Positions 1 to 64,000 of a stretch of DNA of 64,000 nt are shown here, piece by piece. Origin of the DNA: Eledone cirrhosa (taxonomy: Eukaryota). The notes below the pieces were generated by a model. The model did not search any database and was not told where the DNA came from. It saw only the letters and a list, made by a program, of their open reading frames with translations. The first letter of the stretch is position 1. Each line of letters begins with the position of its first letter. The position numbers and the translations under genes are program-made. Location of the stretch: NCBI GenBank assembly GCA_964016885.1, contig OZ024743.1, positions 147,746,001 through 147,810,000 on the forward strand. The letters are read 5' to 3'.

Positions 1-1
1 A

Positions 2-187
2 TACGAAAGTAGAGTTACCACTAGGACCCCAACGTATAACTACAACGTTGTAACAGCAACCAGATTTAAGGATAGACTGTACAACCATTACCACTCCATT
101 AACCGTATCGAAAAGAGATGCAGTACGACACTATCCGAGCCTATAAGGAAACTGAAGCAGAACCGTGCACACTACTCTCAGTCTTGG
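2..187 (+). pseudogene. Penelope-like element GIY-YIG endonuclease fragment
   Basis: Frame 2 reads YESRVTT...TATRFKDRLYNHYHSINRIEKRCSTTLSEPIRKLKQN...W, matching the FKxRxxNHxxS...TTLS..I..LK...W pattern of the intact PLE endonuclease at 19796-20287. Confidence 0.7.
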
Positions 188-351
188 TACACTCACACGT
201 GCATATTCGCTTGCGCACACGCACACATTCTATAAACTAAACGATCGTTTTCTTTTCAGCTAGGTGCTTTCGATCACCGCCTTTGTTTTAAAAGCGTTTG
301 AGATTAGATTAGTTAGAATTTGATAGAAAATTAAACCAAATGACGATAAGT

Positions 352-365
352 ATCTTCTTCTTCTT

Positions 366-426
<61 letters not shown>
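352..426. repeat. compound (TTC)n(TTA)n microsatellite at the LINE 5' junction
   Basis: Direct reading. Confidence 0.95.
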
Positions 427-427
<1 letters not shown>

Positions 428-2120
428 TGCACAAACTGGAGACGTTGAGGGGAGACCCGCGCGAACTAGGATGCGGAAGATCCGTGTCAGCATATGCGGA
501 CGATGTCACCGTAGTGGTGTCGAACGCCAAACACATCGAGGCGATCGGCACTACACTAAGAGAATACGAAGCGGTGACAGGAGCAATGATCAACCAGGAA
601 AAGTCAGTGGGCCTGCAGCTCGGCACCTGGAGAGGCAGGTCCATGCCGTCCAACAGCGTCGTCGGGCGCTGGACGGACGGACCGGTTAAATTGCTAGGGG
701 TCTGGTTCGGTCCGGACCTCCAGACGGACAAAAACTGGGACGAGGTGACGAGCAGGGTGGCTTCTCTCACCTAGAAATGGGCGGAGAGGAAGCTATCCCT
801 AAAAGGTCGAGCGGAGGTGGCTAACGCGTACATCGCGTCTGTCATCTGCTACCGCCTAACCGTCGTACCTTGTCCTAAGCCTCGCCTGACTGCGCTGGAG
901 CGTTTGCTCTTTCGCTTTTTGTGGAAGGGACGTGCTCCGATGGTCAGGCGGTCCATCTGCTGTCAACACCCGCTACGTGGAGGGCTGGGCATGCCGTGGC
1001 TGATGATGCGCAGACACGCGCTCAGGCTACGACATCTCCACCTCTTCCTCGACGGTGATCAGGTGTGGTCGCCGTTTGCTAGGCGCGTATTTCCCCAGCT
1101 CGTTTCCTTGACGGAGCTGCAGTCCTGGGTCAAGCGAAGACCGAGAGGGAGCGCCTGGAGACTGGAATGTCTTCAGGCGCTCACAGCCCTCGACCAATCG
1201 GGCAATGTGATCGGTGGAAACTCCACCTCGGCGTTCTATAGAGGATTAGTGGAGGGGAAGAGCGACGACGTACTTGGGGAAACTCTAGGCGTCGACGAAA
1301 ATCAACTAGCCAATCTCTTCGGAAGAACTTTCGGGCCGGGGCCTATGGATAACTTCCAGAAATCTCTGGCCTGGCAGTGCTACCGAGGAGCCTTGCCAGT
1401 TCGGGATAAACTCTACAGGCATGGAGGTGCCGTCAGCCGGGCATGTCCGAGATACGCGCAGGGCGACGAAACCGTCCTGCACGCACTCGTCCAGTGTCCG
1501 AAAATTGCAGACTTGTGGGTTTATGTCGAACACCTGCTGTCGCGTTTAGGACGGATCCGGCTATCATCTGAGTCCATCGTGAGGATTGCCCCGCCCTCCT
1601 CCTTTAGCCGGGAAGGGCAGGCAGTTTTTATCTTCCTGGTGGCTATGGTGAAAGAGATAGTATGGTGGACACGTTTGAAAGGGCTGAAGACGAGCACTTA
1701 CCTCTTCGGTGATGCTCTGATTGACTTTTTCAAATTTCATTTGAAAAGGAAAATCAGAGTAGAGAGGGAAGTGCTCTCTTCCCAGCATTTTGTTGAAAGA
1801 TGGGTGAGAGAAGCAAGAATGGCCCGAGTGAATGGGCCTACTCTGAGTATATATCTGTAAATTAAAGGTGGAAAACTGGGAGAGGGCACTTGCCTTGGTG
1901 GTCAGGGTCATTGTGGCTTTTTACTGGGCTTTCTCCACAAATGTCCCTCCGAAGTCTCCCCCCTATTGGGGAATTTTTCATTGTTATTTTCATTGTTATT
2001 TTTTGTTACATCCTCTGTTTTTGTTTTTTACACGCAGAAATGCCCATTTGTACCGTCCTGCATTGTCCTGCACTGTCCTTAATGTCTACTTTATGTAAAC
2101 CCTTGTGGTTAATAAAGAAA

Positions 2121-2122
<2 letters not shown>
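427..2122 (+). mobile_element. 5'-truncated Tx1/L1-clade LINE (RT C-half, zf-RVT, 3' UTR)
   Basis: YADD motif, INQEKS, KLLGVWF, W..RKLSLKGRAEVAN, GGLG, CPR(Y)..GDETVLHALVQCP. One in-frame TAG at 772-774 splits ORFs 340..774 and 817..1860. AATAAA at 2111 is followed by an (ATT)n tail. Confidence 0.9.
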
Positions 2123-2170
<48 letters not shown>

Positions 2171-2171
<1 letters not shown>

Positions 2172-2819
2172 CTTGAATCTCAGTCATTGATGTTAGTTAA
2201 CTGGAAAGTCCGTTGGAATGAATATCAAGCCACTACCTGCAGCCTCAGATATTCAGGACGTATCGGAGGGTTCTTGCTGTTCCCAGCGAGCATGCCTTTT
2301 GAAGCGTTCCAAAAAGCGTGAAGGGGCCGATTTTCTTTAACCATCCCTGGAAACTTTTGGAGATAGTCCCCAGTGCGCCTATGACAATCGGGATCACTTT
2401 GACTTCATGGCAGTTCCAAATCCTTTTTACCTCCCACTTTAAGTCCTGGTATCGGTTAATTTTCTCCCTCTCCTTTTCTTGCACTCTCGTGTCGAATGGG
2501 CAGGCCACATCCACAATCAGACACGATCTTTTTTCTTTGTCCACAACCACCAGGTCAGGTCTATTGTGTTCCAGTTTCTTGTCCGTCTGTATCCTAAAAT
2601 CCCACAGCACCTTCACCTGATCGTTCTCCATCACCGCCTCTGGCTTATGCTCATACCGTTTCTCAGAATGTGGTAAACTGTTTACTTTGCACAGGTGCCA
2701 GTGGATCACCCTGCCCATCACATCATGTCTCCAGCCCTAATAGTGGGTCTGGGCTAGGTGTTTACACTCGGATACAATGTGAGCCACAGTCTCCTCTCTC
2801 TCTCCACAGATCTTGCACA
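2171..2819 (-). mobile_element. 5'-truncated R4/Dong-clade LINE (CCHC + restriction-like endonuclease) in (TAA)n
   Basis: NRPDLVVVDKEKRSCLIVDVACP...EKINRYQDL...PIVIGALG RLE motif. Flanked on both sides by (TTA)n. Near-identical to 16937-18123 but with a nonsense change. Confidence 0.9.
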
Positions 2820-4365
2820 ATTATTATTATTATTATTATTATTATTATCATTATTATTATTATGTATGTGTTGCTCACAATTTATTGTCGTTTAGAGATC
2901 CGGTCTCAGCTTCCAAGGTTCCAGCGCGAGGAGGTCAACAAACATACTTCTACCAAAGAAGACCTACAAGTGTTGAGGAGCGTTTGATGTGGTGTATGTA
3001 ATGTGTTGATTGTTTTAATTTCCAGAAATTACTGGGGGAAAACTGAAAGATTAATTCAGCCATGTCAGATTTTTTAATCTATTTGAAGAACAAATAACTT
3101 ACTTGTTTCTTGTCAAAGAAAACCCAATCTTGTTTAGTACAATTTGATCACAGTATTTGATCATTATACATGACATTCCCGCTGAGACAAGCAGCTCTGT
3201 GGAACCTTAGCGAAATCTAACACTTCACTACTAAGTCCCAACTGATTTATATGTTGATTGGAACGGTTGTGTATCCGTCCTCCCTTCCTGTTGAGGGGAA
3301 AAAGAAGAGGTAATGAACATTTTCTATTTCAATAGTGCGACGCTTTTATAGAGATGATTGAATGATTCTTTCTTACAGTGACTGAGAGAAAGATAATTTA
3401 TCTATAATTTATGTTATGCCAGAAACAGTGGGTGGAAATGAGCAACAAAGTGAAGGGATGTGATTGTTAATTTAGTAGTAGTGTCGGTAGTAATAGTGAC
3501 TGTGAAGTAGTGGTGGTAGTGTCAATGCAGTTGTGTGAAAGGGTGGTAATAGTATTTGTCATGATGAAAACAGTGTTAGTCTTAGTGGCAAGAAGGCTAG
3601 AGTGCGTATTGGTTTTACATTTGGCAGTGTATCTCAGTAAGATCAGTTTGGTGGAGTCTGTTAGTAAAACTAGTGTGCGTGATGGATGCAGAATCAATGA
3701 ATATCGTGGGGAAAGTGGTATTACGTGTGGTAGCTTCAGTGAATGGTATTATCGGTGGAAGTGTCAGTAGTGGTATTCCTGATGGCTGTGTCAGAAGCAA
3801 TATTAAAGATATTCTCGATGGTGGTAGCAATAGTACTAGAGTTTGTGAATGTAAATTAGTTGGTGGTAATGTTGATATCTCAAGCCCTACATTCTGTGAA
3901 GTTACCACTGCTAATAACTGTATAAATTGATGTGGTTTCGTTTGTTTCAGTGTGCGTAGGTCTCTCTGGGGAGTGAAACGTTTGACACTTTTAGGGGATG
4001 AAGACCTCACATTGAATGAGTTTCCAATTTCAGATAGACGAATTGAAATGTAAAAAAAAATCTAGAACATTTGGAAACCGAATCCACAAATACAACTTAT
4101 TGTAAAACTCAGAGGTACAATTCATGGATTCGTGAAATTTTACATTTTGAGTCATTTCCCTATGTTAATAATATAAAAATATGTTTTTCATAAACATGAA
4201 TTTAACACACTGTGTTTTAACGGTATCTTCAAACTTGTTAAAGCGCTTGATGTCACGTACACAAATTTGATCGCACTTAGAATCTGTGGATATGGTCGTA
4301 AATGGACCTTGAAGCAGTAGGTGGGGCTTTTGGTCCCCGTATAAACATAAATAATATAATATATG

Positions 4366-4413
<48 letters not shown>

Positions 4414-4419
4414 GAGATG

Positions 4420-4471
<52 letters not shown>

Positions 4472-4538
4472 TATAGATAAATGAAAGAATTACGAAAGAG
4501 AATACAGACCGTTAGAACAAGTTTATACAATAAGAACC

Positions 4539-4577
4539 TATGTACGTTTCGCCCGAAAAGAGCTTCTCAAGGGCATA
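4539..4577 (-). ncRNA. hammerhead-like motif, U3-A8 core variant (degenerate)
   Basis: UUGAGAA-gcuc/gggc stem-GAAA-CGUA with palindromic ACGU helix III; helix I irregular. Confidence 0.45.
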
Positions 4578-5782
4578 CAAATCTAGAGTCTGTTCAATAC
4601 AAAACCCAGAAGTGGTTTTAAGATGATTAATCACATCGAAGTTCATGTTTAAATTCAAACAGACATGGCTGTTTGCATCACAGAGCAAGGGGAGTAACTC
4701 TGACCGGTGTTTGAATAAGTGTCCCTAAATTGCTTATTATCTGTTCACATGAAGATGTTCTCCACTACTATATTATGGGTACCAATTTAATACTGCTTAG
4801 TCATGCCGGATCCAAGAGGCATAGTTGGTGTACAGATGTTTAATTATGCACACCGTCATCCGATGTGTTATTGTTTGGTGCAGGGAGACCCGGTTGATGG
4901 TGTTCAGATATCAACCCGGATCCAACCATAGAATGACTGCTGTATTCTGTGTCCGCAGTTTATCACAGATTCTGCTCTGCTGTTGATGAGATCTAGGGGT
5001 GCTGTTACGATATGGTAAAGCTCCATGACTCAGCGCTGGCACTTCCTCCTGAAGTTGTAAGGTGTTTCCCTGCTGACAATTTCCCAGTATGTGGAGAAGC
5101 TGATGTTGGAGTCGTTCAATTTTGTGATGTAGTTGGCGAGTGATGTGGAGTACCTTAGCTTCCTGTTTCTAAAAGAGTGGAGATGTGTTCAAAAATCTAG
5201 TTTTGAACGTGCCAGAGGTGGCCCCTATATAATGTTTGACACTGTTATGGATAGTTACAGTGCACCTATAGATAACATCGTCAGTCAGGCAACTTCCTCT
5301 GAGCGGACAGCTTCCCGGGTTACGACAATTGCGGCGTCCGCGGCGGTCGCTGCCGCTGCGGTGGCTTCTAGTGCCCGAGGTAAGACTATTGCTATCACTA
5401 CCTACGTTTTCATCCACACCACTGCCGCTAACTCCGTAGTTAGTACTATTATATTCTATGACGCGCGGGGTAGTGCAATTATCACTCCGCGCTCTACAGC
5501 GCCTTCTGTTGCCGCCTCGCGACCCGTACTGGTCGCCAGTGTGCTCCCCAGTTTCACAGCCGTCTTGGCGGTTGCGTCTGTTGGAGCTGCGACCAACATT
5601 GTCGAGTGCTGCTAGGGAAACGTTAAGGCTATCAGAGTTGCTGTCAAGTCTATAGGTGCAATGTAACTAGGCTTGCTCTGTGATGCAAACAGCCATGTCT
5701 GTTTGAATTTAAACATCAACTTTGATGTGGTTATCATCTTAAAATCCCTTCTGGCTTTTGCATTGAACACACTCTAGATTTG

Positions 5783-5822
5783 TATGCCCTTGAGAAGCCC
5801 TTTTTCGGGCGAAACGTATGTA
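5783..5822 (+). ncRNA. hammerhead-like motif, U3-A8 core variant
   Basis: TTGAGAA GCCC TTTTTC GGGC GAAA CGTA; helix I offset by CCC. Confidence 0.5.
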
Positions 5823-6038
5823 GGTGCTTATTGTATAAACATGTTCTAACAATCTGTATTCTCTTTCGTAATTCTTTCATTTGTAACCACTCTGCTTATA
5901 TTCTCGCCCACTAAATATTAACGCTTCCGATATTTAACACTTTAGCCACAAGTATTGAGCACAAATGCACCAGCTTATGGCAACTAACTATATGTATCGC
6001 TTATCCCTTTAAACCTTCTACTCTCTCACGATACTAAA

Positions 6039-6143
<105 letters not shown>

Positions 6144-6444
6144 TGAGACAAAATGAAAACGAAATTTCATTTCTCACTCTTAGTATGGCACTTACTTAAA
6201 TGTAAGTATGCATGTATACGTACATACATATATGTATACAGACGTACAGTAGCATGCACATATATATATATATACACATATATATACATATGCATACAGG
6301 TACACATACATATATGCACGTATCAGTTTAGCGGCGCTTATTATAACGTCGCTTTGTTCGTTTGTAAACAAACTGAACAGCCTGAATTTATGCCATACGG
6401 TGTTAAGGCAACCACGTCACCTTTTTGTTCAACACTGACACAGG

Positions 6445-6489
6445 AACGATGTACTAGTTTCAAGCTTGTTAGCTATCATCAGCACCGTT
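6445..6489 (-). ncRNA. minimal type I hammerhead ribozyme (family A)
   Basis: aacggug CUGAUGA u agcu aaca agcu u GAAA cuag UA caucguu: helix I 7 bp, palindromic ACUAGU helix III, GUA site. Confidence 0.85.
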
Positions 6490-6562
6490 TACCCATCTGC
6501 CAGATAGTTGAACGTTCGAAAGTATATACTTTCCTTATGAAAATTAACGGCTGAGCAGCCTA

Positions 6563-6570
6563 ATTTGCAT
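6563..6570 (-). promoter_or_regulatory. octamer ATGCAAAT ~80 nt upstream of the HHR core (also 7035, 49228, 49261, 49808, 52449, 52804)
   Basis: Exact octamer at conserved spacing in two repeat families; function is inferred. Confidence 0.4.
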
Positions 6571-6916
6571 ATTGAGTGAGTTAAATCGGTCAGGCATACC
6601 GAAAACGATAAATTGAGACAAAATGAAAACGAAATTTCATTTCTCACTCTTAGTATGGCACTTACTTAAATGTAAGTATGCATGTATACGTACATACATA
6701 TATGTATACAGACGTACAGTAGCATGCACATATATATATATATATACACATATATATACATATGCATACAGGTACACATACATATATGCACGTATCAGTT
6801 TAGCGGCGCTTATTATAACGTCGCTTTGTTCGTTTGTAAACAAACTGAACAGCCTGAATTTATGCCATACGGTGTTAAGGCAACCACGTCACCTTTTTGT
6901 TCAACACTGACACAGG

Positions 6917-6961
6917 AACGATGTACTAGTTTCAAGCTTGTTAGCTATCATCAGCACCGTT
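6917..6961 (-). ncRNA. minimal type I hammerhead ribozyme (family A)
   Basis: Identical to 6445-6489, 472 bp away. Confidence 0.85.
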
Positions 6962-7144
6962 TACCCATCTGCCAGATAGTTGAACGTTCGAAAGTATATA
7001 CTTTCCTTATGAAAATTAACGGCTGAGCAGCCTAATTTGCATATTGAGTGAGTTAAATCTGTCAGGCATACCGAAAACGATGAATTGAGACAAAATGAAA
7101 ACGAAATTTCATTTCTCACTCTTAGTATGGCATTTACTTGGGTA

Positions 7145-7189
7145 AACGGTGCTGATGATAGCTAACAAGCTTGAAACTAGTACATCGTT
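7145..7189 (+). ncRNA. minimal type I hammerhead ribozyme (family A)
   Basis: CTGATGA 7152-7158, GAAA 7173-7176, predicted cleavage after 7182. Confidence 0.85.
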
Positions 7190-7351
7190 CCTGTGTCAGT
7201 GTTGAACAAAAAGGTGACGTGGTTGCCTTAACACCGTATGGCATAAATTCAGGCTGTTCAGTTTGTTTACAAACGAACAAAGCGACGTTATAATAAGCGC
7301 CGCTAAACTGATACGTGCATATATGTATGTGTACCTGTATGCATATGTATA

Positions 7352-7382
<31 letters not shown>

Positions 7383-7437
7383 GTGCATGCTACTGTACGT
7401 CTGTATACATATATGTATGTACGTATACATGCATACT

Positions 7438-7501
<64 letters not shown>

Positions 7502-7889
7502 CGAGGTGAGGATCCGAATAAGGGGAAACATTTGTTCTCTGTATGGTGAACTAACTGTTGTGAAATTACTTCTACAAAAATCGTCCCATGATCTGAGTGC
7601 TCTACTACTACGGATATACCCCACCAGTGTTCTGCTAGTATATATATATAATTATTGAATAAAGTGACCGGAGGACAGATAGTTGGAATTCCTTTCAAGT
7701 TTTATATTTGCAGACACTATATATATTTCAGTGGCCAGTATAATTCCATCGACATCCTTGCATAACATAAATGATTCATGGTAAACACAAACTGGGTAAA
7801 CGGAGACAAAAATTAAAAAAATCAAATAGGAGATATTTGACTCAGGGGCGGTTTACATCTATTTACATCTAGTTGGTTAGACTATATCA

Positions 7890-8100
7890 TTTGTGAGAGT
7901 CATGCTGCTAAAAGAAAAGTCACGCACCTGTTGATTTTTACTTCAATGTATAGTTGTTTGTTGTCAAAGCTTCTTTATTACACATTCTTTGAATACATTG
8001 AAGTGAAAACTAACAGGTGCGTGTGATTTTATTATATTCATGACCCTCCCAAAGTTTAACAATACATGTGTCAACACACGTTTTCAGATAAGAAATCTCG
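7890..8100. repeat. head-to-head inverted pair of a dispersed repeat (same family as 27050-27150 and 28068-28910)
   Basis: cacgcacctgtt...acttcaatgtat / atacattgaagt...aacaggtgcgtg; shares catgaccctcccaaag. Confidence 0.7.
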
Positions 8101-8310
8101 TAAAAGAAATACAAAAAGGAAACTTATATATACAGCATATACAAATGGTCAGTATGTAATTAACTTTTTAAAAACTTATAAAGACTAAAGCGTTATATTC
8201 ATACATTTATTGGTACCACTATATTATATGGTCATTTGTTTAAAAAATATAGTCTTTTGAGAATTATTGATACACAATTCGTAGTTTGTAGTTACGATGT
8301 AGATTCAGTA

Positions 8311-8503
8311 TAATAATAATTGTTTCTACTTTTGGCACAAGGCCATCAATTACTCAGTACATTACTGGTACTTTATTTTATCGACTCCGTAAGGATGAAA
8401 GGCAAAGTTAACCTCGACGAGATTTGAACTCAGACTAAAGGGACGTAACTATGATGTAAAGCATGGCGTCCGACCCTCTACCAATACTGTCAACCCACCG
8501 CCC
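8311..8503 (-). mobile_element. tRNA-derived SINE
   Basis: tRNA-like head with GTTCAAATC B box, central tttgcctttcatccttacgg.gtcgataaaataaagtaccag, tail ccttgtgcc...agaaacaattatt. Confidence 0.9.
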
Positions 8504-8514
8504 TAGTATTCAGT

Positions 8515-8706
8515 ATAATAATTGTTTCTACTTTAGGCACAAGGCCAGCAATTACCCAGTGCATTACTGGTACTTTATTTATCGACCCCGTAAGGATGAA
8601 AGGCAAAGTCAACCTCGGCGTGATTTGAACTCAGATCGTAAAGGGACGTAACTATGCTGGAAAGCATGGCGTCCGACCCTCCACCGATACTGCCAATCCA
8701 CCGCCC
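8515..8706 (-). mobile_element. tRNA-derived SINE (tandem with previous)
   Basis: Same family; target sequence ATTCAGTATAATAAT occurs three times around the pair. Confidence 0.9.
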
Positions 8707-8825
8707 TTGTATTCAGTATAATAATAATATTAAGAAAGTTGCTGATGTTACATAAATCGTTTATCCATAATAATCATATCAACGGTTCTCCCATGCAATA
8801 AAGGATTGCATTAATTATTTTTATA

Positions 8826-9011
8826 AGGGCGGTGGATTGGCAGTATCGGTAGAGGGTTGGACGCCATGCTTTCTAGCATAGTTACGTCCCTTTACAGTCT
8901 GAGTTCAAATCCCGCCGAGGTTAACTTTGACTTTCATCCTTACGGGGTCGATAAAATAAAGTACCAGTAATGCACTGGGTAATATCTGGCCTTGTGCCTA
9001 AAGTAGAAACA
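8826..9011 (+). mobile_element. tRNA-derived SINE with 15-bp TSD
   Basis: TSD ATTAATTATTTTTAT at 8810-8824 and 9012-9026. Confidence 0.9.
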
Positions 9012-10961
9012 ATTAATTATTTTTATGAGAACGGTATCTTCAGATGAAATTCGATTTTGTGATATGCCGCCAGCATAAAAAAACACGCTCTTCTGTTCGA
9101 GAGACATATGTGTATAATGCTATCCATGTGTCAATTAGAGAAATCTGGACTCACGTATAAAAACGGAATTAGTGTCGTTAATTACCAAAGGATATTCCTT
9201 CAAGTGTGTAGCTAGATTCCAGCAGATAGTGGAAGCAATAAATGGAACTCTGGGGCAGGGCAATATACACATTATATATATATATATATATATATACGTT
9301 ATTCCGGGTTGTGTCTGAGGTAACCACAGTAAGTAAGGTACTCAATACATTGCAGAGTATAAAAGTTTTAATATAGATGAGATTCTACAGGACTAGAACT
9401 GTTTCATTCTTTAGAAATCATCATGTATATATATATATTATAGAGAGAGAGAAGGGGCGTGGGAGATATGCTGGGCGTGTTTCAAACTGTGAAATGTAAC
9501 ATATATAGATTATATATGTCAATATTTATGTTTATGAATATGCTTTTATTGACGGTAACATAAAAAACATGGACAATCCGTGACATTGTGAGGAATACAT
9601 TATAACGTTAGCATTTGTCTCCGCGCCAAGGTTAGAATACAAAAGACATGTATGGACAACTGTAACTCATAAATTTATATGCGTTAATGGTAGTCACGAG
9701 CATCTTAATATATTATTTACAGACGAATGAGGCCTACGTATAAGTAGATGCTTTATTATACTACTTGAAATAGATAAATACATATTGCCTTGTTATGTAG
9801 CTGTTATAGCTTAAGGAGGATTACAAATAACAAATAGTCGAAGTTATCCTAATTTACGTTTATATGACGTGTAAACGGTCATCACCAAACAAATGATACG
9901 TATTCCAACTGAAAATATATTTCAAGACCAAGACGTACCAATGGAGATTATAATGATATACATCTCAACTCAAGCAATAACAACAGTCATACTTAGATTT
10001 CCCAATTGTGCTTGCTATTCTTATTAACTTTTCCCGTGTGAAAAGCACCTGGAATTCATTGTTTGTGATATTTAGCACTACATTTCACCATTTTAGTTTA
10101 AAATCCCGCAATAGTTGAATTTACTATATACTTCATTCAATATTCATAAATGAAACGACAGTAATATGAGCGAATTAAATCTTCTTAACTAGCTTTTACT
10201 CTTTTATTCCCCTGAGAATTTCCCTTGAACCTCTCGTCAATTATTATAGACAGTCTAACATTTCTACTAGAACTTCGCTATTTCTCGTCTGTTGTGCATG
10301 TTAGAATTTAAATGATTCTAGGTGCCTCAATGTTTCCAAAAATGTCACCAATTAATTCAAGTTCTATTGTATTAAACAGAGGGAAGATACATATCTCAGA
10401 GGCTGCCCGTATATGTATGTAGCCATGTTTCTCTGTCATAATATAATTCTGTATGTTTCTATCTGTCTCTCTAATTGCCGCTTTTCTCTGTTTACTCACT
10501 CTTTGTGCTTGAGTATGTGCCGCAATTTAAAACATTCATCCTTTATTTCAATGTAAGTTAATCTAAATCTTTGTCATTCAATCAGTTGTTTCCAAGCATT
10601 TCTACGACACAGTGAAACCGTTTCACTCTCTTATGTATATTCAGTCCCATGTTTTCAACATTCTGAAAGAATTGCCTTAGCCAGTAATGTAAATAATGAA
10701 ATTTAGACAAACATCTAACATATGCTAAAATGATAAAAGGCAAAATACTAAACAAATGTAGATTTAAGTTTTGGTAATACGAAGAATGGTAAATAGTGTC
10801 ACCAAACTAGTTTATCAAAAGAGTTCACTCTCATCGAAAGGGTTTATGGATTAACATCTGAAGATGTACTTTGAAGTGAGTCATAAGATTAAGACGCAAA
10901 GACGGATGGAGGAATTGGATTGATCACGAAGTTATAATAGAATGTATGTATATATATATAT

Positions 10962-11003
<42 letters not shown>

Positions 11004-11048
11004 CATATGTGTATATGTGTATATATATATTACATATGTGTATATGTG

Positions 11049-11138
<90 letters not shown>

Positions 11139-11502
11139 GAGAGATATATATTTAAAAAAAAAACAGACAGTGTAGCTTTGCAGCGAGAATTAATTGTATG
11201 TCAGCAATAGAAGAGAGCACTAAAAAATATTATTTCCTTTATCTTCTACATTATTACTGATGTTGTTGATGTTATCAACCTCCTCATCCTGATCCTCCTC
11301 ATCGTCATCACTATCCTCATCATCATCATAAGCAGCAGTATTGCCGTGTTCATCGATATCACATCACAGTCATTATTGTCAATAGTCATGTGGAAGCTGA
11401 CTGACTGTCAGGAGACCTTTTTTAGTTTCCTCTTTCACACTGAGGCAGAAAATAGTTTAATTTTCTTAAAATGCAAATTGTGCATCCCTTCAGATTCGTT
11501 AT

Positions 11503-11573
11503 TAGTATTCGTAGTATTCGTAGTAGTATTCGTAGTAGTATTCGTAGTAGTATTCGTAGTAGTAGTAGTATTC

Positions 11574-11627
<54 letters not shown>

Positions 11628-11674
11628 ATAGTAGTAGTAGTAGTCGTAGTAGTAGTAGTCTAGTAGTAGTAGTA
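11503..11674. repeat. (TATTCGTAGTAG)n 12-mer grading into (TAG)n
   Basis: Direct reading. Confidence 0.9.
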
Positions 11675-12902
11675 ACATTGTCTCTCAGACAGTGAAGACG
11701 TGTTTTTGTGAGCTCCGCAAGGTGGTGACTATTCAAGGTTTTTCAATTGAATTAGTCATTTTATGTTTTTGCAAAGAGGTTTATGTTGGCCTGTGAAGTG
11801 GAGACTCTATTATATTTCGACATTTTGGCGCCCAAATATTTGAACTTTATATAATTTTTGCCTAATTAAAAAAAAAAAAAAATGGACGAGACAGACACTC
11901 AAACATTAAGTCTGTCGTCTCAGGATAGCGACTTTAAAGTTTGATATGAGGGACACAAGCACAATTATAGACACACAAAAATTAATTACAAACATTACTT
12001 GCAAAAATGAAATTAGCAACATTACCACAAACAACATGAACAATGACAGCACTTACAGCAACAACGAAACAGGTAAAGAGAGCAACGGCAGAAACAGCTC
12101 CATTAGTTTCAGGAGTCACAAAGAAAGTAACACCAACGCGAACGCCAAATGCAACAACGAAACCAACAACTCCACCAAGAACAACACCAACACTAACACC
12201 AACAGCGACACAACAACGTCAACAGCAAAAGCAAATGTGAAAGCAGCGACAACAACAACAGGAACATCACCAATAACAATGTGTCCAGCAAGAGCACCAG
12301 TAATAACAACTCAGACAACAACAAGAACTCTTTCGTTGTTTCAGCAGCTAAAAATAGGCCATGCTTTAGCATGGACTTTAGCTAGAAAGAGAAAACTTTG
12401 TCCCAGGCATGGAAGCTCATTAAACCAGAGCAAACCTGGGCCGACAGGAAAGGAGTAATAATGTAATAAGAAAAAAAATATTGGAAAAAAATGTGAACCC
12501 CAATAAAAGTTATCCAAAAGGCTCAATCTTGTTCAGAAGGAAGCACCAATTCCAATTGACTGGATGAACCTTAATGTAATCCAAACAAGGACCACATAAC
12601 TACTTAATATAGTACTGCCTCTAAATTTTGGATTGTATAGCAAGGCTTTTGTGACCAATAAATAACACAATATCATTTATTGTTTTTACTGATAATGTTA
12701 TTGCAAGTATTATTCTCTCTACAATAGTTTACTTACTTAAATCTATTTATAATCTAAATGTTATAATTTGATTCTTCAAACATATACACATCCAAATGCA
12801 AATTGACATAAATATACAAATATATACGCATATGTACATATTACACACTGAAATGAATAGAAATTCTTTTATCATCATTTATTATTATTAAACACTATCA
12901 AC

Positions 12903-13328
12903 AGGGTGGTGGATTGGTAGTATCGGTAGAAAGACGGACACCATGCTTTGCAGCATAGAGTTACTAACCTTTACGGTTTGAGCTCAAATCCTGCCGAGGT
13001 TAACTTTGCCTTTCATCCTTACGGTGTCAATAGAATAAAGCACAAGGAACGTACTGGGGTAGATTTAATCGACTTTCCCCTCCCCTCAAATTATTGGCCT
13101 TGTGCCTATAGTAGAAATCATTATGAAATACGATCAAAAGGGCGGTGTATTGGCAGAATCAGCAGTGCGTCAGACCCCATGCTTTGCAGCATAAAGATAA
13201 TACCGCCGAGGTTAGCTCTGCCTTTCATCCTTATGGGGTCGAGAAAATAAAGTAACAGTAACGCAATGAGGTCGATTTAATCCCCACCCCAAAATTTCTG
13301 GCATTGTGTCTATATCAAAATCATTATT
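12903..13328 (+). mobile_element. two older, diverged copies of the tRNA-derived SINE
   Basis: 12903-13124 and 13140-13328 share the head, core and gaaatcattat-type tail. Confidence 0.8.
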
Positions 13329-14619
13329 ACACTCTATCAATAACTACTTTAGAATGCCTGAGGCTTCCGAAGTATACTGAAAATGTAATATTAGGTTAGA
13401 AACGTCTATCTTTGAGAGAAAATACGTTTGGCTAGATTATTCTATACCCCAGATTTCACTAAAGTACGCAAATGGTAAATGTAATTTATCTGGGTTAGTG
13501 TTCTGAAAAAAGCAGTATGATATTCATTGAGTCATGTTGATACATGAACTAATTACTCAGTAGGTAGGTGGTATACCGATAAAGGAAATGCGAGGGAAAG
13601 AGAAACAAAGAAATAAGAAGAGAGGGAGAAAATAGACAGAAAGTAATAATGCATTATTTTACTTGACGGTGAAGACACAGGATGCCAGTAATGTATTTTG
13701 GTAAAAAAAAAAAAGTTGTTAAATATCTTAGTAAACCTCAGAGCCATTATAATCTTTGACAATTCAATGTTCAGTCAAACTTCGGTAACATTATTTTTTT
13801 TCATTTTTTTGCTAATTTACATTCTTTTTACTCGGTCTATATAATTCAAGTAGTAGGATGGAATGAGTGCCTTCCTTTAACTCTCCCTCCAATTACATTG
13901 GTGCCTTTTTTATATGAAAGACTAATAAAATATCAACACTGAAATATGTAACAGCAAACATACGGTCGAAAACTATAGCCTAGATTTAACATTTCTGACA
14001 CGAAATTCTTTTTGTATTTGTTAATGATACTTCCATTTTCACATAGCCAGCACCCTCGCACTGTATAGTCATCGATTTGAATTCACTTCTTAACTGTGCT
14101 ATTTTACTTCAACTTTTATATCCTTGAAAACAAAAACATGATAAACACAAACATGAATGTAACAGCATTACCTTTCAGTCCCTTGTTCATGTGAAACTAT
14201 ATTTAAAAAAAAACAATAAATATTTCTTTTGATATGGTAGAAGCCCAACCTTTTTGCGAAAAGGATTTTGTGTTTTGGATTGACCTCAATGTATATCTGT
14301 TAGATTATTTTTTCAAATCCAGAAAGATGGGTCGCAAAATTGTCACAGAATATCAAATGATCGGCCGTCTCTCAAGTTATTTTTGAAAGTTTGATATACT
14401 TTTACTAGTAAAATTATGTGTTCCATTAAATTAACTAACGAAATCAAGTAAAGAACCGTCATTTGAAATGTCAACAATATGAACCTAATCGATTAATATA
14501 GAGAAAATGTGATATAAACCTTACGATGTACGTGACAATAAGGAAACAAAAAACAAAAGAAAGGAAAAGAAGAAGAGTAAGAAAAAATAAACAACGAAAG
14601 AAAGGGAGCAGGGGAGACA

Positions 14620-14942
14620 GACACAGGGTCTATACCCCAGTCTGAGCGGTGTTCCAGCTGCACCCCATGGATAAAATGATAAATTTATTGCCGTGGAGAA
14701 TGGACAGCAGCACCCACTGTAATAGCCACCCAACCTCAGGGGTCTCCTCCCTCGGGCGGGTTGCTGTTTTTCCGATTTTACGAAGGAAATTAAAGTGTGG
14801 GAAGCGAGGAATTCTGAGATCTCGACGGCGAGTGGTTGGAATAGGAAGCGGTCGATCAAGCCCTGGTATTTAGTCATCTTTCTCTCCTCTGCATTACGGG
14901 TGGCGATGCCTGGGTTTGTAGACGAAGCGACAAGGTAGTACT
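14620..14942 (-). pseudogene. CRE-clade-like non-LTR retrotransposon C-terminal RLE fragment
   Basis: PGIATRNAEERKMTKYQGLIDRFLFQPLAVE resembles the AE.RK..KY..L...F.PLAVET motif. Confidence 0.6.
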
Positions 14943-15027
14943 GAATTTGAAGAATTGTGACGAAAATTGTTGAATTTTTCAACGTTCGGTTCCCTTGCAT
15001 GTAACAATATTCAATCATTATCTAAAT

Positions 15028-15095
15028 CAGGCATGTCAAACATGCGGACCGCGGGCCGCATGCGTCCCTTTACAAGCCCAACTGCGGCCCGCACA
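15028..15095 (+). mobile_element. hAT (Charlie/SPIN-like) transposon terminus
   Basis: CAGGCATGTCAAAC followed by GCGGCCCGC-type subterminal repeats; matching end not identified. Confidence 0.55.
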
Positions 15096-16205
15096 AAAGG
15101 TTTTTGCAGCGAGATAATGTTTTACTTTTGTAATACAAAATAAAAAAATGTGTTGTAATGTGCGCAATTAGTTGTCGACATTTATGTAGCATGCATAAAT
15201 AAACATGTATCCTGTTAATTATAAATGTGTATTTCAGGCGAATGAGAAAGGAGAAGAGGAAAAAGGAAATCAAGATTTATAAGTCAGATATCGAAGAATA
15301 TAACGAGTTACTCTTTAGTAAAGTAAATGGAGGTAACACCACTAGACATTCACATATAATGAGCCACATCAATTTTAACAAATATAAAAAAGGATGAAAC
15401 TATAGTTGAATTTGTGTCATCACGTTTTCACCGGTAGTGTATTACTCTTAATTTCAACAGTGAGCAATACATTTCAATTCAAACAAAAAGATAGGGTAAG
15501 CACACTTGCCAAATTTAGTCTGTTAGCTATACGATATTTTGATGAGGACATAGCTGTGTTGTTAAAAAACCTTACGTGGCAAATATATTTTATCATAACC
15601 TGCATTTAACATTGAGTAGACAGGGACTGTGTGAGGCCTGTCAGAAGGATAGTACCTGCAATTCAAACGTACAGACCTGTCACATTATGTCGCAGTAATC
15701 TTTTTTCGGAAATTTAGTTAAGGGTGTACGTAACTGAGAAAATATTCAGCCAATTAAATGAGCTGGACGTTCAGTTGATCGGAAAACTGAAAGTTTATTG
15801 AACAATTATGTTATTTTCTGGGCAATCAATTACATTCGTGGTCGAATCACTTCACATATTATTCATTTCAGACTCAAATTGATGTACGGTTTAATAACAT
15901 TCAAAGTTGGAGTTTAATTAAATATCATCAAATAAAATGCGACCGAATGGTTATTAATATCAAATAGTTAGTATTATTGAAAATGCTTAGTCCCAGCGAA
16001 CGTGATCCACTGAAATAGGAATGCGGTTGGCCTGGATTGCTGCATGTGATTATTGAGTATTAAATAAATAATCAATAATTGATGTTGGAATATATAAACT
16101 AACACGTCATTATCTGTAGTAGCGAAACCAATTGCTGTAATCAAAAAGTGGAATAGCCAAATCACTCACTACCGCCCCCCCCCTCTCTATATATATATAT
16201 AAATA

Positions 16206-16345
16206 TATCGGTGTTGTTCGACTCAATAAAAAGTTTACTTAGTTGTGGTGTTCGGGTGGATGATTCTATATAGTTCCTAAGTAAGCGGCTCCTGGAGATT
16301 TAATAATAAAGATTGAAGAGTAACACCGATCGGCTATACAGCCGA
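16206..16345 (+). repeat. dispersed repeat; inverted copy at 18538-18677
   Basis: Reverse-complement match; both copies end in cggc..t.cagccg next to (TA)n. Confidence 0.8.
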
Positions 16346-16936
16346 TATATATATATATATATCCTCTGTCAGTTACACTTTCTCTCGACTGACCGCTTCC
16401 TCGCACTTCCACTCACCCACTTTCTGTTTCTCCCCTTCTCACTTCCTCCCGTTTGGCTTACAGTGGGTCTCTTCTTGCTTACATCTCACTCACGTCGGAC
16501 GTCTGTACCTTTCGCTCATGAAATCCACCCAGCTATTGCTGACCAGGACTACCATGTTGCTTGTTTTTTTCCTTTCTTTGGTTTGTTTTTATCCTTCTAT
16601 GTTGTTCACTTGTCCCCCTCGCTTTACGCGATTTACTGGTCCCAATAACTTTTTTAGTTATTGCTCGCACCAACCTGAGGTATCTGATTTTTAATGCGAT
16701 GAAATACCAATGATGGTTGGAAAATCACTGACGAAGGACTATTTTTATCATATGTAACCCATGCGCTAACCACGCAGTATTCTTCTTTCTTCTTATGTTT
16801 ATATATATATTTATTAAAATAATAGATTAAAGTTTACGGTTCTTATATATTTGATATATATTTATCCTTATCGAGCCCTCTTTGGATTTTAGTCTTCAAA
16901 TTTATTATTATTATTATTATTATTGTTATTGTTATT

Positions 16937-18122
16937 CCTTGAATCTCAGTCATTGATGTTGGTTAACTGGAAGGTCCGTTGGATTGAATATCAAGCCACT
17001 ACCTGCAGCCTCAGATATTCAGGACGTATCGGAGGGTTCTTGCTGTTCCAAGCAAGCATGCCTTTTGAAGCGTTCCAAAAAGCGTGAAGGGGCCGATTTT
17101 CTTTAACCATCCCTGGAAACCTTTGGAGATAGTCCCCAGTGCGCCTATGACAATCGGGATCACTTTGACTTCATGGCAGTTCCAAATCCTTTTCACCTCC
17201 CACTTTAGGTCCTGGTATCGGTTAATTTTCTCCCTCTCCTTCTCTTGCACTCTCGTGTCGAACGGGCAGGCCACATCCACAATCAGGCACGATCTTTTTT
17301 CTTTGTCCACAACCACCAGGTCAGGTCTATTGTGTTCCAGTTTTTTGTCCGTCTGTATCCTAAAATCCCACAGCACCTTCACCTGACTGTTCTCCATCAC
17401 CGCCTCTGGCCTATGCTCATACCATTTCTCAGAATGTGGTAGATTGTTTACTTTGCACAGGTGCCAGTGGATCACCCTGCCCATCACATCGTGTCTCCAG
17501 CCCTTATAGTGGGTCTGGGCTAGGTGTTTACACTCGGACACAATGTGAGCCACAGTCTCCTCTCTCTCTCCACAGATCCTGCACAGTGGGCTAGCCTCCT
17601 CCTTGTAGATATGGTGCTTCAACCACTTCGTTTTGAGGGCCTGCTCCTGCGCAGCCATTAGCATTCCTTCTGTAGCCTTTTTGAGGTCTCCTCTTCTCAA
17701 CCAGTTCCATGTCTGTGGATCTCTAAATTCAGTTTTCTCAAAGAAGGTACTATGAAGGGATTTTCCCTTAAGGCTGCTCTTCCTCCTTGATGTTATTTCC
17801 TCCTTGGACATCCCCTGGCCTACTGTCCCCTCCTTCAGTACAGTTCTGAGCATTGGCTCCTTACTATAGGTCACGTATTTGTTTTTCTCCATCTGAACAC
17901 AGTCCTCTATGCTGATAAGACCTCTTCCACCCTCAGATCTCCTTAGGTAGAGTCTATCGACATCACTCCTCTTGTGGAATATGTTGTAGATAGTCAATAG
18001 CATCCTAGTCTTCCTATCCATTTCTTTTTGTTCAGCAACATTCCATCTCAGAATTCCCGCACTGTACCTAATAATAGACACAGCTCGGGAATTTACTGCG
18101 CTTATGGCATTTCTGCTGTTCA

Positions 18123-18123
<1 letters not shown>
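16937..18123 (-). mobile_element. 5'-truncated R4/Dong-clade LINE (RT thumb, CCHC zinc knuckle, RLE) in (TAA)n
   Basis: Open frame from 17011: RLYLRRSEGGRGL, AAQEQAL, CRICGEREETVAHIVSEC, RHD, NRPDL..DVACP, PIVIGALG. (TTA)n on both sides. Confidence 0.93.
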
Positions 18124-18353
<230 letters not shown>

Positions 18354-18367
18354 TATATACACATATA

Positions 18368-18412
<45 letters not shown>

Positions 18413-18427
18413 TATATACACATATAT

Positions 18428-18463
<36 letters not shown>

Positions 18464-18480
18464 CACATATATATATATAT

Positions 18481-18542
<62 letters not shown>

Positions 18543-18749
18543 GCTGTATAGCCTATAGGGGTTACTCTTCAATCTTTATGATTAAATCTCCAGGAGCCGC
18601 TTACTTAGGAACTATATAGAATCATCCACCCTAACACTACAACTAAGTAAACTTCTTGTTGAGTCGAACAACACCGAACGTTAGAACTACCTCCGGCACA
18701 GAGTACTCATAACCTCTATTTGGATTCCCTTAAACGATACATCGTTAAC

Positions 18750-18862
<113 letters not shown>

Positions 18863-19009
18863 GAATATATATATATATATATAATTTGTATATATATATA
18901 TACATATATATATAGTAATAATAATAAAATTGAAGACTAAAATCCAAAGAGGGCTCGATAAGGAAAATATATATGAAATATATATCTGCGTTTACAGATT
19001 GACATTGTT

Positions 19010-19060
19010 AGTTTCAGAAGATCCCGTTAAGGGTGAAAGCAGCGATTCTTTGCTTAAACT
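19010..19060 (+). ncRNA. hammerhead-like fold with CAGAAGA (U4A) core, family H
   Basis: aguuu CAGAAGA u ccc guuaa ggg u GAAA gca...ugc UU aaacu; all three helices pair. Confidence 0.6.
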
Positions 19061-19076
19061 TTAATCTGTTATTTTA

Positions 19077-19166
<90 letters not shown>

Positions 19167-19213
19167 AATGAATAATAACAGGTAGACATCATAAAAAGGT
19201 AATTTATTCCGTG

Positions 19214-19325
19214 TGCTTACAAGTGTTTCCACGGTGGTACTGCAGCCTAGTTCCGCTACGTGCAAATTCACAAGTATTTGCAGAACTTGAATATCCAATG
19301 CTGTGACCACTGTTTCCTCAGAGCA
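19214..19325 (-). ncRNA. type I hammerhead ribozyme with long helix II (family C)
   Basis: ugcu CUGAGGA aacaguggu...accaccgug GAAAC acuu GUA agca; lies in the 3' region of the EN at 19796-20287. Confidence 0.7.
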
Positions 19326-19795
19326 GAATGGTAAATGTACAATGTAAAAACCCTTAAGTGGGGTTGTTGGGGAAGATAGAGTGGAACAGGAAGAGAGAAG
19401 GAAAGATATGCAGGGGTTGGAGAAGTAGGAGAGAGTGGCTTGTAGATATCTTAATCAAAATGTTATGGTAGGGGTTTTATTAGTTACTTTTGGAGAGATG
19501 CGTAGATAGTTGAGGTCGGAATTATTTATTGCCCCAGAGGGCAGGTTCATAGATGTTGAGAGGGAGGTAGGTCAAAGGTGAGAGAGAGAGAGTGTAATGG
19601 ATGTAGAGAGAGATATATAGGTAGAGAGGGGACAGATAAAGTATACGTGGTGAGTGAACTTTTGGTTTTGTAGTAGTAATCTAGGAATTGTACTGAGTTA
19701 CCATGTATAGTGATAAGCAGTGTATTGTCTTGTAGTGTGGGGGAGAAGAGAAGGTTGTTAGCTAGAAAGTGGTGTTGTAGTTACGGGTTCGAATG

Positions 19796-20287
19796 TTAAG
19801 TTATTTTATAGTGAGAGAATTTAGCTTTTAGTTTGTGGTTGCAGTATAATGATCGTTCAATTCTATCGTTAAGTAGTTTGTTTTTGGATTTTAGTATGTA
19901 AAATAGCTCAAGGTTACATAACCTGCAGTATTTCGATCCACTCCGATATGCATTTGCGCTGGAAAGTATATCCCATTTTAAGGTGAACTGTTGGTTGTGT
20001 TCACGGAGTTGCCAGGTCTTGTTGGCGAGCGTGGTCACAAAACGGTGATTCGGATGTTTGATTGAGAATCGATGACGGTACCAGCGAGATTTAAACGATG
20101 TGGTGGTAGATCCGATATAATACCATTTCTGGTCGTTCGATTCAACCGTGCATTGGTAAACAATGTTGGACTTTAGGCATTCATTCTGCAATGGACATCT
20201 TTCAGGTAGATGGCAGTTACATTCTTTGTTGCGGGTAGCGGGTATACCATGGATAGGTTGTGATAACGGTACAGGTGGGTTGTGCAA
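19796..20287 (-). CDS. Penelope-like (Neptune-type) GIY-YIG endonuclease domain, uninterrupted but 5'-truncated (no RT)
   Basis: CNC..PERCPLQNECL Cys-rich linker, IVYQC...YYIGST..FKSRWYRH, TTLA, W, CRLCNLELFYI, LLNDR.E...CNH. Confidence 0.85.
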   Translation of the reverse strand: MHNPPVPLSQPIHGIPATRNKECNCHLPERCPLQNECLKSNIVYQCTVESNDQKWYYIGSTTTSFKSRWYRHRFSIKHPNHRFVTTLANKTWQLREHNQQFTLKWDILSSANAYRSGSKYCRLCNLELFYILKSKNKLLNDRIERSLYCNHKLKAKFSHYKIT

Positions 20288-20520
20288 TACCCGTCTATAT
20301 ATAATTTGTAGAAAACTTATAATGAAACAATTGTTTGGAAAGAGAGATATATTTTTACTTTAATTATATCTCATAAAATAATACAATTGGCTTTCCACAA
20401 AATACATATAGCTAGCACCCCAAACACTTAAATTGGTTTATACTAACATATAACCTAATGTTTGTTGAGTGAGATGGTTACAAGTCGGAGTTTAGCTTTA
20501 AGCTATCTCTGTTATTGTAT

Positions 20521-20587
<67 letters not shown>

Positions 20588-20596
20588 ACATATAAT

Positions 20597-20728
20597 AATA
20601 ATGGTTTCTTATATAGGCACAAGGCCTGCAATTTGAAGAGAAGTGTAAGGTCGATTAAATAGACCCAAGTACTTTACGGGTACTTTATTTTATCGACCCC
20701 GTAAGGATGAAAGGCAAAGTTAACCTCA
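20597..20728 (-). mobile_element. partial tRNA-derived SINE
   Basis: Core and tail of the same family. Confidence 0.8.
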
Positions 20729-21404
20729 TCTTCCCATACATCAATACATCACTTCATACATAAATACATATATAAATACCTATATTTATATATATCAAAA
20801 TAAAAATCTGAAGGGAAGGTAAAATTCCAATTATTTAATCACGACACCTGCTTCAATAAGAGATAGATCGATCGTAAAGTCATGATCAATTACCACTGTT
20901 CTCATCAGGTGAAAATGAATTGTCTTCAACACAGAGTTTATTCCCTCATATGAAGATCCAGTAGTCAGAAATACGGCGACTGCTATCAGCTTCAGTTAGG
21001 GTCATAAAACTGTCAAATCTCCATAGCTGCAAAGGACCCTGGACATTAATCGGATCGGTAGAAATACAGTCGGTCACAGTTAATGTGTACACACACATTC
21101 AACACCCATACACACCGGCTCGAGGTCAAAGAAAAAAAAAAAAAATATATATATATATATACATATACACATATCAACACAGCATCAAACCTGTAGAACT
21201 ATAGAGGGTCACAATTAGTGTGAGTGGGTACACACACACTCTCACACACACCGAAGCGATGTCATAGAAAAAAAGAACAAATATAAGAATAAGAATATAC
21301 CAACACAGCATTCACCGAAAGTTCGTTTACAAAACAACAAATGCTACATTGGTCAAATCCCAATTTGACGATGTAAATTGGAAATATTGGGTTAACCACT
21401 GCCC

Positions 21405-21440
<36 letters not shown>

Positions 21441-22004
21441 AGCAAGTAAGTTTAGTGTTCTGTTATACATGTATAGATTGAATTGTAACATCCGTATTTT
21501 CAAGTGTATGTTATGGTATATACACATCCCTATCGTCCCAAAAAGTGTATGTCAGGTATATACACATCCATGTGAAGAGCAAGCCATCAGCTCATATCGA
21601 ACTCAGTATGTACCGCTGTCTCATTGAGAGTCTGAGTCCCCAAACCCGTGCGTGCAAGCAACTGCAATGTAGGCTAGCAAGGGGCTCCGTGTAGGGTTGG
21701 GTATTTGGGTTAATATGTCAGTAAGTGGGATTTCCGGTCAAATGGGCCCTTGGGCTTTTAAGATAGGTGTTTGAGTGGTGGAGGTGTGTTACCCAACACA
21801 AAAGGTAAAGTAAATAACAAAGGATAGCAAAACCCAGAGGCTGTGTGTAGGCCCATTAATGGTGTGTAAGTATTATTGTTCAATCCGTAACTGTGAGCAC
21901 TCTATGGTTAGATGATCACGGATCCAAACCTAGTGTAGTGTTCAATCGGTAGGAACGTGACCAGTCGCAACTGTGGGAACTCAATATCTAAAGAAAACGG
22001 GTAC

Positions 22005-22375
22005 TGTAGCCGTTAATATGCATAAGGAAAGTATATACTTTCAAAAGTTCAATCATCTGACAGAAAGGTATACGATGCTGAGGATAGCTAATAAGCTTGA
22101 AACTAGTGTATCATTCCTGTGTCAGTGTTGAGCAAAAAGGCCACGATGGTTGCCAAACACTGTACGGCGTAATTCGGGCTGTTTGTTTACAAACAAACCG
22201 AACATTATAATAAATGTTCGGTAAACCCATACGTGCATATATATATATGTGTACATGTATGTATATATATACATACATGTACGTCTGTATACATATATGT
22301 ATGTACGTGTATATACTTACATTTAAGTGTCAGCCGTAGTAAGAGCGAGAAATGAAATTTCGTTTCATTTTCTAT
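22005..22375 (+). mobile_element. family A repeat, solo partial copy with decayed HHR (22072-22114)
   Basis: CTGAGGA...GAAACTAGTG (GUG site, damaged helix I); same 3' end into (TA)n as at 6141. Confidence 0.85.
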
Positions 22376-22482
22376 ATATATATATGTATATATATATATA
22401 GTTATTTATACCAATATATATATATATTACACACATACATACACATATATATATATGCATACATACATAGATACATACATGT

Positions 22483-22519
<37 letters not shown>

Positions 22520-22546
22520 GATTATCAATATAAGTATTATCGGGGC

Positions 22547-22675
22547 ATCCACTGATGAATTATAGGAGCCCACTTGAATATATATCTATTGATGGTATAC
22601 AAGCTCCTACATAAATTGGTATAATTTCACCCAAATTGTAGGAATCCTATAATGAAACGAGACGTCCGTCCGGGA
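22547..22675 (+). ncRNA. hammerhead ribozyme with long helix II (family D pLTR)
   Basis: CTGATGA attatagga...tcctataat GAAAC g..cGTC; 9-bp helix II base, weak helix I. Downstream 22630-22850 matches 20300-20520. Confidence 0.6.
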
Positions 22676-22845
22676 AGAGATATATTTGATATGTCTCATA
22701 TGAAATAATACAGCCAATTTTCCACGCAATACTTTTAGTTAGCACCCCGAACACATAATTGGAAATATAATCACTTATTTCCTAATGTTTGTTGAGTGAG
22801 TTGGAATTTGGCCGGGGTATCGCTAAAAAGCTTTCTCCGATATTG

Positions 22846-22896
<51 letters not shown>

Positions 22897-23648
22897 CGAA
22901 GGAAATGTGGTAAGGAACCAGGTGGACCATAACGCACCAAAGTACTCAATACTTGAGGTAGTAGAGTGGGTAATAGGAACCAGTAAGACCCCGACAGCTG
23001 AGCTCAAGCCGTTTCGACGGCTAATTCTGGACTAGTCCAGAATATTGTTCCTATATATATATATATATATATAGGAACGTTTGATGCAGTTGCATATAAC
23101 CATGTATGTAAATGTGAACAATACGTTGGGGTATATGCGTTTGTGTTTTATGTTATAAGTATAAACGAATATGACTGCATATTGAAGAGTATACATGCAT
23201 ATATATGTGCATGCATATATATGTGCATGCATATATATGTGCATGGATATATATGTGCATGCATATCTATGCATGGCTGTGTATAATTGCCAATATATAT
23301 ATGCGTCAGAATGTTTGTTTTTCCTTCATTTGTTTGTCGGTTTGTGTATATTCTCATGCGTATGTGTGAGTAAATAATATATATGTGTGTGTGTGTGAGT
23401 GTGCAAGTGTCACTTTTTGTATACTTGTGGGTATAACGAACAAAATTATAACGAAACAAATTCAACTAACTTCGAGAAAAATTCAAAATACAAACAAAAT
23501 AAAAACAGAACAGAGATTCTATTACGTAAAAAAATGAAATGAAAATAATGATGACAGCACAAAAGCAAAAATTAAAAGCAACATATAACAGAATTCGAAA
23601 CAAAAACAACAGTTAATACCATAGTTAAATTCACAAGTAAAAATCTAT

Positions 23649-23733
<85 letters not shown>

Positions 23734-23832
23734 AATATATATATATATTTATATAAATATATATATATATAAATAAAGATATATATATATATAAAGAGTA
23801 ATAACACAACAGTTAGTTCACCATACCGAGAA

Positions 23833-23879
<47 letters not shown>

Positions 23880-23883
23880 ATAT

Positions 23884-23964
<81 letters not shown>

Positions 23965-24440
23965 AGTATGCATGCATGTATGTATGTGGTATGTATATAT
24001 GTGTGAAATAAATAAATAAACATATATATGAACACTAATTTTACTAGTTTATGATATGGTGTTTATAACTTTTTGCTTGAAAAATACTTTTTATCTTCAT
24101 TCCCATTTATATTGCAGGGATACTTTTTTCTTTTCCTTTTTGATTTGTTTGATAAATTCAATTTTTTTTTCGTCTGCGAGTTGTTGATGTTACTATTGTT
24201 GTAGAATTTGTATTTGAGATCTTTTAATTTTAATTTATTTTCAATTTCTATTTTTCCTCATTTTTCTCCACTCCCCCCGCGTTCTCCTGCAAAAAGTAAA
24301 ATAGTTTCAACAAAAATTTAGTAATTTAATTTTTTTATGGTCTATTATATAGCATTTATTTGTGTAATATTTATTACATTATCTTGTTTGTTTTCAGTTT
24401 TATCTTTTACCTTATTTCGTTCTCACATTTTCTGAAGATG

Positions 24441-24505
<65 letters not shown>

Positions 24506-24529
24506 CGTTTGTGTGGTCTGTGTGTGTGG

Positions 24530-24578
<49 letters not shown>

Positions 24579-24808
24579 AATATATATATGTATATATATA
24601 TGTATATATATATATATATGTTTGTGTGTGTATATATATACATATATACATATATATATTATATATATTATATATATTATATATATATACACGTTTGTGT
24701 GTGTGCTTGTATAATTATTTGCCTCGCATTTGTTTTTAATTCAAATTTGAAATACTCTTTCTTAAAGAGTATTTTTGGGTGTTTTTTAAATCTTTACTTT
24801 TATATATA

Positions 24809-24862
<54 letters not shown>

Positions 24863-25800
24863 TTCTCCATATATATATATATATACATATAGAACGCATC
24901 ACTCCCTTCTCAAACCAGTACACACCCGTAAACCTCAATTTTCTCAATTCACGTTTTCCTTCTTTGCATATCTCACTCCATCTATCTTTCACTTTTTACC
25001 CAGTTTCCTACATTTCTTTAACAACTTGTCTAAAAAAAATTAACAAAGAAAAATTCAACAACGAAAATATTTAAGAAAACAGCAGCAACAACATATAATA
25101 ACGGAAAAACGTTCAGAATCAAAAATAAAAGTAAAACAGATGAAAAAAGAGGAGAAATTATTGTTTTTTCTTATTGTTTTTATATATTTTAAAACTTCAA
25201 AAAATGCTGTGAATAAATTTAGCTCAGCTTGAATATTGTGATCTCATTACTTCATTAAGGACCGTGTCGAAATGAGCCCTTAAAACCACAAAAATGTCCA
25301 ACATTTTGTCAACTTTACCTCATTTTACATTTTATTGGAGTGCGTATGAAACCAGATTAGACAGGACAGTGCAACTTGGTGGTAAGGAAATGTGGGAAGG
25401 GAAGGCATAGTCACTGGAACATGCTGGAAAATATCGCCAATTAAAAAAAATACAAATAGACATTTTTAAATTCTTTTTTTTGTAAATTAAATAACGAAAG
25501 TAATATTTATTTGAAGAAGAATAAATAAAACAGCACAAAAAAATTGAAGAGACATGGATAGAGTATGTAGTGGAATAGGAATGAGAGAGATAAAAAATGA
25601 CATAAAATTCGAGGGAGAGGGAGGAATGCAGAGAGAGATGGAATGGGAGAGACATGGAATGAAGGGAAGAATAATAGACATATTATGTGTGTATACTTAG
25701 AATCAATGACGATGAGAGAGTGACGGAAAAGAAAATAGAGTGAGATGGAGTGCCTGTGTGTGTGTGTGAGAGAGAGAGAGGGAGTGAGAGAGAAAGAGAG

Positions 25801-25842
<42 letters not shown>

Positions 25843-26987
25843 TGTGTGTGTGTGTGTGTTTGTGTGTGTTTGTTTGTATTTATGTGTGTAATATTAGTAG
25901 TAATAGAAATAGTGAAATGCATGGAATGATGCATTGAATGGTGCATTTTTTCATTCCTTATGTCGACACGTATTCAAATTGAAGGGGGAACGAATCAGGA
26001 AAGAAAATACACAAACGGGTTCTAAAAGAAACACGTGAGCAATAGAAAAGTAGAGAAAGACAGAGGAACAGATAGAGAAGTATTGCAAGAGGCCCTGTTA
26101 CCCTGATTTTTGTTATTGTTGTTGAAAGTGAGCTAAACAATGTTTTTACTAACTACGAAAAGTGTTGGTTTTTCTGACACTTTATCTGATTTGTGGTAAC
26201 GAGTTGTAGACATAATTAGCCTGTATATGTGAATATCTGTGTGCGTTTCTGTATCTATGTGTAAGGGTGTGTGCTATGTTGTGTTAGTGGTAATGTATGA
26301 TGCTACAGATAGATAATAATGATATGATTGAAGTGAACTTCAACTGGTGCGTCACTTCACCCGTTGGCAGAATTCCACGAGCGGGCGAGGGGTTGGGTCT
26401 CTACTGATCCATAGTATGATGAAACAAGCAATGAGATTGAGTAATTCTACCACCGTTCTTAACTGGCATTTCATTTTTCGTTTACCTTGGAATAATGGAA
26501 GGTAATTTTGATCTAAATGAGAAGTGAATACAAAACTTAAATAGCCAGAATAAATGCGGTAAAGTAATTTGTTAAACATTTTAACTCATCTACCAATATG
26601 CTATCGATCGAATACTTAGTATCTATAAAATATACGAAACCTAGCATAATAAAGATACATACCCACTCCTTCTCACTCTCTTTCTTTCGCTCTCATTATA
26701 TATATATAATATGAATTATTTATATATGACATAAATAAAAAAGGACGAGGGGTTAGATCTTCATTGCATTTATTGAGGAGGGGCGCGCGTTTCGCGATTG
26801 TTCAGCTCAAGGTTTGATCAAGCCTTGAGCTGATTAATCGCGAAACGCACTCCAAATCATAATAAATGGAACGAAGATTTAACACCTCCTAGATTCTATT
26901 TTTATTATTAGTACAAGACCATTATACCTACTTGAAACTACGCATCGAGTGCTCACTTCGATGAACCTACTGTAACTGGACGTTACA

Positions 26988-27054
<67 letters not shown>

Positions 27055-27145
27055 CAACATGACCCTCCCAAAGCATAACAATATCGGTTTCAACACACGT
27101 TTTCAGATAAAGAATCTCGCTAAACAAATTAAATTCAGAAACGAA

Positions 27146-27263
<118 letters not shown>

Positions 27264-27291
27264 GTATGTATATATATATATCTACATAATC

Positions 27292-27329
<38 letters not shown>

Positions 27330-27334
<5 letters not shown>

Positions 27335-28014
27335 ATAATAATAAATTTGAAGACTAAAATCCAAAGAGGGCTCGATAAGGCTAAATATATATCAAATATA
27401 TAAGAACCGTAGAGAAAATATTTATTAAAATAACAGATTAAAGTTTAAGCAAAGAATCGCTGCTTTCACCCTTAACGGGATGTTCTGAAACTAACAAAGT
27501 CAATCTGTAAACGCAGAAGTGGATATTTCAAAAACGTTGCAACCGGAGGATGACAGGAAGACGATACTTTGGTTCATGGAAACGTTCCCTGGCAAAGAAC
27601 GGGAAAAAACGAATAAGATACGTCATTAATAGGAGCGGTGAAAAACAGTTACGCGCAAAGACAGAACCACGTTTATTGTATAAAAGAAGTCGTAGACTAA
27701 TGTTCTCTTAGGTGGGGCATAGAGACGTTCTCTGGCAATGAACGGAAAAAACGAAGATAATACGTCATATGTGGAGTATGGAGAACAATTGCAAGCGAAG
27801 ACAAAACCACGTAAATGGTATAGCTGAGGTCGTAGACTAAAATTCTAACTAGGAAACCGAATGAATCTCCGCTACAGTCTTCCTGTCTTCCTCCGGTTGC
27901 AACGTTTTTGGAAATATCCACTTCTGCGTTTACAGATTGACTTTGTGAGTTTCAGAAGATCCCGTTAAGGGTGAAAGCAGCGATTCTTTGCTTAAACTTT
28001 AATCTGTTATTTTA

Positions 28015-28021
<7 letters not shown>
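27330..28021. mobile_element. head-to-head family H pLTR pair with HHR-like motifs (27442-27492 minus, 27948-27998 plus)
   Basis: Inverted repeat 27419-27562 / 27877-28021; internal direct repeat ~27580-27700 / ~27722-27840; other fragments at 16811-16910 and 18914-19082. Confidence 0.8.
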
Positions 28022-28067
<46 letters not shown>

Positions 28068-28070
<3 letters not shown>

Positions 28071-28910
28071 TTCGTTTCTGAATTTGTTTAGCAAGATTCT
28101 TTATCTGAAAACGTGGGTTGAAACCGATATCGTTATGCTTTTGGAGGGTCATGTTGCTAATAAGAAACACACGCATCAGATGTTTCACTCCAATTTATTA
28201 TAAATTAAATTTATAAATTTAAGAATTTATAAATTTCCGGTTGGTTGGTTGGTTCCACAACCGGACGGTTGTTCATATATTGTCAAAGTTCTTTCTTCAC
28301 GCATTCTGTAACCCCTTCAGTGATTGGGATTCTTTTCTCTGTTTTTGTGCCTCTCCTTTGTTCTGTCCTACGCCATCTTGTTTGTGTGTGTGTTGTGTGC
28401 TTAGTTTGCGCATGTGTTACATTCGGGTGCCTTTGTGTGTTTATATTTGTTTATTTATTTCATTAGTTACATGTTACTGGCTAGTTGTTTGTTCTATGTG
28501 TGTGTGTGTTTTTATTTTGTCCTTAATTGTAAGAAATGACGCACTGTTTAGACAAATCACTGTTTAGACAAATCACTGTTTAGACAAATAAATAAACAAA
28601 TATAAACACAGACAGACACCCGGATGTAACACATACGCAAACTAAGCACACAGCACACACTAAAACAAGATGGCGTAGGACAGAACAAAGGAGAGGCACA
28701 AAAACAAAGAAAATAATCCCCAGTCACCGAAGAGGTCACAGAATGTGTCACGAAAGAACTTTGACAATATATGAACAACCGTCCAGTTGTCGAACCAACC
28801 AACCAACCAACCGGAAATTTAGAAATTTAATTTATAATAAATTGAAGTGAAAGCAACTGGTGCGTGTGTTACTTATTGGCAACATGACCCTCCCAAAGTA
28901 TAACAATATA
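28068..28910. repeat. ~330-bp imperfect inverted repeat (28128-28460 / 28587-28910)
   Basis: Arms are reverse complements; the ORF track shows near-identical peptides on opposite strands. Confidence 0.85.
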
Positions 28911-29066
28911 TATTGTAACGTCCAGTTACAGTAGGTTCATCGAAGTACATATATGGCCGACTGAATACGAACGTGTCAACAATTTGTGGCCCCAATTGTT
29001 TTCTCATTTCCCCGTTCCTTCCACTTATCACTTATTACTTACTATTTACCAAATATTTCTAACTCT

Positions 29067-29190
29067 GGCTTCTGATGAAGGACCAGTGTCCGAGACGTTT
29101 AGACTCTGTTCCTTTTATTTCAAGTTAAATTAATATATTTCTTCCATGTACTGTGCTGTTTGTCTTGTTATTTTTGTTATTACTTTTACA
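29067..29190 (+). ncRNA. decayed hammerhead (family E) plus pLTR tail into (CA)n
   Basis: CTGATGA a ggac cagt gtcc GA(G)AC GTT; core G-for-A change; tail matches arms of the 43868-43991 palindrome. Confidence 0.55.
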
Positions 29191-29334
29191 CACACGCACA
29201 TACACAGACACACACAGACACACACAGACACACACAGACACACACAGACACATACACACAAACACACACACACACACACAGACACACATATATATATATA
29301 TATGTATATGGTTATTGGTGGTCGCTTCATCTTT

Positions 29335-32300
29335 GCAGATGATTGCCGTCCCCCTATGCACCCCCATCGGCCGTCACCAACTCCAAACGCCAGTTCATGG
29401 CCTCTTCGGTTACTTTTAAGACGAGAGATTGATTAGCAGATCGTTTTGCACACCACACATGTTGTCTCATCTAGCATTGGAGAGATAGAGCTTCATAGAG
29501 TTGGCTTTTTATGTGATTTTAAATGAGTGATGTACCCAGATTTAGAGAACGATAAACGACCACACACCTCACAAATTCAGCTCCCTATTTTCTTATTGAG
29601 GTTCAAACTGTGGCCTTTTCGAAGCTGGCGTTTAAGTTTTTCATGGTCAAGACGTTTCTCTTCAAACATTCTGCAGCTTTCCTTCACATGTCCTCTCTTC
29701 ATTTACCCCCTCTTTAAAGCAAGCTCTTCCCAGTTCTGAACTTCAAACTGTAGATCTTTAAGTTTTCTTTTTTGCAATATTTATATATTTTTCTTGGTTT
29801 GTGCTGAGGGCGTTTCCCAGTGTGCAATTGATTGTAAAATAATAGTTGTTTTGGGAGTCTTACCTCATTCATACACCCAACGCATTTGAGAGGATATTAT
29901 GGTAGATTCAATGCTCATGTAACGAGCATCGATAAGGATTTGTGTATCAGGTATTTTTTGTTGTCATTTGTTGTCTAGGATTCGTCTTAAATACTTTCGG
30001 TTAAAGTACTTTAGCAAAATGAGGTGTTCTTCAATGTACTGTCCACGATTCCGAAGAGTATAACTGAGCACTCAGAATGCAGCCCTTGTACACACTAATG
30101 TTGATCTTGATATTGATGCTATGATCCGTCCACACCGTCTTATCAAGTTTTTTACGAAGGCTACAGAGGCCTTCTGAATGCACAGGTGTATTTCTTCATC
30201 CAGTGAACCATCCTTTGATAATGCCCTACCCAGTTAAACAAAAGTGTCAACTACACCCAACCTAGTTCCGTGCACCATTATATCTGGCTCAATATATGCT
30301 TCCCCTGTTGATGGGGTGAACAATACCTTGGTCGTTGTTAGATCAATTTTCATGTCAAAGGCATTACAAGAAGCTGCAAAACAATCCATGATGTGTTGAT
30401 TGTCATCTTGAGAGTAAGCCTGAAAGTCAACATCGGCTGTTCTCTAATTAATATTTGGAACACTTTGGATTTGAAATTGAACCTTCTTAGGTCAAAGATC
30501 ATTCCTGTAGTTCTAACTTGCAATAGTACACCGTTTGCACATTTCTGAAATGCATGAGGCAGAATCACAGCCAAACATATTGAACAGTGTGGGAGCCGGG
30601 ATATCTCCCTGCTTCACGCCATTATCAACTGGAATTTCATTGGACAATTCTCAATTCAAAATAACGCCAGCCTTTATATTTCAGTGCAGTCGGACGAACA
30701 TATCAATAAACTTTCGTGGGCACCCTATTTTCCCTAATAGTTTCCACAGTGCACCTCTGTTAACCGTATCAAACGCCTTTGTCAGATCAACAAAACCTGA
30801 TACAGAGGGTCCCGCTGCTCAATACATTTCTCCTGTATCTGCCTTCCACAGATAATCATATCAATCGTCCCCATGCCAGATCTAAAGCCATTTTGTGATT
30901 CAGGGATTACTGTAGATAAACGTCGTCCATCAACCTGTTCAACAATAATCTAGCAAGTACTTTGCCCACGGACTCCAAAAGAGTAATGCCACGGTAGTGA
31001 TCGTAGATTCCTTTATCCCATTTACCATTAAACAGGGCCACCAACATAACATCTATCCAATCTTGTGGTATAGGCGCTCCATGCTAGCACTCTGTGATGA
31101 GATGGAGTATTGTTTGCGTTATGTTCTTATTACCAACCTTTAACAATTCCACAGGATTCCATCTGATCCCGGTGCCTTACCCGTATTTAACTGGTTGATG
31201 GCCATTTTAATCTCATTATAATCTGGTAATCGATCCATTTTTAAATTTACAACACATTGGGGGATCTAGCACATCATATTCAACTAATGATGGATTAACA
31301 AATAAATCAATGAAATGTTATTGGCAACGCTTAAGGATTTTCTCTGATTCCTTGATGACGGCAGTGTCGTCTTTGGACCTTATGGGAACAATAGACGAAG
31401 TTGTTGGACCATATGCTGTACGCAAAAGACTATAAAACAGTTTTGAATCCTTTGCATTATAAGCACTTTGATTAGCTTCAGAGATCTTCAACCACCCTTT
31501 ATTTTAAGCCTTCTTAGCTCGCGTTGTAATGTGGTTTTATATTCTTTATATGTCTTTTTAATAGCAGTTAAATTCGCAGGGCACTCTCCCAGAAGATTTT
31601 CAGGAAGAGCATGTTTTTTTTCTTTAATAGTTGGCTGATAACTAGATTATTATCATCAAACCTGTCTTTATGTTGTTTTATCGCCCTGAATCCAAGTTCT
31701 TCTGCTCCTGCTTTATTCAACTGATCCTTGAAGTTTATCCACATTCCATCGAAATCAATATTATTCAAACGTTTATTCAAAGCCTCACGTACCTCATGCT
31801 GTTTTAACTTTCCAAGATCAATACACTTCAGTGTTTTGATCCCACATATACGAGATTTTTTCCGAATACGTAGTTTAATCTCCCCCCGAACCATCTTATG
31901 GTCTGCGTTACGTTCTACACTACACATGACGCTCACATTACTGACATCATTCAGGTCGCATCTCCGGATTACTATGAAATCTATCACGTGGCCATATTTT
32001 TATATTGGGGTATCCAGGTAAATTTATGATTCTTCTTTTGGCGAAGAATGTATTGCAAATTACTAGGTTGAATTCCAAACAGAACTCAAGCGACTTCAAA
32101 CCATTGACATTCTTATTACCGACGCCGCCGTAATGGCCTAGTGCATCCCATGTCTCATGGTTTCTGCCAACTTGGGCATTGGAATCACGAAGAATGATCG
32201 CTTTTTCTTCGACTGGAGTAGATGAAATTGTAGCAGGAGGGGATTTATAGAATGTCATAATACTTTCTTCACTGACCTGGAGAGTTGGAGCATAATCTGA

Positions 32301-32965
32301 CAGAATTTTTGCACATCGCCCACATGCAAGTGGAATGCACAACTTCATTATACAGTCACTGATTCTAGAGGGGCACTCTAAATGTTGTGCTAGAGTTTCT
32401 CGCACTGCAAAACGTACACTACAATCTCGCCATTCTCCTTTCAGTTTCTCTGTCCAGAAGTGAAACCTGATGATGCTTCAGTCAGCTGATCACACTCTGA
32501 TAGACGTGTTTCTGACAAGGCTGTAATATCTATATTTAATCTTTGGAATTCGTTTGTTATCAGTGCAGTTCTTCTTTCTGATCGGTTTGATCAGTTTTGA
32601 TCGAGATGGTTTCTGAAATTCCAGCAGAAAATATTTAGTTTGATTCGATTGTTCATGAATGTTTTATTTCGTAGTTCACCTTTTCTTTTCCTACTTGAAT
32701 GAACCGCAGTAAACTATACAACGTTGATGTGACAGGCAATTTTCAATGCACCTTTAATAGCATCTTCCCAAGAATTTGGGTAAGCAGTGCTCATCCTGAT
32801 AGAGCTGCTCTGACACAGGCGTCTCAACCGGAGTTAGCCCCCACTGTCAGGAAGACATAACAACAATGTTATGATAAGACTCCTGCGGCCTATGTGTAGA
32901 TTTTCAGCTATATGCTTCCAACTGGTCGGATGTGCATACGTCACCGCTCCTCTATCGCCATAGGA
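29335..32965 (-). mobile_element. decayed near-complete RTE-clade LINE (APE, RT, C2H2 fingers)
   Basis: YAPTL..SEE, LEFCLEFNLVICNTF, IDFIVIRR.DLNDV, DHKMV, FVDLTKAFDTVNR..LW, GVKQG, C-terminal CEVCG...H; many stops and frameshifts. Confidence 0.85.
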
Positions 32966-33454
32966 GATTCAACTGTAAAAATGACAGATGAGAAAATCAC
33001 AGTTAATCATTTTGTTGTGAAAATAATGTTACGTTTTAAAAAAATGATAGCCTTTAGTATGGAAACATATTTGCGCTTGTATACATAAACTAAATTACAG
33101 CTTGAGGACTTATGGTTTTATATTAGATTTCTTTTGTTGCTTTAATCAACTTGCATGATGCTTAACGCTCACGCTTTCCGTTGTCCAACTAATGGACATA
33201 TAATGCATATATTTCTTTTTAGGGGACTGTTTTAATATCTATAATTTTTCTATCATTAGCTGGTGTCTTTGGGGAATGCATTCCCCAAAACTAATATTGA
33301 TTTCCTTAAGAGATTTCGTGATATGTGATTGCAATTGTTTATTGATTTCACTTATCATTATTTGTGTTTTGCGATTGTATTCTGTTAAAATTGAAACGAA
33401 CATAGAAATCAATAATAACTTGAAGTGTTATCTTCGGTTTCTAAAATAAAATAG

Positions 33455-33573
<119 letters not shown>

Positions 33574-33600
33574 TGTGTGCGTGCGTGTGTGTGTGTGTGC

Positions 33601-33632
<32 letters not shown>

Positions 33633-34752
33633 GTGTATGTGTGTGTGTGTGCCTATGTAGGCGTGTGTGTGTGTGTGTATTTTATACACATTTCTCATTT
33701 ACGCCCACTGCTTAATTGGTGTAAATCTTTCCGTACCTGAAATATTCGAAATATTGATTAGACAAATTCAAGTTAAATTCTCGTATAATATATTAAATCA
33801 CTTACAATTTGTGTTTGAACTATTTCTCGTATGTCAATGGCAAATATTATAAACTAAAATGACAATACTTACGACAGCACAAACAATATTATTTTAGAAA
33901 ATTGGTTAAATAGATAAGCAACAATATGTGCAACAACAACATGAAAAACCAATGGGAATTTATGAGAAATAAAGTCGAGGAGAAATAAATGTACAAATTG
34001 AAAGATATCAATGAGATACGAAAGAAGTTTAATAGGAAGTGTGGCAGAAAGAAATAATAAATGAAAGGAAATATATAAAAAGGAATATGGAAAAGAAGTA
34101 AGGCAGACAGGACTAAAAAGCCAAGAAACAAAGAAAAAAGTAAAGAAGGTAACACAGAAAAAGAGAAAGAGAGAAAGAAATAAAGAAAGTAAAACAGAAA
34201 AAAGAAAGAAAGTAATAAAGCAAAAAAAAAAAGATTCATTAACACAAAGAACAATAAGTTGAGTTCCCGCAACAACAACCTCATCCTCACCAACTACAGT
34301 TACAATATCAACGAAGCAAAAACAAGCTCGAAATAAAAATGCTAATAATGAATAACAGCAGAACAGCTACAACAATATTAACCATAATTACTGCAACAAC
34401 TATAACCAAAACAAAAAATATTCAATGCATAATTTTATTGAAAAGAAAAATATTACAAATAAACCCAGATAATAGGTTTATTTTGTCAGATTAAGTGTAA
34501 TTATTGTTGTTTGTCATGTAGTCATTTGAATATATCTCTCTCCACCAGTCTCTCTCTCTCTCTTTCTCATAAATATATAAATATATATGTTTATATGTGT
34601 TGATGTGTGTAATTTTAGAGGTGTTTATAGGAGTGTTTATATCAGTATATACGTTATGTAAGTGTATATTGAATATTATATGTTGTATAAAACAACAGAC
34701 ATCCATGTGTAACCATTCAGGCATTGACACTTCGTTTCTTCTTCTTCTTCTT

Positions 34753-34784
<32 letters not shown>

Positions 34785-37332
34785 GGAGGTTTTGGCGAGA
34801 ATATTTTTGCAATATACTTTCATATTATGGTTGTGTATGGCGTTCCCTTCAACATATCTTATATTTTTCATCTTCACGAATATCTCTTTCATAGATTGCA
34901 TTGCACAATGATTTGGTACAACAACGTATCCCATGGGCAGATATTATCGTGATTACATTTCAGAATTGCTGCTTATAATGTGTTTCTTCAATGTTAGTTC
35001 CACGAAGTCTGCATCAGATTTGGAATCTAATTGTTTTACCTTCAAACGAATCCCTTTTTTGTACCAGGTTTTTCAATGTTATTTCTTGTCCCTGTGTTTC
35101 AAGAGCTTAACCTAACAGTGAGCAATTGATAGTCCAAAGTGAATACTTTAGTTATCTGTTCCTATCTCTCTGAAGCTTTCTCCTAGCGGAACCTCATTTG
35201 TGATTGCAATATTCATTTTCACCGAGTATGATCATTAGCCCAGAAGTACTTTGCCAGGAGCTCTTTTCCATGTATGTACGTATGTATATATGTTTTTAAA
35301 ATTGGAAGGAGACATCGGATAATGTCATCCGAGGTGTATTATAACAGAAAATTATTGTTATAAGTGGAAGAAATTTGATCAAATATAAACTCCATCAGAC
35401 TTATCTGAAACCAACTGTTCAATGGTCGCAGCTTTAAAGTCAACGGTGGTCTGGTGGCCATAAAGCCTTTAAATATAATAAACATAAAATATATCTCGTA
35501 AACTGAGAAATAGTTGAATGTTTGTTACATTAAATTAACTAACATAAAATACAAAATATAGGTTTCCTCGAAAGAAACTTAATTTATTTATTACGGAAAA
35601 CATTCTCGAAGATAATACCGCATCCTTATATCCAACCTCAAATAATGATGTCATTCATAATATGATTAATATATGTCTGTATAATTTCTTAAACAAATTT
35701 TCATAATTTTTTTCTCCTCTCCGAAGCTATTGAAAGTTGTAAACATTTAAAGTAACATCAGTCACCAGCTACTCTCTCCTTGAATTATGTTTCCTCTGTT
35801 TTATCCTTTGCCCTTTCGTGCAAACCTTTCCATTTTAGTGGCTCTATTGCATTTTTTGAATGAATAAATCAACGAAACAAACACAATTTGAGATTTGTAT
35901 TATTGCTGGAATTTCCTTTACAATTAATAGATATGTCCCATTAGGTATTAATATAATGGTGTTTTTCTTTAAGATCTTGTTCTGAGTATTAAACCTAACC
36001 AGCTCGATTAACTCTTGAGCTGTATATAATGGTGACCCTTATAAACCTAACAACGAGATACTTGGAAAAACAGTTGGAAACACTTTTACCTTAGGATCGA
36101 TTGATTATAACCTACTGGAAGCTAAAGAACAATAACCACGACACCAAACCTGACACGGAGAGGTCAAAAAGGAATATTCTATATCATCGCTTGGTGTGCT
36201 AGAAATAACAGGCAGACGTTTCTCGAATCTCGCCATATAATCTTTAAAAAGTGGATATTGAATAATAGTTCTGTGTACACTTAATTTAGGAAAGATGGGA
36301 AAATTAAGATTAGAATATAGTAGATCATAGGCTTGCATTATTGGATCTAAGCTCAATTTAAACAAAAACTACATCTATAACAACAACCTTCTCTGACCTG
36401 TCGCTAATAATCAAGAATGTTAGGAAAAGATGCTAAGAATGTTACAAGCCTAACATACTGAATGATTTACTAATAGATATTGAAACTTTCTAGAGCATCT
36501 TTAACTTTAAAAACAAATTAAAACCTTCGCACAGATTTGGGACAGTGGCCTAGCAAGGATTCGCTGCGTTCAGTCGCAATGTTGGCACACCTACCTATAT
36601 TAACAGGTACGATAGACCAACGGGAAATATTCGTCCTCTCAAATCTGTGCCTGGGACGATTACTACTTTATATATATATATACAACTCTGAAAGGGAATA
36701 TTTTAAAACTAATATCCACGTCTCGACAAACGCAGACCGCACATGATGTTCCTCCTTCTCGCCAAGGAAGGGCTATGTTTGAAAGGTCAGGAAATTTTAC
36801 TCTAAAAAATATAAATTAAATAGTATTATACTTTATTAATAAGATAATTTTTTCTCCTCATTCGTCTACTATTCTTCTACATCTTTACCTCCCTTCTGTT
36901 GTCCTCCTCATCACCATTACCATACATTTATGTGTGACATTAATTGTTTAGAGGGAATACATTTAAAGTATATGTGTTTATCTGTCATATACAAAAGATG
37001 AACTCATGTCTGTCAGTTCCGAGTTTAGAAATATATTTCGTTTTCACAATTGTAATTGAAAAGCAATGCGTAGTATATTTAAAGGTTTAGACTTTTTTCA
37101 AACATACTTATAACTAAGAACAAAAAAAAACAAACAATTTTAAAATTAATCTTAGTCATTATATTATAAATTTCTAAGATATAAATTCACATCAATTTGT
37201 TAAATTGGGACACACATGAAAATCTCATTATTTCAACTTCTTGTTTAAATTTATTCCTTATTTCTAAATTTTGTTGTCCATCTCAAACGCAGTTCAGTTA
37301 AGTTGAATATAATATAGTGTCTGGTGTTATGT

Positions 37333-37486
<154 letters not shown>

Positions 37487-39591
37487 ACACAGACACACAC
37501 ACACACATTCCTACATACATGTATATATACGTCTGCATAATCATGCAGATTTTCAGTTACCTTGGATACAGGGCATATACACAAGAAGAAAGAATCAGAA
37601 TGATAAAAAGAATAAGGAAAATAACATATTATTCAAAGACGCGAATACGAATTTTATTATGAAAATAAACCAAATAATTAGATTGATTATAACAATGGTT
37701 TAAATATGATAAAATCACCGTGGTTTTGTATACTTTCCCATGAAATACTTTAAAATAAATCAGAATTTAGAGATATATTACAACTCACCTTTCAGATTGT
37801 GTTTGAGCTATATGACATATTGTGCTATATTTTTCTGGGGTTGCTATGACACAACAATGTAAGAAAAAAGATCCCGAAGATTTGTAATATATGAAAAGTT
37901 ATACTATTTCTGTGAAAGATATATAACATTTTTTATATAAGCATAACATTAATATAAAAACACGGCAAAAAGAAGAATGCTACACTGCCTTGCACAACAA
38001 AAACAAAAAAAAGCAAGCATGCAGACATCTTATAAGAAAGAGGAGAAAATATGTCCATATTGCTTTCCCGGAAGTACTATGTAAGTGAAACTATTTTATT
38101 AAATATATGTGTGACGGCATGTGTGTAAGTGAATCTATGAATGTCTATATATTTCTGAGTTTACAAAAATGAAAATGAGGCCCTAAAATATTGTTAGTAG
38201 GTCGTAATTTTTCAAGTCATGAAACTATTTCGCCAAAAATTCTTTGACAATACTTGTTAAGGTTCCTTCTATTAACAACATAGTTAAATTCTCTTATCCT
38301 GTGTCGTACCGTCTTTGACTCTATAAAACCATATGGTTTGGTCTACATTTGACCTTCCAATTTTTCTTTCAAATAACACTATCACATCTATTATATAATA
38401 TTAATTTTAACCATAAATCTTTAAACCATTCATATTATATGTTATCAAGATTAACATCATGAATATTTGTAATTATATTATATGCTAAATGCTTTTTTTA
38501 AAGATAGTAGGAGAGGAATAGGTTACTAACTTTAGCAGGTACGATGATTGCACAGTGACTCCCTCTGACGTTAGTAAATTTGTTCATTATTATGAATGAA
38601 ATAGAGAATTAATGTTAATCAAAATAAACTGTAAACACTTTGCTTTTGATCGTATATAAAATGAATAGAAAACAAAAGGGGCGTGGATTTTCTGGCCCTT
38701 CACGAAGCAATACGACAATATAGTAAGTACGTTGGCAGACCCGTAATCTTCCATCCAATTTGGGGTGGGTGAGAGATGTCTTCTCTTGTGAAAATGGGTA
38801 TAGATTTTATTATGTAACCCCTCACCCCCCACCGCCACCGCTTTATTTTTTGCCAGTTTTGGTTCCCTTTTTTCAAGGTAATCCCCGTTTGGGTATGTAG
38901 ATGTTGGCAGGTCTGCATAGGGCATGTTTACATTTAGAGATGGCTGGAACTTTGCGATGGGGGAAGGCTTTTTTTTTCATCCATTCGCTGCTTCTGTAAC
39001 TATTCAATAGACTTTAAATGGGACAAGCTATTAAAATACCATGTAATCTCTACAGAAGAAAATATATTAGGTCGAATTATTAATATTCAACGGGAAAAAT
39101 ACACTGATCTCTAAATAAATCTAGAAGGATGAATGCAACACAAAAAAGGGGCCAACTAATATCTTCTCAACTAAATGACTGGTCAGAATTTGAAATTTTT
39201 TTACTGACTGAGTGCTACAGATAATGTAAGAAAGCTTTTATTAATAAAGCCATGCTTACGCATTCCATTCATATTTGCTTAGTAACAAGTAACCTTAGAG
39301 TCTGAAACTTCTTGGTGAATAGCCACACGTGTATCCATCTCTATTATAAAAAAAAAATGCTAAAGGATTACATTTGATCAATACACATGTATATGTAGAA
39401 AAAACTTATATGTAAACAGAAAGAGAGAGCGAGAGAATGAGAGAGAGTGAGAGAGAGAGATATATAGAGAGAGAGAAGATCGAGAGAGAATATGTGCGTA
39501 TGTAAGAGAGAAAGACATGCAGATTAACAAATGAATATTTTGCAAACACATAAAACACACGTACGTATGTACTGTATGTATACCATATATG

Positions 39592-39635
<44 letters not shown>

Positions 39636-39654
39636 CCCCCCCCCACACACACAC

Positions 39655-39686
<32 letters not shown>

Positions 39687-40905
39687 GGATACATATATGG
39701 AGTGTTGTGTATATGTGTGTGTAAGGGAAATAGATAAATTAGAAGCGAGACACTTAGACATACGAAACATTTTTCCTTATGCAATTTTTTTTTTACTTTC
39801 TTCCTCCTTTTTTGCGATACACTCACATTATGTTCACTAAATACAATGCCAACCTACCATTTCTTATTATAATCTATATGTCCATCTATATTTTCTTTCA
39901 ATATCGTGCCTCATACCTTTTAAACCATTCTGGCAATGACTCCATACCAAATATATTTCATCCGCTTTGTTTTTACTTCTATATACTTAGTTTCGTTTTT
40001 GTTGTTGCATACAAATCTCTCTAAATGTGCATCTTAGTTTTGCCAAACCCTATCCACCCTTCATTTTTCTTCTACTATATTAACGACTCAATGAACCATT
40101 CTTATATTATATAACTTGGTATTATCTACAAAAGACACTAATGATTTTTTTTCTCCCTTATATCGACAGAGGAAACATTGTAGTTATTACTGTTGTTATT
40201 TGTTTGCTTATGCCGGATAATGCTTTTAACAATAATAATAATAATATCTAGAATGATAGTGATGAGAATAAGGATGATAATAATATCATTATTATTATTT
40301 TTGTTGTTGACCTTAGCGTTCATATTGGTGGCGATGGTGCAGTTGATGGTGGGTCTATTGGTGTTTATCGTTTTTAGACATTGCTAAAGAGCTTTTAAAT
40401 CTTCTGAATGAAGATTATTTTGTATTAATATAAATAATAATGTAAAGAAGAGCAATAAAATAGTAATTGCAGCTACCATAGCAGCAGAAGTAATGCTAGA
40501 GTTAGGAGTATGGAGACGAGTAAGAAGTGTAGGAAGAGTTATGTCTCCCCCCAAAAACAAACAACAGCCTTATGAACAACAGAGCGAACAATATGATGGA
40601 AAATGTTATTAGCAAAATAATATGAATGACTATACTCATAAACATAAATGTTAAGAGGCAGGTGAGTTTATCTTATATATATATGGGCATGATTATATAC
40701 GCGCTAGCCGTCCGACAAAAAGAGATTGATAAATCAAATACAAGACTTAAATAAATATACACAAAGCTCTATTTGATCTAATAAATCCCTTTCTTGTGAT
40801 TCCACTACGTGGCCGCTGTGTAATGACTGAAACTAGGAAAGTAAGAAAGGAATAATATTATCTATCTATATCAACATACAAACCCACACATGCACACATA
40901 GACGG

Positions 40906-41014
<109 letters not shown>

Positions 41015-41151
41015 TCTATCTATCTATCTATCTCTCTCTCTATATATATATATATATAGATAGATAGATAGATATTTATATATATATATATAACGAAAGA
41101 AGTGTGGTAAGGAACCAGATGGACATATATATGTTCATATATATATATATG

Positions 41152-41262
<111 letters not shown>

Positions 41263-41783
41263 CTGTGTGTGTGTGTGTACCTATATGTGTATCTATGTCT
41301 GTATATATATATATATATACACACACACACATATACACATACATAATTTCCACATGGATTTATTTATATATTTACTTTTACACATCTATATGTCATGTGT
41401 GTAGGTATGAGTGTGTTTTGTTTGTATGTATGTGTGCATTTATGTATTTATGTTTATATTTGTTTATATGTGTACTAAGACAAGAATGCCCCTCAGCCAA
41501 AATCAAGCTTTATGAAAAACATCGATTTTTTTGAAGCATGAAGATTTTATTGCATATTATAAATAACGATAGGGTAATGTATCTTTATCACTGAACTAAA
41601 CGAAATTTCCACGAAACAAAAAAAAAGCAGTTGGATTTAGAAAATAAAAATATGAATTAAACTTCACCCGACATTACCTTCTAACAAGGCTTCAATACCT
41701 TATCAATATCTGACCAACATCAAAAATAAAAACTAATCTAAAAACTAACAACGTAGAAGAAGAAGAAGAAGAAGAAGAAGAAG

Positions 41784-41814
<31 letters not shown>

Positions 41815-42341
41815 GAGATTCAAGTTAGGAAAATCAACAACAAAAACAATACCAACTAAAGCAACTATATCTATAAAAAACATACAGTTATTATAGGTCA
41901 CAATTTTTGAACTGTTATATTAATATAGACCAATAGAGAAAGAATAAAGTAAACTAATGGCGTCCAAACTGAGGTAACACATATGTACAAGTAAACACGA
42001 ATACATGTCCATGCACGGGCATACACAAACGCACACTCACGTACATATACTCGTATCTCTCTATACATATTAAATGACAATAATAATAATGGTTTCTTTA
42101 TTCTAATAAAAAATAGAAAGACAAGAAAAACAAAAGATGCAAATAGAGTAAATAAACATAAATAAAAGAGAAACGGAGTAGGAAACCCTAACTTAATTTG
42201 ATAAGCTGTCTTTATAAGGAATAATCTTGAATAAGCACCTTTTAAGAGATTAGAGCATTCAGCTGACATTAGTAAACTTTTATGTACATTGTCCCATTAC
42301 AACATCGTCTTCAACTTAGCACACAACATTCTGCCACACCA

Positions 42342-42419
<78 letters not shown>

Positions 42420-43242
42420 GGAGGTGTCTATACATATGAGTACATTTTACTCATGTCTGAATAACCAAGCATACTCCCATAATCTTCTAAATATCCTCTG
42501 CCACCACTTAGTTTTTGATAGGGAAGATAACTTCTTATTGCTTAATTTGACTCTATTCCCTACCGCCAATGCTATCACTAGCAGCAGGAGCACGACAACC
42601 ACCAACACCACCACGATAGGACATGTTCGTCCACTACAATAACTTCTACGTAACTGTAAAAGTAGCTGTAACAGGAGCCACCATCATCATCACCACCACT
42701 AACACCACTACTAGCATCACATACTCTACAATACGCCTGCCCCACTACCATAACCATTATTTAACTGGGCAAGCAGCAGTGGCGGGATCCACAAACACAA
42801 TTACAACTGCACCATCACCACCACCACCACCAACAACAACAACAATACCAACACCCACCAGCCGCATGACAGCTCAGTGTCAGGACCAGGTTTAGCCACA
42901 ATTCCACCCAAAACTCCAAAACTGTGATCACTGCCAACAACACCTCAACAAACGTCATTAGCTCTAGCCACTGTATTATCACCACCATAAACATGTTTTT
43001 ACCTCACAATCAGCCCCAACACTACCACCAAGTCAAGAGTACCAGCACCACTAACAAACGATCACAAGCTTAAGAATGAGTAGTTCTATCATCAAAACAA
43101 GCTTTACACATGAACCACTTCACTGCCACCAATACTATTATCGCAACAGCCATTGATATCAATGCATTTTGATAAATTCCATGCTACATCATTGTCATAC
43201 TAATCATCCAGCAAAAGGATGCATACACACATGCACCTCAAC

Positions 43243-43273
<31 letters not shown>

Positions 43274-43574
43274 CGCGGCGCCAAGTGATTTCATAAGTGT
43301 CGCAGACACACACACACGCACACACAATCCCGCTCTCTCTCTCTCTACATATATATATATATGTATATACAAATGAATATATGATAGGGATAAACACTGA
43401 TACAAGTATACATGTGTTTGCATTGCAAATGACCATGTTAGCTAGATTGAAAACACATCTATTCTTGTATGAGTGTTTATCCCTATCATATATTCATTTG
43501 TATTACACTGCTCAGAAATATTCCTTTCTTTGAGCTATTTAATTGTAAAAGACTATTTGAGTTTATAACTCTAT

Positions 43575-43649
<75 letters not shown>

Positions 43650-43742
43650 CTATTGACCACTTTGCTAGTATCATTTTTGATTTTTGCGTTTCGCATCGCT
43701 TTTTCTGCTCGCCGAAAACGCGATTGTCGCCGAAACTTTATT

Positions 43743-43786
<44 letters not shown>

Positions 43787-43790
43787 CTGT

Positions 43791-43867
<77 letters not shown>

Positions 43868-43872
<5 letters not shown>

Positions 43873-43991
43873 GGTATCAGAAATAACAACACATTCGGTA
43901 CAGTATATGGAAGGAATATATTAGGTTAAAGCTTGAAATATATTCCTTCCATATACTGTACCGAATGTGTTGTTATTTCTGTTTACCTTTT
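43868..43991. repeat. head-to-head palindrome of family E pLTR tails between (TG)n and (CA)n
   Basis: ~55-bp near-perfect arms with a ~14-nt spacer. Confidence 0.85.
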
Positions 43992-44017
43992 ACACACACA
44001 CACACACACACACACAT

Positions 44018-44062
<45 letters not shown>

Positions 44063-44107
44063 GTGACGAAACATAAGTCAATTGCATGAACTCATAATCC
44101 TTTATTT

Positions 44108-44163
44108 ACTGCTATATATATTTCGATGATAGCCATTGAATGGCTATGACCTCATCAGGCAGT
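44108..44163 (-). ncRNA. type I hammerhead ribozyme (family F)
   Basis: acugc CUGAUGA ggu c auagcca uucaa uggcuau c auc GAAA uauaua UA gcagu. Confidence 0.75.
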
Positions 44164-44841
44164 TAGTCAGTTCTTAGATATGCCAGCTCTATGTTTATAG
44201 TGTTGATGGTATCAGAGCCTTGGGACACCCCCTGTGTCTATATACCTATATACATAAGAATATATTTTCCTCGTGTCTGCATAAGAAAACATACAGATAT
44301 TTATCAAGCACTCTCCACTACCCTCTTTCTCTCCGTGTATATAAATATACCCCTCTTTCTTCCCCTCCTTTTCTCCCTATCTACTCTTACCCTACTTTCT
44401 CCCTCTACCTTTCTTCCTCTCACTATCACCCCTCGTCTGACCGTTTAGCAGTTCTCTTCTCACTTACAACTGCGGCGATCGGACGTGTCTTGTTCCTCTC
44501 GATTACTCGGTCTTGAACTTAAGTTCTTTTATCGAGTGGTCTTGGATTTCCTACCATTGCTCGCACATTGTTCGGTTTGTGTTCATTTTCGCTGTTTTGT
44601 TACTATTTCTCTTTTCTTCCCCTTCGCCTTGCGCCCCTCTTTCCTTCGTTTTCCCAATAACAAATCCAGTTATTGACGCCCTGGGTTGAAGTGGTATCTT
44701 GTCTTTAAAGCGTAGAAATATCCTAAACCCCCAGTAGACAACTGATGAGGAAAAGTCACTCCTCCCCTGTTCTTGCTTCCTTCGTATTCCTACTGCATTT
44801 TAAGTTACCTTAAATACCAACTACACAGACATTTCTATTCT

Positions 44842-44880
<39 letters not shown>

Positions 44881-45382
44881 TACATATATACATATATATG
44901 TATATATATATACATATGTGTGCGTGTGTGTGTAAATACATATATTTGAAAAGGGGACGATTGACTTCATTGGTGGTTGATGTACTTTAATAATTCAAGT
45001 CTTTACAATAAGCCGTTATTTTTATTATCTTACTTCTATATATATATATATGAACGGAGTATTAATAACCTCAGCTTGCTTCGTGAAACTCCAAATTCTG
45101 AAGAAGTTGTACAGCGGTGTACCATGCGTTTTAGATAATATATTATATATACACACACATACTTACACCCCCCACCTATATATATATATATGTATATACA
45201 TATATATATATAAGAAACGAAGAGGGTGTGGTATGATGTTAGGTGGACAATAACGCACCAGAATACTCAGTACTTAGGGTAAGTTCGGAGTTAGCTGTCG
45301 AAACGGCCGGACTCTTTTCCTATATATATATATATATAGATAGGTAAATATACACGGGTGTGTATGATTGTGTATAGAAGAT

Positions 45383-45617
45383 TATATTAATAAGAGGAAT
45401 TCCAACTTTGTCTGATTTACTCGTTTTATTTACAATCCTTTAAAATATATATAATGGTATGATAATGAAATAGTATGATAGAATATTAAATTCTAAGTGT
45501 TCAATTAACACTTAGAATTTAATATTCTATCATACTATTTCATTATCATACCATTATATATATTTTAAAGGATTGTAAATAAAACGAGTAAATCAGACAA
45601 AGTTGGAATTCCTCTTA

Positions 45618-45625
<8 letters not shown>
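45383..45625. repeat. perfect palindrome, ~119-bp arms, 5-nt loop (45502-45506)
   Basis: Arms read as exact reverse complements. Confidence 0.92.
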
Positions 45626-45669
<44 letters not shown>

Positions 45670-45709
45670 AAGAGAGAGGGGGTGCAGGAGATACACACAC
45701 ACGCTCACT

Positions 45710-45774
<65 letters not shown>

Positions 45775-45864
45775 GAACGATCGTCAAATCGGACCAAGGA
45801 AACAATGTTCCTGTTGGTCTTTCCAATTGGTAATACTATCTATCGGTCGCAACTCCAGGTAGAA

Positions 45865-45985
45865 GGAGCACCGTGAAATAAAGTGTCTTGCTCAAGGACA
45901 TAACGCATCGCCCGGTCCAGGAATCGAACTCACAACCTCACGATTGCGAATCAAATTCTCTAACCACTCAGCCACACGCCTTCAC
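45865..45985 (-). mobile_element. second tRNA-derived SINE family (5' part)
   Basis: A box TGGCTGAGTGG, B box GTTCGATTCC, then tgtccttgagcaagacactt CORE/V-like segment. Confidence 0.75.
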
Positions 45986-46029
45986 TGCATATATATATAT
46001 GCATATATATATGCATACATATATACATA

Positions 46030-46069
<40 letters not shown>

Positions 46070-46305
46070 ACATTTTACATTCATTTAAATTATTGACGTA
46101 TTGTTTTATTGATATTTTTTATCTGTTTGTCCCGAATCTTCCTTTATCGATTTTATATCGTATGGTTGATTGTAGACTTGTTCTATATGTGACGGTATTT
46201 TAACGATAGTTATAGCTCTGATTCATCTGAATTATTGAGCCCTCTGCCGCTCATGTCGAATCTCGTTTATCATGAACTCGTGCGCCGTTTTTTCGATACT
46301 CGATC

Positions 46306-46367
<62 letters not shown>

Positions 46368-46382
46368 TTATATATATATATA

Positions 46383-46473
<91 letters not shown>

Positions 46474-46767
46474 GACATCCATACATATATTTATGCATAG
46501 ATCTAGTTTGAGATGATTAAGAGAGAGTGGAATGACCTAAGCTCATCAAAATGCAGCATTATCTTACTCTCACTCAATCCGTTTTGTTCCTCTCCTCACC
46601 CCTCCTAATTCCGCATGACCTGTGTCGCATGTAAATAAGCACATGAATAGATTATCTCGAAAAACAAATCAACTGTTAGGGATTATCCGAGGAGAATAAA
46701 TCTACTGTGAGGAAAACGGATCAGTTGATCTCCTGTGTGTTCACATACGTGTGTATACGTGGGCATT

Positions 46768-46825
<58 letters not shown>

Positions 46826-47031
46826 ATCTTATGTATGTATGTATGACATACGTATGCATACAATAGATACACACACACACACAATCGCACGCGTTCACCC
46901 TCACACACACTCAGATGTATATATAAATAAATATATACATGCGAGTGTGTGTCTGTATGCATGAGAGTGTTTCTCAGTGTCTCCCTTATATATATATATA
47001 TATATATATACCTAGACATACACACACAGAC

Positions 47032-47080
<49 letters not shown>

Positions 47081-47111
47081 AGACATACACACACAGACAT
47101 ATATATATATA

Positions 47112-47189
<78 letters not shown>

Positions 47190-47904
47190 ATATATATATA
47201 TATGTATGTATATATATATATATAAATATATACATCTGTGTGTGTGTGATTGTAATAAGTTTGTGTGCGTGTGTATAATTAAATGAATGTATCTGTATGT
47301 GCATGTTTATAGAAGTACTTACACTGACATTAACACACGCACATATATAGACATGAATGTATGAAGTACTTGCTTACATAGGGGGCACATAAGTTCTACC
47401 TCTGCCTGATCTCATCAATGTTTAGTTATAAAGATGTGCAGAGACTTAATAGGATGAAAGTGATACGCCAGATCAAGTTTACTACGAACGGATCAAATTA
47501 TTTCGGAGGAAATGTTCGTGGATCAACTTTTGCTTGAATTATTCAAATGTAAGTATATTGAGAATATATGATAGCGAAGTGTATATCAGCACAATTCTTA
47601 TGTTTGTTAATCCTTTATGGTTATCATCATCTTCATAATCATATATAATTCCATATTCATTTTACTATTTTTTTTTCTTTTTCAAGAACTCTGTTTCACA
47701 TCTATATATGCTTTGCCCAATATCTATATTTATATTCAGGATGCAGAAATGAATTAGCTAAACAATGCTTACAAGAACAATTATAATAACTTGTTTCCAT
47801 TCAACTAATTACTGTCATTTGCCTGGGGGTTGTTTAAATTTATATTCAATCCAAACAAGACTTCACGATTTGAGGTATTATATAGTAGTTGATAATGGAG
47901 AACT

Positions 47905-48123
47905 TATACAGTGGATTTGCAGAATCGGTAGAACGTCGGAAAACATGCTCAACAGCATAGAGTTATGGCCCTTTACGTTCTGAGTTCTAATCCCGAAGAG
48001 GTAAATTTGCCTTTCATCATTACGGGGATTATAAAATAAAGCACCAGTAATGCACTGGGGTTTATTTGAGCGATTTCCCCTCCCACAAAATTGCTGGCCA
48101 TGTGCCTAAATTAGAAACAATTA
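47905..48123 (+). mobile_element. diverged tRNA-derived SINE
   Basis: Same core and tail. Confidence 0.8.
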
Positions 48124-48256
48124 TTTAACATATCCTTCATTTTACAAATGAGGTGGAGCAGCACCCTTGAATCATTTGCAGTACCCCTAAAAACGTTCAA
48201 CAAAATGGTGCAAGAAACCATGTCTAAAGGATAAAAAGCTACAATATATTGTGTTT

Positions 48257-48530
48257 ATACAGGGGACCTGGTCAGAATGATCGCAGTTGAGATGACTCCC
48301 ATAGCAGTGTATATTGTACTACTGATTATGCCTCACGGATGAGAAGCTGTACATTCTACATGACAGACTTTCGCTCTATATCCTTGCTAGCGTGGAGAGG
48401 ATATTTCTTAAATTAACGATATATCGTCTCCATATTGTACACCCGACTTCCACTGTGTGATATAGCAGCGTGGATCAATTGATACGTTTCTTTCCCAAGT
48501 CTTCCCATTACCGGTAGACACATCTATAAT
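48257..48530 (-). mobile_element. possible Tc1/mariner remnant
   Basis: TA|CAGGG TIR-like end; minus strand RLGKETYQLIH...ETIYR*FKKY resembles a mariner N-terminal HTH. Confidence 0.3.
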
Positions 48531-49100
48531 TTTCTGCCCTCATGTTCGAATAATTTGATGGAACAAATATATAAGTCGTATATTTTTTCATTATAAATTT
48601 TTAAATAATGCGCACTTTCATGTACTCCTGCAAAGTAATATGCTGCTTATATCTCTCAAGTATTTACATGTTTCGTTTATATATATATATATTGTACATT
48701 TAAAAATATACGTTATGTTTATGAAATACAATTTGAAGGACCACAGAATGTTTTTCATATGCATACATATATATATTTGAATGTAATCTGAGTTTTTCTA
48801 ATATTAATAATTGTTTCTACGTTAGGTACAAGGCCAGCAATTTCCCAGTGCATTACTGGTACTTTATTTTATCGACCCCGTAAGGATGAAAGGCAAAGTT
48901 AACCTGGGCGGGATTTGAACTCAGAATGGCAAGGGCCGCAATTCTATACGTCAAAGCATGGTGTCCGACCCTCTACAAATACTGCTAATCCATTAATAAT
49001 AACATTTGTTTCGTTTGCAATTATACAAACAAGCCTCATTTTTATATCCATGTCAGTAGAATGAATCCTTCATTCTTGCTCTTGTGTTGGCATGTAAACA

Positions 49101-49150
49101 GAACTGCAGACACTAATGTTTCTGGGTATCACACTTCATCAGTACAGCTC
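49101..49150 (-). ncRNA. type I hammerhead ribozyme (family B)
   Basis: gagcugua CUGAUGA agugugauaccca GAAA cauuagu GUC ugcaguuc; 8-bp helix I, weak helix II. Confidence 0.65.
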
Positions 49151-49681
49151 ACTGTTAATCTGTCAACTGTCATAGCTAGTGAAAATATATGCTATTTTTT
49201 TAAAATATACAGTGACTGATCGGCCTGATTTGCATATTAGCAGATCCACTGATCAGCCAGATTTGCATATCAGCAGAGTGGCCAGTCAGTTGCTGTATAC
49301 GAGCGATAAATGGCCGGCTTTGCCACATTCAAATTAAAAATGTTTTCGCTTTACATGGCTGAATACAATAAATGTAATCTGAGTTTTTCGAATATTAATA
49401 ATTGTTTCTACTTTTGGCAAAAGGCCTGCAATTATCCCAGTGTAATTCTGGTACTTTATTTTATCGACCCCGTAAGGATGAAAGGCAAAGTTAACCACTG
49501 GCGGGATTTGAAATCAGATCATAAAGGGCCGTAACTCTATGCTTCAAAGCATGTCGTCTGACCCTCTACCGATACTGCCATAACATTCGATTCGTTTGCA
49601 ATTATACAAACAAGCATCATTTTTATAGCCATGTCAGTAGAATGAACCCTTCATTCTTGTTCTTGTGTTGGCATGTTAACA

Positions 49682-49731
49682 GAACTGCAGACACTAATGT
49701 TTCTGGGTATCACACTTCATCAGTACAGCTC
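49682..49731 (-). ncRNA. type I hammerhead ribozyme (family B)
   Basis: Identical motif 581 bp from the previous one. Confidence 0.65.
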
Positions 49732-50363
49732 ACTGTTCATCTGCCAACTGTCAGAGCTAGTGAAAATATATGCTATTTTCTAAAATATACAGTGATTGAT
49801 CGGTCTGATTTGCATATTAGCAGACTGGCTGATGAAAATTAGAATGTTCTTATTCAAGCCGGAGCTTTGTAGTTATGCAAGATGTGTTTCCAGACATGTG
49901 GACAACGTGAGAAGATTTCGTTTCTTGAATTTAGGCAATCGCTATTGCGTAATCTCCTTAGAATATTTATCCTTTCTTCAATACACAATCCACAAGACGG
50001 ATTGCCCCTTCTGTATGGCTTGGACTTAGTGATGGCTTTCCATTGAATGGAGTGTCCTTGAGGGACCATACGTGGATCACGAGTTTCGTGGATGATGGTC
50101 CCTCAAGGACTCAGGTATAGACTACAACAACATTTTCATTTTCTAATCAACACGAACATCTCTTCCGGACATTCGAAGTTATCTCCATTTTCATCTTTCG
50201 CACGTGAATTTGTATCGCTTTGCTGAAGTGACCGTTTCTGTGCATGAGCGTTCATACGGTTTTTCTTCCTGTTCCCTATAACCATGACCAGTCCGAGCTG
50301 AAGATCCACTAAGGAGAAACAATTGTTCTTGGTAAGATAAACTAACTGTTGTGTTACTACTTC

Positions 50364-50399
<36 letters not shown>

Positions 50400-50437
50400 T
50401 CCACACATCCACACACGCTCGAAATAACAGAAAAACG

Positions 50438-50473
50438 TCTTAACATTTCGGACACTAATCCTTCATCAGAAGA
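50438..50473 (-). ncRNA. minimal hammerhead (family E)
   Basis: ucuu CUGAUGA a ggau uagu gucc GAAA uGUU aaga. Confidence 0.65.
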
Positions 50474-51560
50474 TAGAATTATAAATAAAAGTTTTGATAG
50501 ATAAACTGTGAGAAGAGGAAGTAACGGAAAAGAAATGAGCAAAAACATGCGTGCATATTCAGTCAGAACATTTGGAGATTTCTGGTCTATATGTTTGTAT
50601 TTTATATGTTTATATGTCTGTGTGCGTGCATCTGCATGTATGTTTGTGTGTTTATGTGCCTGTGCATGATTTTGTGTGTATGTATATGCGTGTGTAAGTG
50701 TCTAAGTGTGTGTGTGTGTGTATACAATTCTTCATATTTATAGCACTTTGTTTGATATGAATGTTCCGTTTAACGCAAACAGTTATCCATAGAACATGTA
50801 ATTCATAGACTGAAGGTTACAAGACGTCTCTCTCTAATCCCTTTGATAAGTATATGATTGTCAATGCTGAAACAATTTTTGATCACAGATTCTGCTTGAT
50901 TTAATTTATATCTACATAATCAAAATATACAATACATGTATGTTGAGTGAACTCATTAGATATTTACTAAATATGTCACTGATTTATGTTTGAAATCGTC
51001 ACTTTGTTGAAGTAGGAAATATAAATTAGAAAATTGTATTTAAATTTCGCAAAAATGATGAATTATATATTGAAATTCATATAACCATACGAATGTAGGC
51101 GTATTGGGTGGCGTGGTTAGTGAGTATTCTTCGGACAACCATGAGCATATTGTGGAGCATATTGTGGCTTTCAAATATAAATATTGTCCGTTATTTCCAA
51201 TGCTGTATACATGTGTGTGTGTGTGTGTGTGTGGAGAGAGAGAGAGAGGGAGAGAGTGAGAGAGCGAGAGAGAGAGCGAGAGAGAGGAGCTGGGAGAGAG
51301 ATTATATTGTCATTCAAATCTATCAAAGACTGCGCTATCGACACTCTTCCTATTAATTCCTTATGTGTATCACTCCGCGAACTCCGTACTAATTAGTCAA
51401 CTCAAAATAATGACAAATGTCGAGAAAAATCTGCTTGGCGCCGTTTTTCCAGAACATTCAATCTCAAGATGTTTAAGTTAAACACTAATTTAGGTATTAA
51501 ACGCGAGTTCATTGGTTAAACCTCTTAACATACTTTCCATTATTATTTTTTTGTACTAGT

Positions 51561-51663
51561 GCGGAGATTGCTAGTGTACTTAGTACATTGGACAAATGCT
51601 TAACAGTATTTGTTCCGGATCTTTACATTCTGAGTTCAAAACCCGCCGCGGTCAACTTTGTCT

Positions 51664-51705
<42 letters not shown>

Positions 51706-51790
51706 TAAAATGAAGTAATATTGACGTACTGGGTCGAATTAATCGATTTCTCAACCCCTTAATTCCTCACTAACTACCTAAATTATAAGA
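51561..51790 (+). mobile_element. diverged SINE interrupted by (TG)n
   Basis: ctgagttcaaaacccgccgcggtcaactttgtctttcat...gataaaatgaagta. Confidence 0.65.
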
Positions 51791-52019
51791 ATTTATTTTG
51801 TTGCATGAGTTTGCTTTCTGAGATTTCTGACATTACACTTTTATTTCTGTTTATTGTGTCCAAGTTTGATTAAATAAAGATGTAGTCGACAAGTGGCCCG
51901 AGTTGATATACCTAGATGTGAATGAGATTATAATAGAAAGGCAGTCAATGTTTAACTGATAAATACTCACACGCATACACTCATTCAAAGACACACACAC
52001 ACATATATATATATATAAA

Positions 52020-52136
52020 AGGAAAAGAATGAAACGAAATTTCAATTCTCACTCTTAGTACGGCTGGTACTTAAATGTAAGTATGTATGTATACGTACAT
52101 ACATATATGTACAGTAGTATATATATATACATACAG

Positions 52137-52212
<76 letters not shown>

Positions 52213-53100
52213 GTATGGTTTTACCGAACATTTATTATAATACTCGGTTTGTTTGTAAACGAACAGCCCGAATTACGCCGTACAATGTTCAGGCAACCAT
52301 CGTCACCTTTTTGTTCAACACTGACACAGGAACGATGTACTAGTTTCAAGCTTATTAGCTATCGTCAGTATCGTATACCTTTCTTTCAGATGGTTGAACG
52401 TCTGAAAGTATATACTTTCCATATGCATATTAACGGCTGAGCAGCCTAATTTGCATATCGAATGAGTTAGTCGGCCGGGCGCACCGAAAACGAGAAATGG
52501 AAAAGAGTGAAACGAAATTTCATTTCTCACTCTTAGTACGACTGGTACTTAAATGTAAATATGTATCTATACGTACATAAATATATGTATATAGACATAC
52601 AGTAGTATGTATATATATATATATACATACATGCAAACATATATATATGTACGTATGGGTTTACCGTACATTTATTATAATGCTCGGTTTGTTTGTAAAC
52701 AAACAGCCCGAATTACGCCGTACAGTGTTCAGGCAACCATCGTCACATTTCATTCTTTTCCATTTATCGTTTTCGGTGCCCCCGGCCGACTAACTCATTT
52801 GATATGCAAATTAGGCTGCTCAGCCATTAATATGCATAAGGAAAGTATATACTTTCAGACGTTCAACCATCTGACAGAAAGGTATACGATGCTGACGATA
52901 GCTAATAAGCTTGAAACTAGTACAACGTTCCTGTGTCAGTGTTGAACAAAAAGGTGATGATGGTTGCCTGAACACTGTACGGCGTAATTCGGGCTGTTTG
53001 TAAACCCAACCGTACATATATATATATATGTGTGCATGTATGTATATATATACATACTATTTTACGTATGTATACATATATGTATGTACGTATACATACA
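52020..53100. mobile_element. family A repeat: 1.5 tandem units plus inverted partial; HHRs at 52332-52374 (minus) and 52886-52928 (plus)
   Basis: Homologous to 6141-7441; CTGACGA tagctaataagctt GAAA ctagta; inversion junction near 52746. Confidence 0.9.
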
Positions 53101-53105
53101 CAATT

Positions 53106-53181
<76 letters not shown>

Positions 53182-53492
53182 GTATATATAACTATAGCCA
53201 TTTGAGTGAGGCATTAATGAGTATAAGGGAGCTTGAATACAACGCCATATGCTGTGCTATATTCCATTCTATGTTACTCTTTGTATACGCGGGTCTAGAT
53301 TAGTTTAAGACACACATACAGCGCGCACACGCACACACAGACACATACACACACATACAAACGCTTACAAAAACACACATACATGTAGGTAGACTAATGG
53401 CTAGCTCGATATTTAGATAGGCAAAAATAAGAGAAGAGGAGACATTAAATAAAGTACAATGTATGCGTATACAAACACACACACACACACCC

Positions 53493-53610
<118 letters not shown>

Positions 53611-54102
53611 TCCTCTTTATGTTACCTGAAGGATTTAGACATACCGAGAAATTAGTGATTGAGTCAATCAGTTTCGAAAGAATATATATAACTCTGTGTG
53701 TGAATGTATTTATATATATATATATAGCTTGATCCGACACCAATCAAGTGGAATGCTGTTGTCACATTCACGCTGCTTTATATATTTATGTACAACTTTT
53801 CACCCTCAAATAATCTTCCAGTGCGTAACCAATTGCCTTTATGATAAAAGTGATTATCTCCCTTTTTCATCTGCTAGCCAACAAATGCTGCAGGGTCATT
53901 AATGCACATCACCTTTAGAAGTTTTTAAGTCATTCCCTCTAAATTTCTCTTGGGAGAGTTTAGAAATGGCTAATACAAATATATATGTATCATGAGGATA
54001 TGTATTATGCAACATGGAATTTTCCTGAAAACATTTCTCCTAGTTCGGCACTAGCAAAAATATCTACATGCACACATATTCACAAACACATATACATGCA
54101 TA

Positions 54103-54165
<63 letters not shown>

Positions 54166-54237
54166 ATATATTTGAATAGATACTAAGACACACACACACC
54201 CACACACATCTATATGTATATACATATATATATATAA

Positions 54238-54280
<43 letters not shown>

Positions 54281-54314
54281 CTTACGTATATATATGTATG
54301 TATATATATTTATA

Positions 54315-54365
<51 letters not shown>

Positions 54366-54760
54366 CTATATGTGTGTTTGTGCATGTGTACGTATGTGTA
54401 TGTGTGTTCCTGCATGCGTCCGTTTCTTTATCTTATATTGTGAATAATCTTCCGTTCATCAGGCCGCCGTTTAATTGGCGCAGTCGTTCATTTTGGACAA
54501 AGCTTTTGTGCGATTATTAGCAGATTGACCAAATTACTGCAATCTTCTTCACTATTTTGCGACTCAATGGCATTTACTAGAATGTGATTGTTATATCTGT
54601 AGGATTGAAATAGAGTAGATTAATGTGTTAAGAAGGAAAGAATGAAAGAAAGGAATGAAAATTACAGAAACGGATTCTGCGCAAATCATAATACACAAAT
54701 AAGCTAGGATAGCTTATGGTCTAGCTTGCAGTCGATTATTTGAGAGAAAGTGAGAGAGAG

Positions 54761-54867
<107 letters not shown>

Positions 54868-56210
54868 AGGAGAGGGAGAGAGAGAGATTGGGAGAGAGGG
54901 AAATGAAAGAATGAAAGGAGAACAAAATACCCCAGTAACCTTTTTTATTTATTAACCACAAAAGAATGAAAGGTTCGAGTAAATTGTAACTCGAAATAAA
55001 GTAAAGGAACATATAAATGCGAGCATTTTATTCGTATTTCTAAGGGCTCAACCAATTCGATTTTTTAAACTGATTTCTATTGAAGACATATATGTCAGTA
55101 AACAACGGTTTATATTTTTTCTTATTTATAAACTTTAGAGGAAATTGTTTCATGCTTGTATGAGGGGGGGGGGGCCTATAAGTTTATAGATGGTATATTA
55201 CGATTTTAAATATTTTATATATTCATATATTGCGTTTAATACATTTATGGCAGAGAGATATGTAGATGTACACATCGATATTTTCATTCATCCACATGGG
55301 TACACACACTCTTATACCCACACATCCAGACACCATACTTGCTTATATGCACACCCTCACGCGCATACATACATGAGCCCGTATTTAAATTCACTTCTTT
55401 TAAATAAAATTAAAAATATTTTTGATATTTTAAAAATGGTCGCGCAGGAACTTCACTTAAAATTCATTACATTTCTACATTTTTCAAAGACACTGAAATA
55501 TTCTCTCATCCTCATCTCCTTTTCTGGCAAGTTTAGTCATGCTGTTAACACGTTGTTAAAACGGTAACTAAAATGTGGTGATTCTGTCTCTCTTTTATTC
55601 CTGCAATACTTTGAAATGAATAAAACCTAAACTTATTTCCTGTTCTTGAGTTGCCAAACAATGATCCGCTTTGAATATTGTCTAACTTGTTTTAAATTGA
55701 AATCCATTATTGTTGAATTCCTTCTTTTAATACCGATGCGAAATGAGGAGATAAACAATGGAGAGCCTGAAAAATATGCTCTCTCGAAGAATTCTATCTT
55801 GCAAATATTTGTAATGTTTCCATTCTATTAGAGAACGCTAGCTCCACAGTGACACACATACCGTTTCCAATTAAGATTGAGCTTTGCTTCATTTAGCACA
55901 GCGATATTATATATTATGAATAGGTCTTCCGTGTTCTTTATGAAATTTCATTCTTAATTTTTAAGCCGATCTTTGTCCTTTCGACTTCAATTTTCTTTTA
56001 TATATATTTTTTATTTGTTAGATAGCTCATATCTGAGTAGTTTTGTTACCTAATTTATTTCTGGTTAATTCCCTCCTATTCTATGATTATTTTTCTACTT
56101 TCTGCATCACTAAGTGAAGCAGTAAATTTCAATTTCTCTATTGACACTTCAAACGATAGAAGTCTCATATACGTAGGCATGCGTGTATCAGCATAAGTGT
56201 ATGCGGGCGC

Positions 56211-56283
<73 letters not shown>

Positions 56284-56297
56284 TACACACAAACACA

Positions 56298-56329
<32 letters not shown>

Positions 56330-56637
56330 AGTGTATACTTGTATGTATGACACAAATATATGTATATACTCACACATATGCATAAACATTCGTGTCTTTA
56401 CTCATACATAAGAAGTCTTTCTGTGCATAAAAAACATATTCGTTCAGTGCAAAATATTTTTTGGAGAATCTTAAAGAAAAAGCATCATGTAAAAAGAAAA
56501 GAAATGAATTCGTTAACGTTTGTATGCTGTCCTAAATGGGATTATATCCATGTCTTTACTACTGATTCCTCTTAGAGACTGAGTCACAGCTGGTCAAATC
56601 TTCAGAAGAAATAACTGCTATCTAAGGTATCATTGGA

Positions 56638-56790
56638 AGGCGGCGAATTGGCACAGTGGTTAGAACGTCGGACAGAATGCTTTGCGTTATTCAATTCAGC
56701 TCTCAACTTTCTGAGTTCAAACACCACAGAGGTCAGCTTCGCCTTTCATCGATTCGTGGTGGATAAGAAAAGTATGAGTCAGTTACAGGG
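56638..56790 (+). mobile_element. diverged SINE, 5' part
   Basis: tRNA-like head and core. Confidence 0.65.
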
Positions 56791-56964
56791 CTCGGTTCTC
56801 CTTCTATATATCTTTCTCACTTCCATTCTGTCATTATATTTTTCTCTAGAAGAATTCTGATATATTCAGACCGCGAGAGGGGATTGACTCCACCAGGTTT
56901 ACAAGAAATGCTCTAGAAACGCCGTATGTCAATATCATTGGTTCATTTCTTCTTACCAGCCTGC

Positions 56965-57153
56965 AGGTGGATAGGCAGTAGTGGTAGAGGGTCGGACGCC
57001 ATGCTTTGACGCATAGAGTTACGTCCCTTGCCATTCTGAGTTCAAATCCCGCCGAGGTTAACTTTGCCTTTCATCCTTACGGGGTCGATAAAATAAAGTA
57101 CCAGTAATACACTGGGTAATTGCTGGCCTTGTGCCTAACGTAGAAACAATTAT
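56965..57153 (+). mobile_element. tRNA-derived SINE
   Basis: Full head, core and tail. Confidence 0.9.
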
Positions 57154-58557
57154 GTTTTCTTTCTGTCTTGTTTTTTTAAATTTAATCAAACTCATTAATG
57201 TCGAAACAACAATGAGAGGTGCAGAAAAGCAGCCAAATCAGTCTCGAATTGCATACTATTACCTTAAAAAGGAAAGATTACTTTGATCAATGTCTTGCTT
57301 GATACGTAGAAAGAAATGATGATAATGGCTTAAAATGTTTTGGGAAGGTTCGGGTCTATTCGAGCTGATATTCTTCTAAATGTCAACATGTGTACCATAA
57401 TGAGATAAGATGTAATCTTGTGGAAAGCATAAATTCGACTTATGTGACTAGCGTCCTGGTGAGTTTTAATCTTCTCCTAATAAACGGTGGTGTGTATTAT
57501 CATTCTCATCAATAACAGAAGATATCATTAAACTATTAACAAAGTAAACTTTGGATTAGATTCCAAACTTCCTCCTTGAAATTGCACCTCGTTTCTCAAA
57601 AGTTCATATTCAAATCAGGCTCAAACCCATCGTCTAAAGTAGGAGTCTGTAACATATTCCATTGGCGGGCCACTTTTGAACATTGGAACAACTATTAGGG
57701 ACATTAATATTTATTAAGCATTATTCCAAAGATTCAACACAACTTCTGTCTATAACATCGAACTGGGAAATTATAACACACATAGTCCTGTCAGTGAAAA
57801 CATTTAGATAAGGTCAGCTAACATAAAATTGTAGTACGGTTACGAAAAACATTCTAAATAAACCTACAATGTAAAAATTAAAAACGGTCATTGCAGGCCA
57901 CTCTGACTGGTCTTTACGTACCGGCCTGTGGCCCGCGGGCCGCTTGTTGCGCGACCCTCCGCTTCTATTAATTATAGAATCAGATATTTTAGTGTGTATT
58001 TTAGCTAGTAAGGCGCTATTCTTAAATAACTTTTCGAAATGTTGGTAATGCTCTAGTCTGTTAGTTGCTATGGAGATTGTAATGGAATCACCGAATTACC
58101 GTTCATTTTTCCATATTCGCCTTCATACACTCAAATGCTTAGTCTATGTTGCTGACCTCGGGGACAATACTATTTACTGTTAGCTGGACCCAGATGAGAA
58201 CTCGTGATGGGCAGACTCCTTACCCGCTGTAACAGCGAAAATACTATTTGTTCAGCATTTAAAAAATAACGGTTACCAATTTGTTGGAATGTTTCGTTGT
58301 GTTAGGAGGTTTGTTTTAATGTCGGTATAAGAAAAATACTAAATAAGTTGCTCGATTTAGTTTCCATAAATCTTCTTTTCTCTAAGGAAATTTATCACAA
58401 AATATTAAGGAATAATTAAACACCACCAAGGTAATATTCTAACAATTTGTTATTTCTAATATTTAATGTTCTATTTCCCTTGCTGTATCCTGCAGTAAAA
58501 AGCATTTTTTTCTACACTTTTCACAATGTTTCAATCACATTATATCTCCTTCTTCTA

Positions 58558-58745
58558 GGGCATTGGATTGGCAGTATCGGTAGAGGGTCGGGCGCCATGC
58601 TTTGCAGCAAAGAGTTACGGCTATTTATGGTTTCAGTTCAAATCCCGCCGAGGTTAACTTTGCCTTTCATCCTTGCGGGGTCGATAAAATAAAGTACCAG
58701 TAATACACTGGGATAATTGTTGGCCTTGTGCCAAAAGTAGAAACA
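58558..58745 (+). mobile_element. tRNA-derived SINE with 16-bp TSD
   Basis: TSD ATTATATCTCCTTCTT at 58539-58554 and 58746-58761. Confidence 0.9.
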
Positions 58746-59322
58746 ATTATATCTCCTTCTTATTATCGATTCACTACTTACGAAACAATATATTTTCCAA
58801 TAGGCTGAACCAACTGTTTGTAAAGGCGTTCGCATCATATACCCAGATTAACGATTATTCGCTAAGATAATGTGATATCAACATTCAAAATGTGCAGAAA
58901 TAACGTTCGTTATGACGAGGTAATTTAAAGAGCGAACCCTTTCAAAAATCAAATTTCAAAGTTGAAAATTTCATTCCTAGAAAGAAAGATCGAAAAGTAG
59001 AAAAATGAGTCAACAAAAAATTATCTCTAAAGATGAGGCTAATATTATAAGAAATTATAATCTTAATAAAAATAATCTTCCCAGACTCATATATTTAGAT
59101 ATAATTAATCTTAAATTCTTCGTTACCTTCAATGTCCCCGTTGATGTGTGTACATCGATATAATCTATATGTATGGACGTCCGCCAGTTTTGACGATGAA
59201 TATGACAAAATTCTGGTTTCTGGAGACATAACATTACACAGAGAATTGAATGGCATGATGTCGCTGAGTGGACACAAAGATATTAAGTTATCTTAATCTA
59301 ATTACACACTGTCAACGCGCAG

Positions 59323-59384
<62 letters not shown>

Positions 59385-59389
59385 TATAG

Positions 59390-60850
59390 ACGCTATAACA
59401 CGAGAAGTGGACATAACACCACTTAACATGTTTGTAGCTATAATTACGCCAACCACAATAGTGGCAGGTATGGTGATGGAGATAATAATCATAATAGGAT
59501 TAACACCAGCCCTCACCATCTTAGAGGTGACAACAAAAACATTGCAACTGTCGTAACCCTGTCATCTGTCCACTCCGAGGCTACTGCTTGACTAGAAACG
59601 TTATCTATAGATGCACGGTTACTAGTTTTTAATATTGTTAAAACTTGCATAGGAGCTACTTCTGGGGCGTTCAATTCTAGATTTCGGTCCCATCTCCACT
59701 CTTTTAGGAATAGGAAGCTTAGATACTCTACTTCCCTCGCTAATTATATTACCCAGTTAACAGACTCTAATATTAGCTACACCACTCATTGAGAAATTGT
59801 GGATCAAGCAACACCATATAATTAAAAAAAAAAGCTGCCAGCTCGGCCTAATGGAACTGTTTTATATAATGCAAGCACCCCAGGAACTCATAAATAGTCG
59901 GGCCGAAACTGTCATCAATTGCGGCCGTCGACTACAACAATCTTTCTACAGATGGACCACTACAACGGAATAACCACTATAACACCTGATGCTCTCAGCA
60001 CCGCACCCTGGCCTCACTTACCAGCGGTAGATTTAGCATTAAACAATGTGGAATAACACCACTGTTTTCTCACTAGGATGTTGCACAGCATATATCAAGT
60101 CGGGCCTATCCCGCTATATTCTTCCTCTCGGCTAGACTGGATTTAAGTAACCTTATGAACTTTGCTTAAACTTGAATAACTTCTTAGACAATTGATCATA
60201 TGAACATACTACTTCGATCCAAAGGGGCTTTATTTTTCCAGGCCTTCTAATTCGCAACCTAAAATGCCCCCATGAATGAGGTATACCTGTTGTTAGTCTT
60301 TAACGACTTTACCAATAGTCTTTCATATTCACACCTTAACACGGCTTCATTTATATTGAGTTGACCAACCCTGCATATATTAATTCCTTTTAAATAGAAA
60401 AACAAAATGTTCCATAGCTAATACTGGTCATAACTTAATTAGTAAACTTTATACTGGCACCGGTAATTACCTCCCTTAGCAAACTACACTCCTTTTCACC
60501 GTGTTTACACGTTTAACATTTAAATTTACTATGCAAGATGATGTAAAACTTTTATTTAACGTTTTTAGGGTATGTAATTAAAAGCTTTGCTTGCAATATC
60601 TGCCTCAGATTGGGCGAAACGCGTGTAAGAGCTTTATAATGATATGTTTTAACAGCTTGTAACTCTTTCATCAATTATTTTGCTATTCACGGCTTTGCTT
60701 AACCTTACACATAATATTAACTTTCTCTAATATTTAACCCTGTTAACCCAAGCATCGAGCACTTATGCATCCGCTTTTGGCATGTAATATTTTGTATTGC
60801 ACTTCTTTATACCTCTTCTTTGTATCCTCTTTTACGATACTGTAACCTAT
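59390..60850 (+). mobile_element. Penelope-like remnant, same family as 4478-6040 (decayed EN 59543-~59960, 3' pLTR ~60540-60850)
   Basis: CNCRNPVICPLRGYCLTRNVIYRCTV...IGATSGAFNSRFRSH...YSTSLANYI...ELFYI...LINSRAE; tail similar to 5810-6030. Confidence 0.8.
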
Positions 60851-60874
60851 TATGTATATATCTATCTATCTATC

Positions 60875-60928
<54 letters not shown>

Positions 60929-61790
60929 TAGAGAGAGGAGTGAGAGAGGGAAGAGAGATAAAGAAAGAAAGAGAGAGAGATGTATAGTTGTAGAAAGTAG
61001 GAAAAACATAGAAGTGCATCGAAATCTAATGTCACTTAACAACTTATAAACATTCTTATTGTTATCTTAAAATGATGAAACGAACATATTTAAATGAAAT
61101 ATATTTACAGATTATTCTCAGGTTATCTGTTTTTAAATAAATGCAAACACGAGAAAATAATTAGTCACAGAAGTAATATACAAGCTCTTGCACAAAATCT
61201 CCGAGATAATTCGAAATGGAACAACCTGCAATAAAATATCTTGCTCAAAACACCACCTAGCCAAAGAATCTAAATCACGAATTAACGACCGAGAATCAAA
61301 CGCACAGTTGAACACCTTAATAATCCAAGCACCTTCACAGTATATAAACTAGCTCATAATATTTTTAGATGCTGCATCAGATTAGGCAAAATTTCCTTCA
61401 TTTAAAGAAAATCATTCAGGAGATCAGCAGGTCGAACAAAAGCAAGCACTCTAACCATGTGAGAGTACTACCACACACGTTATGGATGTTGTATAGACAT
61501 TTGTACGTATTCAATTATTGGAATGATGTATATTTTAGACACATGAATTTTGAGAGTCAAATTTCACGATGGAGAGATTTTGTCGCAGAAGCCAAAATAA
61601 AGTTAGCCAGTCCTGTACATGTCTTTGTTGCACGATCTATGAGTTCCTAGCCTCACAACCCATTGTTCTTGCAATAATTATTTCTACCATAGGCCTACGA
61701 CAAGAACAATTCATTAAATACTGGTATTTGAATCATATTTAAACAGTCGACCCAGATTAAGAGTTGTCCCGCATATCATAGCCAAAAATG

Positions 61791-61865
<75 letters not shown>

Positions 61866-62646
61866 TATAAAGAATTAATATCTAGTAACATATATATACA
61901 TACAGATGCATATCAATGCTAGCAAATATATAGGTTTTGCCTTAGTAACATTGTGGTTCAATGCATGGGGTTGCTGAACAATAATATGAGAGACGTAAAA
62001 TAAGAAAATTATAAAATTAACTTACTTACTAAAATATCACTTCCAACTAATTAGTTTCTGGAATGGAGTAAATATATTTTCCGAAGAAGATATAGAGAAA
62101 CATTTCTTATTTTACGTCTCTGATATTATAGTTCTGCAACCCCATGCATTGAACCACAATGTTACTAAGACAAAACCTATATATTTGCTAGCATTGATAT
62201 GCATCTGTATGTATATATATGTTACTAGATATTAATTCTATATAATTATCTCCAAATTATTTGTCGAGCAATATTGGCCATGACTGCTGCTATGGTAGTA
62301 GGCAGGCCGCTGTCTTATTAGCAAACCACTTTCCACTGATTGACCTCGATGTCACGTAATTGATTCTTTTTGAATTTGCCACAGACGCAGAGGCAGTGAT
62401 TTTCTCAATGGCTAGGAATTCAGTCCACGCTTTGCTATTTCCTATCCACTGAATTATTTTTTAATAAGTTTCCAGAGTCCTCGCTTTGCCTGGAAACTCA
62501 GATTCTCATAGAGTTCCCTGACGACGGAATGTTTCTCTATATCTTCTTCGGAAAATATATTTACTCCATTCCAGAAACTAATTAGTTGGAAGTGATATTT
62601 TAGTAAGTAAGTTAATTTTATAATTTTCTTATTTTACGTCTCTCAT
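61866..62646. mobile_element. ~522-bp HHR repeat unit (family G) with head-to-head inverted partial copy
   Basis: cttattttacgtctct recurs at 62106 and 62628; 61866-62103 is the reverse complement of the unit junction; both ends abut (TA)n. Confidence 0.85.
62514..62591 (+). ncRNA. type I hammerhead ribozyme (family G)
   Basis: uucc CUGACGA c ggaaug...cauucc a GAAA cuaauua GUU ggaa; palindromic ACUAAUUAGU helix III. Confidence 0.8.
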
Positions 62647-62803
62647 ATATATATATATATATATTAGAAAGTGAGGTTTTTTTTTTAAATGAAAAATAAC
62701 CAAGGTGTCCTATACGAGTGAAAGTATAAAGAAAAAAAGATGAAATCGAAAATGCAACTGGGGTCTTATTTAAAAAGTATATATATATATATTTATTTGG
62801 TTC

Positions 62804-62839
62804 CTTTACCGGTTTCGCAGTTGTTCTGCTTTTCAAAAG
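62804..62839 (-). ncRNA. minimal hammerhead, U3-A8 variant (family I); sister copy 63095-63131 (plus)
   Basis: cuu UUGAAAA gcag aacaa cugc GAAA ccg GUA aag; palindromic ACCGGU. Confidence 0.6.
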
Positions 62840-62868
62840 TAGAGTTGAGATGGAGGGGCTGTGGTTTT

Positions 62869-63018
<150 letters not shown>

Positions 63019-63200
63019 GAAAATGAGGTTTTTTTGTTAAATGAAAAAAAAAGCGAGATGTCCTACACGAGTGAAAGTATAAGGAAAGCATAACTTATTG
63101 AAGAGCATAAGAACTGTGAAACCGGTAAAGGAAACAAATGAATATTCTTAAAAAGACTCCAGTTGAATTTTCGACTTCATCTTTTTTCCTTATATATATA

Positions 63201-64000
63201 CTAGCAGTAAAGCCCGGCGTTGCTCGGGGCTGCTCAGTAGCTGTGTTAAAGTCACAATGTTAAGTTCCTTTCTTGGTTTAAAAACTGTAGAGTCGACAGT
63301 GTAGACTTTCATATGGTACTTTTGATTAATATTCCCTCAACCAACAGTATGCCTTATGAAGTTAAGAAAACATAACCATAACCCGAATGTTAAAACAAAA
63401 GAGGATGCTGGGGATAAAAACTGCACTGGTAATCTATTAACAAAAATCGAAAGTGTAAACACTCAAACCCTTGTCTCAGAGAAAAACATCAGCATAACCA
63501 AACTATAAGTTATTTTGAAACAAAGAAATTGGATGGACATGAAAAACAAAAGAAAAATGCGTTATCCGAAGTCGAGGGGGCAGGCAGCATCAAAGAAGTT
63601 CGCACATGTGATAAAAAATATTGACAATGTAATAGCGTAGATGTTTAAGTATAAACTATGAAGAATATCTTGAATATCTTGAAGGAAACCTCTTGAGAGT
63701 GAATGGGTGCCTGTAGGAAGAAGCCTCAATGGCTGTGGTGGATCCCTAGGAGGGTGCAAGTTGACCTTACCATTAGAGCAGCACACTCCGGCTGGTTCAC
63801 CCGGTCACTTTTTGGCTTTGCAAAACTGGCAAATTTCAGACATGCCGCCGATTTGAATATGAGGGTGTATAGCATAATTATTAGCGGGGACATAATTGAA
63901 AGCCTTCAATGATCATTCTGATTTCGCAGCCCTCGAAATACCTCGCTTATTGGCTTTATACTGATCCCCCACCCCCACTCCACCCCACCCCAGTCGAATA
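63201..64000 (-). mobile_element. non-autonomous Helitron (3' end at 63201) with RepHel N-terminal fragment
   Basis: Minus-strand hairpin CCCGAGCAACGCCGGG then CTAG|T. ~63670-63905 reads AFNYVP..NYAIHPHIQIGGMSEICQFCKAKK*PGE..GVCCSNGKVNL.PP.DPPQPL. Confidence 0.8.

What the first reader, a model, noticed from the sequence alone, without database searches (positions are those of the whole stretch)
49682..49830. Shared octamer - AT-rich palindrome - CAGATG - hammerhead module in two otherwise dissimilar repeat families
Seen: ATGCAAAT lies ~81 nt upstream of the HHR core in family A (6563, 7035, 52449, 52804) and ~85 nt upstream in family B (49228, 49808; extra copy at 49261). Between octamer and core, both have a GAAA..TATA..TTTC palindrome and TGGCAGATG (6494-6502; 49738-49746). 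Established: newt satellite 2, an HHR tandem repeat, is transcribed from an snRNA-type promoter with an octamer element. Inference: these units carry their own POU-factor-dependent promoter just upstream of the ribozyme, giving a self-contained transcribe-cleave-retropose cassette.
Basis: partly seen in the sequence, partly recalled or inferred. Interest (0 to 1): 0.75.

Follow-up and report, generated by a model that had tools for sequence, protein, structure and literature searches.

The report
Ribozyme repeats carry hybrid snRNA promoter
These are abundant short repeats holding a hammerhead (self-cutting RNA) motif, and just before it they carry DNA words and spacings that match the promoters of the animal's own small nuclear RNA genes, so each repeat likely switches on its own transcription and is likely spread by Penelope-type jumping genes.

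Summary
The octamer and the type I hammerhead are at the stated coordinates in families A and B. The 'palindrome' and 'CAGATG' are not shared conserved words: one A subfamily lacks the palindrome, and most B copies read CAGGTG. The shared module is octamer box (offset 0), TCA box (16), TATA (42-43) and a pyrimidine|A at TATA+30, followed by the ribozyme. A third family (D), unrelated outside the promoter, has the same layout; other hammerhead families lack it. The 12-nt octamer box sits at -76 to -79 in 7 of 7 promoter-bearing host Pol III loci (U6, U6atac, MRP, tRNA-Sec) and in 0 of 13 U1/U2/U5 loci. The TCA-TATA spacing and the A start match U1/U2/U5 instead, and octamer-TATA is 3-6 nt shorter than in the Pol III genes. 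Best reading: non-autonomous Penelope-type retrozymes with an internal hybrid snRNA promoter, probably Pol II, working like newt satellite 2. Transcription is untested, and 5' truncation points show no peak at the predicted start. The scan has reported this before on other DNA of the same genome, mostly as 'U6-type'.

The parts
49808..49815 (-). Octamer, core of the box TATGCAAAT(C)AG (offset 0) of the family B unit
   Evidence: matches the host Pol III upstream box, PWM score 15.2, p about 1e-5
49795..49799 (-). TCA box (TCAAT here, TCAGT in most copies), offset 16; like the U1/U2/U5 proximal element
   Evidence: (score 10.9 for this copy, 14.8 for L029; host leave-one-out range 5.1-20.5)
49766..49772 (-).
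49738..49746 (-). TGGCAGATG; predicted +1 is the A at 49742 (TATA+30, TCA+57). Inferred, not mapped
   Evidence: the last three letters are not conserved
49682..49731 (-). Type I hammerhead: stem I 49724-49731/49682-49689, core CTGATGA 49717-49723, GAAAC 49699-49703, predicted cut after GTC 49690
   Evidence: stem II is weakened in this copy (GTG for GGG)
48777..49833 (-). Whole family B insertion: 5'-truncated dimer, 3' end beside an (AT)n run; unit 436-445 nt in other copies
49101..49268 (-). Second B unit: octamers 49261 and 49228 (33-bp repeat) and hammerhead core 49142
49401..49581 (-). Separate, very abundant SINE-like repeat inserted in the B unit; a second copy at about 48807-48991
   Evidence: other copies skip about 180 nt here
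49859..50095 (-). End of a Penelope-type GIY-YIG ORF, joined about 25 nt further on to the 5' end of the B dimer
   Evidence: 81% DNA identity to the element in L194
50133..50365 (+). Inverted 3' UTR of the same Penelope-type element, with its own hammerhead (core 50298, no octamer), ending at (TA)n
6138..7445 (-). Family A insertion: 472-bp tandem (6138-7139, -) plus an inverted truncated partner (7139-7445, +), both ends in (TA)n; octamers 6563 and 7035, cores 6482, 6954, 7152
52015..53100 (.). Family A inverted pair; octamers 52449 (-) and 52804 (+), cores 52368 and 52892
22008..22371 (+). 5'-truncated family A copy that starts after the octamer; core 22078

Best explanation
Families A and B are protein-less hammerhead repeats (retrozymes) with Penelope-type insertion ends, and each unit carries an octamer box, a TCA box and a TATA word that likely form an internal snRNA-type promoter, probably read by RNA polymerase II from a predicted start 8-27 nt before the ribozyme core. 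Shown: the motifs, their fixed spacing in three families, their match to host promoters, and the insertion anatomy. Inferred cycle: (1) a POU-type factor on the octamer and SNAPc on the TCA box recruit TBP and Pol II; (2) with no 3' box, and with Pol II ignoring the T4-T7 runs, transcription runs into the next tandem unit; (3) two successive hammerheads cut out a unit-length RNA that contains the next unit's promoter and may be circularised; (4) a Penelope-type RT/GIY-YIG protein starts at a fixed site 27-37 nt upstream of the octamer in A and D (further upstream in B), inserts into (TA)n and leaves tandem, inverted and 5'-truncated copies. Putting the promoter at the 3' end of the cut RNA solves the usual loss of an upstream promoter on retroposition.
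For: The host box TATG(C/G)(A/T)AAT(T/G)AG lies at -76 to -79 in 7 of 7 promoter-bearing Pol III loci and in 0 of 13 U1/U2/U5 loci. A, B and D score 15-22 on that matrix (host leave-one-out 12.6-20.7; p<=1e-5). In an evenly spaced 1-Mb sample, 17 of 86 octamers have a TATA word at offset 42-43 and 11 have a TCA word at offset 16. Family D was found blind; chance of at least 1 such family among 18 is about 0.012, of at least 3 among 20 about 4e-7 (A and B were the discovery set). The promoter parts of A, B and D align above shuffles (0-4 of 500 reach the score in 11 of 11 between-family pairs) while their bodies mostly do not (6-483 of 500). Between subfamilies the octamer-TATA block is better kept than its flanks: D1/D2 94% against 76% spacer and 57% body; A1/A2 81% against 61-63%. 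TCA-to-TATA is 26-27 nt and TATA+30 is pyrimidine|A in A1, A2, A3, B and D1 (TATA+31 in D2), like U1/U2, which start C|A or T|A in 9 of 9 loci; all 7 Pol III loci start T|G. A fifth family (E, L198) has a U1/U2-type set without octamer: distal motif at predicted -257, proximal element score 7.1, TATA. No 3' box in A, B, D or E (best score 3.1 against host 9-23). 3' ends fall in two fixed groups per family, next to (TA)n in 29 of 58 (D), 12 of 19 (A) and 15 of 55 (B, which includes SINE breaks); 14 of 30 B loci and 13 of 30 D loci hold copies on both strands.
Against: There is no transcript evidence of any kind. The TCA box is strong only in B; in A and D its scores are negative (-1.1 to -3.9, p 0.01-0.03 after trying three offsets). 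No host gene examined has octamer and TCAGT together (0 of 21), so the hybrid has no native model. The distal motif TTACCTCCCTT of most host snRNA genes is absent within 330 nt upstream of A, B and D cores. B and D2 have CATATA rather than TATATA. 5' truncation points show no pile-up at the predicted +1: none within 3 nt among 60 (D), 18 (A) and 43 (B) ends. TATA registers were read by eye in an AT-rich genome. No autonomous element was found that uses A, B or D as its terminal repeat. Window B copies have a weakened stem II.
Confidence: 0.55

Rival explanations
1. The module is a U6-type (Pol III type 3) promoter, or serves both polymerases; transcripts mostly stop at the T-run near the unit's 3' end, and only leaky read-through carries the promoter along.
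For: The octamer box is found only in host Pol III loci (7 of 7 against 0 of 13). The first sense T>=4 run comes late: +342 in A1, +303 in A2, +214 in D. The long 3' ends of B and D fall in that T-run.
Against: Octamer-to-TATA is 42-43 nt against 46-48 in all 7 host loci. The Pol III proximal matrix does not match (p 0.08-0.36, though this matrix is weak: leave-one-out -7 to 11). The predicted start is A, not G. T6-T7 runs just before the next promoter would cut it off from the RNA, yet promoter-bearing tandem copies are common (L228: 23 cores).
Confidence: 0.22
2. The motifs are not an active promoter. They are a relic of a common ancestor, or RNA-structure or protein-binding signals of the circular RNA, and the repeats are transcribed by read-through from flanking genes.
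For: Each family has hairpin-forming words just after the octamer and around the TATA. There is no 5'-end peak at +1. Most hammerhead families in the genome lack the octamer (3 of 26 clusters have it), so it is not needed for spread.
Against: The octamer box is not palindromic, equals the host promoter word, and keeps its distance to the TATA while the distance to the ribozyme varies (80, 88, 92, 99). The TATA palindrome is lost in A2 while the TATA stays. The block is better conserved than the hammerhead itself in D1/D2 (94% against 64%).
Confidence: 0.18
3. Chance resemblance between AT-rich repeats.
For: The octamer alone is not enriched in the window; CAGATG and the palindrome are not conserved.
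Against: The same three offsets occur in three families and the 12-mer matches an independently derived host motif.
Confidence: 0.03

Closest known systems
Newt satellite 2 (Coats, Zhang and Epstein 1994; paper not held; seen only as cited in PMC2220036, and via PMC6765202)
   Same: Tandem type I hammerhead repeat of about 330 bp with an internal snRNA-type promoter read by Pol II (passages). That its elements are an octamer and a proximal element is recalled, not read here.
   Different: Here several families of an invertebrate genome carry it; a TATA word is present; the octamer box is the one the host uses on Pol III genes; nothing is tested at the bench.
Metazoan non-LTR retrozymes (Cervera and de la Pena 2020, PMC7229834, passages read; Li, Clavereau and Pollet 2026, 10.64898/2026.07.22.740005, parts 1-3 of 5 read)
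   Same: Short non-coding tandem repeats with one type I hammerhead per unit, co-occurring with Penelope-like elements.
   Different: Neither text describes an internal promoter: 0 occurrences of 'promoter', 'octamer' or 'snRNA' in Li et al.; in Cervera 2020 'promoter' occurs only as T7 promoter (supplement unreadable). Units here are 311-472 bp against about 170-400.
Penelope-like elements and their pseudo-LTRs (Craig et al. 10.1101/2021.04.23.441226; Cervera and de la Pena 2014, PMC4209133; passages read)
   Same: Partial tandems, inverted 5'-truncated partners, a tail on one end only, (TA)n targets, hammerhead with palindromic stem III; the promoter lies in the repeat and drives the downstream copy.
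   Different: No ORF; the tail is about 40-56 nt; hammerheads in the 3' UTRs of ORF-bearing elements here have no octamer.
Schistosome Sm-alpha hammerhead repeats (as described in PMC6765202; original not held)
   Same: Promoter followed by a hammerhead, so the promoter ends up at the 3' end of the cut RNA and tandem copies are needed.
   Different: Sm-alpha is reported as Pol III; here the elements are snRNA-type and upstream.

Membership tests
Non-LTR retrozyme | Type I hammerhead in each repeat unit | tested here: met
   descriptor scan 43 hits per Mb against 1 in shuffles. MFE folding recovers stems I and II but mispairs the core in A and B
Non-LTR retrozyme | Short non-coding tandem units | tested here: met
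   units A 422/472, B 436-445, D 324, E 311; no protein family assigned to the units
Non-LTR retrozyme | Self-cleavage and circular RNA in vivo | not testable with these tools
   needs RNA data or a bench assay; 7 of 43 B 5' ends lie within 113-131, around the cut at 126 (post hoc p 0.002), but D shows none there
Non-autonomous Penelope-like element | Fixed 3' ends with a one-sided tail, inverted 5'-truncated partners, (TA)n targets | tested here: met
Non-autonomous Penelope-like element | Homology to the terminal repeat of an autonomous partner | tested here: inconclusive
   none found in about 1.6 Mb of fetched DNA; one chimeric junction with a Penelope-type ORF end at window 49833
Host U6-type Pol III promoter | TATG(C/G)(A/T)AAT(T/G)AG box upstream of TATA | tested here: met
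Host U6-type Pol III promoter | Octamer-to-TATA spacing 46-48 nt | tested here: not met
   42-43 nt in A, B, D
Host U6-type Pol III promoter | T|G start 30 nt after TATA | tested here: not met
   pyrimidine|A at that place
Host U1/U2/U5-type Pol II promoter | TCAGT proximal element at -55 to -58 | tested here: inconclusive
   met in B (10.9-14.8) and E (7.1); weak in A and D
Host U1/U2/U5-type Pol II promoter | TATA word about 25-27 nt after the TCA box, pyrimidine|A start | tested here: met
Host U1/U2/U5-type Pol II promoter | Distal motif TTACCTCCCTT near -260 | tested here: not met
   absent in A, B, D; present in E; also not found in the U5, MRP, U6atac and tRNA-Sec loci checked
Host U1/U2/U5-type Pol II promoter | 3' box after the RNA | tested here: not met
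   its absence is what read-through needs
snRNA-type promoter (either polymerase) | Transcription start inside the unit that depends on the motifs | not testable with these tools
   needs CAGE/RACE and mutant reporters

The most novel reading that the evidence does not exclude
Animal retrozymes are parasites of the snRNA transcription machinery as a class. Unrelated families in one genome have assembled different SNAPc promoters, including a Pol III-gene octamer box grafted onto Pol II geometry that no host gene examined uses. The promoter is placed just before the hammerhead so that it travels at the 3' end of the cut RNA, and Pol II reads through the oligo-T runs. This would explain the high expression of retrozyme circles across tissues and make newt satellite 2 the rule rather than an oddity.
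Probability: 0.3. Interest if true: 0.72.

Novelty: new variant of a known kind. Interest (0 to 1): 0.52.

Why it matters
How animal retrozymes are transcribed so strongly, and how a promoter upstream of the RNA survives retroposition, is left open in the two retrozyme papers read here; only single cases (newt, schistosome) are cited. This genome offers several families with defined motifs and a predicted start base, so the question can be tested directly. The comparison also yields a first outline of this animal's snRNA promoters, with a Pol III-specific octamer box at -77 and a Pol II-specific TCAGT at -57, which may help in building guide-RNA expression cassettes. My one search for a published description listed nothing on it by title or abstract start.

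Tried and rejected
Rfam scans of the window found no hammerhead. A genome search with family A DNA returned nothing because very common words are skipped, so A counts come from sampled loci. The Rfam Hammerhead_1 search returned one family only (C); 60 of its 74 hits were fetched, none showed a positioned octamer and 5 had scattered one-mismatch words. RNA: no RNA holder listed; the three unlabelled runs were laid once, cover repeat and flank alike, and as contigs cannot show starts. A metagenome pattern scan gave 118 stretches, 10 passing a loose hammerhead filter, with the octamer present by construction; this cannot be told from chance. 5'-end mapping gave no peak at the predicted start. 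'TGGCAG as a conserved initiator' was rejected because A2 places it 8 nt closer to the TATA. 'Palindrome as a binding site' was rejected. A 3'-box-like word in B scored at background. A T-run count over B copies had a faulty pattern and is not used. Four look-ups for the newt and schistosome originals failed.

Full report
1. Observation. The window lies in a 3.0-Gb animal genome. The seven octamers cited are there. A pattern scan finds nine hammerhead-like cores: six of family A, two of family B and one at 50298. The octamer starts 88 nt before the core in the four A copies that reach that far, and 92-93 nt before it in B. The finding's stretch 49682-49830 reads, on the minus strand: octamer 49815-49808, TCAAT 49799-49795, CATATAT 49772-49766, TGGCAGATG 49746-49738, hammerhead 49731-49682. 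Rfam does not score these ribozymes, but the type I descriptor finds them, with 43 hits in a 1-Mb sample against 1 in shuffled sequence. The octamer word alone is not over-represented in the window (10 against 6.6).

In the 30 B loci, 24 of 36 sites read TGGCAGGTG and 6 read TGGCAGATG. In family A, CAGATG is in 6 of 41 cores and the palindrome in 12 of 41; 23 of the 41 come from one array. Subfamily A2 has lost the right arm of the palindrome but keeps the TATA.

2. What the repeats are. Family B gave 2005 candidate places, 40 scored; family D gave 1946; both are lower bounds. Units are 422 or 472 bp (A), 436-445 (B) and 324 (D). Copies come as partial tandems with inverted, 5'-truncated partners (both strands in 14 of 30 B loci and 13 of 30 D loci). 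3' ends fall in two groups per family, about 40-56 nt apart, often next to (TA)n, while 5' ends are scattered. This is the anatomy described for Penelope-like elements (10.1101/2021.04.23.441226, passages). Penelope-type RT and GIY-YIG fragments are common in the sample (Pfam GIY-YIG in 2 of 12 proteins scanned). In the window, the 5' end of the B dimer (49833) is joined to the end of a Penelope-type ORF, whose inverted 3' UTR ends at (TA)n at 50365. No remainder of that UTR lies left of the dimer. This fits a template switch by one enzyme, but a later insertion with deletion is not excluded. The repeats therefore file as non-LTR retrozymes (PMC7229834, passages; 10.64898/2026.07.22.740005, parts 1-3 of 5).

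3. Host promoters. I fetched U1, U2, U5, U6, U6atac, RNase MRP, RNase P and tRNA-Sec loci. Seven distinct Pol III loci (three U6, one U6atac, MRP, two tRNA-Sec) have TATG(C/G)(A/T)AAT(T/G)AG with the octamer at -76 to -79, TATA at -30/-31 and a T|G start. Thirteen distinct U1/U2/U5 loci have none of this box, and carry (T/C)CA(G/A)T at -55 to -58 with a TATA-like word near -30 in most. Rows dropped before counting: tandem duplicates; 10 dispersed U6 copies and 7 of 8 U6atac copies with no promoter-like upstream, taken as retrocopies; and U6 array copies with a SINE in the promoter. That selection was by eye and inflates '7 of 7', but MRP (single hit) and both top tRNA-Sec hits needed no selection. 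RNase P has TCAGT and no octamer.

4. The module across families. In 100 evenly spaced 10-kb stretches, 17 of 86 octamers have a TATA word at offset 42 or 43, and 11 have a TCA word at offset 16. Seventeen have a core-like pattern downstream, of which 3 are false matches in another repeat; the random-position rate is 86 in 20000. A third family, D, emerged with the octamer 99 nt before its core. A looser scan of all loci gave 26 clusters, some spurious; the box is positioned upstream in 3 (A, B, D). Family C lacks it in 60 loci. A, B and D align in the promoter part but hardly in the body, and the promoter part is better kept between subfamilies than its flanks. Whether the three share a remote ancestor or converged cannot be told; either way the block looks selected.

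5. Which polymerase. The octamer box is the Pol III word, but the geometry is that of Pol II. Octamer-to-TATA is 42-43 nt, not 46-48. TCA-to-TATA is 26-27, as in U1/U2/U5. TATA+30 is pyrimidine|A, as in U1/U2. B matches the Pol II proximal matrix within the host range, A and D only weakly, and none matches the Pol III one. In insects such spacing is tightly conserved and the element's sequence helps set polymerase choice (PMC1761439, passages). T4-T7 runs lie just before the next promoter and there is no 3' box, which suits Pol II read-through. Family E (L198, 311-bp array) has a U1/U2-like set without octamer, including the distal motif at predicted -257; this rests on one locus.

6. What speaks against. 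No RNA data were available. The hybrid has no counterpart among 21 host loci. The distal motif is missing from A, B and D.

7. Known and new. Newt satellite 2 is cited as having an snRNA promoter read by Pol II (PMC2220036; PMC6765202; original not held). Searches listed no paper on such promoters in invertebrate retrozymes, judged from listings and the passages read; bioRxiv supplements are closed and the supplement of PMC7229834 could not be read, and either may bear on this. Earlier notes of this scan on the same genome reached a similar reading, several as 'U6-type'; they are not independent support. What this report adds is the spacing and start-base case for a hybrid with Pol II geometry, the tRNA-Sec and U5 controls, family E, and the chimeric junction. 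Verdict: real feature, new variant of a known kind, interest 0.52.

Noticed in passing
window 48777-50365: The B dimer is fused at its 5' end to the end of a Penelope-type GIY-YIG ORF, with the inverted 3' UTR of that element on the other side; possibly a single insertion with a template switch that names the partner family (like L194).
   Followed up: partly
L198:8430-10000: Family E: 311-bp hammerhead tandem array with an inverted partner in (TA)n, carrying the host snRNA distal motif right after the cut site, a U5-like CCAGT and a TATA, but no octamer. L188 (minus strand, cluster 19) shares its upstream words with a different hammerhead.
   Followed up: partly
L216, minus strand, downstream of the GIY-YIG ORF; similar at window about 4570-4930 (-): The 3' UTR of an ORF-bearing Penelope-type element has TTACCTCCCTTG 120 nt and TATATAA about 33 nt before a U3-A8 hammerhead variant, hinting at snRNA-like signals in autonomous elements too.
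   Followed up: no
L043, L044, L045, L245, L253, L269, L270 against L001-L003, L063-L068, L143, L255-L261: Host snRNA promoter code: octamer box at -77 on Pol III genes; TCAGT at -57 and a TAATTAAAT-like word near -88 on Pol II genes; TATA near -30 on both; shared distal TTACCTCCCTT near -260 in many.
   Followed up: yes
L254:1400-1500: The RNase P RNA gene has the Pol II-type upstream set (TCAGT, two distal motifs) and no octamer box, unlike MRP; it may be Pol II-transcribed here.
   Followed up: no
L049, L050, L053 (U6 array): The abundant SINE-like repeat has inserted between the octamer box and the TATA in some U6 array units, moving the box to -270.
   Followed up: no
window 49401-49581 and 48807-48991: The same SINE-like repeat inserts repeatedly at one site of the B unit and is carried along inside B copies (15 of 55 B alignment ends fall at offset 213).
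   Followed up: partly
L249:1257-1500: A U6atac retrocopy sits directly against an inverted family B copy.
   Followed up: no
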